NCBI GenBank assembly: GCA_039024555.1
Contig: JBCCQQ010000014.1
Location: forward strand, 40,065-104,064
Direction: 5' to 3'
DNA from: Cyanobacteria bacterium P01_D01_bin.156
Lineage (GTDB): Bacteria; Cyanobacteriota; Cyanobacteriia; Phormidesmidales; Phormidesmidaceae
DNA: 64,000 nt
A program made the translations under genes and the position numbers. How positions within the stretch are numbered: the stretch's first letter is position 1; each line of letters begins with the position of its first letter. Below are positions 1 to 64,000 of the stretch, one piece after another. A model generated the notes under the pieces. That model ran no database searches. It had not been told where the DNA came from and was given only the letters and a program-made list of their open reading frames with translations.

Positions 1-1
1 T

Positions 2-1342
2 GGCCATACAGAAGAAGAACGTGCAGAGATGGCTCGGGAATGCCGGAGATTAATAGGAGTAAGAGGACAAGAGCATGTTCAGCAGTTAGCCAGAACACCT
101 TTACTTTTGACTTTGCTCTGCTCAGTTTATGAGAAAAATCTTAATTTCCCAAAAAATAAATCGCTTCTGATTTCCCGTGCACTGTCTGTGGTTATGCAGG
201 ATTGGGTGAAGGGCAGATCTGTTGAGTATTCTCAGGAGCATAAGTTTTTAGATCCAGACCTTCAGGAGGATTTGCTGTCGGATATCGCTTATTCCCAATT
301 TGAAGAAGGCAATATTGTTTTTTATCGAAACAACATACTGGAAGTCTTTTTGGAAGGTATTGAAGGTAATCGAAATGCTTCAAAGTCTCTAAATGGGGAA
401 TCGGTTTTACAGATTACAGAGGTCCAGCAAGGCATTCTTGTTAAGCTATATCCAAAGATTTATTCCTTTTCTCATTTTACATTACAAGAGTATTTTGTTG
501 CGCGGTACATCGTTGACAATGAAGAGTTGAATGAACTTATCTCATCGTATCTTTTTGTGGAGAGATGGAGGGAGGTTTTTGTCTTGGCCTCAGGATTAAT
601 AAGAGGGAGGAAAAATCCTGAGTTTTTTTTGTTTTCTATAAAAGATGAATTGAATAAATACTACGAACAGCATGAGTTAGAGGGCGTAGTTCATTTCTCT
701 AATTCACTTGTTTCTTCCGATCATTCAGATTATCTCTATGCAGGTAAGTTAGCTGCATTCGTATATATCATAAGAACGTTTCTGGCCTTGGCTCGTTTTG
801 AAATTGAATTTGATGCGCTTAAGGATCCCTTGTGTTTAAGAGCTTTACATTTAAGCTCTTCTCTCGGGCTTTTCCCAAATCCTGATGATTTTGTTGCTTT
901 TGGGTTTATATTAGATGCCTTGTTTCATTTTGCCATTCTTAAGAGCGATTTACCTTCCATGAAGGGAGTAAGACTCCGTGGTACTTCTTATAGGGTTAAT
1001 GCTACATGTGAAAATGCATTTAAGAGGATGGAGTATTTGGAAGAGATAGGAATTTTTAATCCGCGGAGCATCTTGAATATAAAAAAAATAATGCAGCATT
1101 ATGGAGATGAAAACTTTCCTGTACCTCCAGACGAGAATAGCAAAAAGAAGCTTATTTATGAAATCTTAAGTTTATATCTCAAGGCTTTAGGCATAAATAA
1201 ATCGGTGTTAAAGATAGTGGCTATAAAGAATGACTCTTTAGGTGCCTTCTTCTATGGAACAGACTTGCTTGTATGTTGTATGAAAGCATCTGCACGCATT
1301 TCTCCTGATGTATGGGATGAGCTTAGTACTCAGCTCATTTAA
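2..1342 (+). CDS. NACHT (STAND) NTPase, C-terminal part (5' truncated by window edge)
   Basis: Frame is open from position 2. Contains the post-NACHT motifs 'LARTPLLLTLLC' and 'YSFSHFTLQEYFVARYI...WREVF'. Visibly AT-richer than its neighbours. Confidence 0.85.
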   Translation, partial: GHTEEERAEMARECRRLIGVRGQEHVQQLARTPLLLTLLCSVYEKNLNFPKNKSLLISRALSVVMQDWVKGRSVEYSQEHKFLDPDLQEDLLSDIAYSQFEEGNIVFYRNNILEVFLEGIEGNRNASKSLNGESVLQITEVQQGILVKLYPKIYSFSHFTLQEYFVARYIVDNEELNELISSYLFVERWREVFVLASGLIRGRKNPEFFLFSIKDELNKYYEQHELEGVVHFSNSLVSSDHSDYLYAGKLAAFVYIIRTFLALARFEIEFDALKDPLCLRALHLSSSLGLFPNPDDFVAFGFILDALFHFAILKSDLPSMKGVRLRGTSYRVNATCENAFKRMEYLEEIGIFNPRSILNIKKIMQHYGDENFPVPPDENSKKKLIYEILSLYLKALGINKSVLKIVAIKNDSLGAFFYGTDLLVCCMKASARISPDVWDELSTQLI

Positions 1343-1674
1343 ACTGATAGTATTTAGCCTGTCTCTGTCGAATACTTTTTAAGATTACTAATAGTATGGG
1401 CTTTTTGCTTCTTAGTGGGCTTTCCCAAGCTTAATGCAACTAAGGCAATCCGTCTGCAACAGTTTTTTATCTGCCATCATAGGGGAATGGTTTCAACTCT
1501 CTATGTGCCATCCCCATTAATACATTAGTATTTTCGCATTAATACGCACATGAGCTAATCATGTCGCTACTGAACTTTTAACTCATGTTTTGTGAGCTTA
1601 GAGTAAACAGAATGCTGTATTGATGAAGTTCAGTTTCCATGGTCTCCGCATTTACCGCGATCTTCAAGCAGCAT

Positions 1675-3033
1675 CTATTCAGAGGTGTGTGCTAACTCTT
1701 TAGGAAGTCGAGTAGCCCTTAAAATCAACCATGCGGAGCCCATAAACCAAAGGGCTGCAATAATAAACGCCGTTCTCATCACTCCGCCAATATAACCTCT
1801 CAGGTCTTGAACATAGCTCGCGGTATAGGCCAAGGAAATGGCACCTACAAGATTATTGTTAGAGTCTCGAATCGGCGCGTAGATGTAGTAAAACCAATCA
1901 TCAAAGACATTATTAAAACGGCGCTGAGACCTTGTAATCTCAGTTTGGAGACCATCTAGCTGTGCTTGACCAGAGGCATCAACCACCTGCCGAAAGGCAT
2001 AGCCTGCGCCTGGTTTTAAATCTCGAGCAATGTCCCCGATAATTTCTATCTGGCGAGGATTTTGGGAGCGGATGTAGGTTTCAGGGTAAGCATCGGGCAC
2101 GAGTACATGAATTGTGTTGAGCCACTGCTGATGCTTTTGATAAAGAGGGTTGTTTTGGTAGTAAGCGGCATTGTTTGGCGGAAACTGTGCCAGCTTGGCA
2201 AATTCATCCCCATCAATCCCCTGGACAGCGGTATTTAAGGTGGTTGCCATGTCCGCAGCGATCTCTCTTCTCACATGACCACTGAGGGATAAATCGATGG
2301 CCAGGAGCCCCAAACTAATAAAGATTAAGTTAGCGATGACCGTTGTTAGAACCACCAGATACTTGGCTTTTTGACGCGATCGCACAATCGCCTCATTGGC
2401 ATCCAAGCTTGCCCCAACATAGTCCGCATGAACGTCTGTCGGTCTTGGATCCTTATTGACTCCCTGGGTCAGCCATTGTCCGGCTTCTTTTAGATCGCGG
2501 CCCCGCAGTAAGTAGCTAGCATCGCGATGCTTAGTGTCCCATTCCAAGGCCCGTACCAACAGTCGAGTGTGGGTAGAAACATGGTCTAAATCTGTATCTA
2601 ACGCCTCTAAGAGGTCTTGAAATGCCGTTTTAAGGTTGTCGGTTTCTCGAAAGAATAACCAGTTATGTCGTGAGATTGACGAATGTACTTGCTGTGGATC
2701 AAACCCCTCTCGTCGAATAATGGGAAGAAACCGTTTATTGCACTTAGTAGCATACTCAATCTCATCGAGACACACCTTAGATGCAATGGAATCCGGAGTA
2801 ACAACAAAAAGAAATGTGTCTGCGGACTCAATACCCCGTTTAATAGAGTTCCACCAATCTTCCCCTTTGCGGATATCATCCCAGTCGATCCAAGGGTCAC
2901 GACCGATCTTACGAAATGCTTGCTCTAGAATTTCCACAAACGCTTTATCCCTACGGGAATAAGAGATAAAGACATCGTTAGTGCGGCTGGACTGTTGCTT
3001 TGGGGCCTCGGCTGAAGAGGGTTGGGAAGACAT
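1675..3033 (-). CDS. TIR-domain membrane protein (TIR - helical linker - TM - extracytoplasmic domain - TM)
   Basis: N-terminal 'DVFISYSRRD...PWIDWDDI...SKVCLDEIEYA' is TIR_2-like. Two hydrophobic helices ('YLVVLTTVIANLIFISLGLLAI', 'AFIIAALWFMGSAWLIL') flank a ~170-aa domain. Confidence 0.85.
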   Translation of the reverse strand: MSSQPSSAEAPKQQSSRTNDVFISYSRRDKAFVEILEQAFRKIGRDPWIDWDDIRKGEDWWNSIKRGIESADTFLFVVTPDSIASKVCLDEIEYATKCNKRFLPIIRREGFDPQQVHSSISRHNWLFFRETDNLKTAFQDLLEALDTDLDHVSTHTRLLVRALEWDTKHRDASYLLRGRDLKEAGQWLTQGVNKDPRPTDVHADYVGASLDANEAIVRSRQKAKYLVVLTTVIANLIFISLGLLAIDLSLSGHVRREIAADMATTLNTAVQGIDGDEFAKLAQFPPNNAAYYQNNPLYQKHQQWLNTIHVLVPDAYPETYIRSQNPRQIEIIGDIARDLKPGAGYAFRQVVDASGQAQLDGLQTEITRSQRRFNNVFDDWFYYIYAPIRDSNNNLVGAISLAYTASYVQDLRGYIGGVMRTAFIIAALWFMGSAWLILRATRLPKELAHTSE

Positions 3034-3054
3034 AATCCATTTTCGCAGATACAG

Positions 3055-3933
3055 TTATCGTCTAGAGGGGCGACCTAATAACAACTTAGTGATAGCACTC
3101 CGCGCACTTGCTGGTCGAGGACGATTCAGCAACCAGCGTAAGGGCGGAAAGGCAATTTCGTCCGGCAGCAAGATAGCAATAAATTCGAAGGGAAGTAACA
3201 AGTATGTAGTGTTACTCTCCTGTTGGTCCGTAATGTAGCGAATACCTAAACGCAGCTGCAAACTGTAGGCTAAAGCCTGACTATCCATATCCATTAAAGG
3301 ACTCGATAAGGACGCAATCACATCGCCCATATCCACCAGGGGCATACCTGGCTGTAAGGTGCCGCTATTGGGATCCAAACTTAAACAGCCCTCTCCAGTG
3401 ACGCTCGTACCAAAACTTTCGCCAGGGTTGACCACGCTAAATATTTGAGATCGCGATAGATCCCCCGCAAAGGGAACACCTGCCCGAAACACTCGCTGAG
3501 TTTGACGAGATTCATCGGTGGTAATGGAGCTATTGTCCCAGTCGATATACACTTGGGCATCTTCTGTGCCATTGTCAACAGACACACTTAAACCCGGTAG
3601 AGCCATGTTTCGGCTCATATTGCCCATGGGTCCAACGGTAACCTTAACCTTATATATCTGTTTTGGATCGTAGGGAGAGGCGACCTTGAGCGATAGATAA
3701 GGGGGGCGCTTCAGCCCCCGAAACTCAAGTTGTTCCACAGCAGCTGTAACTTTAGGTTGAGATGGGGATGACTGACGCTCTAACTGTTGATTGGTTTGTC
3801 CCTCTAAAAACTCACGATCCAGCTCCACCCGGACCTTATCTTCCAAGTTACTTTCTACCGCTAGGGCCATTTGGTAGAGCACATAGATCACTACCAAAAA
3901 GTAGATAGTCAAAATTAGAACGTCATTACCCAT
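3055..3933 (-). CDS. Hypothetical membrane-anchored protein
   Basis: Long ORF. Likely ATG at 3933 (MGNDVLILTIYFLVVIYVLYQM) gives an N-terminal TM helix. Confidence 0.7.
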   Translation of the reverse strand: MGNDVLILTIYFLVVIYVLYQMALAVESNLEDKVRVELDREFLEGQTNQQLERQSSPSQPKVTAAVEQLEFRGLKRPPYLSLKVASPYDPKQIYKVKVTVGPMGNMSRNMALPGLSVSVDNGTEDAQVYIDWDNSSITTDESRQTQRVFRAGVPFAGDLSRSQIFSVVNPGESFGTSVTGEGCLSLDPNSGTLQPGMPLVDMGDVIASLSSPLMDMDSQALAYSLQLRLGIRYITDQQESNTTYLLLPFEFIAILLPDEIAFPPLRWLLNRPRPASARSAITKLLLGRPSRR

Positions 3934-4029
3934 GGTGTGACCTATCCACAGCCCCGTCGATATACTACTGATGACGCCAGGTGGCGCACCTTTGGCAGGA
4001 TCGTCAATACTGACGTACCCCAAAGGTGC

Positions 4030-5520
4030 CTATAGATTACACCGATTTTTAGAAAGTGTGCCCTGGATTGGGGGATTTGATATTGCTGTGGGCGTCGAGG
4101 CAGGATTTACCTGGGTTTTCCAATACTTTTCTAAATTGCGGGCCACCTGGTTGGACAGTAGTAGCAGCCCCAGCATGTTGGGAATACCCAGGGCAAACAC
4201 AAGGATGTCGCTAAAGCGAATGACCGTATTTAGACTAATGGCTGTGCCTGCAAAACAACCGGTAATGTAAAGCAGTTTATAGAGAAGCAAACCGCGATCG
4301 CGAAGTAAATAGCGCCAGCAGGCTTCACCGTAGTAAAAACACGAAATAATTGTCGAAAAACTAAATAGACCGACAATAATCGCCAGGCCCCATTCCATCA
4401 TGGGCACTTCCACTGCAAAGGCACGGGTGGTCAGTTCGATACCATTGACCATCCCGCCCGGTTCGTAAACTCCCGTCAGCAAACAAACCAGAGCCGTTAG
4501 ATTACAAACAATCACCGTATCGATCAGGGGTTCCACCATGGCAACAATCCCTTCTCGCACTGGCTCAGAATTTTTAGTGGCCGCGTGGGCAATGGCGGCG
4601 GCTCCGGTGCCAGCACCGTTGGAAAAGAATCCCCGCTGCAGCCCCTGCATCATCACCCCGATAATGCCCCCTTCAATGGCAACCGGATGCCAGGCCGAGT
4701 GCCAGACCAGACCGCCTACGTCGGGAATGTCGCCCAGGTGATGAAAAATAATCCACAGGGCTGCGGCAAGATATAGGCCCACCATAGTAGGCACAATGGT
4801 GGAGGCCACCTGGGCAATCCGCTGCAGCCCTCCGATAATCACAGCCGCCACCACCAGAGATAGGCCCAGACCGTACACTCGCGGATCGCTCAACCAGTCC
4901 CAGTGCATCCGTTCTGCTAAAGCAGCGACCGCTATGCCCGACTGATTCGCTTGAAACATATTGCCGCCACTTAGGGCACCCACCATACTCAGCATGGCAA
5001 AGGTAACGGCCAGCAACTGCCCCATGGGTTTCAGGCCGCGCTCCGCTAACCCTTGACTCAAATAGTACATAGGGCCACCAAACACATGACCGCCTTGGAC
5101 AACGCGGTACTCTTGGGCCAAGGTACATTCGGTGAATTTGGTGGTCATACCCAACAGCCCGGCCAGGGTCATCCAGAGGACTGCACCGGGTCCACCGATT
5201 TGGAGTGCGATCGCAACACCCGCAATGTTGCCTAACCCCACCGTTGCCGACATGGCCGTCGCTAATGCTTGAAAGTGGCTAACTTCCCCTTGATCATCTG
5301 GGTCATCATAGGCACCCCGGACCACTTTGAGACTGTGCGCCAACCCTCGCAGGTTGATAAACCCCATACGCAGCGTCAGATATATGGAGCCGCCCACCAG
5401 CCAGAGCACAATTAAGGGCATGCCCCAAAGTTTAAAAAACAGGCTACGCTCCAGCAGCGTCACCAGCATTTCAAAGCTCTGGTCAAGGTTTGTCAGCAGT
5501 TGATTCAATGCCACCATCAC
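4030..5520 (-). CDS. Alanine/glycine:cation symporter (AGCS family)
   Basis: Motifs 'SHFQALATAMSATVGLGNIAGVA', 'GGPGAVLWM' and 'GGPMYY'; many TM helices. Confidence 0.95.
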   Translation of the reverse strand: MMVALNQLLTNLDQSFEMLVTLLERSLFFKLWGMPLIVLWLVGGSIYLTLRMGFINLRGLAHSLKVVRGAYDDPDDQGEVSHFQALATAMSATVGLGNIAGVAIALQIGGPGAVLWMTLAGLLGMTTKFTECTLAQEYRVVQGGHVFGGPMYYLSQGLAERGLKPMGQLLAVTFAMLSMVGALSGGNMFQANQSGIAVAALAERMHWDWLSDPRVYGLGLSLVVAAVIIGGLQRIAQVASTIVPTMVGLYLAAALWIIFHHLGDIPDVGGLVWHSAWHPVAIEGGIIGVMMQGLQRGFFSNGAGTGAAAIAHAATKNSEPVREGIVAMVEPLIDTVIVCNLTALVCLLTGVYEPGGMVNGIELTTRAFAVEVPMMEWGLAIIVGLFSFSTIISCFYYGEACWRYLLRDRGLLLYKLLYITGCFAGTAISLNTVIRFSDILVFALGIPNMLGLLLLSNQVARNLEKYWKTQVNPASTPTAISNPPIQGTLSKNRCNL

Positions 5521-5674
5521 CCCTGCAAACCTCGATAACCGTGTTTAAAGCAATGAGTTAATCGTGGAGGCATTGAGGTGAGTTAATGAGATTAACAAGG
5601 TGTTTTTACTATTGTAAATGCATGTAAACGTAGATTGCGTAGCGATAGCCCACGCCGGGTTAAAAACCTAGCGC

Positions 5675-6631
5675 TCATAAATCAGAAATCACCTTCACCT
5701 GCCCATACAGCCGTTCCATTTCTGGCACGTTTACCCCCAGCTGCTTAGCAGCCCGCACTGGATTACCCAAAATCGCTTCTACCTCCAGCGGGCGGCCTTC
5801 ATCAAAATCAATTTTCATACTGGTACGATAGGGCTTCATGCGGACCGTTGCCCCCATCATCTCCGTCGCAAAACTCATGGGAATTGCCCGCTCTGCCCCC
5901 GCCGCCGCATCCAGGCTGGTCGCCCAAGTATTGCCAGTGGTGATCACCTCGGTCATCAGGGTATAAATTTTCTGTTTTATCGCCGCATCTGCCATCAATT
6001 CATCGGTTGTTGCATTCAAAGCCACCGATAGTCCGTTGTAGGGCACATTCCACACCAGCTTGCGCCAGCGAGTCATAAACAAATCATCGGTGACTAAAAT
6101 GGGAATTTTTGCATTGCGCAGATCATCAACGATGGCTTCCATGGCTGGGGTGAGCGTTCGTTTTTGATTCGTGACGCTGTAAGCCCCCAGCTGAATTTTG
6201 CCGTAGTCCAAATGTCGGATATGTCCTGGTCCTACTTTATTCGAACAAACAAAGCACAGTCCTCCCATAATCTGTTCCGGTGACACCAGCTGGAGAATAT
6301 CTGATTCAATATCCAGCCCGTTTTGTAAGACCAGAACAACAGCATTCTCTTTTAAGGGAGGTAACAGTTTTGAGAGATGGTAATTTTGAGTTGTCTTTAA
6401 AGCGATAACAACGACATCTGCGATTGGTATATTTTCTGGATTGTTATAGGCATTCACCTGGGGCAAAAGGAGATCGCCATCTATCGACTCTACGGTTAGG
6501 CCATGGTGTTTTACATGATCGTAGTCGCTACGCAATAGAAAATGTACGTCACATCCACTCTGCTGCAGTCGTGCTCCGTAGTAACCACCGATGGCACCGG
6601 TACCAATAATGGCGTAACGTTTAGTCGACAT
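5675..6631 (-). CDS. panE: 2-dehydropantoate 2-reductase (ketopantoate reductase)
   Basis: Rossmann 'IIGTGAIGGYYG', plus 'LQNGL', 'WRKLVWN' and 'TSMKIDF..GRPLEVEAI'. Likely ATG at 6631. Confidence 0.9.
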   Translation of the reverse strand: MSTKRYAIIGTGAIGGYYGARLQQSGCDVHFLLRSDYDHVKHHGLTVESIDGDLLLPQVNAYNNPENIPIADVVVIALKTTQNYHLSKLLPPLKENAVVLVLQNGLDIESDILQLVSPEQIMGGLCFVCSNKVGPGHIRHLDYGKIQLGAYSVTNQKRTLTPAMEAIVDDLRNAKIPILVTDDLFMTRWRKLVWNVPYNGLSVALNATTDELMADAAIKQKIYTLMTEVITTGNTWATSLDAAAGAERAIPMSFATEMMGATVRMKPYRTSMKIDFDEGRPLEVEAILGNPVRAAKQLGVNVPEMERLYGQVKVISDL

Positions 6632-6702
6632 ACAAAATCCCCCACTGACTGCGTTCATCATTGTATGGGAGCAGTGCAGGTCTGGACGAAATGAGCGGCA
6701 AT

Positions 6703-7158
6703 ATGGAGACAACGACATCGAACCACCTATGGTTACCTGTAATCCTAATAGGTGTCAGTGGTCTAGGCATTTACTGGTATGGCACAACTTTAACAAAAGC
6801 CCGTAACACGGTGCATTGGTCGCCTGCAGCGGGTTATGTTACCCGTTCTGAAGTTGTCTATGATCCGACGATATCGAAAGCTAATCGTTATTTTCAATAT
6901 GCTTACACAGTGGATGGGCAAGAGTTTGTTGGCAAACGTGTTACCTGGGGTAACGTGAGCACTTCAGGAACCAGTTTATTTCAGCCGGGTCAACAGGTAA
7001 CGGTATACGTAAATCCTGAGAACTCTCAGGAAGCTGTCTTACAGACTGGCATGGACAGATGGACCTGGGTACAGCTGGGTGTTTCATCCGCCATACATCT
7101 GTTGGGATGGTGGACCGTTCTATGTTTATTCTCCAGTCAGCAAGCTCCTGATTGTTAA
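6703..7158 (+). CDS. DUF3592-like membrane protein
   Basis: TM helix, then 'W....G.V..S', 'YAYTVDGQEF', 'GQQVTVYVNPENSQEAVL', then a second TM helix. Confidence 0.75.
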   Translation: METTTSNHLWLPVILIGVSGLGIYWYGTTLTKARNTVHWSPAAGYVTRSEVVYDPTISKANRYFQYAYTVDGQEFVGKRVTWGNVSTSGTSLFQPGQQVTVYVNPENSQEAVLQTGMDRWTWVQLGVSSAIHLLGWWTVLCLFSSQQAPDC

Positions 7159-7184
7159 ATCTAATTCTTTTAGGAATACACCCT

Positions 7185-7802
7185 ATGTTTGAATCTGAAG
7201 AGTTAATCCATCGTGTTTTTTGCGATCCATTACCGGCCCATTGTGAAGCGGCTTATATTTTTGGTCAGACTCCAGATAATGAATATTCTATCTTTCGACG
7301 GGCTCAGATTTTGGTGGAGCAACAACAAACATCAGCCATTTGGATTCCTGGCACAGAGGCCATGAGTGGTTATCCAGGTCAGGCAGTGTGGTGCGATCGC
7401 ATTGCCGCCTACATCCCCATCGAGCTAGTACAGACTGTACCCACAGGCCCCACCACCAGCCTAAATACCCTGATCGAAGCCCAAGCTACGGTGCGCTATG
7501 CCCAAACCCAGGGGGTCACTTCTTTACTGGTTGTTGCCACCCCCTTTCACCAGCAGCGGGCAGTGATGACCATAGTGACTGTTGCCATGGCGGAATACCC
7601 CACACTCCGAATTTATAGCGCCCCAGGGCTGGCCGTAGATTGGCAAGCGACGGTGGTCCATTCCCAGGGCATCCTCCGGGGGCAGTGTTACGAACTAATC
7701 TATAGCGAGCAGGAGCGCATCAATGAATATAGCAAGAAAGGCGATGTAGGCTCCCGCGAGGCGATATTAGACTACCTACGCCAGCGTGACAGCCAGGCCT
7801 AG
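7185..7802 (+). CDS. YdcF/DUF218 family protein
   Basis: Motifs 'SLNTLIEA' and 'LLVVATPFHQQRA'. Confidence 0.7.
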   Translation: MFESEELIHRVFCDPLPAHCEAAYIFGQTPDNEYSIFRRAQILVEQQQTSAIWIPGTEAMSGYPGQAVWCDRIAAYIPIELVQTVPTGPTTSLNTLIEAQATVRYAQTQGVTSLLVVATPFHQQRAVMTIVTVAMAEYPTLRIYSAPGLAVDWQATVVHSQGILRGQCYELIYSEQERINEYSKKGDVGSREAILDYLRQRDSQA

Positions 7803-8044
7803 GCCCGCGATATTTGTTGAAGCACCTGATGAATTATTCAAGCGTCACATGGCTAGGGAACACACCATAGCTCAAGTCATGGTGTTGTTCTCTTCAACGC
7901 TTCTACCCCCTTCACCCCACTGCTGTATGCGCCACCCCGCTGCTGCATACGACATAACCCTGGTTAACTCTCATTGAGGCTTCAGATACTCCATGGACAC
8001 AATGGGACCATGACACACCTTCCATTCGTCAAGGACCTGAAACC

Positions 8045-8980
8045 ATGGTGTTCACTCATGCCCAGAATTCTCTTGATTTAGCCGGCTATTTCCATCCCGA
8101 GCCCAATTACTTTCATACTCGGCAGCGTCTGAACTATTTAACCGAGCGTTATTTAGCACCAAATGTGTTGACCGAACGTCTGACAGATTTACCCAGCCAG
8201 TTTGTCAATCCCCACCAGCGCCCCTGGGAGAGATTTTCCTGGAAGACAATTTCACCAGAACAGATTGTTGGTGTAGATCCTAAGTTGTTTATTGGTCTAA
8301 TCTCATCCTCAGCCGAAGTGGAGGCTCCCATTCGTGCCTATGCTGAAATCAGTCGTGACTATTTGCAGACGATTCATCCCGAGATGACGCGTTTTGTTAG
8401 CGGTTCCTATGATAAGACCGGTCGATTGGTTGAAGTCGGTGTTTGGGAAAAGGAAGAACGCCAGCACACACCAATTTTTTGCAAAATCTATCAGCAGCTG
8501 ACGGGAGAGAAACTGGTGCCCCATTCCAACTCGATTACGGAGCTACCGACGGTAAGCAGTCCTTCGGAGGCACTTTACCGCCATGCGGTGCGGCGCATTA
8601 CCACTGAGTGGAGTGCAGTCTCAGTTTATTTGTGGTTGATGGCCCATTCTACCGGGGCGTTACAACAGGCGATCGCGCAACCGCTGCAGGATGAGGTAAA
8701 TCATCTGGCTAAGTTTTGGGGGATGACTCGCTGGGGCTTTGGGGATTCTGCTTCTCAGCGGATGGTGGCGATGATGAGTCAGCTGTTGAATATGTTCGAT
8801 CATCATAAAAGCGATCGCAGTGATAGCCAGGCCATCGTGAATTTCTCGAACATGCAGTACGGTGCTGAACTGGTATATATTTTCACCCGCGTTTTACGCC
8901 AGGTATGTAGCTGGAATGCCCATCTTCAGCCTGCGTTGTTGGAGGGCCTATTTGGTCAGCAGCCCGCCGTTGCAGCCTAA
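8045..8980 (+). CDS. Ferritin-like (diiron carboxylate) protein
   Basis: Paired ExxH motifs 'WEKEERQH' and 'QDEVNH' with upstream Glu residues (SAEVE, TTEWS). Confidence 0.75.
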   Translation: MVFTHAQNSLDLAGYFHPEPNYFHTRQRLNYLTERYLAPNVLTERLTDLPSQFVNPHQRPWERFSWKTISPEQIVGVDPKLFIGLISSSAEVEAPIRAYAEISRDYLQTIHPEMTRFVSGSYDKTGRLVEVGVWEKEERQHTPIFCKIYQQLTGEKLVPHSNSITELPTVSSPSEALYRHAVRRITTEWSAVSVYLWLMAHSTGALQQAIAQPLQDEVNHLAKFWGMTRWGFGDSASQRMVAMMSQLLNMFDHHKSDRSDSQAIVNFSNMQYGAELVYIFTRVLRQVCSWNAHLQPALLEGLFGQQPAVAA

Positions 8981-9045
8981 CCTCCCAGGGGAAAACGTGC
9001 TAAACGATCGATGGTAGGCTGCTGGATGCAGTGGCACGGCAACAG

Positions 9046-9648
9046 CTATGACCAAATGCGCTGTAGGTCCAAAATAAATCCAGGTAAGGTATCTTCCCCT
9101 GATAGTGTTTTTGGATCGTCTAAAACTTCTCTTTCCCGCCCGGATCGATACACTTCCACCTGTTTATCCTTGGGATTAATCAGCCATGCCAAGCTCACCC
9201 CATTGTCCATGTATTCCTGCATTTTATTTTGCAGCTTGGGGAGACTATCGGATGGGGAGCGTAACTCAATGACAAAATCAGGACAGAGGGGAATAAAGCC
9301 TTGGCGCTGTTCCGGCTTCAGGGCTTGCCAACGTTCTGTCTGAATCCAGGACACATCGGGGGAGCGGTCTGCGCCATTGGGCAATTGAAACCCCGTTGAG
9401 GAATCAAATGGAATGCCATGGCCCCCTTGTTCTTCGATCCATTTGACCAAGAAGTAGGCGATTTTAATATTGCGATGTCCGGTTTCTCCGCCAGTGGGTG
9501 GATTCACAATTAGCTCTCCTGCTGCGGACCGTTCAATTCTTAAGTCTCGATTGGCCAGGGCAATGGTTTCAAACTGCTGCTGATCTACCCGCAGGGTCAG
9601 GTCCAACGGAAATTCTAAAGCAAGTGTCTGGGGCGATACCTGGGACAT
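9046..9648 (-). CDS. Uma2/DUF820 family putative endonuclease
   Basis: Motifs 'FDSSTGFQLPNGADRSPDVSWI', 'LCPDFVIELRSPSD' and 'KMQEYMDNG'. Confidence 0.95.
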   Translation of the reverse strand: MSQVSPQTLALEFPLDLTLRVDQQQFETIALANRDLRIERSAAGELIVNPPTGGETGHRNIKIAYFLVKWIEEQGGHGIPFDSSTGFQLPNGADRSPDVSWIQTERWQALKPEQRQGFIPLCPDFVIELRSPSDSLPKLQNKMQEYMDNGVSLAWLINPKDKQVEVYRSGREREVLDDPKTLSGEDTLPGFILDLQRIWS

Positions 9649-9913
9649 ATGGCCGGGTTGTGCCGAAAAGAGTACATGTGCATCATAATAGAAAGGAATA
9701 AAGTAGCCGCTAAGAATGACTCAATAACGTTTGTAAATTTGCTTATCAAATTTTATGTGCGTTAATTCACGCTATTTGCTGTGTCTAGTTTGATATAGCT
9801 TTGACCACCTTTTTTAAATCGATGAATCAATAGGTGTACTGACCAAATCAAACATCAGCAGCATTCTATCCCTAAAACTCCCGCAAGCCCAATTACCAAT
9901 AGAGGTCAAAACA

Positions 9914-9948
9914 AAAGCCTTATTCTTTAAGATTAGGAATAAGGCTTT
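9914..9948 (-). terminator. Intrinsic terminator downstream of acidic peptide gene
   Basis: 12-bp stem AAAGCCTTATTC/GAATAAGGCTTT followed by a T-rich tail on the minus strand. Confidence 0.7.
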
Positions 9949-9968
9949 GATGAGAACTTCAATTACCC

Positions 9969-10205
9969 TTAATAAATTACTTCTTCAATAATGATCTCTT
10001 CTTCGACATACTCTTCCTCAATATATTCCTCTTCAACGTACTCGTCTTCAATGTAGACGTCTTCGATGTACTCTTCCTCGATGATTTCTTCTTCGATATA
10101 CTCTTCTTCAATGATGATTTCTTCTTCGAAGAATATCTCTTCAGCTATGGCTTGGGGAACGGCTAGCCCCAGGGTCATCAACAATGTCAGCATTACGTAT
10201 TTCAT
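9969..10205 (-). CDS. Small secreted hyper-acidic repeat protein (EEEYI-type repeats)
   Basis: Sec-type signal peptide ending A-I-A, upstream AGGA, downstream terminator; mature region consists only of E/D/I/V/Y/F. Confidence 0.75.
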   Translation of the reverse strand: MKYVMLTLLMTLGLAVPQAIAEEIFFEEEIIIEEEYIEEEIIEEEYIEDVYIEDEYVEEEYIEEEYVEEEIIIEEVIY

Positions 10206-10296
10206 AACCCTTTTCCTAAATGCTGCGCTTCTCTGAGATTCAGCGCATTACTTCACCATCAGAATGCCCTGAGTCATCTAGGCGATAACCTATGGT

Positions 10297-13200
10297 TTAT
10301 GATGCTAAACCTAAGCGTTGTGAGTTATTGGATTTAGATCGATGAATCAACAAATGTGCTGCAGGAATAAAGTACAGCGCCAATAGCGTTGCCCCCCCTA
10401 ATCCTCCGGCAATGGCAATTGCCAACGGCGGCCAAAATCCAGTGGAATCTAATAACAGCGGCGTAAAGCCAATAATTGTTGTTACCGTTGTTGCCACCAC
10501 ATGGCGCGTCGCCTTCATCACTACCTGCCGTGTGGCCGCCGCATCTCCCTTTCGTGCCAGCGGATCGTCCCGTAGTGCGGCCAACACAACAATCGAGTCA
10601 TTAATGGCTAAGCCAATTAAACCCAGGGTGCCAAGGATAGCCGTAAAGCCAAATAGCGAGTTAAACAACCACAGTGCCATGGCCGCTAGGCCCACAGCAG
10701 CCACCGCAACAACCGCCAGCAATCCAGCCAAGGCAAAGGAATAAAACGACAATACCAACGTTGCCGTCATCAACACCACCAAAACACCCACGGTCGACAA
10801 CAGATTACCCACCGCCGAACCCCGCGCATCGGCTTCGCCTCCATAGCTCAGGCGATAGCCCGTAGGCAGTTCAAAGCCTTGGTCTTCCAACGCGGTTTGA
10901 AACTCGGCTAAAACGTTGCTGGGCAAAGAGCCCGCTGTAATAAACGCCTGTACCGTATTTACTCGCTGCCCATCTTCTCGGGCAATGGTGTTGAGCTCCG
11001 GTTTTAGATTGACGGAGGCCACCGCAGAAAAGGGAACCGTAGTGCCGTGGGCGCTAAGCAAATCTACAGAGGCAATGCTGGCCAGGTCACCTCTTTCCTC
11101 TTTGGGTAGCTGTACCCGCACCGGAATATCTTCGGTGTCTTCGAGAATGGAGCCGCCAAGCTGACCGTCTAGGAGAGTGCTGAGTTGGGCTGCGATCGCA
11201 CCGTTACTCAACCCCGCTCGTCTAGCCGCTGCTTCATCCACATCTAGCGCCAATTTTGGCGACAGTTCTGTCAGCGTTGCCCTGGTGTGGGTCACACCAT
11301 TCAGCTGAGATAACATCAGCCGTAGGTCGTTGCCCAAGGTTCTCAGCTGCTCTAGATCCGGCCCATACAGACTCACTTCAATGGGCGCATCAAAGGGCGG
11401 TCCCTGTTCTAATTGTTTGACCAAAATTTGGGCATCGGGAAAGGCCGCATCCAGTTCGCTTTGTAATGTGCGAATGGTGCCCTGCAAGTCATCTGTGGAT
11501 TCTAGCTGAACAATACCCTGGGCATATTCAGCAGCATTACGACGACTGCCCACCACGTTATAGAAAAATGTTGGTGCGCTTTTGCCTAGGAACCAGTGGA
11601 TGTCCTTAACGGCTGGATGTTGCTGGATGCGATCGCGAATAGCCAAAGTTTGATCACGGGTAACCGATAGGGCACTCGATGCCGGTCGTTCCAATTCAAT
11701 CTGAAACTGGTCGCGATTGGTAGGCGGAAAAAACTGTTGTGGCAAACTGGCAAACTGAATAAAGCCCACCACAGGCAGCACCATAGCCACTAATATTCCT
11801 AAAATCGGACGACGAAAAACAGCCCTCAGACTTCCTTCATAAAGGCTAGAAAGCCATTGATTGGAACAGCCGCCAACAGCCCAATGTCTTGATTGTGCCA
11901 ACGGCTGCCAACGATACACCAGACCCGCCAACGCGGCTAACACCGTCAATGACAAGGTTAACGAACTCAGCAGAGCCAAAATCACCGTACTGCCAATGGT
12001 GCCAATAAATTCTCCCGTCCCACCGGGCGAAGTGGCAATGGGCACAAATGCCAACACGGTTGTTAAGGTTGACGCCAGTAGAGGTATGGTCAAGTGCTTA
12101 ACCGTCTGTGCCACCGCTTCCGCCGGACGACCGCCTTGTTGTAGGTGCACCCGCACCTCATCCACTACCACAATGGCATTATCAATCAACAGCCCCAGGG
12201 CAATAATTAACCCCGTTACCGACATCTGGTGTAAGGGAATGCCCAATGTCTTCATGCTGCCAAACACCATCAGGGTAGACAGGGGCAGCGCTATGCCAAC
12301 AATCAAAGCCGAACGCCAGCCCAACACAATCAAGGAAATGGCAATCACTAAAACAGAGCTCAGCAAGAGATTGCCAATGACTCCATTTAACCGAGCTTGT
12401 ACATATCGGCTTTGATCTAAGATCACGTTGAGGCCCAAGCCATCGGATAGGTTAGCTTCAAACGCTGCTAGCACCTTTCTTGCCTGAATGGCCCACTGGT
12501 CCACACGATAGTCAGACTGCACGGTAGCAGCCACCACAATGGCGGGTTTTCCAGCGACTAGGGCTAGGTCCGAAACGGGATATTGCACCCCCTTGGTTAC
12601 CTGGGCAATATCCCCTAATTGAGCAATCTGTCCCGCTGCTCCCACTTGAATGGGAATCGCTCGCACCCGATCTAACGAATCGAGCGCACTATCTATCTCG
12701 AATAAAAGTTCTGTATTGCCGCCCTGGAGTTCTCCGGTAGAGACTTTTGCATCGCTGGCCCCAATCTGCTGTGACAGCTGCTGCGCGCTAAGGCCGAGTC
12801 GTAGCAAATTCGCCTGGGCGACTTCCACCTGAATCTCTTCATTGGGTTCTCCAAATATTTCCACTCGGTCGGTGCCGGGGATATTTCGCAAGTTAGCTTC
12901 TAAGTCCTCGGCCACCCGTCGTAAAATGGCATAGTTAACAGATTCATTTAGATCCCAAGTCAGTCCCACAATAATGGCATTGGCCTTTACTTCAGAATCT
13001 TCGTACTCTGGACGACTGGCCTCAGCGGGTAGTTCAGGAATCACATCATCAATTTGACTCCGTACCTTGGCCCACACGGGCTCTACATTGGCCACTGTTT
13101 CCTTTATTTCTACGGTCACCACCGACAGCCCAGGACTAGAGGAGGAGCTAATTTCTTCAACCTCTTCAATATCGGATAGTTCTTCCTCTATTTTGTCGGT

Positions 13201-13383
13201 TACCAGGGATTCCACCCGTTCCGCACTTGCCCCTGGAAAAATCGTTGTTACCGTTGACACTCGCTGTACGATCTCAGGATCTTCTAATCGAGGCAATGAC
13301 AAAAAGGCAGAAAGCCCCCAGACAATCACCAACGTCAGGGTTAAAAACAACAGCTGTCGATTTCGAAAAAACAAATTAAACAT
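10297..13383 (-). CDS. RND efflux permease (AcrB/AcrD/AcrF family)
   Basis: 1028 aa with 'LPRLEDP', 'ALGLLIDNAIVVVD' and 'FWPPLAIAIAGGL'; two-repeat TM architecture. Confidence 0.95.
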   Translation of the reverse strand: MFNLFFRNRQLLFLTLTLVIVWGLSAFLSLPRLEDPEIVQRVSTVTTIFPGASAERVESLVTDKIEEELSDIEEVEEISSSSSPGLSVVTVEIKETVANVEPVWAKVRSQIDDVIPELPAEASRPEYEDSEVKANAIIVGLTWDLNESVNYAILRRVAEDLEANLRNIPGTDRVEIFGEPNEEIQVEVAQANLLRLGLSAQQLSQQIGASDAKVSTGELQGGNTELLFEIDSALDSLDRVRAIPIQVGAAGQIAQLGDIAQVTKGVQYPVSDLALVAGKPAIVVAATVQSDYRVDQWAIQARKVLAAFEANLSDGLGLNVILDQSRYVQARLNGVIGNLLLSSVLVIAISLIVLGWRSALIVGIALPLSTLMVFGSMKTLGIPLHQMSVTGLIIALGLLIDNAIVVVDEVRVHLQQGGRPAEAVAQTVKHLTIPLLASTLTTVLAFVPIATSPGGTGEFIGTIGSTVILALLSSLTLSLTVLAALAGLVYRWQPLAQSRHWAVGGCSNQWLSSLYEGSLRAVFRRPILGILVAMVLPVVGFIQFASLPQQFFPPTNRDQFQIELERPASSALSVTRDQTLAIRDRIQQHPAVKDIHWFLGKSAPTFFYNVVGSRRNAAEYAQGIVQLESTDDLQGTIRTLQSELDAAFPDAQILVKQLEQGPPFDAPIEVSLYGPDLEQLRTLGNDLRLMLSQLNGVTHTRATLTELSPKLALDVDEAAARRAGLSNGAIAAQLSTLLDGQLGGSILEDTEDIPVRVQLPKEERGDLASIASVDLLSAHGTTVPFSAVASVNLKPELNTIAREDGQRVNTVQAFITAGSLPSNVLAEFQTALEDQGFELPTGYRLSYGGEADARGSAVGNLLSTVGVLVVLMTATLVLSFYSFALAGLLAVVAVAAVGLAAMALWLFNSLFGFTAILGTLGLIGLAINDSIVVLAALRDDPLARKGDAAATRQVVMKATRHVVATTVTTIIGFTPLLLDSTGFWPPLAIAIAGGLGGATLLALYFIPAAHLLIHRSKSNNSQRLGLAS

Positions 13384-13479
13384 AACAGTTTGCTATTTTG
13401 CAGGGCTTGACCGGCTCCAGAACTCAAATCTGCTGCAGCGACCACTGTGTTTATGGCTAAACGCACAGTCATTTCCACA

Positions 13480-14772
13480 CTAGTTTTGGACAATCTGTCC
13501 AGGCACCAGACGATGGGTACCGCTCGTAATAATCTTTTCTCCTGGCTGTATAAGTCCTCTAACAAAAGCCTGATCGCTTTCGGTATAGAGCACCTCGACA
13601 TCTCGGCGAGCTACCTCATACAGATCCACAGTCGTTTGCTCGTCGGGAGTGGCCAATACATAGGCCGACCATAGCCCCCGCTCTCCTGCAACAAGGGCGC
13701 TGGTGGGTAGCCAATAGCCCGTTTCATTCTGTTGGTCTTTTAGGCGTAGTCGTGCCGTTGCCCCAATGGTGAGCTGGGCGTCAGGGGGTAGTGTCACCAC
13801 GACAGTAACGGTTTGACTAGCATCGTCTAGCTCCGGCAACAGTGCGGTCACCGGCCCGGTCCAGGTTTGTCCATTAACTTCAACAGCCTGAGAACTTCCC
13901 ATCCTGAGACGACTGGCCATTTGATTGGGAATGCCAATACGAGCTTCTAAAGCATTGTTTTCCACCAGACGCATAACCGTTTGCCCCGGACTCACCACCG
14001 CGCCTTCATCCACCAGCCTCAGTGCAACTCGACCATCAAAAGGAGCGACAATCACACTTTTAGCAATGGATACATCCAAATTTTTGAGGCTTGCTTCAAT
14101 TTGGTCCACTTGAGCATCCTGGGCACTCACCTGTTCAATGCGAGTACCGGCCTGCAGCTCATCTAACTGACTTTGGGCCTGTTGCAAGCGACTTTCAAGG
14201 GCAGAGGCACCAAATGCGGCTTCGTCTCGTTCTTCTAGAGAAATTGCCCCTTGAAGGTAGAGATCTTCCCGGCGCTCCTGCTGTAGACGGGCTAGCTGCA
14301 GCTGAGCCTGCAGATCCTGTACCGCCGCCCCAGCTGCAGCAATATCTTCCGGTCGCGGACCGCGTTGTAGTTCTTGAAAACGGGCCTGGGCCTGGCGACG
14401 CTGGGCCTGTAGCTGCTGTTTTTGGGCCTGTAAATTACGGGTATCTAAACGGGCCAGGGGAGTTCCCTGGGCAACGGTTTCGCCCTCATCTACGAGAACC
14501 TCGATGAGGGTACCCGCTTGCTCAAACCCGAGATCGCTACTGCGTCGGGCGACAATTTCCCCCGTGTAGGTACGTTCTACCTGATAGTCGCTCGCTCGTT
14601 CCAAAACTTGAGCTTGAACGGAGAGGGGAACAGCAGGATTTTCTGCCACAGCCATTCCTGAACGAAAACGACCTAGCCACAAGGCGGGCACGACCACAAC
14701 GGGCAATAGCCACAACCATTTCCAATTAATATTTCCGGCACCTGGGGAGGAGTTAGACGGTGATAGGACCAT
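13480..14772 (-). CDS. RND periplasmic adaptor (MFP/HlyD family)
   Basis: N-terminal TM, lipoyl-like 'VLVDEGETVAQG..LARLD', coiled coil, 'IVAPFDG'. Confidence 0.93.
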   Translation of the reverse strand: MVLSPSNSSPGAGNINWKWLWLLPVVVVPALWLGRFRSGMAVAENPAVPLSVQAQVLERASDYQVERTYTGEIVARRSSDLGFEQAGTLIEVLVDEGETVAQGTPLARLDTRNLQAQKQQLQAQRRQAQARFQELQRGPRPEDIAAAGAAVQDLQAQLQLARLQQERREDLYLQGAISLEERDEAAFGASALESRLQQAQSQLDELQAGTRIEQVSAQDAQVDQIEASLKNLDVSIAKSVIVAPFDGRVALRLVDEGAVVSPGQTVMRLVENNALEARIGIPNQMASRLRMGSSQAVEVNGQTWTGPVTALLPELDDASQTVTVVVTLPPDAQLTIGATARLRLKDQQNETGYWLPTSALVAGERGLWSAYVLATPDEQTTVDLYEVARRDVEVLYTESDQAFVRGLIQPGEKIITSGTHRLVPGQIVQN

Positions 14773-14778
14773 AGTTTA

Positions 14779-14861
14779 ATACCCAAATAGTTGATATCCA
14801 AACAGTTGATATTCAACTTGTTACCTATTAAGTCGTAGCGTATACTCAACATGTTGGATAT
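14779..14861. promoter_or_regulatory. Candidate PadR operator array between divergent adaptor and padR genes
   Basis: Three 15-bp tandem units (ATACCCAAATAGTTG / ATATCCAAACAGTTG / ATATTCAACTTGTTA) plus the dyad ATACTCA-ACATGT-TGGATAT at 14842-14861. Confidence 0.55.
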
Positions 14862-14889
14862 GTCAACGTTCGTTAAGTCGGCAAACTTT

Positions 14890-15441
14890 ATGGCCCTAGC
14901 CCACACCATCCTCGCGCTGCTGGCGCAGCAACCCAATAGCGGATACGACATTAGTAAGCGTTTTGATGAAGGTCTGAGCTGCTATTGGAAAGCGTCTCAA
15001 CAGCAGGTATATCGAGAGCTAGGGAAAATGGAGGCCCAGGGTTGGGTCGATTTTAAGAAGGTGCCTCAAGATGGCAAACCGGACAAAAAGATCTACAACA
15101 TTACCGATGCAGGCTGGGTGGAGCTCACGCGCTGGTATGCCGAACCGACGGAACGCACTCAAATTCGAGAAGACTTGCTGGTCAAGGTAATGATTGGCTA
15201 CAAGATGCCGAGGGAAATACTGCTCAAGGAATTGCACCATCGTCAGGCACTGCATCAGGCTCAGCTAGACGAGTATCACACTATGGAAACCGCCTGCCTC
15301 AAAAACCCTGAGCCTTCGGTAGAAATGCAGTTTAAGTACCTGACTCTCAAACGGGGAATTGCCTATGAGACTAGCTGGCTGCAGTGGTGTGCGGATGTAC
15401 TCGCTTTTCTGGACCAATACGATGCGGCGCGCGAGGATTAA
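14890..15441 (+). CDS. PadR/AphA-type transcriptional regulator
   Basis: 'SGYDISKRF....YWKASQQQVYREL..M...GW', 'KPDKKIYNIT..G', and C-terminal 'LTLKRGIAYE...L.WC'. Confidence 0.93.
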   Translation: MALAHTILALLAQQPNSGYDISKRFDEGLSCYWKASQQQVYRELGKMEAQGWVDFKKVPQDGKPDKKIYNITDAGWVELTRWYAEPTERTQIREDLLVKVMIGYKMPREILLKELHHRQALHQAQLDEYHTMETACLKNPEPSVEMQFKYLTLKRGIAYETSWLQWCADVLAFLDQYDAARED

Positions 15442-15536
15442 ATCATCCTTGATGTGCTCAAAGGTACCCCCAAGGGTGATGCGAAAGCCCTACTCACACT
15501 CCATACTCAAAGCAGTACTGTAGCACCACAGGTTCT

Positions 15537-16046
15537 ATGGATAAAACAACACTGCTGCAAGAAACTCTTAATTTTCGAGCTTACTGTGATGAAGACTGGC
15601 TCGCCGTCTGTAGTATCCACGATCGGGCGCGGCCCTACGAACTCAAAGGAAGCTGTAGTCCCCAGGCTTTTGTGCCCCTAGCAGAGGATGCTGAAGACCT
15701 CAACAACTTCCATCACTCTGAAAAATTTGTTGCTTATATCGGCAACAAAATAGTCGGATTTGTGGGTGTTGATGGCACGTTACTGTCCTGGCTGTATGTG
15801 TCTCCCGACTACTTTGGCTATGGCATCGGTCGCGAACTATTGGCCTTGGCCCTAGAACTGACGGGTCCCAGGGCCAGAACCATCGTGTTGGCGGGCAATG
15901 CCCGTGCCCGGCACTTATATGAAAAGGCAGGCTTCGAGAGCATTCATACCTTCGAAAGTACTAATGCCGGCTACCCGTGTAATTGTTTAGAACTCGCCCT
16001 CAGGCAAGAGAGCGTGAGCCAACAATCACAATCTCATGCCGCTTAG
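15537..16046 (+). CDS. GNAT N-acetyltransferase
   Basis: Motifs 'WLYVSPDYFGYGIGRELL' and 'NARARHLYEKAGF'. Confidence 0.9.
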   Translation: MDKTTLLQETLNFRAYCDEDWLAVCSIHDRARPYELKGSCSPQAFVPLAEDAEDLNNFHHSEKFVAYIGNKIVGFVGVDGTLLSWLYVSPDYFGYGIGRELLALALELTGPRARTIVLAGNARARHLYEKAGFESIHTFESTNAGYPCNCLELALRQESVSQQSQSHAA

Positions 16047-16168
16047 GAATCGCAAGTTTCAGACTTTGTTGTCCCGCTAATTACCCAACAAAGGATTGGA
16101 CAAAATACAGCGCAGTAAACAGCTAAAACGGCAATTAATTCAGCAGTGTTCAGAGCATTAGATGTCAT
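16043..16168 (-). CDS. Unannotated 41-aa single-TM small protein MTSNALNTAELIAVLAVYCAVFCPILCWVISGTTKSETCDS
   Basis: Translated by hand. GGAGG Shine-Dalgarno ~9 nt before the ATG; hydrophobic core; lies directly downstream of the riboswitch. Confidence 0.7.
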   Translation of the reverse strand: MTSNALNTAELIAVLAVYCAVFCPILCWVISGTTKSETCDS

Positions 16169-16198
16169 AAGATTCGCCTCCAAATAACGCATCGAAGA

Positions 16199-16272
16199 GG
16201 CGCGTTCCTTCGGGATAGGTTCCCTACTTCCGTCCTTTGAGCTGTGAAGTTCTTAAGTTCAAGGGATGAACG
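16199..16272 (-). ncRNA. Glutamine riboswitch (class I, glnA motif)
   Basis: Minus strand reads CGTTCATCCCTTGA...TCAAAGGACGGAAGTAGGGAACCTATCCCGAAGGAACGCGCC: P1 (CGTTC/GAACG), conserved CGGAAGTA and GAAG, and a P3 hairpin. TAAAAT -10-like box at 16292-16287. Confidence 0.85.
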
Positions 16273-16364
16273 GGCTCTATGGCTATATTTTAGACTAGCC
16301 TTTACCGAACAATCAGTACGGGTAGCCGAAACAGCAGCATTTTACACAGAAAACAACAATAGGA

Positions 16365-16787
16365 TTACTGGGTATCCGGGTTGATGGGCGCGATGTACTG
16401 CTGATTCGCTCGAACATAGCAGGTATAAGAAATCGCTACGCTGTCAGTCACCCGCTGACGTACATCCATTAGGCTGGCTCTGACTTTAAGCCATGGCCGA
16501 CCGTCCACAGTCTCAATGGCATCGCCTTGGTCAAAAACAGAATCTACAACCGCGCCATAGGCTAGGGTTACAACGACATCCCCGTTGGCATCCCGGCAGT
16601 TGAAACCGGCTTTATCTGCTTCAATAATCAGCCACTGCCAGTGGGGATAGGTCCCTCGGTTCCCCTGGACCCTGGCCGAGAGAAAATCACCATTCGCATT
16701 TGTACCGGGTACGTCCGCCATTTGAGCCTGTGCTGCAGATGAGCAAATACAGACTAAAACTAGCGACCCTAGAAACCTACGAATCAT
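16365..16787 (-). CDS. Secreted hypothetical protein, possibly SH3-like
   Basis: Signal peptide ending AQA; 'FNCR...PWL.V...CYVRAN..YIAPI' pattern. Confidence 0.6.
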   Translation of the reverse strand: MIRRFLGSLVLVCICSSAAQAQMADVPGTNANGDFLSARVQGNRGTYPHWQWLIIEADKAGFNCRDANGDVVVTLAYGAVVDSVFDQGDAIETVDGRPWLKVRASLMDVRQRVTDSVAISYTCYVRANQQYIAPINPDTQ

Positions 16788-16981
16788 CAGCAAAGAACTC
16801 CTAAACTTAGGTTGAGCAATGGCATAGTCCCCGATGCCACTATAGGTAAACAACCTCGCTCAGCACCATCCGAAAAATGTCTTAATTGGCTAGCCGCAAT
16901 AACAAAACATGCGCCCATAAACTATGGACGCATGTTAAGAACGTTTGGGGTTGTGGCTACTGCAGGGATTACCCCTATGGT

Positions 16982-18364
16982 CTACAGAGACTGTAGGAAG
17001 CGGACCAGAGCATCACGATCCTCAGCAGACATGGCTTCAAACGCAGCTTTGGAGCTTTCGGCTTCACCACCATGCCACAGGATAGCTTCTTCAAACGTGC
17101 GGGCACGACCATCGTGCAGATACCCAGAGTACGGCAGCACAGCTTGGGCTAGACCAACGCCCCACAGGGAGGGAGTGCGCCATTCTTTACCCGTTGCTTC
17201 ATAGTCAGCGCGATTATCCGCCAGGGCATCTCCCATATTATGGAGCAGCATATCCGTGTAAGGATGAATATCCTGGTTTTCGAGAGCCGGATATTTGTGA
17301 CTGCCCGTACGGAAGCTGGATACATGACAGGCCACGCAGCTAGCATCGGTAAAGAGTTGTTCACCCTGCTGTACCTGGGGATCGTCCATGAGGGTGCGGG
17401 CTGGGGCAGCCAATGTCTGAGCATAGGCCGCAGCTAGAACCAGCTTTTCTTGGTCAATTTCTGCAGAGCCATCTTCCCCTGGGAACATCGGGCTAGTAAT
17501 CCCCATATCGTTGACGTAGGCATCGGCACTCTGTTGCAAAAGATTAGGCGCATTCGCCTTCCAACCGAAGCGACCCAGAGCAACCTCCTGGGCCTGTTCG
17601 TCCCAGACGCGGTTAGGACGTCCAGAAATGCCATCACCGTCGACATCATCCGGATCGGCGAGGGCAAGAATGTCGTCCTCAGGAATAGCTTCTAGCAAGC
17701 CTAATCCGTAGACATGGGGAGGAATACGAGGAGAAACTTGAACAGTCTCTGGTAAGGGTTCACCGTTGGCCAGGGTGACATTGAACTGGGGAGAGCGCAA
17801 TCGGTAAGGCGTGCCATCAGCGTAGCTACCAGCCTGTTCTTTCCAAAGAATCTCAACCTTAGCTTCTGGAGTTTCGCCGACAATGCTAAAGTCTTGCACC
17901 TGGTTACCTAAACCTGCCACGGGAGGGGCATTCTTGAGAGCGTCGGCCTTATCAACCACCGCCGCCGCTTCTCCATCAGTCACCCGTAATAATAGCTGGC
18001 CGGGTTCTGGCATACCGCGACCGTTGCGAATATGGCAGCTAACACAGGACACGTTATTAAAGACCGGCCCTAGACCGGACCTTTCTGTGCCAGGGGTGGA
18101 CACAAACGCTTCTTCAAAGACCTCATCACCCAGATCATGATCTACGGTTTCCCACTCAACCAAGTTGGGTGGAGCCTCTTCATAGGCGCTAGATGTGCGG
18201 TTAAAAGTAGTTGCGTCCCCTGCAGAAGCTACTGGAGAGATCTGGGCATTAACGGCACTAGAAAGAACGATGCCTCCTAAAGCAGTCAGTAACGTTGTGA
18301 GTAGCACAACTAGAGCGAAGCGTAAGCGCTTGGAAAAAGCCCCTAAGGCTCGTCGAAATTGCAT
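16982..18364 (-). CDS. Di-heme oxidoreductase (DHOR) family protein
   Basis: Signal peptide; two CxxCH motifs (CVSCH, CVACH); 'GLGPVFN', 'GRFGWKA', 'EWRTPSLWG', 'YLHDGRART..EAILWHGGE'. Confidence 0.93.
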   Translation of the reverse strand: MQFRRALGAFSKRLRFALVVLLTTLLTALGGIVLSSAVNAQISPVASAGDATTFNRTSSAYEEAPPNLVEWETVDHDLGDEVFEEAFVSTPGTERSGLGPVFNNVSCVSCHIRNGRGMPEPGQLLLRVTDGEAAAVVDKADALKNAPPVAGLGNQVQDFSIVGETPEAKVEILWKEQAGSYADGTPYRLRSPQFNVTLANGEPLPETVQVSPRIPPHVYGLGLLEAIPEDDILALADPDDVDGDGISGRPNRVWDEQAQEVALGRFGWKANAPNLLQQSADAYVNDMGITSPMFPGEDGSAEIDQEKLVLAAAYAQTLAAPARTLMDDPQVQQGEQLFTDASCVACHVSSFRTGSHKYPALENQDIHPYTDMLLHNMGDALADNRADYEATGKEWRTPSLWGVGLAQAVLPYSGYLHDGRARTFEEAILWHGGEAESSKAAFEAMSAEDRDALVRFLQSL

Positions 18365-18499
18365 ATCAACTAGGTATTGGTAGATTACACATGTAGTCGG
18401 TCAAAAACCGCCGCGCCTAAAGCAGTATCAGGCTAAAGCAACACCTCTGTAGACATTGTTGCTGAGAGCAGCTGCTCAGGTGTCTAAAATTGTTGACGG

Positions 18500-19588
18500 C
18501 TAGTTTTGGACCAGTGGCAACACTTCGGTTTCCAATAGTTCAAAGGCTAACTCAAGGGATGCCTGGGCCTGGACCAGTGATGCTACATCGTTGGGATTAC
18601 CCATGGCCTGCTCAATATTGTCTAGGGCAGACACAAGAGAAGTTTGAATTTGATCATCAATGGTGGGATTTGCGATCGCAACCAGCTCACTCACCCCTGC
18701 TATGTCTTCACTAGGTTCACCAACAACGCCTAAATAGGCCGACTGAATTCCCTGTAAACTGCTGTTCAAAAGCTGTAAGGTAGTTGCATCAGGAGTCTCA
18801 GCCATCATCGCCGATGTTTCAACAATGTCAGGTAGCTCCTCACCTGCCACCACATCTAAGCTATTGATAATGGTTCGAACAATCTCTTCAGACCCCGCCT
18901 GCACCGACAAATAGGCAGCATTCCCTGGACTACCCGCCGTCGATAGCAGCGTACTATAAGCCGGGTAGCTATTCCACCCCGCCTGCCACACAGTCAAGAT
19001 ATCCGTAGTCACTTCCTGTGCCCTGACTGTCAGGGCTGTAAGATAGCGTCGCTCCTGCCTCGAAAAATCAGCAGCTGTTTTCTCACCCTCAGTAGACAAC
19101 ACATAGGCCATCGCCTCAAACCCCTGTAAAGACGGCAGCAATAATGCCACCTTAAAGTCCTCCGACTCAGCAACATCTGCTAACAGCAGATCGATCCCGG
19201 TCTCATCCACAGGAGATTCCAGGGCCGTACTATAGCCCAATGAATGCACTGGGCCAAAAGCAACAGCATTGCTACTAGCCCATTGAGACACGACATTGAG
19301 CCAAGCAGACCGTATCGCGGCCAAGTTCATCTCTGTCGGCTCACCTTCAAAGGACCGGGCTGCCTGCACTAGACTCTCCATGTGCAACCCCAATGCCTGA
19401 TATCCAGGAATAATCACTTCGCTAGAGAACTGCCGATTCAACTGTTCCATAGCATTTTCCATATCAGGCGTTGCCGCATGGCCAATCCCAGCCCAAAATA
19501 CGGAAGTAGATACTCCAAGCACGCCCAAAAAGTGTTTAGGCACAGACAACCATGGACGCTCTCTATTACAGAAAATTGTTGGCATCAT
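18500..19588 (-). CDS. Imelysin-like (IrpA-type) periplasmic protein
   Basis: 'VIIPGYQAL', 'P...NL.A.R.AW', 'AFGPV', 'QGFEAMAY'; adjacent to the DHOR gene as in known iron-regulated pairs. Start uncertain (19585-19597). Confidence 0.8.
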   Translation of the reverse strand: MMPTIFCNRERPWLSVPKHFLGVLGVSTSVFWAGIGHAATPDMENAMEQLNRQFSSEVIIPGYQALGLHMESLVQAARSFEGEPTEMNLAAIRSAWLNVVSQWASSNAVAFGPVHSLGYSTALESPVDETGIDLLLADVAESEDFKVALLLPSLQGFEAMAYVLSTEGEKTAADFSRQERRYLTALTVRAQEVTTDILTVWQAGWNSYPAYSTLLSTAGSPGNAAYLSVQAGSEEIVRTIINSLDVVAGEELPDIVETSAMMAETPDATTLQLLNSSLQGIQSAYLGVVGEPSEDIAGVSELVAIANPTIDDQIQTSLVSALDNIEQAMGNPNDVASLVQAQASLELAFELLETEVLPLVQN

Positions 19589-19620
19589 AATGCACACACC
19601 CTCACTAGTAACGACTCTTG

Positions 19621-19664
19621 CAGGTATTAAATTTGTATTTTCGAAAATACAAATTTAATACCTG
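19621..19664. repeat. Perfect 44-bp palindrome with adjacent 10-bp direct duplication
   Basis: CAGGTATTAAATTTGTATTTTCGAAAATACAAATTTAATACCTG equals its own reverse complement. TTAATACCTG is repeated at 19655-19664 and 19665-19674. Confidence 0.95.
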
Positions 19665-20014
19665 TTAATACCTGCCTCTTTTAACTGACGGCTTATAAAG
19701 ATTTAGCCCAATAGTCATCTGTCCGCCGTAGCAAGCGAAACACAAAGATAATATCGGAGTATCGAAACTCAATTCTTAAAATACTATGGAAGACGCCTGA
19801 ATATGGCAGTAACCATTACACATTACCGTGTCTTAGGGATTACCCATAGGTAAACGAACATTCTTTGAAACTTGCTATTTCAAGGCATTAAGTCTGTAGC
19901 GGTCCGGATCAAGGCGTTTCCTTTCCTTAAAAGATTTTGAAGGTTATAGAAATTAGTTTCATGCTGGGTTGTTCTAACTAGCCAATAGACAATAACACCA
20001 AAAATAGTAATCGC

Positions 20015-20050
20015 AAAAGTCCTGGCGTTAGTAACATCCCAACGCCAGGA
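20015..20050 (-). terminator. Intrinsic terminator after pirin
   Basis: Stem TCCTGGCGTT/AACGCCAGGA followed by CTTTT on the minus strand. Confidence 0.65.
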
Positions 20051-20171
20051 AGTAATCAAGAGAGCTGATGGCAAATCTTCTTACGGGCCAGAGACGTGCC
20101 TAAGCAACTGTCGAATAGGTCAAAAGACCGTATGCCAAGGCCATGAAAGTCACCAAAGGTCATACCATCTC

Positions 20172-20876
20172 CTATGCTGTCATATCAAACAACAGAATCT
20201 CAGCATCCTCTGTTTGTCCTGTAATATCCAGATTAGGCACCGCTGCAACAGCAACACCATCACCAGCAACGAGCTGATGCTGATCAATCTGAACGTTACC
20301 CCGTACTACCTGTATCCAGATAGCGCGACCATCCGGCACAGCATAGCTAAGCTCCTCATTGGCTGCGAGTCTTGCTGAGTACAGGTTTACATCTTGGTGG
20401 ATCGTAATCGAACCATCACGACCATCCTGAGACCCCACTAGACGCAACTTCCCCTGCTTTTCCTCAGGGCTAAAGTAAATTTGCTCATACCCAGGCTCAA
20501 TACCCTGCTTTTCAGGCAGCACCCAAATTTGGAGAAAGTGGACTGGCTGATCTTTAGAGGCATTGTATTCACTGTGGCTAATGCCGGTCCCTGCGGACAT
20601 GCGCTGTACATCACCTGGCTTAATGATGGAGCCATTACCAATGCTATCTTTATGCTCTAAAGCGCCATCAATCACATAGGAGATAATCTCCATATCTCGA
20701 TGGCTGTGGGTAGAAAACCCTTGACCTGGAGCAACCCTATCTTCATTAATCACCCGTAAATTTCCAAACCCCATGTAGCTTGGGTCGTAGTAATTACCAA
20801 AAGAGAAGGTGTGATGACTGTCGAGCCAACCAAAATTGGCATGACCTCTTTCGGATGCGGAGCGAATGCTGATCAT
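20172..20876 (-). CDS. Pirin family protein (YhhW-like)
   Basis: Motifs 'GWLDSHHTFSF..YYDP', 'LRVINEDRV', 'THSHRDMEI', 'MSAGTGI.HSE' and 'FLQIW'. Confidence 0.95.
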   Translation of the reverse strand: MISIRSASERGHANFGWLDSHHTFSFGNYYDPSYMGFGNLRVINEDRVAPGQGFSTHSHRDMEIISYVIDGALEHKDSIGNGSIIKPGDVQRMSAGTGISHSEYNASKDQPVHFLQIWVLPEKQGIEPGYEQIYFSPEEKQGKLRLVGSQDGRDGSITIHQDVNLYSARLAANEELSYAVPDGRAIWIQVVRGNVQIDQHQLVAGDGVAVAAVPNLDITGQTEDAEILLFDMTA

Positions 20877-20961
20877 AATTTTGGCCTCCCGTAGGTTTAC
20901 GAGTAAATTTCGGACTTGGCTCTATTATGGATTGCATCTGAAAAATATACAATAATCAATT

Positions 20962-20982
20962 TAATAGACATAATGTCTATTA
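20962..20982. promoter_or_regulatory. Candidate LysR binding dyad
   Basis: TAATAGACA-TAA-TGTCTATTA inverted repeat between the divergent pirin and LysR genes. Confidence 0.55.
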
Positions 20983-21191
20983 TTAGAGGACAATAAAACA
21001 GTTAAACGTCGTTGCCGCACGATGTGGTCAGCCAATTATTCTGCAGCCCCGATATTTCAAAGGTTGTGGCGTATGGCCTATTACAGGCAGCGTCGGTGCC
21101 CCAATGCCTACGGCTCAACCATATTTGTGGATTGAAGCATCCTTTTAGGTATCAACAGCGTCAATTATTGTGATTCATTCGCATTCAAAGC

Positions 21192-22142
21192 ATGGACAAG
21201 TTTGCTGCTATTCACGCTTTTGTAAGGGTGGTAGAGGCCAGAGGATTCGCAGCCGCTGCCAGGGAAATGGGTATGTCCCGTTCAGCCGTCAATAAGCTAG
21301 TCATTAGCCTCGAAAAGGATCTCGGGGTAAAACTTTTGCAGCGTAGCACCCGGAAGGTGACCCCAACGGCGACAGGCAGTGCTTTCTATGATCGGTGTTT
21401 GAGGATTGTGGCAGATCTAAAGGAAGCTGAACTCGCCGTTTCCCAAGCCCAGAGAGAACCGGTAGGCCCTCTACGCATTAATGCACCGATGACCTTTGGC
21501 ACCATGCACCTAGGTCCAGCCTTGGCTGACTTTATGGTGCGATATCCAGGGGTGCAAATTCAGCTCACCCTAGACGATCGATTTATTGATCCCATCGCCG
21601 AGGGATTTGATCTGGTTTTACGCATTGCCCAACCCTCCACATTGCCTAACGTTGTGGTTCATGAGTTGGCCATGGTCCGCTGTTTGCTCTGTGCGTCTCC
21701 CACCTATTTATGGCATCGTGGCGTTCCACACTCAGTGCATGATTTAAAGGAACATAGTTGTTTAGCCTATGGAGAACTTGCCAATCATCATGAATGGACA
21801 CTGACTAGCACTGAGAAAGAACAAAAGGTTTCTGTAGCGGGTGCCATGTGTTCTAACAACGGGGAAGTCTTACGAGATGCAGCCCTTGGCGGTTTAGGCA
21901 TTGTGTTGTTGCCTGAATTTATTGTGAGAGAAAGTCTTAAAGAATGGCACCTGCAAGAAATTTTACTAGAGTCTCACCCACCCTCCTTATCCCTATGTAT
22001 TATCTATCCCACAAATCGTCACTTATCCAATAAAGTACAGTTGCTAACAACGTTCTTGCAACAGCGGTTTGACACGCTATTTGAAGCAGATAGCTACCCT
22101 TTGGGTAAACGCGCACAAACAAACTCTTCCATTTCTTCATAG
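21192..22142 (+). CDS. LysR-type regulator (CrgA-like)
   Basis: HTH 'FVRVVEARGFAAAAREMGMSRSAV', plus 'LLQRSTRKVTPT' and 'G.LRINAP..FG'. Confidence 0.95.
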   Translation: MDKFAAIHAFVRVVEARGFAAAAREMGMSRSAVNKLVISLEKDLGVKLLQRSTRKVTPTATGSAFYDRCLRIVADLKEAELAVSQAQREPVGPLRINAPMTFGTMHLGPALADFMVRYPGVQIQLTLDDRFIDPIAEGFDLVLRIAQPSTLPNVVVHELAMVRCLLCASPTYLWHRGVPHSVHDLKEHSCLAYGELANHHEWTLTSTEKEQKVSVAGAMCSNNGEVLRDAALGGLGIVLLPEFIVRESLKEWHLQEILLESHPPSLSLCIIYPTNRHLSNKVQLLTTFLQQRFDTLFEADSYPLGKRAQTNSSISS

Positions 22143-22528
22143 AGAAACTGGAGCTTGAGTCCCGATACCGGATCAAAAGCTTGACCGCTGAGGTCCATGA
22201 GCTCCCCAACTCGATTAGCGATGAGTTCGCTAGAGCCACGCAGCGTGTCTGGGGCAATGCCACCACGACGTCCGGCTTCTAAAAAGGTAGCTTCCAAGTC
22301 TTCTCGTAAATAGGCTGGGTTAATGATGCCATTGGGAAAACTGACTGCCAAATAAGCCCTGCATTCTAGCTCCATACGATCCACACCGTTGCCCAGCATG
22401 ATGGAGTAACCCTCATTATTGACAGTATCTGCCACCTCTGGAGTGTTCTCTATAGGAATAACCTGGGCGAACGCGGGGGCAGCAACGACAGCACAGACGC
22501 CGAGAATAGAAAACAAGAACGGTTTCAT
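22094..22528 (-). CDS. Secreted hypothetical protein
   Basis: Signal peptide ending AFA; 144 aa; 3' end overlaps the LysR 3' end. Confidence 0.6.
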   Translation of the reverse strand: MKPFLFSILGVCAVVAAPAFAQVIPIENTPEVADTVNNEGYSIMLGNGVDRMELECRAYLAVSFPNGIINPAYLREDLEATFLEAGRRGGIAPDTLRGSSELIANRVGELMDLSGQAFDPVSGLKLQFLYEEMEEFVCARLPKG

Positions 22529-22582
22529 GGGAAACGAAGGTATATCTACTGAGATTGCAGTCTAACCCGATACTATATCTTT

Positions 22583-22668
22583 GGCGTTGCTGATCTCGGC
22601 ATAATTTTAATTTTCACAGTCTGTATCTTAAACAGGCTTGCAGTTTCATCCGTTAAATCAGCAACGGT
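22583..22668. repeat. ~90-bp MITE-like dispersed repeat, copy 1
   Basis: Ends GGCGTTGCTGAT...ATCAGCAACGGT. An additional inverted copy of the left end lies at 22691-22706. Confidence 0.65.
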
Positions 22669-22781
22669 GATTTTGCAGCTCATTGCTATCGCCGAGATCA
22701 GCAACGTACTTATCCTTACACTCGGCTCACCATAGGTCCGGGTATCGTTCCCTAACGTGTTTTAACCAGCCCTTTTCATTC

Positions 22782-23510
22782 ATGCAATTTACGCCCCCTC
22801 AAAGTCCAGAAACACCGATTCATCCAATTTTTGATCGTCCCTGGTATCGTCGTTTTGAAGCCTGGCTAGGAAACTCTTCCCCCCTGGGGAATGCCCCTAT
22901 TTTTCCAGCAGATACCTTCCCTTGGGCCAGCCAGCTTGAAAAAAACTGGACCGTGATTCGCCAAGAACTGGACCAGGTGCTAGCTGATGTCAATGGTCTG
23001 CCCAGCTTTCAGGACATTATGCCCCGGCAAAATCGCATTAGCCCGGACAATAAGTGGAAAACCTATTACTTTTGCGCCTTCGGATTTGTTGCTACTAAAA
23101 ATTGTGAGCAATGTCCCGGAACATGGGCACTCCTCAAGGATATTCCCGGCTTAAAGGTGGCGTTTTTCTCAATTCTGGCACCGGGGAAACATATTCCAGA
23201 ACATCGGGGTAAGCACAAGGGGCTGGTGCGCTACCATCTGGGGCTACGGGTGCCCGAGCCCAAGGAAAAATGCCGGATTCGTGTAGATGACACGATTACC
23301 TATTGGGAAGAGGGTAAAAGCTTGATTTTTGACGATACCTATTACCACGAAGTCTGGAATGACACCGACGGCTATCGGGTAGTGCTGTTTCTAGATATCG
23401 AGCGTCCCTTTGATTTTCCTCTCTCGTGGGTAAATGGGGCTATTTCAAAACTTTTGGCGCTATCTCCCCAGGTAAAACAAGCTAAGGAAAACTACGAGAA
23501 ATTTAGCTAA
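22782..23510 (+). CDS. Aspartyl/asparaginyl beta-hydroxylase family 2OG-Fe(II) oxygenase
   Basis: 'FFSILAPGKHIPEHRG', 'RYHLGL.VP', 'WEEGKSLIFDDTYYHEVWN', 'RVVLFLDI.RP'. Confidence 0.92.
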   Translation: MQFTPPQSPETPIHPIFDRPWYRRFEAWLGNSSPLGNAPIFPADTFPWASQLEKNWTVIRQELDQVLADVNGLPSFQDIMPRQNRISPDNKWKTYYFCAFGFVATKNCEQCPGTWALLKDIPGLKVAFFSILAPGKHIPEHRGKHKGLVRYHLGLRVPEPKEKCRIRVDDTITYWEEGKSLIFDDTYYHEVWNDTDGYRVVLFLDIERPFDFPLSWVNGAISKLLALSPQVKQAKENYEKFS

Positions 23511-23532
23511 AGGGTGCTATCTTGCAAGCTGC

Positions 23533-24033
23533 CTACCACCAGCGAACAGCGAGCATGGATGCCTCAGGAATGTCATCTTCCGCAGGCCATTCCATGGGCT
23601 TGTAGGTACCGAAAATATGGTCCCACCAGTCCACGCCCAGGCCAAAATTATGGTTCCACATGCCGTACTTATGGTGCACATAGTGGACTGGCATTTTCAT
23701 CCAGAAGCATTTACGGGGGTTCTCATGCTGAAGCTGGTGGGCATAGGCAGAAAATGCGGCATAAACAAATGCGCCACTGGCCCAGCCCAATCCCACTACC
23801 AGGGAAAAGATAAAGGGAACAGCCATTGCGATCGCACTGCCTAACACATAATCACGAAACTCCCACAGCACGCCTTGACCTTCGTTGCGGCGATGGTGGT
23901 CGCGGTGACGCTTACCAACTTTGGGAGACACATGCATCAGCCGATGCAGCCAGTACTCCACAAAACTGGCAAACACAAAGGCTGCAATCAAACTAACGGC
24001 AAACACAACGGTCTGGGGCATGGGGAAATCCAT
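23533..24033 (-). CDS. Fatty acid hydroxylase / sterol desaturase family
   Basis: His boxes HRLMH, HRDHH, HQLQH and HYVHH; 'NFG....WWDHIFGT'. Confidence 0.9.
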   Translation of the reverse strand: MDFPMPQTVVFAVSLIAAFVFASFVEYWLHRLMHVSPKVGKRHRDHHRRNEGQGVLWEFRDYVLGSAIAMAVPFIFSLVVGLGWASGAFVYAAFSAYAHQLQHENPRKCFWMKMPVHYVHHKYGMWNHNFGLGVDWWDHIFGTYKPMEWPAEDDIPEASMLAVRWW

Positions 24034-24139
24034 AGAAATACGCCAGCAGGGAAAAATATATGGGCAAACCACAACGCCACTGCTCATCCTATTATTGTGA
24101 AATCTTTTTAAGTTTACAAGCCGGATTGTTAAGTAACCT

Positions 24140-25816
24140 ATGGCTCAGCCAGTCTTATCTGTGTTTGCGATGGCGGCCCAATGGCAGCAGCGCGCATTTA
24201 CCAGCCAGCTCCCCAAAGCCGAAACGATCCAGGCGACGTTTCTAAAAAACCTAATCCAGGAGCACCGCGATACGGCTCTAGGCCAGGCCCTAAAACTGGA
24301 GCAGATCAGCAGCATTGGTGAATTTCGTCAGCGGTTACCCCGGTGGACCTATGACGATTACGCTCCTTACTTTGAGCGAACGGCTATGGGGGAAAAAAAC
24401 GTGGTCTCACCACTGCCGGTACACACCTTTAATATGAGCAGCGGCTCCACCGGTAGCCGTAAGCTCATTCCCATTACTAAGCGGGTTCAGCAAACCCGTG
24501 CCTATGCTAATCAGGTGGCTATGGGGTATGCCTTTGAACAGGCTAAAAAACAAGGCCATAGGGTCGGTCAATTGCTGTTGACGACTCTCATTAAACCTTT
24601 GGGCAAAACCGATGGAGGCATTACCTATGGCCATGTCAGCGGCAACCAGCTACGCACCACATCGCCGTTGGTTTATAACCGGCTATTTGTCCAACCCTAT
24701 GAGGCACTGCTGATTAACGATACCGCTGCCCGCAACTATGCGTGTTTATTATTTAGCCTGAGGCAGCCACAGCTGGCCTATATGGCAGCCAACTTTCCAC
24801 TGATTATGCTGCAGCTGTGTGCTTACCTAGAGCGGTTTGGCCCAGCCCTGGTCGAAGACGTAGCCCAGGGCACCCTATCTACCAAGATGCCCATTGAGCC
24901 TGATTTACGACGTAAGTTAGAGCAAACCCTATCGCCTCAACCTCAGCGCGCCCAAGCATTACAAACCCTACTCAGTACCTACGGTCGGTTACTGCCACGC
25001 CATGTGTGGCCCGATCTTGCCTTTTTAATTACGGCCCGAGGCGGTCCGTCAGACTTTTACCTTGAGCGCTTTGGTGAATACTTTGGTGATGTTCCTACCT
25101 TTGGAGGAACCTATTCGTCTTCGGAAGCGGTGTTTGGTAGCTGCTACCAGCTAAATGGTGATGGAGCCATTTTGGCATTAAAAACAAACTTTTTTGAGTT
25201 TGTTGCCCCAGACCAGTGGGATAAGGATACACCGCAAACATTGCTGCCCCACGAGCTACAAGTTGGCGAATATTACCGGGTATTGATAACTAACTATTCT
25301 GGATTCTACCGTTACGACATTGGCGATGTGCTTCAGGTGGTGGATATGCGCCAAGGGGTGCCAGTGATTGTGTTTCGCTATCGGCAGGGGGGCACACTGT
25401 CAGCCATTTCAGAAAAGACGACAGAGTACCATGTGTCGCAGGTAATGGCTGCGTTGCAGAATAAATTACCGGTGGAAGACTTTTGTGTCACCCTGTCGGA
25501 GGCCTTGGTGGAACCTTATTATGTGTTGAATGTAGAACTCACTGGAGAGACAGTTGAGACGGAGCTACAACACTTGTTGCACGCATTTGACCAGGGGATG
25601 CAACAGGCCAATGAGTCCTATGGACTTAAACGTAAAAAGAATGACATTACGGTTCCTCAGCTCAATGTGCTAGCAGCGGGTAGCTTTAAGCAACTGCGGC
25701 AGCAGCGATTAAAGCCTGGAATTTCTGACGATGCCCAGGTGAAGTTGAGCCACATTAGTAGCGATCGCGCCCTGCTAAACGGCATCAATATCATTCATCG
25801 ACTGCGCATCATGTAA
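24140..25816 (+). CDS. GH3 family acyl-acid amido synthetase
   Basis: GH3/ANL motifs 'SSGSTGSRKLIP', 'YSSSE' and 'GFYRYDIGDV'. Confidence 0.9.
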   Translation: MAQPVLSVFAMAAQWQQRAFTSQLPKAETIQATFLKNLIQEHRDTALGQALKLEQISSIGEFRQRLPRWTYDDYAPYFERTAMGEKNVVSPLPVHTFNMSSGSTGSRKLIPITKRVQQTRAYANQVAMGYAFEQAKKQGHRVGQLLLTTLIKPLGKTDGGITYGHVSGNQLRTTSPLVYNRLFVQPYEALLINDTAARNYACLLFSLRQPQLAYMAANFPLIMLQLCAYLERFGPALVEDVAQGTLSTKMPIEPDLRRKLEQTLSPQPQRAQALQTLLSTYGRLLPRHVWPDLAFLITARGGPSDFYLERFGEYFGDVPTFGGTYSSSEAVFGSCYQLNGDGAILALKTNFFEFVAPDQWDKDTPQTLLPHELQVGEYYRVLITNYSGFYRYDIGDVLQVVDMRQGVPVIVFRYRQGGTLSAISEKTTEYHVSQVMAALQNKLPVEDFCVTLSEALVEPYYVLNVELTGETVETELQHLLHAFDQGMQQANESYGLKRKKNDITVPQLNVLAAGSFKQLRQQRLKPGISDDAQVKLSHISSDRALLNGINIIHRLRIM

Positions 25817-28306
25817 TGACTTCAGACACATCGCTACAGATTGAAGAGAGGGTTGAACAGTGTTCGGAGCAATTAACTCTAACCGCCCATTGGTGCCACT
25901 GATTTGCCAATCTATGGCTTCTACCGGGAGACTATTAGCAGCTGAAGACTGGTTCTCTAGGCTGACGGCGATATCGTCAGCCGTGTAGGGCTCACGGGTA
26001 TCACTCCAAACATTGTCAGCAGTGAGAGATTCGGTGGGTATCTGAGGAGATCCTCCCCGACCCGTCATCACAAAATTTTGGGCACCGACTCCACATCCTT
26101 GAGTAATTTGACGGCTTCTATCTTCCAAGTTGTCAGGTAACTCTACTAAACTAGCCGCAATCTCCTCACCGAGATTGGTAATCACCACTGAACCATCGAT
26201 ACCAAATTCAGAGCTCGCCGTAATGTCACTCTCTGGAGTCAGTTGATTGCGGAAAGCTAACCCTACAATTCCCTGGGTTTGAATATTGATATTTCCTCCG
26301 TTTCCAGTGACCGCGTTGGCAACAATATCACTGTTACCAACACCTAAAATAACCGGAGCCGTGATATAGATATTTCCTCCATTGCCGTTGCTCAAAGAGC
26401 GCACATCAATTTGACCACGCTCCTGCAGGCTCAATAGGGTGTCAACATTGAGGTAAACATTCCCACCATCCCCAGCAAAGGTCAGAGCAGATATATTTCC
26501 CTGCTGCTCAAGCTTAAGAATATCAGCATTTACCGTTAAATCTCCCGTATCACCAAGACCATTGTCAATCACTCCGACACTTAATGCGCCTCGATCGCTA
26601 ACGACAATGTTTGATGCATTGATAGTGACATTGCCAGCATCTCCTTCAACAATCTCTGGTAGCCCGACTAGTATGCCCAGAGCCGTATTGGCAAGAGAAA
26701 CCGCCGAAGACCCCACCAGTGTAGGATTTCTATCGACACCTTCCCCTGGGGTTCCACGGACCTCAAGGAGTTCAGAGATATTTAGTAGAATGTCCCCACC
26801 ATTGCCTACGTCATGGGTAGACGCTAGCACACCTGCCCCTTCTTGAATGCTGAGCCTAGGGGTTGTAACAGTGACAGAACCCGCATTGCCTGCCCCAAAG
26901 GTAACTGTATCAATGGAACTCTTAGAAAAAGCGCTCTCACCGATCAATGTAATGGATTCGGTCGCTGTTACTGAGAGATCTCCCCCTTGCCCTGCCCCTG
27001 CCGTAAGCGATGAAATACTAGCTGAATCAGTAATTAAGATGGTTTCGGCATCCACGGTGACTGTAGCGGCATCGCCTGAACTAAAAACCCAACTTCCAAC
27101 CGTACTCGGCTGACTTGGATCGATAACAGCTGCCCCAGTCAAGAAAATTTCTCCTTGACTAGCCACTTGCACATCTCCGGCTGGGGCCGGTCCATAGCTA
27201 TTGGAACCGACAAAGCTTCCCTTGGTCACAACAATATCTTGAGCATTGATAACCACATCTCCCCCTTCACCAAGACCAAAATTCTGGGTAATAATCTGGC
27301 TAGGAAGTGCACCCAAACCACCGTCTACAGTTAAGTCATTATCAGCCGATAAGCGCAGAACTCCACCTGGCAGAGATCCATAATTTTGTTCCACAATAAC
27401 CGAGCTCTCTTCAACGTAGATATTATCTCCTTGAAGGGTAATATCACCCGATCCAAAACCACTAACATTCAGCAGTGCTGAAGATTCTAGGGAAATATCT
27501 CCCAATACTGATGTAGATGACGTGGCCACATAAGAGCCTGAACTATCGGGCTGTGTAGAAAACTGCCCTGACGCTAACGCCGCAAGATTAAGATGGCCAG
27601 AGCTCGCAAATAAACGCCCACCGTCCACCGTCACATTTCCCCCTACGAGGGTGATTTCCTGACCGGGTTGTACCGCTAAACCGAGAGGCGTTGTTGATAA
27701 ATCGAGAGGAGAAAAACTATTGAGGGTAATATTGTGCCCGCTGTTGTTTACTTGAATGTCGCCAGGATTATTCCCCATATTCAGGCCAATCGGGGTGCTA
27801 ACCGTCAACATGGGAGCTACCGCTGGTGCGATCGCACTAAACTCTACATTATCAGCAAATACAACCGAATCTGCCGTGCTAGCCAGAAACGACCCTGGCA
27901 ATGCCAAACTGGCATTAGGGCCAAGCGTAATGCCATTGGGGTTGATCAGATACAAGTCAGGATTATTCCCTCCAAACAGTCCTAACTGACTGTTAATCAA
28001 GGATACATTGCTGCCAGTCACACGGCCAATAACGGTATCTACGCCACTTTGAGCACCATCGAGTAGAAATAAAACATCCGTCCCCTCAGGGGAAAAGTCA
28101 GAAAAACTATGAAAAAGTGTTGTTAGCTGCTGGGTACCACCTGTAATCAACAATCCACCACTGCCGTCAGGAATAACCGCTGTCCCCACTGTGCCATCCG
28201 GGTTAACAGTCGTCTGAGCCTGAACAGGCATACTCAGCACGTAGCAAAGGCTCAGGAGTACTGAGCTTTGTTGTACAACAGTGGTAAACAGTGTTTTCTT
28301 TAACAC
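25775..28306 (-). CDS. TpsA-type filamentous haemagglutinin-like exoprotein
   Basis: TPS domain 'LFHSFSDFS...GRVTG...LYLINPNGI.LGPNASL', beta-helix G-N/D-I repeats, cyanobacterial-type C-terminus 'SDITASS...GRGG.P..P'. Confidence 0.92.
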   Translation of the reverse strand: MLKKTLFTTVVQQSSVLLSLCYVLSMPVQAQTTVNPDGTVGTAVIPDGSGGLLITGGTQQLTTLFHSFSDFSPEGTDVLFLLDGAQSGVDTVIGRVTGSNVSLINSQLGLFGGNNPDLYLINPNGITLGPNASLALPGSFLASTADSVVFADNVEFSAIAPAVAPMLTVSTPIGLNMGNNPGDIQVNNSGHNITLNSFSPLDLSTTPLGLAVQPGQEITLVGGNVTVDGGRLFASSGHLNLAALASGQFSTQPDSSGSYVATSSTSVLGDISLESSALLNVSGFGSGDITLQGDNIYVEESSVIVEQNYGSLPGGVLRLSADNDLTVDGGLGALPSQIITQNFGLGEGGDVVINAQDIVVTKGSFVGSNSYGPAPAGDVQVASQGEIFLTGAAVIDPSQPSTVGSWVFSSGDAATVTVDAETILITDSASISSLTAGAGQGGDLSVTATESITLIGESAFSKSSIDTVTFGAGNAGSVTVTTPRLSIQEGAGVLASTHDVGNGGDILLNISELLEVRGTPGEGVDRNPTLVGSSAVSLANTALGILVGLPEIVEGDAGNVTINASNIVVSDRGALSVGVIDNGLGDTGDLTVNADILKLEQQGNISALTFAGDGGNVYLNVDTLLSLQERGQIDVRSLSNGNGGNIYITAPVILGVGNSDIVANAVTGNGGNINIQTQGIVGLAFRNQLTPESDITASSEFGIDGSVVITNLGEEIAASLVELPDNLEDRSRQITQGCGVGAQNFVMTGRGGSPQIPTESLTADNVWSDTREPYTADDIAVSLENQSSAANSLPVEAIDWQISGTNGRLELIAPNTVQPSLQSVAMCLKSLHDAQSMNDIDAV

Positions 28307-28567
28307 AGTGGATATTGCTTTATCTAGGATCTCTGTTCACTAGATTGCCCTAGAAGATAAGAGATTTATGTCCGTAACTTTTCTGAAAGCCTTTGAGTAA
28401 AGCTCAGTTTACTGTAAGCCCAACAGACAGATTCTAAAATATAGCTACAGTTATACCCTCTCAGGGCAGTCGTTTCCACCACAAAACAGACGACAGAAAC
28501 GCCTACATAAGGCGAAGCCAGATCGTGCTAATCCAAAATGCCTTTGCTACAAAGTTAGTGAGAATGT

Positions 28568-30364
28568 CTAGAAGGGAGTGTACTGAATTGAGAAATAAAT
28601 CCCGCTATCCTGCAGCCCGTCATCATCGTCCCCAGTATCCAAATCCACTAGGGGGATACCCCAGTCTAGCCGAGCGGATAAACGATTTCCCTGTTGCCAC
28701 AACAATCCAAACCCAGCCCCTACAAGGGTATCTTTGCCAGGGTTGTTGCCGTTATGGTTCCAGACCGTTCCCATATCGATAAAGGGAGTAATCTGTAACA
28801 GCCCATTTACCTCGGGTACCGTTGCAACGGGCCAGCGTAGTTCTGCCGACAGCAAAGCACCACTATCACGACGCAGTGCATCTTGGCGATAGCCCCGTAC
28901 ACTTTGGCTACCCCCTAGACTAAACTCTTCTTGAGATAACAGATCGTCCGCCGCTACCTGTAAATCTCCCCTTAGGAAGAACAAGCGATTTGGTTTGCCA
29001 AGCTGTTTTACCCATTGCCCTTGACCACGCCAGGAGAAAAATCGGCTGTCGGGGGCATTGTCGTTGATATTAGAATCCAGCAGATCTAAACCCAGGTTAA
29101 ACTGCGATCGCAAGGCTAGAACATGGCTTTGACTGCGCTGGGTCCATTCCTGGGAAAATCTTAGGGCACTAATCCGGGTACGACCATTTTCATCGGCACC
29201 AGGAGATAGGGGAAACGGTCCAATGTCATCTAACCCTAAACTAGTTTGACTGGACTGGTGGGATAGGGTTAACCCCAAAGCCGCTTCCTGGGTCGGTGTT
29301 TCAATCAGCGGATGACGATAGCCCAGTTCGTAATAAGAACTTTCAGAGGAAATATCAAGTACCGAAAACGCCGAGTTGATCACCCGACTGTCAGAGTATC
29401 CTGCTGCCAAACGTATAGTGTCATTGTTAGGGCTAACTGGAATGGTGTAGCTAAAGTCCACACCGTCGCTGCCTTCAGTATGCTTATAGGTCAGATTAAT
29501 GCGATCGCCAATACCAAATAGGTTGCCTTCTTCAACACCTATCGTGGCTTGAGTCCCCCCAATATTAGGAGAACGGGTATTGGCCAAACTCGTGTTCACA
29601 GCAAATGAATCGGCTTCTACCACATCGATCACCAGCACGCTGGTCCCTGGCTTGACCCCAGCCTGTAAATCAGCGGATACCGTTTCAATTAACGGGTCCA
29701 GCTGTAATCTCTGTAACCCAGTCAACAGCTTGTCCACATTGAGGGGGGGCTGGGCAACTAATCCCACCCGACTGCGAATGTAAGCTTGATCTAAACGATG
29801 AGTTCCATTCACCACCACCTCTTCTAGCTGGCCCTCAATGACCTGAACGGTGACGATATCATCAACAACCGTCTGGGGTGGAATTAAGGCACCAGATGTT
29901 AGATACCCATTATCGACATAGCGTTGCGTCACCTCAGAACGCAGCTGTAGGAGCTCATTAAAACTAACCTGCCGAGCGCGATAGGGAGCAATTAAGTCCT
30001 CCCAGTCGGCATCTTCAAACACAGTACTACCAACAATTTTAATGTCGGCCACATAAAACGTTGCGGCTTCATCATCCCCTAACTGTTGCTGAGAGGGCAG
30101 CGAATCATCGGTAGGACCAAGCAATTCATCGGGCGGCGGTAACGGTGGCAACAGCTCATCCGGCAGATCTGGATCTGGAAGAGTCTCTGGTGGCAGCGGT
30201 CGTGGCAAAGCAGGGTTAGGAGAAGTGCCTGGCGGCAGCGGTGATACTTGCGCCAACAAAGCACTGGGCGCTCCCTGGCGCATAGCCGGATAGAGTAAAA
30301 TGCAGCCACACTGACCCAGGCCGAGCAAAACCTTGGTGATTCTGTGTTTGTCGATCAATGCCAT
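28568..30364 (-). CDS. TpsB (ShlB/FhaC/HecB) outer-membrane transporter
   Basis: POTRA 'YVDNGYLTSGA..P.Q......V.VIEG', 'GG.QSVRGY', C-terminal aromatic residue. Confidence 0.93.
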   Translation of the reverse strand: MALIDKHRITKVLLGLGQCGCILLYPAMRQGAPSALLAQVSPLPPGTSPNPALPRPLPPETLPDPDLPDELLPPLPPPDELLGPTDDSLPSQQQLGDDEAATFYVADIKIVGSTVFEDADWEDLIAPYRARQVSFNELLQLRSEVTQRYVDNGYLTSGALIPPQTVVDDIVTVQVIEGQLEEVVVNGTHRLDQAYIRSRVGLVAQPPLNVDKLLTGLQRLQLDPLIETVSADLQAGVKPGTSVLVIDVVEADSFAVNTSLANTRSPNIGGTQATIGVEEGNLFGIGDRINLTYKHTEGSDGVDFSYTIPVSPNNDTIRLAAGYSDSRVINSAFSVLDISSESSYYELGYRHPLIETPTQEAALGLTLSHQSSQTSLGLDDIGPFPLSPGADENGRTRISALRFSQEWTQRSQSHVLALRSQFNLGLDLLDSNINDNAPDSRFFSWRGQGQWVKQLGKPNRLFFLRGDLQVAADDLLSQEEFSLGGSQSVRGYRQDALRRDSGALLSAELRWPVATVPEVNGLLQITPFIDMGTVWNHNGNNPGKDTLVGAGFGLLWQQGNRLSARLDWGIPLVDLDTGDDDDGLQDSGIYFSIQYTPF

Positions 30365-30632
30365 AGCCCTTTACTAGATGCCCTGAAGTCGAGTACAAAC
30401 CCGTTAGCAATTTCAGAGTGCCCTGGCACATCGTAAGATCCACGCCCTACATCAATAACCTTTGAAGAATAGGGTCGATTGTTTAGTAAAACACTCTGAT
30501 AACGGGCAAAAAAACCATACCACTGAAAGTTGATAAGTCATGGTTACCAGACATTTTGATGCTACCCCCCCAAACCATCACAGCGTCATGTCTGAGTATT
30601 GGCCTTGATCTGCTCAGGGCCTAGGGTAACGA

Positions 30633-30720
30633 GGCGTTGCTGCTCCTGGGAATGATCTTATCTGTCAAATCTAAACCGGTCAGTTCTATAGATCGTTTTA
30701 TCCCCTAAATTAACAACGGC
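30633..30720. repeat. ~90-bp MITE-like dispersed repeat, copy 2
   Basis: GGCGTTGCTG...GATCTTATCTGTCAAATC...AGTTCTATAGATCGT...CCCCTAAATTAACAACGGC; aligns with copy 3. Confidence 0.75.
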
Positions 30721-30823
30721 TGTAGCGGCTTTTATTGAGCAGAATTTCACCGTCGACCTGTACTAAGTAGCCACGAGTTTAGGCTCTCCGCTACCCTAGA
30801 GAAAAACGTCTTAGACAACTACT

Positions 30824-31579
30824 ATGCCCGCGCCCCTTTTATCCCTTAAGGATCTTGATAAGGTCTATAACAATGGGACAGTTGCCCTTAAAGACGTCAA
30901 TTTCACGGTACATCCAGGAGAATTTATCAGTTTTGTAGGACCTTCAGGCTGTGGCAAAAGTACAATACTGCGGTTAATTGCTGGGCTAGGAGCCCCAACC
31001 CAGGGAGCCATTACCTGGAATGGAACTCAACGTAATCTTGCCTTTGTGTTTCAGGATGCCGCGCTCATGCCTTGGGCTAATTTGGTAGACAATATTTATC
31101 TTCCTTTAAAGCTTAAAGGACAACGACTACGCACGGTGCGGGGAGATATCCAAGACGCCATTAATACGGTGGATTTAAATGGTTTTGAACACAGCTATCC
31201 TCGACAGCTATCAGGGGGCATGAAGATGCGAGTGTCTATCGCTCGTGCCTTGGTCACTAAACCCGACGTTTTGTTAATGGATGAACCCTTTGGGGCGCTA
31301 GATGAAATGACCCGCAGTCGCTTAAATAGTGACCTATTAACGCTCTGGGAAACCAAACAATGGACCGTACTATTTGTCACCCACAATATTTATGAGGCCG
31401 TTTATCTATCTACCCACGTGGTCGTCATGGCAGCTCATCCAGGTAGAGTGGTGACTAAAATTCCTATCGAAGCTCCTTATCCAAGGACGAGTAGCTTTCG
31501 GACCTCATCACAATTTAATCATTATTGTCGAGAGATTATGACGGCGTTATCAGCAGTTGAAGATGTTGGTGTGGTCTAG
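30824..31579 (+). CDS. NitT/TauT family ABC ATP-binding protein
   Basis: Walker A GPSGCGKS, signature LSGGMKMR, 'LLMDEPFGALDE', 'FVTH'. Confidence 0.95.
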   Translation: MPAPLLSLKDLDKVYNNGTVALKDVNFTVHPGEFISFVGPSGCGKSTILRLIAGLGAPTQGAITWNGTQRNLAFVFQDAALMPWANLVDNIYLPLKLKGQRLRTVRGDIQDAINTVDLNGFEHSYPRQLSGGMKMRVSIARALVTKPDVLLMDEPFGALDEMTRSRLNSDLLTLWETKQWTVLFVTHNIYEAVYLSTHVVVMAAHPGRVVTKIPIEAPYPRTSSFRTSSQFNHYCREIMTALSAVEDVGVV

Positions 31580-31680
31580 AGTGACTACATCCTAAAAGCT
31601 ATGAACCAAGCGTTTTAGACTATAAGATCACCAGCTCCAACAGCATTCAACAACAGACTTAAAAACAGCGGGTATTAAGC

Positions 31681-32484
31681 GTGTTAAAAAAACAAAAATC
31701 AGACGTCTTGTGGAATTGGATCGCACCTCTTTTAGTCGGTCTCACCGCTGTGATTGGCTGGGATATATTTGTTCGGGCAACAAACACCCCTGCTTATCTG
31801 TTACCAGGCCCATGGCTAGTGCTCAAGACCTTAATAGAAGAATGGGGTGATTTGTTTCCATCCTTATTGGTGACCATTCAGATCACGCTGTTCGCATTTG
31901 TAGCAGCTGTTATATCCGGTGTGTTGATTGCGATTTTATTTGCCCAAAGCAAATGGATTGAACGGAGCTTTTTTCCCTATGCGGTAATTTTACAAACGAC
32001 ACCGATTGTTGCGATCGCACCTCTAATTATTATTTGGTTGCAAAACAACACGTTTATGGCCTTGGTGGTGTGTGCCTGGATTGTTGCATTTTTTCCGATT
32101 GTTTCTAACACGACCCTGGGGCTTAACAGTGCGGATCACACCCTGCAAAACTTGTTCGAAACCTATGGTGCATCTCGCTGGCAGACCCTCATCCATCTGC
32201 GGCTGCCCAGTGCTTTACCCTATTTTTTAGGTGGGCTACGCATTAGCGGTGGTTTAGCGTTGATTGGGGCAGTGGTGGCTGAATTTGTAGCCGGTACGGG
32301 CGGCACCCGGTCTGGCATTGCCTATCAAATTCTGATCTCTAGCTTTAACCTAGAAATTCCTCGCATGTTTGCAGCCCTGTTGATGACAACAGGACTAGGT
32401 GTAGGTATTTTTGTAGGCCTAACGCTACTCTCCGATCGCTTACTTCGCCACTGGCATGAGAGTGCCGTTAAACGAGAAAATTAA
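31681..32484 (+). CDS. NitT/TauT family ABC permease
   Basis: 'QTTPIVAIAPL', EAA-loop 'YGASRWQTL..LRLPSALP', 'GAVVAEF'. Confidence 0.93.
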   Translation: MLKKQKSDVLWNWIAPLLVGLTAVIGWDIFVRATNTPAYLLPGPWLVLKTLIEEWGDLFPSLLVTIQITLFAFVAAVISGVLIAILFAQSKWIERSFFPYAVILQTTPIVAIAPLIIIWLQNNTFMALVVCAWIVAFFPIVSNTTLGLNSADHTLQNLFETYGASRWQTLIHLRLPSALPYFLGGLRISGGLALIGAVVAEFVAGTGGTRSGIAYQILISSFNLEIPRMFAALLMTTGLGVGIFVGLTLLSDRLLRHWHESAVKREN

Positions 32485-32496
32485 AGGCTAGAAACT

Positions 32497-33831
32497 ATGA
32501 CAGGCTTTGTTGAGGTTCCTGATGTCCCCCATTACTGGCTAACCAATGTTCGCATTCCCCACTGCTTTCTTAAACCAGAGGACGGACTAGAGCCTATTCC
32601 TTCTCGTCAGGTATCTCCCCATCGAGAAGAATTGGTGGCGGCAGATGTAGAGATTATGGCGGGGGCAATTTCAAGGATTTTACCGGCAGGTACTACCCAC
32701 TTAGCCGATACCCATGGGGTAAATCTTGGCCAAGGGCTGATATGGCCGTGCTTTGTGGACATGCATACCCATCTAGATAAAGGACACACCTGGCCCCGTT
32801 CACCTAATCCAGATGGCACATTTTCAGCTGCATTGACCACCGTCCTTGAGGATCATAAAAATTGGCAGCCCGATGAGCTATACCACCGGATGGAGTTTGG
32901 GCTTAAGTGTAGTTACGCCCATGGCACCCAGGCGATTCGTACCCACTTAGATAGTTTTGGGCCGTTGGCGCAGCAAAACTTTGAGGTATTTGATCAGCTA
33001 CGTCGTCAGTGGTGCGATCGCATCATACTACAGGCTGTTTGTCTGGTGTCCCTAGATTATTTTTTAACTCCGGCAGCCGCAGCACTCGCTGAGCTTGTGG
33101 CTGGGTTTGACGGTGTACTGGGGGGGGTGGCCTATATGAATGAAAACCTGGTGGCCCAGCTGGATCAAATATTCACCTTGGCTAAGCGGTATGGTTTGGA
33201 TCTAGATTTTCATGCCGATGAAAGCCTAAACCCCGACGATATTACCTTGCGCTACATAGCTGAAGCAGCCCTACGTCACGACTTTCAAGGGGACATTACC
33301 TGTGGCCATTGCTGCAGTTTATCGGTGCAGCCACCGGAGGTCGTTGAGAAAACTCTGTCGCTGGCAAAAGCCGCCAATATTGGCATTGTGAGTTTACCCA
33401 TGTGCAATCTATACCTACAGGATCGACAAACTGGACATACCCCTAGATATCGAGGCGTTACCTTACTCCATGAACTTCACAAACGGAATATGACCGTCGC
33501 CCTTGCTAGCGACAACTGTCGAGATCCATTTTATGCCTATGGGGATCATGACGGATTAGAGGTGTTTAAGCAGTCCATACGCATTGGCCATTTGGATCAT
33601 CCCTTTAGCCATTGGCCAAAAAGTCTAACGAGCCGTCCGGCACAGCTGATGGGGTTGGACAATATTGGATACTTAGCCCCTGAAGTCACGGCAGATTTTA
33701 TTTGCTTTAAGGCGCGTAGTTTAAATGAGCTCGTTGCTAGACACCAATGCGATCGCGTTGTTATTCGCAAAGGTCAATCCATCCATACAAAGCTGCCAGA
33801 TTACAGCGAACTAGACCGCTGGATAAACTAA
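32497..33831 (+). CDS. codA: Cytosine deaminase-like amidohydrolase
   Basis: Metal motifs 'DMHTHLDK', 'IRTHLD', 'DFHADE', 'GHCCS' and 'SDNCRDPFY'. Confidence 0.88.
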   Translation: MTGFVEVPDVPHYWLTNVRIPHCFLKPEDGLEPIPSRQVSPHREELVAADVEIMAGAISRILPAGTTHLADTHGVNLGQGLIWPCFVDMHTHLDKGHTWPRSPNPDGTFSAALTTVLEDHKNWQPDELYHRMEFGLKCSYAHGTQAIRTHLDSFGPLAQQNFEVFDQLRRQWCDRIILQAVCLVSLDYFLTPAAAALAELVAGFDGVLGGVAYMNENLVAQLDQIFTLAKRYGLDLDFHADESLNPDDITLRYIAEAALRHDFQGDITCGHCCSLSVQPPEVVEKTLSLAKAANIGIVSLPMCNLYLQDRQTGHTPRYRGVTLLHELHKRNMTVALASDNCRDPFYAYGDHDGLEVFKQSIRIGHLDHPFSHWPKSLTSRPAQLMGLDNIGYLAPEVTADFICFKARSLNELVARHQCDRVVIRKGQSIHTKLPDYSELDRWIN

Positions 33832-33857
33832 AGTCGCCTGCCAGCTTAGACCAGGTC

Positions 33858-34544
33858 CTATCTATCGAGTTCTGCAGTTGCCAGATTATCAGTTAAGCGC
33901 TGTAGAGAAATTTGGGCCGCTTCCGAAACTTGGGAATGATTGTCCTTTGCCAAATAGCGCAGTGCCGACATTGACTTTGAGCTGGGTAAATTCCCCAAGG
34001 CTTCCGCTAAACGCTGTCTAACCAACCAGTCATCTGACTGGGCAAAAGCTAGGATGTCATCCACAGCACTCAGATCGCCAATTTCACCAAATGCAGCAAT
34101 GGCAGCCTGCTGCAAAATAATCTCCGGACTGTTTAGAGCCTGAATCAGCGCATCATGGGCGCGAGGGTCTTTAAGATTGCCCAAGGATACGGCAGCACTA
34201 AAACGCACAAGCCAATCAGTATCTTCGTAAAAAGACCGAATCAGTGGCTCAAAGGCTCTAGGGTCCTCCAAATAGCCCAGAGCTCCGGCCGCATCGGCAC
34301 GAATGCCATAATCCGGGTCGGTTTCTAAAATTTTGACCAAAAGAGGAAAGCTTTCAGAGGTTTGCTTGATACCCAAGGCAAAAATCGCCATGGACCGCAC
34401 TTGCTGATTATCATCATCCAGCACCAATTTAATCAGCTCTATGGCATCTGGACTGGGAACATCTCGCAACGCTGCCAGGGATAGTTTCTTGTCCTTAAGA
34501 TCACCGGTTTGGAGTTTATCAGCAAGGACGGCGAGATCAAACAT
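33858..34544 (-). CDS. nblB: HEAT-repeat phycobilisome degradation protein NblB
   Basis: PBS-lyase HEAT repeats 'RSMAIFALG', 'DPDYGIRADAAGALGYLED.RA' and 'FYEDTDWLVRFSAAVSLGNL'. Confidence 0.85.
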   Translation of the reverse strand: MFDLAVLADKLQTGDLKDKKLSLAALRDVPSPDAIELIKLVLDDDNQQVRSMAIFALGIKQTSESFPLLVKILETDPDYGIRADAAGALGYLEDPRAFEPLIRSFYEDTDWLVRFSAAVSLGNLKDPRAHDALIQALNSPEIILQQAAIAAFGEIGDLSAVDDILAFAQSDDWLVRQRLAEALGNLPSSKSMSALRYLAKDNHSQVSEAAQISLQRLTDNLATAELDR

Positions 34545-35212
34545 GGTATTCCAAATAAGCTCTTATTATTGCTATCTATGGCCCAGGCATTAAACACGGC
34601 ATATTGCCCATGGATAAAACTTGCAGTTCTCATTTCAGAAAACGTCACCCCATATCCGGACATCGGCCAATGCCACCCACTCCCCCCGAGGGTAGCAGCA
34701 GTTCAACTACCTACAATCGAACTATCAATCCCAGGCATAGAATTACCTATATTTTACAAAAGCCTTAGCAAAACGAAAGAAATAAATCCTAATGCTTAGG
34801 TGGGCCAGCTACTCCAAATTTTTGACCAGCGCCTCAGAGGGGCATTGCCAAATGAGCTTGTGCCCGAAAACGCCAAATTCATTCATGGCAATATTCGGAA
34901 TTCTGCCCCAGCAGCCTGAAGACAGGTTACAGACTGAAATCTATCTTTGTTCTATCTAGGAGTCTGCTTCTATGGCTTATCTTGCTACTCCCAAACGCCG
35001 TAAGCGACGCAATCGTCATCGTTACACGCCAGCCCCAGCCGGTAAGCCTAGACGGACTCGATCCGGTGGATCTCGGTAAATTTTCTGTTTTTGTTAACGT
35101 TACCTTGAGGTGAGAGTTGTTATAGCTAATGGTATGAATCAATCTATTGGGGTTTTACCTTTCTAGGTGGTTCATTGGAGACCCACTAAACAACCTACCC
35201 TGGATATTTCCT

Positions 35213-35602
35213 ATGACTACGAAAGCTGTACTGCAATTTATGCAGAAAACTGCTGACAATAAGGCTTTACAACAACAGCTTGAGACATTGCTTGGTTGCG
35301 GCGATGGCGATATTAGCACCAGTGTAAACCTTGATCCCGAAGAATCTCTTGCCCTCAGCCAACGAGCCCCCAAGGTCGTTGAGTTAGCCAGTAAAATGGG
35401 GTATCAATTTTCCAATACCGATCTCTTAACGGTTATTGATGCCTTTAATCGCCACCAAAGCGGCGATTTATCTGATCAGGATTTCTCCCAACTTTTGGGT
35501 CTGCCCCAAGAAGAGAGTGTACGGCCAGCTGTTCGTAATAACTTCAAGCGTTTAGCTAACTATCTTTCTAAGACCTATTTAGGGGTTAATCTGTCTAAGT
35601 AA
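35213..35602 (+). CDS. Nif11-like leader-domain protein
   Basis: 'AVLQFMQK...NKALQQQL' and 'VVELASKMGYQFS..DL' are the two Nif11 blocks, separated by an insertion. Followed by a terminator. Confidence 0.65.
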   Translation: MTTKAVLQFMQKTADNKALQQQLETLLGCGDGDISTSVNLDPEESLALSQRAPKVVELASKMGYQFSNTDLLTVIDAFNRHQSGDLSDQDFSQLLGLPQEESVRPAVRNNFKRLANYLSKTYLGVNLSK

Positions 35603-35626
35603 TGTTTTCTGTTGATAACATCAAGA

Positions 35627-35676
35627 TGGCAGCGGTCTGCTGAAGTTTTTTTCAGTAGACCGCTGCCAATTTTTTT
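35627..35676 (+). terminator. Intrinsic terminator
   Basis: Stem TGGCAGCGGTCTGCTGAA/TTCAGTAGACCGCTGCCA followed by a T tract. Confidence 0.8.
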
Positions 35677-36164
35677 AGACTCTCTTGACCATCGGGTTGT
35701 GTAGACCGATACAAACAGCACCGCCTTACAGCCTGGGATCACCTTAGCTAGGCTATTGCAGCTATCCTGGGGAGCATTTACTAACTGATGGAACTCCCCT
35801 AGGATTTTCTATATGCCAAATAGAAATAACAAGGAATCCCAATATCTTCAGCGTTGCACTCTCATCAAAATGTAATTCTGAAAACAATCTCTAGATAATC
35901 TTTTAGAGACGCTCTAAACAACAGGAATATTGTGCAAGGTAACAATCTCTTGAGAAACGTAACGGTTTTATATAAGAAACGATAAGTCCGTTAGAGTAAC
36001 ACTAGCTCAGGAAATAGATCCTAACTATCGTGTGATTTCGTAATGCTTAGGATACGGGCTATGTAGGCTTTTCTGTTGACGTTACCTGCTTTAGCGTGGT
36101 GGATGCCTAGAGCAGTAATCACGATGACTCTTATTCTCCATTAACAGTTTACTGTCACATTCTT

Positions 36165-38720
36165 ATGGTTAACTCCCATTCTGTGACGTCATCAGACTTG
36201 GTTTCCCATGAGCTGATGACGTCGGAAGAACGAGCCTTTGATGGTGTTTCCTCAGAGGTGTATGTCTGTGTTCATGGTCATTTCTATCAGCCGCCTCGAG
36301 AGAATCCTTCTTTGGAAGCTGTGGAACGTCAACCTGGTGCAGCTCCGTACCATGATTGGAACGAGCGCATTCTCAAGGAGTCTTATCGCCCGAATGCCTT
36401 TGCCCGCATTTTGGATCAGTACGGTCAGGTACTGCAAATTGTTAACAACTACGAGTTTATTAGTTTCAATATCGGGCCTACGCTGATGAGCTGGTTGGCT
36501 CGCCATGATATTGAGACGTATCGGCGGATTCTAGAGGCGGATAAGCGTAGCTGTGAGCGCAATGATGGTCACGGGAACGCCATTGCCCAGGTCTATAACC
36601 ACATGATTCTGCCCCTAGCCAATGAGCGGGATAAGCATACCCAGGTACGCTGGGGGATTGCAGACTTTCGTAAGCGGTTTAATCGTGATCCCGAAGGGAT
36701 GTGGCTGGCAGAAACGGCTATCGATCAGGCCACATTAAAAGTTCTGATTCAAGAAGGGATCACGTTCACCATTGTTGCTCCATCTCAGGTGCAGCGCTGT
36801 CGCCCCATGACACAAGGGAATGGTGTAGATCCAGACTGGCATGAGGTGGGCGGAGGTCAAATTGATCCCACCCGCCCCTATCGATGTTTTGTGCCAGGGC
36901 TACCCCCAGGGAAAGATTACATCGACATTTTTGTGTATGACGGCCCCATTTCTGGGGACATGGGATTTAGCGATTTGCTCCAGTCGTCCCAGTCGTTTGC
37001 AGAGCGCATTAGTCAGGCAATTCGTGGGGATCGTCAGGATGCTCAGCTAATTTCTGTGGCGACCGATGGTGAAACCTTTGGTCACCATCGGGATGGGGCA
37101 GAACGTGCTTTGGCCTATGCCTTAAAGACTGAATTTGTGGAACGGGGCTGGAACATTGTCAGCTATGCTCACTATCTGAATTTATTTCCCCCCACTTGGG
37201 AGCTGGAGTTGAAGCCAGTCACTGCGTGGAGCTGTGCCCACGGTGTAGAACGATGGCGCAGTGACTGTGGCTGCGGCGGTGGTGGCGAATGGAATCAGGC
37301 TTGGCGTGCGCCTTTGCGTGAGGCACTTGACTGGTTACGGGATGAACTCATTGAAATTTATGAAGTCACTGGGGAAGATCTATTTAAAGATCCCTGGGCT
37401 GCTCGCGATAGCTATATTGATGTGGTGTGCGATCGCACTCCCCTAGTAATTGAACAATTTTTTGCTCAACATCAGCACCATGAGCTCACCCCAGTAGAGC
37501 GGACAGATGCCCTCTGTCTCTTAGAAATGCAGCGTCATGCGATGCTGATGTACACCAGCTGTGGCTGGTTTTTTGAAGAAATTTCTCGCCCTGAAGGCAC
37601 CCAAATTCTGCGCTATGCCGCTCGTGCCATCGAACTGGCTGAAGAAATTTGCGGCGAATCCTTAGAGGCGGAGTTTATTGCCAAGCTGTCCCTAGCCCCT
37701 AGCAATATTCCCCACTTCAAAAATGGAGCAGGCGTCTACCATCATCAAGTAAAAACTGCCCAAATTAGCCTGGAACAAGTTGTAGCGCAATACGCGATGT
37801 CGTCCCTGTTCCATACCTACCATCGAGAACAGCGCCTATACTGCCATACCTTAAGCCATCAGGACTATCAAAAGCAGACGATGGGAGCTTTGACCCTAGC
37901 CCTGGGGCAAGTGACCCTCATTTCAGAAATTACCCAAGCAAAAGCCAACTTTACATTTGCTGTTTGCCACTTTGGGGGACAGGAATTTCTCTGTGGGATT
38001 CAACCCTTCAAAAATCGGTTGGCCTATACCCGAGCTAAGGACACTGTCTTAAAAGCCTTTGGGCAAGGCAGTATGGTGCAGACAATCGACGCCATTAAAG
38101 ACCAATTTGGCGATCACACCTTTAATTTACAGCAGCTCTTTAGTGAAGAACGGCAGCACATTATGCAGCTATTGAGCCAAAATACGCTGCATCAGCTCAA
38201 ACAGCTGTACACCCAGATCTATCGAGAAAACTATGGTGTACTAATGGCATTCCATCGGGAGCATATGGAGGTGCCTCGTGAATTGCAAGTGGCGGCTGAA
38301 ATCACCCTTAGTCAACGAGCAGTTGATGTTCTGCGCCATCTAGAACAGGACTTGAGTGAAATTGATGAGAATGTACTAACCATTAGTACGGGGTACTTAG
38401 GTGAACTAGAAGGTATTGCCATTGAAGCCAACCACCTACGGTGCCATCTCACGTTACCCACTGCCGCCACCCTGCTGGAAAGTTTGATCTTGCAAGCCTT
38501 GCGTCAGGTTTTGCGTAGCGAGCCTGGAAGTTCTACCTTAGACTGCACTCTAGCGGCTAGTTCAATTGCTATTCAGGGCATTCAACGGCTGATAAAACTA
38601 GGAGGCAACCTAGGACTCCCCTTGGATCTATCGAGGGTCCAGGAAGTCTACTACGATTACATCCAACACTGCCCGCCGATTCCCAATCTAGGGCAGGCAC
38701 TGGATATCGTAGATTACTAA
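36165..38720 (+). CDS. Glycoside hydrolase family 57 protein (DUF3536)
   Basis: Motifs 'HGHFYQPPRENP', 'GMWLAETA', 'ATDGETFGHH', 'WSCAHGVERW' and 'MYTSCGWFF'. Confidence 0.93.
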   Translation: MVNSHSVTSSDLVSHELMTSEERAFDGVSSEVYVCVHGHFYQPPRENPSLEAVERQPGAAPYHDWNERILKESYRPNAFARILDQYGQVLQIVNNYEFISFNIGPTLMSWLARHDIETYRRILEADKRSCERNDGHGNAIAQVYNHMILPLANERDKHTQVRWGIADFRKRFNRDPEGMWLAETAIDQATLKVLIQEGITFTIVAPSQVQRCRPMTQGNGVDPDWHEVGGGQIDPTRPYRCFVPGLPPGKDYIDIFVYDGPISGDMGFSDLLQSSQSFAERISQAIRGDRQDAQLISVATDGETFGHHRDGAERALAYALKTEFVERGWNIVSYAHYLNLFPPTWELELKPVTAWSCAHGVERWRSDCGCGGGGEWNQAWRAPLREALDWLRDELIEIYEVTGEDLFKDPWAARDSYIDVVCDRTPLVIEQFFAQHQHHELTPVERTDALCLLEMQRHAMLMYTSCGWFFEEISRPEGTQILRYAARAIELAEEICGESLEAEFIAKLSLAPSNIPHFKNGAGVYHHQVKTAQISLEQVVAQYAMSSLFHTYHREQRLYCHTLSHQDYQKQTMGALTLALGQVTLISEITQAKANFTFAVCHFGGQEFLCGIQPFKNRLAYTRAKDTVLKAFGQGSMVQTIDAIKDQFGDHTFNLQQLFSEERQHIMQLLSQNTLHQLKQLYTQIYRENYGVLMAFHREHMEVPRELQVAAEITLSQRAVDVLRHLEQDLSEIDENVLTISTGYLGELEGIAIEANHLRCHLTLPTAATLLESLILQALRQVLRSEPGSSTLDCTLAASSIAIQGIQRLIKLGGNLGLPLDLSRVQEVYYDYIQHCPPIPNLGQALDIVDY

Positions 38721-38780
38721 CCAACACTGTAACTAGCCAATGAGAAGCTCACACGGCTAGTTACAGTAAAATTACAACCA

Positions 38781-39371
38781 TCATCGCTTGTAGAGAATAC
38801 GAGCATCAAAGCCAAGACGGCGAGCGTCTCGTACTCGATCCGCAGCAGCTGAATAACTGCCGTAACGACCGATGTTAATAAACTCACCCTGACGTGCAGA
38901 ATCGAGAGTCGCATTCCTAAAAGATTGCTGAGCTCTAGGTAGTTTACGCCTAGATTCTGTGATCGCAGCTACATAGCGTAAAGAGCTGCTTTGGCTGCCA
39001 GTCGCTATGGTCTGACTGTCCGGATCATAAAGGCCCAGCACATCTAATGTGTCTGGTCCAGCAACACCTGTCACCGGTAAATCATACTCACGCTGGAAAC
39101 TTTCAACAGCGCCAAGGGTCAGGGGGCCATAGGCACCATCAATGGGTCCAGGATTAAACCCATTGATAGATAGGGCATTTTGTAGAGCCGCTACCTCATT
39201 GCCAGAATCACCTAAACGGAGGCTAGGACTAGAGACCGAGATAGGCACACTACTAGGACTAGGTAACGGTGGGGGCTCAAACGGTGGAGGCAGAGTTTGT
39301 TGAGCATATCCAGGTGCTCCTAAGAGAACAGCCACACCTCCTGAAACAGCAAGCGCCAGCAGTCTAGACAT
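38781..39371 (-). CDS. Secreted peptidoglycan-binding domain protein
   Basis: Signal peptide; PG_binding_1 'L..GDSG.EV..LQ..L...GF..GPIDG.YG..T..AV..FQ....L.VTG.AG..T'. Confidence 0.88.
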   Translation of the reverse strand: MSRLLALAVSGGVAVLLGAPGYAQQTLPPPFEPPPLPSPSSVPISVSSPSLRLGDSGNEVAALQNALSINGFNPGPIDGAYGPLTLGAVESFQREYDLPVTGVAGPDTLDVLGLYDPDSQTIATGSQSSSLRYVAAITESRRKLPRAQQSFRNATLDSARQGEFINIGRYGSYSAAADRVRDARRLGFDARILYKR

Positions 39372-39490
39372 GAGAAAATTCCTTGATAGAAGACCAACCA
39401 GCCATGAAGAAAAAACCCTTCCATAACTGGATGGCGTCTATGTTAGCGAATAACGCCAGAAAATTACTCGATTAATACTAATCCCCAAAA

Positions 39491-40336
39491 CTAATCTTTA
39501 AGCACTCTTGAATCGTAACCAAAGGAACGAGCTAAATCAGCTTTAGCATCCGCTTGGGAATGCCGCTCATAGCGCCCTATGCTGATGAACTCACCGAGAG
39601 TGCCACTGTCCATAACTGCTTCAGGAAAGTCTTGACGCACACGACTTAAGTCTGACTCGCCTGCGATGATAGCGGCTACATAACGATTCTCTTCATCAAA
39701 GTTACCGTTAGACTCAAACCCCATGTGAGTTAACGTTTCTCGGTCAGCAACGCCGGTAACATCGCCGTTGGGTTGTACGATGCCGGCAGTGCGCTGGTAG
39801 GCTCTTACCGCTTGACGTGTATCAGTTCCATAGACACCGTCCTCAGGTAAATCAAACCCAAAACTTCTCAGGGTTGACTGCAGTACCGAAACATCTGCAG
39901 AACGATCACCAAAGCGCAACTCATCCGTGCGAATAGCACCGTGTACCGGATGAGTCATACGAGGTAAAAGGCTGGTTGGGTCAACCCCCAAAGCGCTCAG
40001 GGTTTCAACATTCGCTAGACCGGTGACTTCCAAACGACGGATGCGTTGAAACTGTCTTACAGCTTGGCGAGTATCCTCACCATAGACACCGTCAATGGTG
40101 TACGGAAACAAACCATAGCTGTTGAGCGCTCGCTGCAGCTCTATAACTTCTGGACCAGAGCTACCAAATTGTAATCTGACATCAGCTGGTAATCCTTGGG
40201 CAACCAGAACAGAACCCTGCGGTAGCTTAGCGATGGCTGAGGTAATGGTCAGTAGCCAAATCCCTGCCAATATACTGAGTTTCCTAGGGGAAGAAAACCG
40301 ACAGCAAGCATTGAAAAAGTGCCTAACAACGTTCAT
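39491..40336 (-). CDS. Peptidoglycan-binding protein (two PG_binding_1 domains)
   Basis: Two 'DGVYG.DTRQAVR.(F/Y)QR' repeats; C-terminal domain shared with the neighbouring gene. Confidence 0.88.
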   Translation of the reverse strand: MNVVRHFFNACCRFSSPRKLSILAGIWLLTITSAIAKLPQGSVLVAQGLPADVRLQFGSSGPEVIELQRALNSYGLFPYTIDGVYGEDTRQAVRQFQRIRRLEVTGLANVETLSALGVDPTSLLPRMTHPVHGAIRTDELRFGDRSADVSVLQSTLRSFGFDLPEDGVYGTDTRQAVRAYQRTAGIVQPNGDVTGVADRETLTHMGFESNGNFDEENRYVAAIIAGESDLSRVRQDFPEAVMDSGTLGEFISIGRYERHSQADAKADLARSFGYDSRVLKD

Positions 40337-40820
40337 ACGTACTACTTAGATATTACCAACCTAACAGAGCCAGTATGATGCCTGGGTGATATTACGGTTA
40401 CACATACTTCAATTAAATCATTTCTGTGGGAAGTGTATGGTCTGGCTGAACGTTATCAGAGGTATTCAGTAAAAGACCTTTGCCTTTATAAAGCTGATAT
40501 TAAGAACCCGATGATTAGCGATTAGCTCCAATGCCAACGGCACATCACTACAAGCTAGCCAATCAATTTAGAGAGACCCCTGGGAACTTAATCGCTTTTA
40601 GATACAATGAGCGGAAACAAAGCTTGAGATTTTTTAACATACTGCCCAGTTCATTCTATTCATGGTTCTTCTTTAAATATTGGACGGTGCTGGTTTGGTT
40701 GTCTGCAGCGTTCGATCTAGACGATTTTTTATGCCGGGAGAATGTACTTGACTAGGGTGTTAATGATTATTCCGATACTTCTCAACTAGCTGTTACTAAT
40801 CCGTTCTACTTATCCTATAT

Positions 40821-41798
40821 ATGTTAAGACCTCGTCTCCGCCGTGCATCGAGGCGGCTATTGTTATATCGAGAACAGCGTTACCCGAACATTGAGCGGCT
40901 TGGTGTTACTCATTCCTACTGGGGAGATTCGTATCATATTCTGCTGACTATTTCCTGGCCTGCTTTTATGCTCCTAGTCGGCGGCTGTTATCTATTGGTT
41001 AATGCCTTATTTGCCATTGCCTATGGACTCAATGCGGATGCGATCGCAAATATCCGACCAGGGCATTTTCAAGACCTCTTTTTCTTTAGTGTGCAAACCA
41101 TGGCCTCTATCGGCTATGGCGCTATGTACCCAACGAGTAACTACACCCACTCGCTGGTAGTTATTGAAGCTCTTTTTGGCCTCTGTTTTACAGCAGTCAC
41201 AACAGGGCTTGTCTTTGCCCGATTTTCCCTACCCACTGCCCGTATTCTTTACAGTGCCGTTGCTGTGGTAGCCCCGTTTAATGGGGTGCCTACCCTGATG
41301 TTTCGTACCGCTAACGAACGTCGCAACTACATTTTAGAAGCTCAGCTATGGGTCACCTTAGTACGTGATGAAGTCACAGAAGAAGGAGAGCATATCCGTC
41401 GCTTTCATGACCTACCGCTGGTGCGTTCCCACACTCCAGTATTTAGCCTGTCTTGGACAGCTATGCATCCCATCACCATTGACAGCCCGTTTTATGGAGA
41501 AACACCTGAAACTTTAGAGCAGAATCGGGCAGAAATCATTGTCACCCTTACCGGTCTGGATGAAACTCTATCCCAGACAATCCATGCCCGTCATGCCTTT
41601 AGCGACAACGAAATTCACTGGAACTATAAATTCGTGGATATTATTTCCACCAATCAAGCAGGACGCTTGGTAATCGACTACAACCACTTCCATTCAATTG
41701 AGCCGGTCCGAACTCAACCTGGCGGCATGTATCACAGTTCAGAAAAGGTAGCCAGTTGGATAGGCTCTGAAACCCACAGCGTAGGACCGCTAGCATAG
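40821..41798 (+). CDS. Inward-rectifier K+ channel (KirBac family)
   Basis: Pore 'FFFSVQTMASIGYG', 'FARFSLP', 'PTLMFR.AN.R.N.I', 'W...HPI..DSP'. Confidence 0.93.
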   Translation: MLRPRLRRASRRLLLYREQRYPNIERLGVTHSYWGDSYHILLTISWPAFMLLVGGCYLLVNALFAIAYGLNADAIANIRPGHFQDLFFFSVQTMASIGYGAMYPTSNYTHSLVVIEALFGLCFTAVTTGLVFARFSLPTARILYSAVAVVAPFNGVPTLMFRTANERRNYILEAQLWVTLVRDEVTEEGEHIRRFHDLPLVRSHTPVFSLSWTAMHPITIDSPFYGETPETLEQNRAEIIVTLTGLDETLSQTIHARHAFSDNEIHWNYKFVDIISTNQAGRLVIDYNHFHSIEPVRTQPGGMYHSSEKVASWIGSETHSVGPLA

Positions 41799-41804
41799 AG
41801 GACC

Positions 41805-41845
41805 ATACCCCGAATTTACCAGAGCTCCCGGCAAGTTCGGGGTAT
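41805..41845. terminator. Hairpin between convergent genes
   Basis: Stem ATACCCCGAA...TTCGGGGTAT. Confidence 0.55.
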
Positions 41846-41873
41846 AGCATGTCCAAACCAGCAACAAATATAG

Positions 41874-42959
41874 CTAAACCAATAGAGTAAACAGTTTAAC
41901 CATCAGCTTAGTACGGTTGACTGGCTTGGTGATATAGAAGGAAGCGCCCGCCAGTTTGGCCCGAATACGACTCAGAAGACCAGATTTCGGGGCTAGCAGA
42001 ATAATCGGAACATCTTTGTACTGGGGATGACGATGCAGATGGGAGCATAAATCAAATCCATTCAACCCCTCCATAGCAGTCGTCAGTATGATCAGATCAG
42101 GCTGGCACTTAGCTAAATCAGCCACCGCCGTAGCCACATCATCTACAGAGGTAATAGAGAACACCGTATCCTCCAAGTAACCCCGAAGCTCTTGAATAAA
42201 CTGATTATCTGAATCAATACACACAAGCTGATAGGAAGGTGCTGCAGACTGATCAGTTGGTGTAGATCCTAGCGAGTCCGTCCCAAGTACAGATGATGAT
42301 TGCTCAAACGACTTAGTCGAAGCTTGTTGCAGCAAGGACCTAATGTCATTACCAGCAGGGACTATTTGCTCAAGAGTGGATGCTTCAGCTACATTACGAC
42401 TGCTATCTAGGGATTCCCTGGGAGAACTAGACGGCTGGGAAGATAACGCTTCTTCCTGCTGGTGACATTCTTCCACCAGTGCGCGAATGTCTAAGGTGCA
42501 AAAAATAGGATGGTCAAATATGTTGCTAAAACCATTGACCTCGTAGCTACCCTTGGTCACCCGTAGCAAGGAAGTAATAGTAGTCACGGCAAGAGCACGC
42601 ACCAATTTACCAGCTTGTTCAAAGCTAATATGCTCTTGTTCCACCAACCACCGAATAGCCCGATGATCGGCGCTCAACGCGTCTCCTTGATGCACATATT
42701 GCCGATGGTATAGCTGTAACTGAGCCAAAACTAAATCAGTAATGACTTCAGGAAAAAGCTGACGAGACTCAAATCGAAGAGCGTCAAAACCATTCTGAGA
42801 ACTTGTTGCGAATAAAAGCTTACCCCGCTGTAACCACAGAGACCAGCGAACATTATTGGATACGACCAAAAGTTCACCACTAATTTGACGACCCACCAGC
42901 TGTGCTAGCAAAGTGAGGGGGTGTAGTGTTTTTTGTGTAAGAGTGCCTGCTAAAACCAT
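41874..42959 (-). CDS. PatA-type response regulator (PATAN + atypical receiver)
   Basis: N-terminal 'SGELLV...VRWSLWLQRGKLLFAT'; C-terminal REC '..CID...PDLIIL...M..LNGF.LC', 'RAKLAGA..YITKP'. Confidence 0.85.
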   Translation of the reverse strand: MVLAGTLTQKTLHPLTLLAQLVGRQISGELLVVSNNVRWSLWLQRGKLLFATSSQNGFDALRFESRQLFPEVITDLVLAQLQLYHRQYVHQGDALSADHRAIRWLVEQEHISFEQAGKLVRALAVTTITSLLRVTKGSYEVNGFSNIFDHPIFCTLDIRALVEECHQQEEALSSQPSSSPRESLDSSRNVAEASTLEQIVPAGNDIRSLLQQASTKSFEQSSSVLGTDSLGSTPTDQSAAPSYQLVCIDSDNQFIQELRGYLEDTVFSITSVDDVATAVADLAKCQPDLIILTTAMEGLNGFDLCSHLHRHPQYKDVPIILLAPKSGLLSRIRAKLAGASFYITKPVNRTKLMVKLFTLLV

Positions 42960-43925
42960 GAGAGAAGGCCCGGTCAAAGAACGGTATTCGAAGTGGTAAG
43001 AATCAGATAGAGCAACGATATATCAGGGACTAAAAAGACCTGCCTAATATAATTAATATCAAGCTTGAGTCCTCTCCCAAAACATCAATTCAAGTGGTTA
43101 TGTAGAGGCTAATTGATTCCTATTCCCTTGTTGTAAGCAAAGTTAGTAAGCAATTAACAACTGAATAAATACACTTAGATTGATTCTTAAGTTTAGATTG
43201 CCCTGGTGGAGTAAACTGCTTCTCTCCAAAGACTCTTGCTAGCTTTTCGCTATTAACAAAGATGGAGATATCAGTATTTACCCCTTGAGCTATGTCGACC
43301 AATGTCAACTAATTAAATTAAAGGTGCAAGTTTTTTCGTAGAAGCTGGTCAAAAATTTATATCTTCGGCCTCACTAGTTTACACAAGCAAAATTTTAAGA
43401 TTTCATGTGCCGAATAACAAATTCTCCGAAAATGTACGTAACCCACAGCAATTGATTCGCCAAGCCTACAGAACATTCCAGCCGTATTATTAAAGTCAAA
43501 GATGTTCATATATTTGAACATCTTATCAAGAGCTTTACAGCGCCTGTAGGTAACTAGCTAACCTCTAAAATATATAGACTTAATTTCTAACAAATAGTTC
43601 AGGTTTACAACAGGTATTTCTGTTGAATATTTATCCGCAATTCCACGGATGATTTTATCTCTTGATAATGTGTTTCTTTCTGATAAATATTTTATGCGAG
43701 TAATTTTTTCCGGATTTTGCATAAACGTTCTGAAATAGAACACTTTATCTAGAACTAGAGCGATTCTGGGTAACTTTAAAGAACACCAACGGGTTCTATA
43801 CTCCATACATGAACAACGCCTATGGGCTGAGTACATTCAGTACATAGGCTTAGTCATTTAAGGAAGGTTTTTAACAGCAGGCGTTGTGACTAGGTGTATA
43901 CACCAGACAAAAGAGCTATCTTTGC

Positions 43926-46094
43926 TTAATGGATGCTATCTTTCGCCTGCTGCATTAGATGTTCATGGGTACTGTGTAATGCCTCATCTGATGCCGGCTG
44001 ACGCTGGACGTAAGTTCCATCGGGCTGCATTTGCCAGGCTTGACGATTATCGGTTAAACAGCTGTTTAAAGTGCTGGTTAACTCCTGTCGCAAACGAGGA
44101 TCGATGATGGGAACGACAGCTTCTACCCGCCGATCTAAGTTACGTGGCATCCAGTCAGCACTACCAATGTAGAACTGCTCGTTGCCGTCGTTATGGAAAT
44201 AAAAGATCCGTGAATGTTCTAAGAAACGGCCAATAATACTAAGCACTTGAATATTTTCACTGACTCCTTTGATGCCTGGAGTGAGGCAACAGATGCCTCG
44301 GATGATCAAATTAATATGCACTCCTGCTTGAGATGCTTGGTACAGGGCTTGAATCATACCAGGATCGACCAGGGAGTTCATTTTGGCAATAATTTGTCCT
44401 TTGGTCCCGTAGGTTGCTTCCTGATGAATCATGGCCAGCATACGCTCTCTCAAGGTGATAGGAGCAATGAGCAATTGCCGATAGGCCTTTTGCCTGGAAT
44501 ATCCGGTCAAATAGTTGAATAGGTCTGTGAGGTCTGCCCCTAGTTCGTCACGACAGCTAAGCAGTCCTAAATCAGTGTATAACCGGGCGGTTTTTGGATT
44601 GTAATTGCCAGTACCAATGTGTACATAGCGACGGATGCCATCCTGTTCTTTACGAACGACTAGGGCAACTTTTGTATGAGTCTTCAGACCAATCAAACCA
44701 TAGACAACGTGCACCCCAGCTCTTTCAAGGGTACGAGCCCAGTTGATATTGTTTTCCTCATCAAAACGGGCTTTAAGTTCTACAAGAGCCACGACTTGCT
44801 TACCGTTCTCAGCCGCTGAAATCAGCGCATTAATAATCGGAGAATCTCCCGAAGTCCGATACAGCGTCATCTTAATGGTGAGCACATCGGGATCTGCGGC
44901 TGCTTGGGTAATAAATTGCTGGACAGTTGCGCCAAAGGATATATAGGGATGATGAACCAACCGATCTCGACGACGAATGATGGAGAAAACATCATCACCT
45001 TCACCATCGGTTTCATCGCGGTTAATACGATGCCAAGGAGATGGAATAACGGCAGACCAGTTCTTATCTTTGAGCTCTGGCAAGGGCAGACCGAGGAGGG
45101 ACATTAAATCGCCTAAACCAATCAGGCCAGGAACATCGTAGATATCATCCTCGGTCAAGTCCATTTCAGACAGCAACGTAGCCCGGACTTCAGGTGCAGT
45201 GTCAGCCTGCAGTTCCATGCGGACCGACGAGCCACCCAAACGGCGTTTTCGCAGCTCTTGCTCCATGGCCAACATCAAATCATCTGCATCATCCTCCTCC
45301 ACCGAAAGATCGGCATTGCGAGTAATGCGAAATGTGTAATATTCCTGCACCACCATGCCTGGAAACAGAAAGGTAAGGTTTTTTCCAATTACCTGTTCCA
45401 GAGGAATAGCCGTCCAAATTGAGTTTTGTGGCTGCAGCGCTTTAGGGAGCTGAATAAATCGGGGCAATACTTTTGGGACCTTAATTCGGGCGAAATGGGC
45501 TTCGTCCGAATCGGTTTCACGCACCACGACGGCTAAATTTAGACTGAGATTGGATATGTAGGGAAAGGGGTGACCGGGATCAACCGCTAAAGGTGTTAGT
45601 ACGGGAAAAATTTGTTCTTCGAAGTAGGTTTGCAAGTAAGTGACTTGCTTGCTGTTAAGTTCATCGTAATTGAGCAAATGAATTCCATGGGGGCGCAATT
45701 GGCCAATAACCTGTAAGAAGCAATCGTGTTGCTCGGCAACAGTAGGTCTAAGCTTTTGGCTAATGGCTTGGAGATGATCGGAGGGAGTGCGGCCATCGGC
45801 AGTACGGCGTGTGACTTGGGCAGCGATTTGTTTTTTAATGCCAGCAACACGCACCATAAAAAATTCATCTAGGTTATTGCTAAAAATGGCTAGGAATTTT
45901 AGCCGCTCTAGCATGGGCGTGCGTGGGTCCAACGCTTCATAGAGAACGCGCTCATTAAAGGACAACCAGCTTAATTCTCGACTGATGTAATACTGTGGTG
46001 CAGTTAGATCAATGTCTGCATAATCGGTAGAAGACTTTGCTCCCTTGCCTGGGGAGTTACTTTCAGTGTTACTTTCAGCTTTTTTTTCTAACAT
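43926..46094 (-). CDS. ppk1: Polyphosphate kinase 1
   Basis: Motifs 'RELSWLSFNERVL', 'NLDEFFMVRVAG', 'HHPY', 'ELKARFDEENNI', 'LKTHTK' and 'GSADWMPRNLDRRVE'. Confidence 0.98.
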   Translation of the reverse strand: MLEKKAESNTESNSPGKGAKSSTDYADIDLTAPQYYISRELSWLSFNERVLYEALDPRTPMLERLKFLAIFSNNLDEFFMVRVAGIKKQIAAQVTRRTADGRTPSDHLQAISQKLRPTVAEQHDCFLQVIGQLRPHGIHLLNYDELNSKQVTYLQTYFEEQIFPVLTPLAVDPGHPFPYISNLSLNLAVVVRETDSDEAHFARIKVPKVLPRFIQLPKALQPQNSIWTAIPLEQVIGKNLTFLFPGMVVQEYYTFRITRNADLSVEEDDADDLMLAMEQELRKRRLGGSSVRMELQADTAPEVRATLLSEMDLTEDDIYDVPGLIGLGDLMSLLGLPLPELKDKNWSAVIPSPWHRINRDETDGEGDDVFSIIRRRDRLVHHPYISFGATVQQFITQAAADPDVLTIKMTLYRTSGDSPIINALISAAENGKQVVALVELKARFDEENNINWARTLERAGVHVVYGLIGLKTHTKVALVVRKEQDGIRRYVHIGTGNYNPKTARLYTDLGLLSCRDELGADLTDLFNYLTGYSRQKAYRQLLIAPITLRERMLAMIHQEATYGTKGQIIAKMNSLVDPGMIQALYQASQAGVHINLIIRGICCLTPGIKGVSENIQVLSIIGRFLEHSRIFYFHNDGNEQFYIGSADWMPRNLDRRVEAVVPIIDPRLRQELTSTLNSCLTDNRQAWQMQPDGTYVQRQPASDEALHSTHEHLMQQAKDSIH

Positions 46095-46194
46095 ACTGCT
46101 TTGTCACTCTTAATGTTCCTGTGCGGTTAAGCGGTGTGCCTCAGCGTCTATCTAACGTGGCCTTGCAAACGATGCCTTTAGCAGTCTTCAGGAG

Positions 46195-46401
46195 CTAAAA
46201 AACATCCTTTTCACGACCGACCCACCATTCTCCCAATTTCATGAGGTCCCCATGGATGTCGGCCACCTGCTGGGCATAATCATCTGGCGAGAGTTCATGG
46301 CGACGTTCCTGTAGCTTTTTAAGTCGCAGTTGGATCAATAACCAGGGTTTGCTAATGCCGCCTGTAGATTCAATATATTTGGCGAGTTCGTTGCTATTCA
46401 T
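46195..46401 (-). CDS. Small cyanobacterial hypothetical protein
   Basis: 68-aa ORF with protein-like 'KPWLLIQLRLKKLQE...LGEWW.GRE..VF'; co-oriented with ppk1. Confidence 0.75.
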   Translation of the reverse strand: MNSNELAKYIESTGGISKPWLLIQLRLKKLQERRHELSPDDYAQQVADIHGDLMKLGEWWVGREKDVF

Positions 46402-46518
46402 AAAAATGATTCTTTGAAAATTTAAGGTGTAGATTCTGAGAATGGATATGTCTTTCAGACTATCTTTACCTTACTGAAGATTTAATTGGTCTGATGTGTT
46501 GGGCATCCCTTTCTATCG

Positions 46519-46565
46519 AAAAACCCGCGAGTAAAAGCCAGGTAGGCCCTTACTTGCGGGTTTTT
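46519..46565. terminator. Intrinsic terminator
   Basis: AAAAACCCGCGAGTAA...TTACTTGCGGGTTTTT inverted repeat with T tracts on both sides. Confidence 0.7.
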
Positions 46566-46622
46566 ATAAAGGAATAGGTTATTCCTAGGTCTACCATAGA
46601 CTAGCCATGCCAGTCTGAGGAG

Positions 46623-48248
46623 TTAGCGTTTGAGATGGTCAACCCACTCGCGTAGGTTATCGGCGGCAACATCGCGCCCTCCTAAACCAAACGAGATTGC
46701 GATCGCTACAGCAATTGCTCCCAGCAATAAACCGAACGCCAGGTTGACAATGCTAGTCGCCACACCCATCTGCTGTAGAGCCATGGCACCCACAAAGGCA
46801 ATAATGGCAATCCGAGCAGTTTGGGCCAATGTGTTGGAAGAAGACATGCCCATGCCATTCACCAAGCGGAAGGCCAAATTAGCCGCATAGAGGCCAATAG
46901 CAAACACCACAATACCGCTCAGAACACGTACGGAAACCGCCATGATGTTCTTCACGATTTGAGTCAGAACAGGAAAATCCAGAATTTCAGTCGCCGTAAT
47001 CGCACCAAATAGGACAATGCCGACCAGGACAAGCACACCTACAATTTCAGAAGGCGTCTTACTAGGCGCTTCTACAGCAGGAATAGGCTCACCTTCAGCT
47101 AGCGTTATTTCAGGCTCTGGTGTGGTGAGCTCAGGCAGACCCAAGATGCTTGTAATGTTGTCAAAACCGATACCCGAGAGCAGACTAACAACTAGGTCAG
47201 AAATAAACTGACCGATGAAGTAGAAGATTGTTAGAACAACACCCGCTGCCAGTACCTGAGGAATAATAAAGAGCACGCGCTCCAACATATCCACCGCTGG
47301 ACCAGAAATAGCTTCTATGTTTAGCTCATTAAGCGCGGCAATCGAAGCAGGAATCAGGATTAGCGTGTAAACCAGTATCCCAGCCAAGCTAGACACGGAG
47401 ATACCATCATCAGGACGAGCTGCTAGACCAAAACGGGCACCAAAGTTATCAGCTCCAGTGGCCATTAACAGATTGGTCACAATCCCCTTAACAATGTTGG
47501 CCACTAGCCAACCGATACCAAATACGATGGCTGCGGTAATGACTTGGGGGATCGCCGATAGAAACTCATTGAGTAGCTCTTCTACAGGCCCAAGCAAACC
47601 AGGTAGCTGGAGAGCACTCAGTACCAGCGGTAGCGCTAGTAGAAAAATAAACCAGTAAATGACATTACCAAGGGTGTCATTTACTTGGAAGGCATTACCC
47701 TCGGCATCAACACCCGTTTGCTCAGCCAGACGCTCATCCAGATTAAAGCGGCCTAAACCGTTGACAACGGCTGCTTTGGCGATTTTTGCAATTACCCAGG
47801 TAACAAACAGAATGAGCCCTGCGCCCGCTAATCGGGGAACATACTCAAAAACAGTTTGCAATAAACCACTTATGGGCTGGGAAACCGCATCCAACTTGAG
47901 CGCATTCAAGATGGCAATGATAAAGAAGAGCATTACCACCCAGAACACAACACTGCCGATTGTGCTTTCGATGGGGGCATCCTGCCCAATGCCAGCTTTA
48001 GCAGCTAGCTGATTGTCCAAGTCTGTCTTACTTAGCAAAAACTTGGCAAATGCCTTAGCGATTGTGGCGACCACCAAGCCCACAATCAGCAGCAAAAAGG
48101 CAGCCAACAGTCCTGGCAAAAAATTACCGAGCTGACTGCCGATGCTATCCGTAAACTGTGTAATCGAGGATGTGTTTGCAATGGCAAGGTTAGTCATTGG
48201 ATCTAAACCTAGCCAATCAAACCCAATTACCCCGTGGAATTGAGTCAT
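46623..48248 (-). CDS. TM-helix-repeat membrane protein (CmpX / mechanosensitive channel-like)
   Basis: Repeated '(F/Y).P....A..I...GW.(V/I)A' TM units; C-terminal 'AFGLLLGAIAVAIAISFGLGGR'. Start 48248 or 48197. Confidence 0.85.
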   Translation of the reverse strand: MTQFHGVIGFDWLGLDPMTNLAIANTSSITQFTDSIGSQLGNFLPGLLAAFLLLIVGLVVATIAKAFAKFLLSKTDLDNQLAAKAGIGQDAPIESTIGSVVFWVVMLFFIIAILNALKLDAVSQPISGLLQTVFEYVPRLAGAGLILFVTWVIAKIAKAAVVNGLGRFNLDERLAEQTGVDAEGNAFQVNDTLGNVIYWFIFLLALPLVLSALQLPGLLGPVEELLNEFLSAIPQVITAAIVFGIGWLVANIVKGIVTNLLMATGADNFGARFGLAARPDDGISVSSLAGILVYTLILIPASIAALNELNIEAISGPAVDMLERVLFIIPQVLAAGVVLTIFYFIGQFISDLVVSLLSGIGFDNITSILGLPELTTPEPEITLAEGEPIPAVEAPSKTPSEIVGVLVLVGIVLFGAITATEILDFPVLTQIVKNIMAVSVRVLSGIVVFAIGLYAANLAFRLVNGMGMSSSNTLAQTARIAIIAFVGAMALQQMGVATSIVNLAFGLLLGAIAVAIAISFGLGGRDVAADNLREWVDHLKR

Positions 48249-48389
48249 TGTTCTATCTATGCCTACTGAACATCTACGCGTACCGAACACGGAGCACTCT
48301 AGTCAGAAGTGCTGCCATTAAGGTTAACGCTTAATATCAATTTTTTTCCGTGGGAGTCTTACTAATAGCAGACTTTGTAATAAATTCCT

Positions 48390-48405
48390 TGTATTTATAC
48401 GTACA
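48390..48405. promoter_or_regulatory. NtcA-consensus site (TGTA-N8-TACA)
   Basis: TGTATTTATACGTACA upstream of the CmpX-like gene; no canonically spaced -10 box found. Confidence 0.35.
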
Positions 48406-48436
48406 AGCGCGGAAAATCGTAGGATTTTCCGCGCTT
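48405..48436. terminator. Hairpin downstream of gyrA
   Basis: AAGCGCGGAAAATC-GTAG-GATTTTCCGCGCTT. Confidence 0.7.
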
Positions 48437-48499
48437 TCTCGGAGTTTGTTCACTAATCTTCAAGTAGAGGTTGATACTTAGGACATCCAAGATCGCTAA

Positions 48500-51214
48500 T
48501 TACTCAGTCTCATCATCGGTATCAGTGGCGGCCGCAGAGGGTGAAGACTCTGCAGCCTCTGCGGTCGCATCATCTGCGGTTACGTCATCCTCATTTGCGG
48601 TCACATCCTCCTCCTTGCCTTCGGCCAGCTCAGACGCTTCCTCAGAGGCGTCCGCCAAGTCTTCTTCATCGATATCTAATTCAGGTACAACCGCAACTGC
48701 TGCGATCGCATCATCATCATCCAAGCGTTGGAGCTGTACCCCCGTCGCCATCCGCGATTGGACTGAAATCGCATCAATAGCCTGACGAATAATGATCCCC
48801 CGCTGGGTTACTAGCATCAATTCATCTCGAGGACTGACGACGCGTAGAGCCACAAGCTCGTCATTGTCCTTACGGAATTTCATACCTACCAGACCCATAC
48901 CAGCTCGGTTTTGTAACCGGAAGTTATCAACTGGGACCCGTTTACCCAGGCCACCCGCCGCAATGACCAGTACCCAGGGACCAGCATCTGCTTCCGCAAT
49001 AGCGGTATCTTCTTCATTTTCAGCAACCTCGGGATCATCCTCAGCACCAGAAGCCGCCACCTGCTCAGTTACCGACGCAGGCAAAATATCCATACTGATC
49101 AACCGGTCACCCTCTCGCAAAGACATGGACTTAACCCCGCGAGTAGGGCGTCCCAAGGGCCTTAGCTGAGTACCATCGGCCCTAAAGTGGATAGTCATGC
49201 CGTGGTGCGAACCGATGATAATGCTATCTTCTGCCCGAGCCAGTCGAACCCAGCGAAGCTGATCGCCTTCCTCCAAAGCAATGGCCTTTAACCCACTGGC
49301 ACGGATATTACTAAAGGCTGACAGGGCCGTCTTCTTAATAAACCCGCCCTGGGTGAGCATTACCAAGTAAACATCTTCAGCAAATTCCTGTACTCCCAGA
49401 ACCGAAGTCACCTTCTCTTCGCGGGGAATGGGCAGCATTTGCACAATGGGATTTCCCCGAGCGACCCGAGATCCTTCAGGAATCTGGTAGGCTCGCAACG
49501 TGTAAGCCACACCTCGATCAGTAAAGAACAACACATGATCGTGGGTACAGCAGGTGATGAAATGCTCAATGGCATCGTCATCCTTCATACGGGTGCCAGA
49601 CTTACCCCGAGTGGCTCGATTTTGAGCCTCAAATGTAGAGACGGGCATGCGCTTTATGTAACCCTGCTCAGTGACCAAAATCACCACTTGTTCATTGGCA
49701 ATCAAAGAAATATCGGTCAGCTCATCCTCGGCTGACTCAATGATTGTGCGACGCTCGTCAGCATGGGCATCGCGTAGCTGCACCAGCTCCTCTTCAATGA
49801 TTGCCAAAATGCGCTCGCGGCGGGCTAGGATATCGCGCAAATCAGTAATTTTTGCCTGTAGTGCTTCATGTTCCTGCTGAATCTTATCGGCTTCTAACGC
49901 TGTCAGACGACGAAGCTGCATTTGCAAAATGGCATCGGCTTGCGCAGAAGAGAGCTCATAGGATTCCATCAGTTCCTGTTTTGCTGAAGCCGCATCAGGC
50001 GCATTGCGAATTAGGCTGATCACAGCATCCAGATTGTCTAACGCAATCAGATATCCTTGGAGAATATGATCTCGCTCTTCTGCTTTGCGTAATTCATACC
50101 GGGTGCGGCGGGTAATTGTTTCTACACGAAATTCTAAAAAGACGTCTAAAAACTGCCGCAGGGTCAACAACTGTGGCTCACCATTGACCAAAGCGAGCAT
50201 GTTGACACCAAAGTTGTTCTGCAGTGGCGTCTGTTTGTAGAGATTGTTGAGCACCACCTTGGGATAGGCGTCCCGCTTGAGTTCTATTACCACTCGCATA
50301 CCATCGCGATCGCTCTCATCACGAATATCTGAGATACCATCTAAACGGCGATCGTTCACCATTTCGGCAATCTTCTCAATCAGCCCTGCCTTATTGGTTT
50401 GGTAAGGTAATTCCGTGATAATAATCGCTTCTCGGTCAGGGCGGCCTGTGTATTCAAGGGTCTCGATGGTAGCGACACCCCGCATCGTGACCGACCCTCT
50501 TCCGGTGAGATAGGCATCGCGAATACCGTTACTGCCAACAATGAGTGCCCCAGTTGGAAAATCTGGCCCATGGATATGCTGCTGCATCAGTTCCTGACTG
50601 GTGATTTCAGGATTTTGGATCAAGGCGATGACACCATCCACGAGTTCTCCCAAATTGTGGGGAGGAATATTGGTGGCCATACCCACCGCAATTCCCGAGG
50701 AGCCGTTCAACAACAGCTGCGGCACCCGCGCAGGCATGACTGTCGGCTCTTGCTGCGACCCGTCAAAGTTGTCGGCAAAATCAACAGTTTCAGATTCGAT
50801 ATCTTGCAGCAGTGCAGAACTGGTCAACGCATGCAGCCTCGACTCCGTATATCGCATTGCCGCAGGCGGATCGTTGTCGATGGAGCCAAAATTACCATGA
50901 CCAGAAATCAGCGGTGCTCGCATGGAAAAGTCTTGGGCCATGCGCACCAGCGCATCGTATACAGCCGTATCGCCGTGGGGATGATATTTACCCAGTACTT
51001 CCCCCACTACACGGGCGCATTTTCGAAAAGGCCGATCCGCCGTTAAACCCAGTTCGTGCATGGCGTAGAGAATGCGACGATGCACGGGTTTTAGACCGTC
51101 CCTGGCATCTGGCAAGGCTCGCCCCACAATGACGCTCATGGCGTATTCTAGGTAAGAACGAGACATCTCGTTGCGCAGATCAGTGGATACAATCCGGTCC
51201 TGGGGGTTACTCAT
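48500..51214 (-). CDS. gyrA: DNA gyrase subunit A
   Basis: '[24 protein letters not shown]', 'YHPHGD', catalytic 'AAMRYTE', GyrA-box-like 'QNRATRG', acidic tail. Confidence 0.97.
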
Positions 51215-51537
51215 ACAGAAAGGAGACTCCAAAAAAACAGGAAAATTTGCGGTTGAACCGCCTAATCTTTAATATTCTTGTCAGTTAGGTTCTTAAACTC
51301 ACCGAACAAGGCATTTAAGACTACTTTCCCTAGATGTTTTCTTTTATTTAGAACGCATAGAATTCTAGCATATCATTGCTGTTCTTGGACCATGCTGTAA
51401 CCCTAATAAATAAAGGGGTTTAGCATTGATTTTAGAGGGTAGTGCTACGGGAGTATGTCTCAGAACAGTTTATTGAAAAAATAAAGTCCGTAAAGCCTTC
51501 TATCGTCCATCATCTTAAAACCTCCAGAGAGAAAAAT

Positions 51538-52479
51538 ATGGTGTCTCCCTCCTCCTCTGTACCAGCACCCATGCGGGTCATCTATTCCAAGCGTTTTTTA
51601 GACCACGATACAGGGCGAGGACATCCTGAAAACTCAGGCCGGTTGGAGGCAGCAGTAGCCGTTCTAAAAAATCACGACATTAACCAAGATTTGGAGTGGG
51701 TAGAACCGAGCGATCGCAATCCACTTCCGGAAATCAATACCGTCCACGACCCTGCTTATGTATTGACCCTGGAGCGTATTGCCCAACGGGGTGGGGGACG
51801 ACTTGATGGCGATACTCCTGTTTCTGTGGATAGTTACGAGGTTGCTCTACTGGCGGTTGCGGCCTGGTTGGATGGAGTCGATTATGTCGTCAGTCAGCAG
51901 GCATCGAGCTTTATCCTAGCCCGCCCCCCAGGGCACCATGCAGAGTTCGCACAGGGAATGGGGTTTTGTCTCTTGAGTAATGCCGCTATTGCCGCCCACT
52001 ATGCCCTTAAACAACCGCACATTAATCGCATTGCCGTTCTTGACTGGGATGTGCACCACGGTAATGGCACTCAACAGTTAGTCGGTAGTCACCCCAAAAT
52101 TGCCTACTGCTCTCTGCATCAAATGCCCGCTTACCCAGGTACCGGGCGCGCAGAAGAAACTGGCAGCCATGGCAACATACGCAATATTCCCATGGCACCA
52201 GGAAGTGTTTTTAAGGATTACCATAGTTGTTTTGAAAAGCAGGTTCTTCCCTTTTTAGAACAGTTTCAGCCGGACCTGTTAATCATCAGTGCAGGCTATG
52301 ATGCAACAGCGGCAGATCCATTGGCTGGCATTAATCTTATGCCAGAAGACTACGAGGTGTTTACACAGTTGTGCAAAACCGTATGCCCCAAAATACTCTT
52401 TGGCCTTGAGGGGGGCTATGACTATCAATCCTTGAGCCAAGCTATCCTACACACTGTCAAAGGTTGGGTGGAAAATTAA
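51538..52479 (+). CDS. Histone deacetylase family (AcuC-like) protein
   Basis: Motifs 'HPE...RL', 'RPPGHHA', 'MGFC', 'DWDVHHGNGTQ', 'SAGYD' and 'LEGGY'. Confidence 0.95.
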   Translation: MVSPSSSVPAPMRVIYSKRFLDHDTGRGHPENSGRLEAAVAVLKNHDINQDLEWVEPSDRNPLPEINTVHDPAYVLTLERIAQRGGGRLDGDTPVSVDSYEVALLAVAAWLDGVDYVVSQQASSFILARPPGHHAEFAQGMGFCLLSNAAIAAHYALKQPHINRIAVLDWDVHHGNGTQQLVGSHPKIAYCSLHQMPAYPGTGRAEETGSHGNIRNIPMAPGSVFKDYHSCFEKQVLPFLEQFQPDLLIISAGYDATAADPLAGINLMPEDYEVFTQLCKTVCPKILFGLEGGYDYQSLSQAILHTVKGWVEN

Positions 52480-52543
52480 TTCCAGATTATCGTCTATCTA
52501 AAGCTATTGTTTCTCTCTGTTTAGTTGTTTTTTTAACAAGCTC

Positions 52544-52634
52544 GGCGGTGCTGATCTCCAGGAAGATTTTATCTGCCAAATCCAGGTAAATACTAAGTTC
52601 TACAGATCGTCTCCTCCCCTAAATCAGCAACGGC
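52544..52634. repeat. ~90-bp MITE-like dispersed repeat, copy 3
   Basis: GGCGGTGCTGATCT...GATTTTATCTGCCAAATC...AGTTCTACAGATCGT...CCCCTAAATCAGCAACGGC. Confidence 0.75.
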
Positions 52635-52698
52635 ACAAGCCCTAATATGGGTTTATTGGGCTGATTGATTAGGGGTATCGAACACCTAATTTAAACCC

Positions 52699-52737
52699 AC
52701 TAAAAAAGGAGCCTCTAAATAAGGCTCCTTTTTTAGT
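52699..52737. terminator. Bidirectional terminator (HDAC / glgP convergent)
   Basis: ACTAAAAAAGGAGCCT...AGGCTCCTTTTTTAGT. Confidence 0.8.
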
Positions 52738-52773
52738 AAACCGATATCACACGGCTATGACAGCTTGTAGCGT

Positions 52774-55401
52774 CTATGCACCAACTTGGGCAAGGGTGGG
52801 AGACTCCACTGAGCCAATAACAATGCGTACACGGTCTGGGTCAGCCCACATCACCAAACGAGGAGTGTAGGGACTGCTCAGATGCTCATGCTGGGGCAAC
52901 ACGCGCAATGAGAACCCTTGGAGACCACTCTGTCCATAAGCCACATTGAGGGTGTACAAACTGCTGCCATCAGAGTCTTGACCTCGATAGACCATAGCGG
53001 TAGCTTGACCACCCTGCAATTCTCCATCAACATCGATACCGCCTTGGTAAAATTCAACGGAGACATCAGCTGCCTGGAGATGGCCTAAATACACCCGCGC
53101 AGTGACCTGTAGGGGCTCATTCACCTGTAGGTCAACATCATGGGACAGATAAATCTCTGCAATCGAGATTTGTTGCCAATGTTGGTACAGTTCGGATTGC
53201 CATTGAGCAAGAGCTTTAGCAGGCGCATAGCCCTCGACTACAAGCTCACGGCTCCGATCCGATGCGGCAAAATATCCATGGTTGGCATAATCTTGTAGCA
53301 TCCGAGCGGTGTTAAACGCAGGGGTGTTTAACCGAATAGCAGACTTCATCTTGGCGACCCAGCCGCGGGGAATGCCATTGGCATCACGATCGTAAAAGAG
53401 GGGTACCACAGCTGTTTCCAGCAACTCATAAAGATCGTTGGCCTCTACTTCGTCCTGGTAATCAGGATCGTCATAGTCTTCACCAGAACCGATGGGCCAA
53501 CCGGTGCTGACATAGTCGGCTTCATCCCACCAGCCATCTAGAACACTGAGGTTGGGCAGACCGTTCATTGCAGCTTTCATACCGCTCGTGCCAGAGGCTT
53601 CCCGAGGACGACGGGGATTATTAAGCCACACATCACAGCCAGAAACCATCCAGCGCGCCACGTGAATATCGTAGTTAGGAACAAACACAATGGAACGATC
53701 CAACCCTTCATCACGGGTGAAGTGAATAATGTTGCGAATCAGCTCTTTGCCAGGAATATCCTTGGGATGGGCCTTACCGGCAATCACAAACTGTACTCGA
53801 CGACCGAGAGAGTTTTGAACAATCTTGCGCAGACGCTCCACATCTCTGAGAAACAGAGTAGCCCGCTTATAGGTGGCAAAGCGGCGAGCAAAACCGATGG
53901 TCAAAATGCTGGGGTCCAATACCTCTTGGGCTCGTTCCATTTCTAAATGGGAACCGCCCCGTTCCTTAACCGCGTTATACAAGCGATCGCGAACGGACAT
54001 CACTAAATGAGAGCGACAGCTTTCATGGTTGCGCCAAACTTCTTCATCGGGAATAGCATTCACCTTATCCCAGAGGGCATCATCAACGCCAGCGCTATCC
54101 CAGGTGGGGCCTAAGTAGCGATCGTAAAGTTCCTGAGTAGAACGAGCAACACAGCTGCGGGCATGAACCCCGTTGGTGATCGACGTAATAGGTACTTCGT
54201 TGATCGGTAAATTGGGCCAGAGGCCGCCAAACATTTTGCGTGAAACCGCGCCGTGTAGTTTGCTAACACCGTTAACAAAAGACGCCATCTTAATGGCTAA
54301 TACCGCCATGCTAAAGGAAGCATCGTTATCGTTATCATCCTCACGACCTAACGATAGGAAGTGCTCGTGAGAAAGTCCAAAGCGTGCGGCATAGTGCCCT
54401 AGGTAATGGAAAACCTTATCTGGAGGGAAGAGGTCGATGCCTGCAGGTACAGGGGTATGGGTGGTAAAAAGCTGAGTGGCTTGAGCAACTTGCTGAGCTT
54501 CACTAAAGCTCAGCGACTGATCGTCCATCAGCATGCGAATACGCTCTAGAGCCAAAAATGCAGAGTGCCCCTCATTCAGGTGATAGGCAGAGGGATTTAG
54601 CCCCAGAGCCTTCAGCATACGTACACCACCGATCCCCAGCATCATTTCCTGCTGGATCCGCATATCAATGTCGCCACCGTAGAGGCGATCGCAAATATCC
54701 TGGTCGTGGGGAGCGTTGGGTTCGATGTTTGTATCTAGCAGATACAGGGGAACTCGACCCACTTGCACTCGCCAAACGCGAGCGTAGACCTTACGTCCAG
54801 GGAAATCTACGGCAATCCGCAGTTCGTTACCTTGGCGATCACGCTCCAGAGTCAGGGGCATGTTGTAGAAATCATTGATGGGGTAGCGTTCCTGCTGCCA
54901 ACCATCGGCATTTAGGTACTGAGCGAAATAACCTTCTTGATAAAGTAAACCCACACCTACCAGGGGCAGGCCCAAATCACTGGCGGTTTTGAGATGATCC
55001 CCTGCCAGTACGCCTAAACCACCAGAATAGACCGGCAAGCAAGTGGTCAGACCAAACTCCATGGAGAAGTAGGCATAGCACTCATTATCGGTGGGCTGCT
55101 GACGATTTGTATCGTACCAGGACTGGGCATTTAGATAATAGTCTAAACGCTCCACCGCATGGTTCATTTGAGCAATAAACCCACCATCTTCAGCCATTGC
55201 CTGTAACCGCTCTTGGCTGATGGTACTGAGCATCAGCACAGGGTTATAGCGACTGGAGATCCACAAGTCAGGGTCGAGTCGCTTAAACAAATCGATAGTT
55301 CCGCTATCCCAATCCCAATGAATATTCTCTGCTAAACGTTGCAAAGGACTTAACGAAGGGGGCAGTGTAGGCGTAACGTTAAAGGTACGAATCGGGCGCA
55401 T
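52774..55401 (-). CDS. glgP: Alpha-glucan (glycogen) phosphorylase
   Basis: 'YFSMEFGL...YSGGLGVLAGDHLK', 'HLNEGH', 'GFARRFATYKRA', PLP motif 'EASGTSGMKAAMNG'. Confidence 0.97.
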   Translation of the reverse strand: MRPIRTFNVTPTLPPSLSPLQRLAENIHWDWDSGTIDLFKRLDPDLWISSRYNPVLMLSTISQERLQAMAEDGGFIAQMNHAVERLDYYLNAQSWYDTNRQQPTDNECYAYFSMEFGLTTCLPVYSGGLGVLAGDHLKTASDLGLPLVGVGLLYQEGYFAQYLNADGWQQERYPINDFYNMPLTLERDRQGNELRIAVDFPGRKVYARVWRVQVGRVPLYLLDTNIEPNAPHDQDICDRLYGGDIDMRIQQEMMLGIGGVRMLKALGLNPSAYHLNEGHSAFLALERIRMLMDDQSLSFSEAQQVAQATQLFTTHTPVPAGIDLFPPDKVFHYLGHYAARFGLSHEHFLSLGREDDNDNDASFSMAVLAIKMASFVNGVSKLHGAVSRKMFGGLWPNLPINEVPITSITNGVHARSCVARSTQELYDRYLGPTWDSAGVDDALWDKVNAIPDEEVWRNHESCRSHLVMSVRDRLYNAVKERGGSHLEMERAQEVLDPSILTIGFARRFATYKRATLFLRDVERLRKIVQNSLGRRVQFVIAGKAHPKDIPGKELIRNIIHFTRDEGLDRSIVFVPNYDIHVARWMVSGCDVWLNNPRRPREASGTSGMKAAMNGLPNLSVLDGWWDEADYVSTGWPIGSGEDYDDPDYQDEVEANDLYELLETAVVPLFYDRDANGIPRGWVAKMKSAIRLNTPAFNTARMLQDYANHGYFAASDRSRELVVEGYAPAKALAQWQSELYQHWQQISIAEIYLSHDVDLQVNEPLQVTARVYLGHLQAADVSVEFYQGGIDVDGELQGGQATAMVYRGQDSDGSSLYTLNVAYGQSGLQGFSLRVLPQHEHLSSPYTPRLVMWADPDRVRIVIGSVESPTLAQVGA

Positions 55402-56116
55402 AGTTAAGTGTTCTTCTTCCGATGATATGCGAATGCTTTTAGTTCCCTCATATTCTGGCCTTGCCGACCAAGTTTGAAGTGCGTTCCTTAATACTGTCTT
55501 TGCTCCCATCAGCTACCTACAAGGCAACAAATCACCTAGGAGTAAGGACTATCACCAAAGCTAAATTTTTTCTTCAATTAACAACGACAGAGCTGTTTTG
55601 GTTGCGTTCAATTGCCTTTTGTTTCATTTTGTTTTGTGAGGTAACCTAAATTGAATATAAGCATCCTATGTGCAACACTTGTGGGCTTGTTAAAAATCAG
55701 CATCACGGCCTTGTATATTTACATCATGGTTTAACAAACTTTTCAGGCTTAAACCGTGAAGTCGTTTCTTAACAGCTCCGATGTTGCCGTTATAGATATC
55801 GGCACCCATTCAATTTTGTTACTGATTGCTAAAAAAATGCTTCCCTTGAGCAGTGGGCTTGCGGGTCTGACCCCTCGCCCCTCTTTAGCACCCGCTCCCA
55901 AGTAGATACCCATTTTGGACGCTAGAGCACGAAGCCCACTACACATCTCTGGGAGCCTTAAGTTCTTTAGTAGAGGTACCACTAGAGCATCAGATTGAGT
56001 CATTGATGCTAAAACGACAGGCTTAATAAAGAGTGGGACTGCAACGATCATCCCATAGCGTTATTAGAGCGCGAACGATTGAAAGTAGTGCGAGGTGCAC
56101 GCGATGGCATTGCCCT

Positions 56117-57454
56117 TTAAGCTCCGACTCCTTTAAGACGACAACCCACTCCCCCCTGTTCTTGAAGACTCTTTTGGGCTAAAGCCTGGGGAGTAAAAAA
56201 TATTTTTTCAACCACGCCTAACTCTTTAACTAAGAGATCTTCCAATGCGTCTTCTTGTTCCTTTAATCCACCATTAGTGATGTAGTAAGTGTGGCCATCA
56301 GCGCCCTCCACAAATTCACCATTAAAAAAATTGTAGAACACATCGTTTTCCAATGTCTCGCGTCGCACATCTAGGCCAGCGAGTTGTAAATCTCTAGCCG
56401 CATCATTCTCAAGCCTACACTGCAGTTCCCGTTTAATAACCATAGTCTGGGCGGTTAGACTGGGGACTAATTCTGCCATTTCTAGGGCATCGGCAAGAGC
56501 AGCACTGCTGTCATTGACAATGACCATGCCATTGCCCACAAAAAGTAACCCCATATCTAAGTGAAATTTTCCAGGCTGTTCTACGCAAATGACGGACTCA
56601 ATGGTGTCTAATCCAAAATCTTCGGCAATAATTTGTCTAACATCGTCATTGCTTAATTGATATAGATGGGCGGTGGTTGAGATTGCATCCTTACCCACCA
56701 AGGTAATGGATTTGCCAGCTGCGTCCTCCCCTGTGATCATGTTGCCGCCTTCAATGTAAGCTCGGATATGACCCACATATTCTCCCTTAGCCCTAGCTGT
56801 CTGCGCCAGTTCTAGTCCTGTCTCTAGCTCATTCACCCGCACCCCCAGAACAATCCATAAATGATCGTCTCGGAGAATCTCTTCTAACTGCTCTGGGGTT
56901 ACTTTACCCTGCCATCGTTCGCGTCTACCTGTTGTCATAGCCCACTCAAGCAGCTCGTTGTCAAATGTTTGCAAGACAGCCATCTGACCATCTTCCAAAT
57001 ATTCCACACTGTCCTCTGCCCATTTAGAAACTGGGTTTTGAGTGATCGAAAGACCGTAATCAAGTGTGCGATAGCTATCCTGAGAAAACTCTTCTAAAAT
57101 CTCTTCTCGACAATCTTTATCGGTAACAATCTCCAGCCGAATCCCAAGGGTTTGGATCGTTTTGGCAAAGAATCGCAAATAATCGAGCTCGATCATCCCC
57201 GATGAATCGGTTTGGCTACGCATATAGTTCATATGCAATACCCGAGTACGGCCACTGGGAGTTTTTTTATGGGGCAGCGCTCTCACGGTATTCACATCTG
57301 GAAGGTGCGCACGAATACTACCTTGAATAGCCTTAATGCGATCGCAATTACCCTTTTCAAGACTTCTGAGCTGTTTATGCAGCTGAGGTAACGACAAATC
57401 CGTCATAGAGTCTGATGTATGAGCATTCAGAGGGTCTGTCGTTATATCCTGCAT
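56117..57454 (-). CDS. Putative pentein-superfamily (deiminase/amidinotransferase-like) enzyme
   Basis: Ordered motifs 'KWAED', 'IEGGN', 'FHLDM', 'NFFNG' and C-terminal 'GGVGC'. Confidence 0.6.
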   Translation of the reverse strand: MQDITTDPLNAHTSDSMTDLSLPQLHKQLRSLEKGNCDRIKAIQGSIRAHLPDVNTVRALPHKKTPSGRTRVLHMNYMRSQTDSSGMIELDYLRFFAKTIQTLGIRLEIVTDKDCREEILEEFSQDSYRTLDYGLSITQNPVSKWAEDSVEYLEDGQMAVLQTFDNELLEWAMTTGRRERWQGKVTPEQLEEILRDDHLWIVLGVRVNELETGLELAQTARAKGEYVGHIRAYIEGGNMITGEDAAGKSITLVGKDAISTTAHLYQLSNDDVRQIIAEDFGLDTIESVICVEQPGKFHLDMGLLFVGNGMVIVNDSSAALADALEMAELVPSLTAQTMVIKRELQCRLENDAARDLQLAGLDVRRETLENDVFYNFFNGEFVEGADGHTYYITNGGLKEQEDALEDLLVKELGVVEKIFFTPQALAQKSLQEQGGVGCRLKGVGA

Positions 57455-57703
57455 TCTTTATGAATCCCCATCACATCTTAGACACCCATCCATCAAACCA
57501 TACCCTAGAGGGAATCAACCCCCCTGGCCTAAAACATCGTCAACGAGGGCTTGTAACAATTCCTCAAAGTTTATAAGCCCCGATCTTAATAGAATGATAA
57601 CAATACTCACTATTTAGTAGAGCCAGGTTTTGCTATTAGCTGATAACAACAGTTGATAATCCTGGTTCAGCCCATACACGATAAAAAAAATTGGAGATAG
57701 TAA

Positions 57704-59350
57704 ATGGTTAGCACATTTGCGAGTCCTGCTACAAATACTGCAATTAGTTTAGGTACACAGTGTTTTGATGAAACTGAACCTGTGCAGCTATGGCTCAACG
57801 ATTCTTTAGAAACTATTAATGTTGTAATTCGCGCTATTTACAAACAAGTTTTTGGTAATTCCCATGTGATGGAGAGTGAGCGGACTGCCCTAACGGATGC
57901 AGAATCACAGCTGCGTAACCATACCATCACTGTACGAGAATTTATTCGCCAAATTGCTAAATCTGAGCTGTACCGCAGCCGCTTTTTTGAACCCTGTTCT
58001 CGTAGTCGATTTATCGAGCTTAACTTTAAGCATCTCTTGGGTCGTGCTCCCAATGACTACAGCGATATTGCAGACCATAGCAATATTCTTGAAACCGCAG
58101 GTTTTGACGCAGAGATTGACACATATCTCGATAGCGAAGAATATCTCCTATCCTTTGGAGAGAATACAGTACCCTATTATCGAGGCCATCAGTCCCCAAC
58201 TGGACAAAAAGTGGCTGGTTTTGCCAATCTCTTAAAACTGTTGCGAGGCAATGCTAGCAATGACAACACGCCCGCTTACTATCAGTCTCAAGCACGCTTA
58301 ATCCAGGCTTTGATGGCTGATCATGTGGGTGCGATCGCCCCCGTTAGCAGACCAGCCACCCATTCCCCCATGTTCCTACAGGCAGAACCCAAACTTACCC
58401 AAGCGCAAATTACGTCTCAGAAAACAGTTAAGGGGTATGAATCTTTCCGCCAAACACCACCGGTAGAACTCGTCCCTGGTGCCTCAGAAGACGACATTGA
58501 AATCGTCATTCGAGCTGTCTATCGACAGGTTATGGGGAATGCCCACATTATGGAAAGTGAGCGTTTGGTGGTTCCTGAATCTCAGCTTAAAAATGGCGAA
58601 TTGAGTGTCCGAGAGTTTGTGCGTCAGGTGGCAAAGTCTGAACTTTATCAATCTCGGTTTACCGATTGCTATCGCTATCGAGCCATGGAGCTTCACTTTA
58701 AGCACTTATTAGGCCGTGCCCCCCAGGACTTTTCCGAAATGAAGGCCCACAGTGCTATTTTGGACACACAAGGGTATGAGGCAGACATCGACTCCTACCT
58801 TGATAGCGACGAATACAACAACGCGTTTGGCGAGAATATCGTGCCTTACTATCGTGGTTACAACAGCACTCCAGGGCAGACCATGGTGGAATTTGCCAAC
58901 ATGTTGCACCTGCTTAAGGGAGCTTCTAGCAGCGATAAAGACCTAACGGACAATCGCCCACGGGTTACTAATGGCATCCTGCCCTATCAGGAACCCAAGG
59001 TTAGCAAACCTCGGGATGCCCAAGAGATCTTGGCAGAAGTGTTTAAGTTCACTCCGTCGACAACAACACCTGTTACGCCAGTCCCACAGACTCAGGAAAG
59101 CGAACAGGATTTACTCATTGCCAAGCTGCAGCAACAGTTGGCAGCCCTACGTCCTTCGGCAAACATCGGGGCATCGGTTCTACGGAAAGGTGCACAGCCT
59201 TTAACAGTGGCAGGCAATCAGCCCTTTGCACAAGCTGATGAAAAAGCAGCCTTAATCCAACGATTAAGAGGAGAACTCATGGAAGCTCAAGCCCTGGCAA
59301 CTATTGGCAGCAACCGTCTTAACAAGTGGCAACAGCGTAACTTCCGTTAG
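57704..59350 (+). CDS. Phycobilisome rod linker with two linker domains (probably phycoerythrin-associated)
   Basis: Two copies of 'IRA.Y.QV.GN.H.MESER....ESQL....VREF.RQ.AKSELY..RF......EL.FKHLLGRAP...IDSYLDS.EY...FGEN.VPYYRG'. Confidence 0.92.
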   Translation: MVSTFASPATNTAISLGTQCFDETEPVQLWLNDSLETINVVIRAIYKQVFGNSHVMESERTALTDAESQLRNHTITVREFIRQIAKSELYRSRFFEPCSRSRFIELNFKHLLGRAPNDYSDIADHSNILETAGFDAEIDTYLDSEEYLLSFGENTVPYYRGHQSPTGQKVAGFANLLKLLRGNASNDNTPAYYQSQARLIQALMADHVGAIAPVSRPATHSPMFLQAEPKLTQAQITSQKTVKGYESFRQTPPVELVPGASEDDIEIVIRAVYRQVMGNAHIMESERLVVPESQLKNGELSVREFVRQVAKSELYQSRFTDCYRYRAMELHFKHLLGRAPQDFSEMKAHSAILDTQGYEADIDSYLDSDEYNNAFGENIVPYYRGYNSTPGQTMVEFANMLHLLKGASSSDKDLTDNRPRVTNGILPYQEPKVSKPRDAQEILAEVFKFTPSTTTPVTPVPQTQESEQDLLIAKLQQQLAALRPSANIGASVLRKGAQPLTVAGNQPFAQADEKAALIQRLRGELMEAQALATIGSNRLNKWQQRNFR

Positions 59351-59357
59351 TAGAGAT

Positions 59358-59446
59358 GAGTGAATAGAGGGATTTCCCCTATTCACTCAAACTGCTTGAT
59401 ATATGAAATGGGAGGGGGCACTCAAAGATGTCCCCTCCCATTTCAT
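59358..59446. terminator. Tandem hairpins between convergent linker genes
   Basis: Stems GAGTGAATAG/CTATTCACTC and TATGAAATGGGAGGGG/CCCCTCCCATTTCATA. Confidence 0.7.
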
Positions 59447-59498
59447 AATCGCGTATTGCTAATCTTGTCTCTGTGGCCGCTAAGACACAACTAAAGTA

Positions 59499-60413
59499 CT
59501 AGTAGCGATAATAACCACCCTTACCTTGCTTCTCCTGGATTTCTCCCAAGATTTCTCTTGCCATCGTCTTGAACTCCTTGGGATAACGAGGCATTGGAAC
59601 TTTAACAGGTTTCACCTTAGATGCATCTGGAATAGGCTTAAGGGGAGGAATTTCTCCAGGGCCATTTTGCAGCAAAACAGGCTTTAAATCTGCAGTAGCT
59701 GCATCAGCAAACTTAGACTTATCACTGCTGCAAGCTGCTCCAAACAGGGAGAATGAGCGGGTGAACCCGACTGAAGTCTGACCAACTTGAGTGCTGTAGC
59801 CGCGCACATAAGGAACCTGCATCGTTCCGAACGTACGAAAATACTCATCGCTATCAAGGTAGGAGTCAATCTCTGCCTCGAATCCTTGTTCGGATAAAAT
59901 TTTCAAATGCTGAGCCACTTCGGCATAACCGTCAGGAGCACGGCCTAGCAAGTGCTTAAAGTTAAGTTCAACTGCAGTGGCATTAGGGCACTTCTCAAAG
60001 AAAAGCATTCTGTAACGGTCAGACTTCGCTAATTTGCGAACAAATTCAAGAACGCTAATCTCACCGCTGCGAACTTGAGATTCAGCTTCCCTGGACCGCT
60101 CGCTTTCCATTAAGTAAGCATTACCAAAAACCTGTTTGTAGGCCGCTGCAATGACTAGGTCGGCATTCTCAACGGATGTCGCATCGTTGGTAAATTCTGC
60201 GATCGCACTACCAGCGACCGCAGCCATGTATTTTGCTGGCAGGCTTTTTGGCTGATCGCTTGGGGTGATAGGAGTGGCAGCCGCTGCTTGATTATTTTCA
60301 GTAAGCTTGGGAGCAGAAACAGGCTTCGGTTCAGGAGCTTTTGGCTGACTTGATTTTTTTCCATCAAGGAATGGCAGCTTTAGGTCTAAGACACCAGACA
60401 AACTTTTAAGCAT
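59499..60413 (-). CDS. Phycobilisome linker polypeptide (one linker domain, N-terminal P/A/K-rich extension)
   Basis: 'AAYKQVFGNAYLMESER..EAESQ..SG.ISVLEFVR.LAKSD.Y...ELNFKHLLGRAP...IDSYLDSDEY...FG...VPY.RGY'. Confidence 0.9.
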   Translation of the reverse strand: MLKSLSGVLDLKLPFLDGKKSSQPKAPEPKPVSAPKLTENNQAAAATPITPSDQPKSLPAKYMAAVAGSAIAEFTNDATSVENADLVIAAAYKQVFGNAYLMESERSREAESQVRSGEISVLEFVRKLAKSDRYRMLFFEKCPNATAVELNFKHLLGRAPDGYAEVAQHLKILSEQGFEAEIDSYLDSDEYFRTFGTMQVPYVRGYSTQVGQTSVGFTRSFSLFGAACSSDKSKFADAATADLKPVLLQNGPGEIPPLKPIPDASKVKPVKVPMPRYPKEFKTMAREILGEIQEKQGKGGYYRY

Positions 60414-61237
60414 TTCCTAAGCCCTAAGAAAAACATTTTTACAGCTTTACCAATTCAATAATTGCAGAAGGTCCGACTATTATTAAAATATGGCTTTACA
60501 ATTCTTATCCCTTCAACAATTTGAGTGCGAAACCCAAACAGGACAGAGGATACAGGGATAATCCTATCAGCGGGGATGCCTCCCGTCAATGAATCGTAAA
60601 TACAGCAAAAGGGGCCTCTTGCAACCGGGTCTAGACCTAACACTCTAAGTGTAGAAAGTCCTACCTACAATGCTTTTCACTAGTTTTACACTAACAGGTA
60701 TTAATCGACTTCATTAACATCTGGAGTCCATACGCCCACTCAAAGGGCAGCAGCTGAACATGTCTAAGCTTAAAAAAGTTGCAAAACGCAAACTTTACCC
60801 AAGACATTCTAGCCATCGACCCAGTTAGTCAACGCTATTTCCCTATCCGTTAGGGCGAAGAGTAACCACCACACAAAGATTGTTTAAGAAAAACATAAAA
60901 CATTAGAAAACCCATCAGGAGAAGGACAACACTGTCACAACTTCAAATTGAGTACTTCAAATAAGCGCCAACTCTCAGCCAACTTCTTAAGGCGATTTAC
61001 TAGACACATCCTTTTGTCAAGCTTGGTTAGTGGCGGCAACTTCAAGAAGTTAGCCAGAAACTAGCGACAGGTGGGTTTAAGCTTCTTAACAGAACAATTT
61101 ATTTGCAATTTTGCTGATGCCATTGTTATGGCAGCAAGTTTTGTTAGCACCTCAAATAAAATTGTTGCGACCTTCTTTAAGAATAGGTGTTAGACCTCAG
61201 CAAGAGACTAATGAGCGCATAGATCAGCTATTTCGAA

Positions 61238-61328
61238 GGCATTGCCGATTCTCGAGATGATTTTAGTTTTCCAATATTGCACTTTGAAAAGTCGTACAAA
61301 TCGTTTCATTCCGTAGAGCAGCAACGAC
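61238..61328. repeat. ~90-bp MITE-like dispersed repeat, copy 4 (diverged)
   Basis: GGCATTGCCGATTCTCG..ATGATTTTAGTTTTCC...AATCGTTTCATTCCGTAGAGCAGCAACGAC. Confidence 0.6.
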
Positions 61329-61595
61329 ATTTCAAGATTTTCAAGAGGTCGTTCACAAAACAAATTGACAAACTCGACCCAAAATATTGATTTTTATTAC
61401 ATCTATCAACTCCGCTAGCCTAGCCTATCCTCCCAGAACAGGGCTTTCTGAGAGATATGCAACATACCGCAATCAAATAAGTAAATATACTTATCACTTT
61501 TTCGATTGTGATCCGAGATTTATTTAGTATGGCCATGGTTGGATAAATCAATTCAAAAAAACAGATCCATTTACTAAAATCAATACTGAAAAAAG

Positions 61596-62315
61596 ATGCA
61601 GACACTAGCCACTGATAACCAGTTCATCCCCACAACTCAAAATGGTTACTACTCCCTAGAGAATGTTGAGTCAGGTTACGCTGATGCACTATCTGCAATG
61701 GATAAGCGTGATTGTTTGCAGGCTACTTATCGTGCCATCTTCAAAGACAATCGCAATATTGATTTTCACCACAACGAGGCGCTTGATTCTGCCTATCTCA
61801 ATAACGAGATCACCACACAGGACCTGGTACGAGAGCTAATTTGCTCCGATATGTTTGTCAACTTTATTTTGTCAACCAATAGTAACTATCGATTTGTACA
61901 GCTATGCTTTGAGAGAGTTTTGGGCCGTCCTGCGATCCAAGCAGAAGTCTTCAAGTGGAGCTCTCTACTAGCATCTGAGGGCATTGTATCTTTTGCGGAA
62001 AAACTCACTAGCAGCGATGAATATGTTGCGGCTTTCGGGTTACACAAAGTCCCCCATCGTCGCTCGATTAAACTGTTTTCCAGCAACCAAAATATGCCCG
62101 CACTTCCCAAGGAGTTGAGCATCAAGCGCTATCAAGGGGAAGGTAATGAGACCCAGTATTACTTCTGGGGTGCAACCAATCCTCTTTGGGAAGGCAATAT
62201 GCCTCCAGCTATCATTCGCAAGATTGGTGCTGTAGCGACAGTAGCAGGTGCTATCGAAGTAAGTCGGATAGTCCTGACTGTTGCAGTGCAGGCTATTACT
62301 GGTGGTCACCTGTAA
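61596..62315 (+). CDS. cpcL: CpcL/CpcG2-type rod-membrane linker
   Basis: CpcG-like domain ('NSNYRFVQLCFERVLGR', 'S.EY...FG...VP.RR') with a hydrophobic C-terminal tail 'IGAVATVAGAIEVSRIVLTVAVQAI'. Confidence 0.7.
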   Translation: MQTLATDNQFIPTTQNGYYSLENVESGYADALSAMDKRDCLQATYRAIFKDNRNIDFHHNEALDSAYLNNEITTQDLVRELICSDMFVNFILSTNSNYRFVQLCFERVLGRPAIQAEVFKWSSLLASEGIVSFAEKLTSSDEYVAAFGLHKVPHRRSIKLFSSNQNMPALPKELSIKRYQGEGNETQYYFWGATNPLWEGNMPPAIIRKIGAVATVAGAIEVSRIVLTVAVQAITGGHL

Positions 62316-62359
62316 ACCGTAGATATCATCTACAGCAACAACATAGCCTAAAATGTTTC

Positions 62360-62392
62360 CAAAGTTCCCCAGTTATGGGGAACTTTGTTTTT
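62360..62392 (+). terminator. Intrinsic terminator after cpcL
   Basis: Stem CAAAGTTCCCCA/TGGGGAACTTTG followed by TTTTT. Confidence 0.75.
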
Positions 62393-62856
62393 ATTGAAAA
62401 CTGATGAATAAATTCATAGCTTGAGCCTCACATAGCTGTTGCTATCCAAAGCCTTTATCGATCCCCTATGGCTTGAGCTATGTGCACTTCGCTATATTTT
62501 TAATTTCAACAATTGGGAGATAAATAACGATGCTCTACAACATCCAGATCTGAAGTACGGTGTTTTTCTGAACAGCATACTCATGCAATACAAAACCACT
62601 GCTGATCTTCAAACCTGTATCAATTAGTGATTGGTAGAGCCAGTTATTAGAACTTCTCAAGTAAATTTATTCTGCGAATCACATGGGCATATAGACAACT
62701 AAAAGAGATTTAATTCAGTTGCTTTATTAAAAAACAAGAGATACTAATCCTGAACGGCAACTTCGCTTTGTTTGTACTCAGTTGCCAAAGCTCTTCTCTG
62801 TGATCCGTGACCAATGCTTCGAACTTGACCTATGGGCATAATGACAACAAAAAGCA

Positions 62857-62886
62857 AACCTGGAGATTCATGAGAATCTCCAGGTT
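62857..62886 (-). terminator. cpeBA terminator
   Basis: AACCTGGAGATTC-ATGA-GAATCTCCAGGTT, followed by TGCTTTTT on the minus strand. Confidence 0.75.
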
Positions 62887-62923
62887 ATGACTGACTAAGT
62901 CAAGCCTTTAATCGAGTAATCAG

Positions 62924-63523
<600 letters not shown>

Positions 63524-63556
63524 TCAGAGCAATCCCGCTAGGGTGTCAGTAGATGA

Positions 63557-64000
<444 letters not shown>

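Follow-up and report, generated by a model that had tools for sequence, protein, structure and literature searches.

The window analysed here, a stretch of 64,000 nucleotides, carries on its reverse strand an open reading frame (1675..3033) that begins with ATG, lacks internal stops and encodes 452 amino acids plus the stop codon, its extent being given by the list of open reading frames, by full-length homologues and by an AlphaFold model of the entire protein (mean pLDDT 89.3). From the N-terminus onwards, the product consists of a TIR domain, a helical linker, a first transmembrane helix (TM1), a Cache-like domain, a second transmembrane helix (TM2) and a tail of 12 residues, and in the model it displays an unbroken helix at residues 200-271, strands within 315-404 and a further helix at 405-440. 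The segment YAPIRDSNNNLVGAISL forms part of the stretch between the two membrane helices, and LRATRLPKELAHTSE is the C-terminal end of the protein. A preliminary description of this DNA had listed a helical linker, two membrane helices and a short tail, and both the hydropathy segments and the AlphaFold helices bear out this reading. The logic of an effector coupled to a variable sensor is already known; what appears to be new is the presence of an N-terminal TIR and a two-TM, presumably extracytoplasmic Cache-like module in one cyanobacterial protein. Across 74 aligned full-length homologues, the TIR domain is the best conserved region, with a mean pairwise identity of 0.69 as opposed to 0.34 in the sensor, a disparity that, as far as sequence conservation can indicate, agrees with an enzyme under constraint attached to a sensor that diversifies.

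The TIR domain, presumably cytoplasmic, spans residues 20-145 (2599..2976, reverse strand) and is identified by Pfam, by structural alignment with VIA-align, by Foldseek and by conservation. The Pfam TIR_2 model (PF13676) matches residues 21-142 over profile positions 1-122 of 122, with an E-value of 3.6e-25 and 89.2 bits for a cut-off of 28, and pLDDT values exceed 90 across most of the domain, which shows no length variation among the 74 homologues. VIA-align superposes it on the TIR of SARM1 (9hq0; Z 18.1, rmsd 1.8, 127 aligned) and, likewise at Z 18.1, on that of Hydra TRR-2; the best 20 rows all cover residues 12-151, and 19 of them are TIR, SEFIR or TIR-fusion structures. Foldseek matches the domain to the SPARTA TIR-APAZ protein at 26-28% identity, and the TIRs of TLR1, TLR2, TLR6 and Hydra TRR-2 appear among the sequence and fold matches. 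The motif VCLDEIEYA (residues 87-95) contains Glu91 (codon at 2761..2763, reverse strand), which occupies the catalytic position and, like S82, S85 and C88, shows no variation in the alignment of full-length homologues (74 of 74), so that the N-terminal TIR with a catalytic-position Glu proposed in the preliminary description is upheld. In profile alignments to PDB sequences, Glu91 shares its column with the 'C/W..E' Glu of Cat1, SPARTA TIR-APAZ, PdTIR and AbTIR, a residue of helix alphaC that we take to be catalytic in all four. With SARM1 and SPARTA as its nearest folds and Glu91 retained, the domain is probably a TIR of the NAD+-cleaving type, and NADase activity can be inferred on these grounds; the invariant Glu91 is also compatible with the making of a signalling nucleotide instead of NAD+ depletion.

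The TIR domain is followed by a helical linker (residues 146-223; 2365..2598, reverse strand) with the motif HTRLLVRALEW..SYLLRG.DL..A.QWL and invariant residues H155, R157, R161, E164, W165, L175, L176, G178, L181 and W187, which forms one helix running on into TM1. When the family was compared by hhalign with five nSTAND1-sensor proteins, the alignment started at residue 145 and extended over 296 columns (probability 100, E 5e-40). The linker alone aligned with the nSTAND1 protein P0188 at an E-value of 3e-6; its pairwise BLASTP comparison with another such protein, P0263, was not significant, whereas the hhalign profile comparison did align P0263. The linker matches, by sequence, the junction segment found after nSTAND1 NTPases. 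Pfam yields no match to nSTAND1 (PF20703), NACHT or AAA in the protein itself, and it is only from the linker onward that it aligns with the nSTAND1-sensor proteins.

The combination of TIR and linker is a recurrent one. The source genome contains 45 matches to it, including six TIR-WD40 proteins, proteins in which 3-5 TIRs stand in tandem and one 5xTIR-CHASE2 protein, and the six WD40 paralogues, of about 1000 amino acids, are 43-50% identical to the query over residues 15-248 (TIR and linker). Since the same TIR and linker are joined to WD40 or CHASE2 within this genome, the earlier suggestion that a sensor has here replaced the repeats is a fair description. In sister proteins, the position of the sensor is occupied by CHASE2 or PF13355 domains, or by a single TM followed by unrelated domains. 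The nSTAND1-type linker, the CHASE2 and PF13355 domains at the sensor position in sisters and the lack of a conserved partner, discussed below, go beyond the preliminary description. A TIR and linker common to WD40 and CHASE2 proteins, and a linker that also joins nSTAND1 NTPases to a like sensor, point to a kinship with conflict systems. The same inventory of 45 matches, together with a TIR-WD40 gene found directly upstream at one related locus and the 43-50% identity of the TIR to its best paralogues, would also suit an adaptor in the strict Toll sense, with little catalysis of its own, in which the clustered TIR seeds soluble TIR-WD40 or multi-TIR paralogues that then respond; the invariance of the catalytic-position Glu speaks against such a role, and we regard it as very unlikely.

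Kyte-Doolittle analysis in 19-residue windows identifies two hydrophobic segments, at residues 225-250 (peak 2.49) and 418-440 (peak 1.78). The first corresponds to TM1 (residues 224-250; 2284..2364, reverse strand), which is helical in both AlphaFold models and lies at the core of the predicted dimer interface, and the second is the hydrophobic core of a helix (residues 405-440; 1714..1821, reverse strand) through which, according to hydropathy and the models, the sensor passes into TM2. Both membrane helices are flanked by K/R on the cytoplasmic side. Hydropathy, together with homology to HAMP receptors, leads us to infer a topology with the TIR inside and residues 251-404 outside: in 68 HAMP-only and 26 histidine kinase relatives the same module precedes a cytoplasmic HAMP, which would place the domain outside the cytoplasm. 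As a homodimer, the protein was modelled with a score of 0.43 (runs of 0.43, 0.44 and 0.38; best control 0.00), agreement between runs in at least 47% of contacts and partner pLDDT of at least 77. The pass is marginal with respect to the mark of 0.42, which 20 of 30 proteins with structures solved as one-chain pairs attain, as does one of 23 solved as single chains, counts that hold only roughly because an author-built alignment was used; moreover, since dimeric sensor kinases have already been solved, the pass may reflect structures known to the predictor. The predicted symmetric interface comprises TM1, helix alpha1, residues 307-313 and TM2, with TM2 packing on the TM1 of the other chain, and the TIR domains are absent from its confident part.

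The domain between the membrane helices (residues 251-404; 1822..2283, reverse strand) is identified by VIA-align and Foldseek as a single sensor of Cache/PDC fold, predicted to lie outside the cytoplasm. The preliminary description had put this region at some 170 residues; the domain is indeed there, at a length of about 155. In the full-length model, VIA-align matches it to DctBp (2zbb; Z 13.0 over 159 aa), WalK (4ywz; Z 12.4 over 138 aa) and TlpB (3ub6; Z 11.2), and also to Tlp3 and KinD. A domain-only AlphaFold model (pLDDT 86.6) gives a concordant picture: the Foldseek matches listed at E-values up to 1e-4 are almost all Cache/PDC sensors, with WalK as the best (1.5e-7), and the fold relatives at E-values of 1e-7 to 1e-4 include DctB, WalK, Tlp3, KinD and DcuS. 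The elements of the fold are those of the solved sensors, namely a long N-terminal helix, a PAS-like alpha/beta core and a C-terminal helix. The Cache-like fold suggested earlier for this loop is thus recovered by two structural methods and in two models. The Pfam Cache models stay under their cut-offs (sCache_3_3, 21.5 bits for a cut-off of 28.8; Cache_3-Cache_2, 18.3 for 27.7 and over residues 374-415 only), and the domain is therefore best filed as Cache/PDC-like by fold, outside the named Pfam Cache families. Among 25 family members, Pfam reports Cache_3-Cache_2 in eight, sCache_3_3 in six and dCache_1 in two, with best E-values of 1.3e-4 to 1.2e-3, and a search of PDB sequences with the sensor profile returned nothing significant (best E 0.033, to a TM helix of PsaJ; CitA at 0.94). 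A hypervariable stretch at residues 338-372 has a mean pairwise identity of 0.18 and ranges from 32 to 60 amino acids among the 74 homologues. Six core residues (Y298, W304, P313, Y320, P387 and V396) are kept across the TIR family and are common to HAMP receptors. Two nearly invariant glycines of the sensor are replaced by D378 and N393 in both the window copy and its closest homologue, and the fact that these substitutions are common to a homologue of 68% identity indicates that they have been maintained.

The sequence of the sensor is homologous to those of numerous HAMP receptors, with 1585 representatives matched at E-values up to 1e-3, and the family to which it belongs serves elsewhere in two-component, c-di-GMP and cyclase signalling proteins. 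A profile of the TM1-sensor-TM2 module yielded 147 matches, 68 of them to HAMP-only proteins and 26 to histidine kinases; one HAMP-only relative comes from Anaerolinea. nSTAND1 NTPases carry the same kind of sensor as well, attached through the same linker. In a tree of the sensor, the TIR family of the window forms a single clade (SH-aLRT 100) nested among HAMP-bearing modules, and the derivation of the sensor from a HAMP receptor, as first proposed, is well supported by this placement and by the prevalence of the module in such receptors. TIR- and nSTAND1-linked modules sit at several separate points among the HAMP-type modules of the tree, a scattered placement that fits repeated capture of a HAMP-receptor sensor and that would mean that the design has been selected for.

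The presumably cytoplasmic tail (residues 441-452 and the stop codon; 1675..1713, reverse strand) preserves a trace of this origin. Its 'TRLPKEL' aligns with '..TRPITxL' in proteins where this sensor is followed by HAMP (38 rows shown), and the Pfam HAMP domain of these proteins starts at the aligned point, so that the description of the protein as cut at the start of HAMP holds. No HAMP match (PF00672) is found by Pfam in the protein at E-values up to 1, and the chain ends 12 residues past TM2; judging from the alignment, 'TRLPKEL' is a vestige of the first HAMP residues, of which about seven appear to remain. With HAMP and output domain lost, the former sensor might have ceased to bind a ligand and serve as a membrane anchor only, tethering and dimerising a TIR whose activation would come from the cytoplasm or from the state of the membrane, for example when it depolarises or its lipids are damaged. 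The loss of two nearly invariant glycines from the window copy, its branch of 1.05 in the sensor tree for a median of 0.6, and the sister proteins with one TM and unrelated domains at the same position agree with this alternative, but a plain anchor does not need a folded domain of 155 residues to be retained for so long, the Cache core motifs common to HAMP receptors are kept across the TIR family, and the glycine substitutions are themselves maintained in the 68%-identical homologue. We accord this explanation an equally low probability to that of the adaptor.

Database searches returned 435 matches, far more than chance would produce, with about 90 cluster representatives that are 41-68% identical to the query and span 90% or more of it, and the full-length clusters with a named source all come from filamentous cyanobacteria. 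Intact full-length loci number 25 in species-representative genomes; some carriers hold the gene twice, and in one there is a tandem pair. When the same architecture is sought in other genomes, therefore, it proves not to be a singleton remnant. The TIR gene is present in one of the 22 genomes of its genus, which marks it as accessory. A full-length profile run over 401 genomes of the phylum, with at most four candidates scored in each, matched genome G000 only, a count that is unreliable because TIR-linker paralogues fill the places. Within the window, the gene sits where the PanE-AgcS-p292 synteny ends, adjoining a low-GC NACHT gene, and three relatives retain PanE-AgcS-p292 with different downstream genes (an NYN protein, a phytochrome kinase). 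Its position at a synteny break and the truncated HAMP are what one might expect of a non-functional remnant of recombination between a HAMP receptor and a TIR gene, but the roughly 90 full-length clusters in frame, the 25 intact loci, the invariant residues in both halves of the protein and their grouping in one clade make this extremely improbable.

The surroundings of the gene offer no constant companion. A partner role for the 322-aa open reading frame at 3055-4023, 21 nt upstream, was rejected, as it is single-copy in 21 of 22 genus genomes compared with one of 22 for the TIR gene. The window neighbours p292, the Na:Ala symporter and the NACHT gene have no BLASTP match (E up to 1e-5) near 46 related loci, the exception being a Uma2 gene. 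Clustering of the neighbours within 6 kb of the 25 full-length loci produced no family present in more than eight loci; the families that recur most contain response-regulator domains, and a conserved operon partner was rejected because no family recurs beside all 25 loci. Neighbourhoods consist mostly of housekeeping or signalling genes. At E-values up to 1e-10, PADLOC matched 19 of 145 neighbour ORFs (a set that leaves out one oversize ORF and another cut by a contig end), mostly through domains of a generic kind, among them cyclase, kinase, AAA and WD40; the PADLOC family PDC-S03 is the Uma2 nuclease family. With matches so few and so generic, a defence-island context is not supported. Neither APAZ/Argonaute nor CARF/SAVED partners were detected by PADLOC or in the neighbourhoods of the 25 loci, and no ThsA model was matched among the Pfam-checked neighbour families or in the PADLOC results for the 145 ORFs. 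A scan of positions 1200-5800 for promoter-like sites (8 for 6.3 expected) and terminator-like sites (11 for 4.3 expected, none of which falls in the gap separating p292 from the TIR gene or immediately behind the latter) was uninformative on both counts.

Two further alternatives turn on this genomic context. NAD+-derived messengers are made by ThsB of Thoeris systems and by plant TIRs, and the protein could be a signal-generating receptor of this kind, its TIR making a cADPR isomer or a related nucleotide that switches on an effector whose gene lies elsewhere in the genome. The evidence for a competent TIR applies here in the same way, dozens of TIR modules in the genome could share a messenger economy, and there are weak domain-level matches to ThsB (PADLOC, E 9e-11; Pfam ThsB_TIR, 15 bits for a cut-off of 21.2) and to the ThcB4 protein of type III Thoeris (NCBIfam, 27.6 bits for a cut-off of 220). 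These matches, however, fall far under the family cut-offs and involve the core TIR only, the best fold matches are NAD+-consuming TIRs, and beside the 25 loci there is no recurrent gene, ThsA-like or other, that could act as the receiver; a messenger-producing receptor thus seems unlikely. That no partner recurs is more easily understood if NAD+ is depleted directly than if a signal requiring a partner is produced. The other alternative is that of a physiological chemosensor, which would respond to a nutrient or to signals from the population or from kin, and whose TIR would tune NAD+ metabolism or filament development, as in cells sacrificed at fragmentation. Relatives of the sensor elsewhere belong to ordinary two-component, c-di-GMP and cyclase proteins, several loci have response regulators, transporters and a CHASE2 cyclase as neighbours, and the duplicated copies and the tandem pair are also in keeping with it. 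Yet a patchy, accessory distribution, a TIR and linker common to WD40 and nSTAND1 proteins of conflict type, and a sensor variable region that diverges fast and with indels are less readily reconciled with physiological sensing, and on balance we find it quite unlikely.

The interpretation that we favour, tentatively and at somewhat less than an even chance, is that of a dimeric receptor in which an extracytoplasmic cue, relayed via TM1, drives TIR assembly and NAD+ cleavage, with both the enzymatic activity and the ligand being putative. Under this model, a single polypeptide would act as membrane receptor and effector, and two chains would dimerise through a four-helix TM bundle like that of histidine kinases and chemoreceptors. 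The periplasm-facing Cache-like domain would sense a small molecule or an envelope-derived cue, its binding region having diversified between lineages. The loss of HAMP and of the C-terminal output implies that the signal cannot exit through TM2; it would instead return via TM1 and the helix of residues 200-271, and reach the N-terminal TIRs through the rigid linker of nSTAND1 type. To our knowledge, Cache receptors are not documented to signal by way of TM1 to an output at the N-terminus. NAD+-cleaving TIR effectors are expected to be activated by assembly, and dimers might re-orient or cluster so that the TIRs jointly build an active site around Glu91 and cleave NAD+. The presumed outcome would be growth arrest or cell death, either as abortive infection or as programmed cell death within the filament.

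Each part of this design has known counterparts. Cache/PDC HAMP kinases and chemoreceptors (DctB, WalK/YycG, KinD, DcuS, Tlp3, TlpB) have the same succession of TM1, long helix, PDC core, helix and TM2, and the likeness extends to VIA-align Z scores of 11-13, sequence homology and a predicted TM-bundle dimer; here, in contrast, there is neither HAMP nor C-terminal transmitter, and the output lies N-terminal to TM1 and is a TIR instead of a kinase, MCP, cyclase or GGDEF domain. The TIR fold and the Glu column are common to SARM1, SPARTA TIR-APAZ, Cat1, AbTIR and ThsB. The activators of those NAD+-cleaving TIRs are cytoplasmic (the NMN/NAD+ ratio, a guide-target duplex, cA4 or a phage protein), whereas the sensor attached here probably faces the periplasm, and none of the partners APAZ/Argonaute, CARF/SAVED and ThsA accompanies the protein. 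Animal Toll-like and IL-1 receptors are likewise single chains that cross the membrane between a sensing ectodomain and a TIR in the cytoplasm, but in the cyanobacterial protein the TIR is N-terminal, there are two TM passes, the ectodomain is Cache-like instead of LRR or Ig, and the Glu suggests catalysis over pure scaffolding. The Toll-like resemblance is hence one of design, by analogy and not by orthology. ToxR/CadC regulators, PknB kinases with PASTA domains and RsgI anti-sigma factors have an N-terminal cytoplasmic output and a C-terminal sensor outside, connected by a single TM; they resemble the proposed route in passing a signal from an outside domain through the first TM to an N-terminal module, but their folds are different and the second TM of our protein is inherited from a HAMP receptor.

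Among conflict systems, the TIR, the linker and the effector-sensor logic have their likeness in the TIR-linker-WD40 and multi-TIR proteins of filamentous cyanobacteria and in the TIR/nSTAND1 proteins treated by Kaur et al. (2020, PMC7159879; 2021, PMC8195603). Compared with the TIR-WD40 and nSTAND1 proteins, the protein described here has a two-TM extracytoplasmic Cache-like module, without cytoplasmic repeats or an NTPase switch. In Kaur et al. (2021, PMC8195603), CHASE2 with TM helices is mentioned as a variable C-terminal part of another component. The word 'Cache' is absent from the text of PMC7159879 and PMC8195603, whose architecture-listing supplements may contain this architecture. 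Our full-text literature searches found CHASE2 together with a TIR domain only in PMC8195603, and no paper that joins a TIR domain and a Cache domain in the context of a bacterial transmembrane or periplasmic NADase. The proteins could be Cache-bearing members of a wider and undescribed class of Toll-like design, in which a catalytic TIR, a junction helix and a membrane span carry an interchangeable ectodomain (to judge from sequence, Cache-like, CHASE2, PF13355/ARC6-IMS-like or unassigned regions past the membrane span) and cell suicide is triggered from outside, a generalisation that we consider rather doubtful.

If the TIR were inactive or the sensor lacked a ligand, the gene would be merely an odd domain fusion. 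The attachment of a presumably outside-facing sensor to a TIR immune module, on the other hand, suggests that a defence or cell-death enzyme may be switched by an extracellular cue. What triggers the known bacterial TIR effectors is an event inside the cytoplasm, involving for instance a phage protein, a nucleic acid or a second messenger; if our reading is correct, NAD+-depleting or TIR-signalling responses would be commandable from the periplasm, a design that, as far as we know, has so far been associated with animal Toll and IL-1 receptors. Multicellular cyanobacteria could then trigger NAD+ collapse and suicide when a phage adsorbs, when the envelope is damaged or when neighbouring cells release a signal of danger or kinship, and immune or death decisions could be taken before, or even without, the entry of invader components into the cytoplasm. 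The gene would also provide a simple, one-gene system in which to ask how a Cache module signals backwards through TM1, which ligands or envelope states mean danger to a filamentous cyanobacterium, and how sensors are shuffled between housekeeping HAMP kinases and conflict systems such as those based on TIR and nSTAND1.

The TIR-Cache gene is a single ATG-initiated reading frame of 452 codons at positions 1675-3033 on the reverse strand of the window. Every element named in the preliminary description (TIR, linker, TM1, outer domain, TM2 and tail) is present by open reading frame, Pfam and hydropathy analysis, the sole correction being that the outer stretch, put there at about 170 aa, measures about 155 residues between the membrane helices. 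Pfam assigns TIR_2 to residues 21-142 (E 3.6e-25; score 89.2 bits, cut-off 28), and NCBIfam and PADLOC return domain-level TIR matches only (ThcB4, retron-TIR, ThsB, Aga TIR and SAVED-TIR), far under family cut-offs. Hydropathy places two membrane segments at residues 225-250 and 418-440, and Lys and Arg residues precede the first and follow the second.

In the full-length AlphaFold2 model (74 full-length homologues, mean pLDDT 89.3), the TIR fold spans residues 20-146 and matches, by VIA-align against 48,161 PDB representatives, SARM1 (Z 18.1, rmsd 1.8, 127 residues), Hydra TRR-2 (Z 18.1), MyD88, Cat1, ThsB and AbTIR; the top Foldseek match of the full model is the SPARTA TIR-APAZ, at 26-28% identity. 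S82, S85, C88 and E91 are invariant in the 74-sequence alignment, and profile alignments to PDB sequences bring the family stretch '...SkvCrdEieyA' into line with Cat1 'SDWCWDELEQA' and with the Glu-bearing stretches of SPARTA TIR-APAZ, PdTIR and AbTIR, in all of which we take the Glu aligned with E91 to be the catalytic residue. On these alignments the TIR looks catalytically competent. It is also the most conserved part of the protein among the 74 homologues, with a mean pairwise identity of 0.69 and constant length, against 0.59 for the linker, 0.44 for TM1, 0.34 for the Cache domain and 0.38 for TM2; that the protein is a dead remnant seems to us scarcely credible.

Between the TIR and the membrane helix the model places three linker helices, and residues 200-271 form in it one unbroken helix, in which TM1 is continuous with the cytoplasmic linker on one side and with the first helix of the outer domain on the other. 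This domain is modelled as a helical cap and a six-stranded sheet, with strands between residues 315 and 404, after which helix 405-440 goes back through the membrane. The proposal of a Cache-like sensor between the membrane segments is borne out by VIA-align, in which residues 237-430 match periplasmic Cache/PDC sensors such as DctBp (Z 13.0 over 159 residues), V. cholerae DctB (Z 12.9), WalK (Z 12.4 over 138 of 147 residues), Tlp3 (Z 11.9), a formate sCache (Z 11.3), TlpB (Z 11.2) and KinD (Z 11.0). For a second model, of residues 215-452 alone (25 sequences from genome loci, pLDDT 86.6), the Foldseek matches listed at E<=1e-4 are likewise nearly all Cache/PDC sensors (WalK 1.5e-7 and formate sensor 5.7e-6, and further Tlp3, TlpA, KinD, DcuS, DctB, CitA and CqsR). 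The matches of the two models argue for a predicted single Cache/PDC domain fold, although the Pfam Cache cut-offs are not reached in this protein (sCache_3_3 at 21.5 against 28.8 bits; Cache_3-Cache_2 sub-threshold at residues 374-415). Among 25 family members, Cache_3-Cache_2 is matched by 8, sCache_3_3 by 6 and dCache_1 by 2, with best Cache-family E-values of 1.3e-4 to 1.2e-3, and the sequence profile of the sensor module has no significant match in the PDB.

Core motifs common to TIR- and HAMP-type carriers of the module comprise D276, Y298, W304, L305, P313, Y320, P387, I388 and V396, and across the 74 homologues residues 338-372 show an identity of 0.18 and a length of 32 to 60 residues. 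The window copy and its closest homologue P0002 (68% identical) carry D/E at residue 378 and N at residue 393, positions held by Gly in 69 and 71 of 74 sequences respectively; both losses fall in the last hairpins of the sensor (window 1822-1920, reverse strand, residues 372-404).

The sensor had further been described as that of a HAMP receptor cut at the start of the HAMP. A sensor profile (residues 215-452 from 25 loci), run against 1.84 billion representatives, yielded 1585 matches at E<=1e-3, of which 269 have E<=1e-10 and 51 have E<=1e-30, and Pfam was scanned over 147 newly listed proteins among the best 150 of the 1585. These comprise 68 with HAMP only (mostly 330-390 aa), 26 histidine kinases, many with HAMP, GAF or PAS, two PAS-GGDEF-EAL proteins, two adenylate/guanylate cyclases, seven with TIR (one triple TIR, one TIR-nSTAND1), four nSTAND1 NTPases without TIR, one with a weak sCache match alone and 37 without any family match at E<=1e-4. 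With few exceptions, carriers of the HAMP, kinase, GGDEF and cyclase classes bear the module at their N-terminus (about residues 25-240) and have HAMP after TM2; in TIR and nSTAND1 carriers it lies at the C-terminus. The module occurs in the genomes of 8 of 41 relatives, where the non-TIR carriers are HAMP-HisKA-HATPase, HAMP-only or HAMP-PAS-GGDEF-EAL proteins. With such relatives, the protein could serve a chemosensory, non-immune role, a reading that we consider unlikely.

The claimed cut agrees with the HMM alignment (38 rows reach this region), which pairs '...WLILRA-TRLPKEL' of the window copy with '...VSRx-TRPITxL' of the HAMP carriers, the position at which the Pfam HAMP model begins in them; the family consensus at the C-terminus is 'ILRATRP'. 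The TIR-Cache protein thus ends some seven residues into the stretch that forms a HAMP domain in its relatives. The short HAMP-only proteins are the commonest sensor carriers (68 of 147 among the best matches), with one cluster named from Anaerolinea; these short proteins (for example P0123 and P0130-P0133; 330-390 aa) consist of TM1, sensor, TM2 and HAMP plus only some 60-100 more residues without a Pfam family. A C-terminal TM1-Cache-like-TM2 module is found in P0151, P0182, P0188, P0217, P0263 and P0134, which are nSTAND1 NTPases (one with an N-terminal TIR) and one triple-TIR protein; there the membrane sensor stands where STAND proteins usually hold WD40 or TPR repeats.

A sensor tree was obtained from a quick IQ-TREE run with SH-aLRT support and midpoint rooting for drawing only; its 158 rows are 133 of the 147 proteins (14 with <170 aligned residues were omitted) together with the window copy and 24 locus sequences. 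The 25 locus-derived TIR sequences and two unannotated fragments form one clade (support 100), in which the longest branch is that of the window's sensor. This clade lies inside a group of 45 rows (support 94) that otherwise consists of 11 HAMP-only proteins, 6 kinases and one protein without a family match. We read this as a TIR-Cache family probably derived from a HAMP-type receptor. Seven other TIR-linked and four nSTAND1-linked modules are placed elsewhere in the tree, and strongly supported branches force at least five changes of TIR label and at least three of nSTAND1 label. We read this in turn as TIR or nSTAND1 modules having probably been joined repeatedly to this sensor family, the number of events not being settled because of numerous unresolved forks, long branches in three rows and the lack of a true root.

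The linker (residues 146-215) matches no Pfam family and is strongly conserved, with H155, R157, R161, E164, W165, L175, L176, G178, L181 and W187 invariant. By BLASTP, residues 130-442 of the whole protein align with 409-773 of the nSTAND1-sensor protein P0188 (E 9e-21), and the linker alone aligns with P0188 431-474 (E 3e-6, 44 residues, 36% identity), a stretch straddling the end of that protein's Pfam nSTAND1 match (63-458); with P0263 the linker alone gives no significant alignment. When the family is compared by profile with five nSTAND1-sensor proteins, the alignment extends from residue 145 to 444 (probability 100, E 5e-40, 296 columns). The window's own genome, G000 (6.6 Mb in 149 contigs, 99% complete), holds 45 matches to the TIR plus linker (residues ~15-248), the best six paralogues being 43-50% identical, and Pfam was run on eleven of these proteins. 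Six are TIR-linker-WD40 proteins of 959-1060 aa, including four tandem genes of ~1000 aa each at G000:C11:64938-77639 (locus L081; Pfam run on two of the four); three TIR units precede WD40 in proteins of 1395, 1360 and 827 aa, and five in one of 1782 aa. Besides C11, contigs C6, C47, C57, C3 and C86 carry such genes. A 489-aa protein has three TIR_2 stretches and no other family, and a 535-aa TIR protein matches no other family. Five TIR(+linker) units precede CHASE2 in a 1493-aa protein (G000:C7:14137-18618, locus L087), in which CHASE2 is a second, different extracytoplasmic sensor joined to N-terminal TIRs in this genome. Given so many paralogues, the protein might act in a Toll-like manner by seeding soluble TIRs, which we regard as distinctly improbable.

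Database relatives in which TIR and linker are combined with PF13355 (DUF4101, the ARC6 IMS-like domain) or CHAT, and forms of ~400 aa, have a single hydrophobic segment at the TM1 position, which suggests a wider class of putative membrane-anchored TIR proteins. In P0092-P0099, P0093, P0113, P0108, P0110 and P0117, TIR plus linker and this segment are followed by PF13355, CHAT (PF12770) or a ~150-aa region without assigned family. That the Cache-like module is an anchor without a ligand is an improbable reading. Being common to nSTAND1, WD40, CHASE2, PF13355 and CHAT proteins, the linker thus behaves as the junction piece of a TIR/nSTAND1 module carrying different sensors, the Cache-like module being one among several membrane-spanning choices.

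The same architecture was found in other genomes. A word-indexed search of 5.8 billion clusters matched 435 proteins, and some 90 cluster representatives have at least 90% query coverage, 41-68% identity and 435-480 aa; the named ones are all from filamentous cyanobacteria (Leptolyngbya, Halomicronema, Alkalinema, Oculatella-like, Kovacikia, Stenomitos and Crinalium). A one-genome-per-species scan gave 46 loci, of which 24 hold full or near-full copies by ORF calling and BLASTP, or 25 loci counting the window, among them a tandem pair and two loci in each of four genomes. The tandem genes lie 60 nt apart in a metagenome-assembled Leptolyngbya (L002:8385-11383), and in an Oculatellaceae genome (L036:6846-11326) a 960-aa TIR-WD40 gene lies 231 nt upstream of the TIR-Cache gene.

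Around the window copy, a 732-aa NACHT-family STAND NTPase gene (Pfam NACHT E 1.8e-10; weak nSTAND3 and NCH2) runs on the forward strand from upstream on the contig (G000:C14, L069:9144-11342) through window 2-1342, convergent with the TIR-Cache gene and with a G+C of 0.36-0.39 against 0.45-0.50 nearby; further upstream lie cytochrome oxidase, two DUF2231, TPR, cNMP-kinase and LysE genes. On the other side follow p292, a Na:Ala symporter (AgcS) and PanE. The gene p292 (window 3055-3933, reverse strand; listed as a 322-codon frame, 3055-4023 from TTG, 21 nt upstream of the TIR-Cache gene) encodes a protein of ~292 aa whose one hydrophobic segment is N-terminal and which matches no family in Pfam, NCBIfam or PADLOC; of 22 genomes of the genus, 21 have the gene as a single copy, and it directly follows the symporter gene in the three relatives examined. 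By the sensor profile, the TIR-Cache gene is present in only 1 of these 22 genomes, a second having the sensor module in a hybrid kinase, and three same-genus relatives keep PanE-AgcS-p292 followed by neither the TIR-Cache nor the NACHT gene. The TIR-Cache gene is thus accessory and located at a synteny break, and the two genes, TIR-Cache and NACHT, may constitute a small acquired islet.

No neighbour family is general across the 25 loci, any one occurring in at most 8 of 25, and chromate transporter (6 loci), LuxR-/PatA-type regulator, DUF4351, UvrC and CHASE2-cyclase genes are confined to subsets. A PADLOC match at E<=1e-10 is found in 19 of 145 neighbour ORFs, mostly to generic domains or Uma2 nucleases (candidate PDC-S03). 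A Uma2-family putative nuclease gene immediately adjoins the TIR-Cache gene in 4 of 24 related loci, which are two pairs of close relatives (L005:9226-9822, L009:8681-9364, L020:8145-8762 and L037:9173-9790), and another 6 kb away in the window (9046-9648, reverse strand); single-sequence tblastn finds 10 Uma2 places in G000, and the adjacency could be chance. A TIR producing a messenger for an effector encoded elsewhere seems fairly unlikely.

The TIR half is of a known kind, a TIR effector joined to a variable sensor of multicellular bacteria, and so is the sensor half, a Cache-type transmembrane sensor of HAMP receptors. Databases already contain the family members, entered without a name of their own as 'TIR domain-containing proteins' (once as 'histidine kinase'). 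By term search the word 'Cache' is absent from PMC7159879 and PMC8195603; the latter (2021) mentions CHASE2 with TM helices in another component, and PMC10907252 reports STAND systems with periplasm-facing C-type-lectin sensors. Full-text literature searches gave no paper joining TIR with a Cache or periplasmic sensor; the architecture may be tabulated in the eLife supplements of PMC7159879 and PMC8195603, which hold lists of architectures. The wiring of outside sensor, TM1 and N-terminal TIR appears undescribed.

A two-copy model scored 0.43 (runs of 0.43, 0.44 and 0.38), just over the mark of 0.42, and the best of three controls scored 0.00. Of proteins solved as one-chain pairs 20 of 30 attain that mark, and of those solved single-chain 1 of 23, a calibration only roughly valid because a custom alignment was used; the score may also reflect likeness to dimeric sensor kinases and chemoreceptors, whose structures are solved. 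Contacts agree between runs by at least 47%, partner pLDDT is at least 77, and the symmetric interface comprises TM1 (224-257), the first sensor helix (264-272), residues 307-313, TM2 (410-441) and linker residues 189 and 207, with the TIR domains outside its confident part. The model supports, and does not show, a receptor-like dimer. The receptor module lacks its usual exit, from TM2 to HAMP, and the sole predicted cytoplasmic domain is joined to TM1 by a conserved junction and a long, rigid helix. The TIR, as the slowest-evolving part, retains the residues of NAD+-cleaving TIRs, the variable region of the sensor evolves fastest, and the gene has no conserved partner. In the mechanism that we find most economical, the protein would be a ligand- or envelope-state-gated, assembly-activated NADase acting alone, a reading that we favour tentatively, at a little under an even chance.
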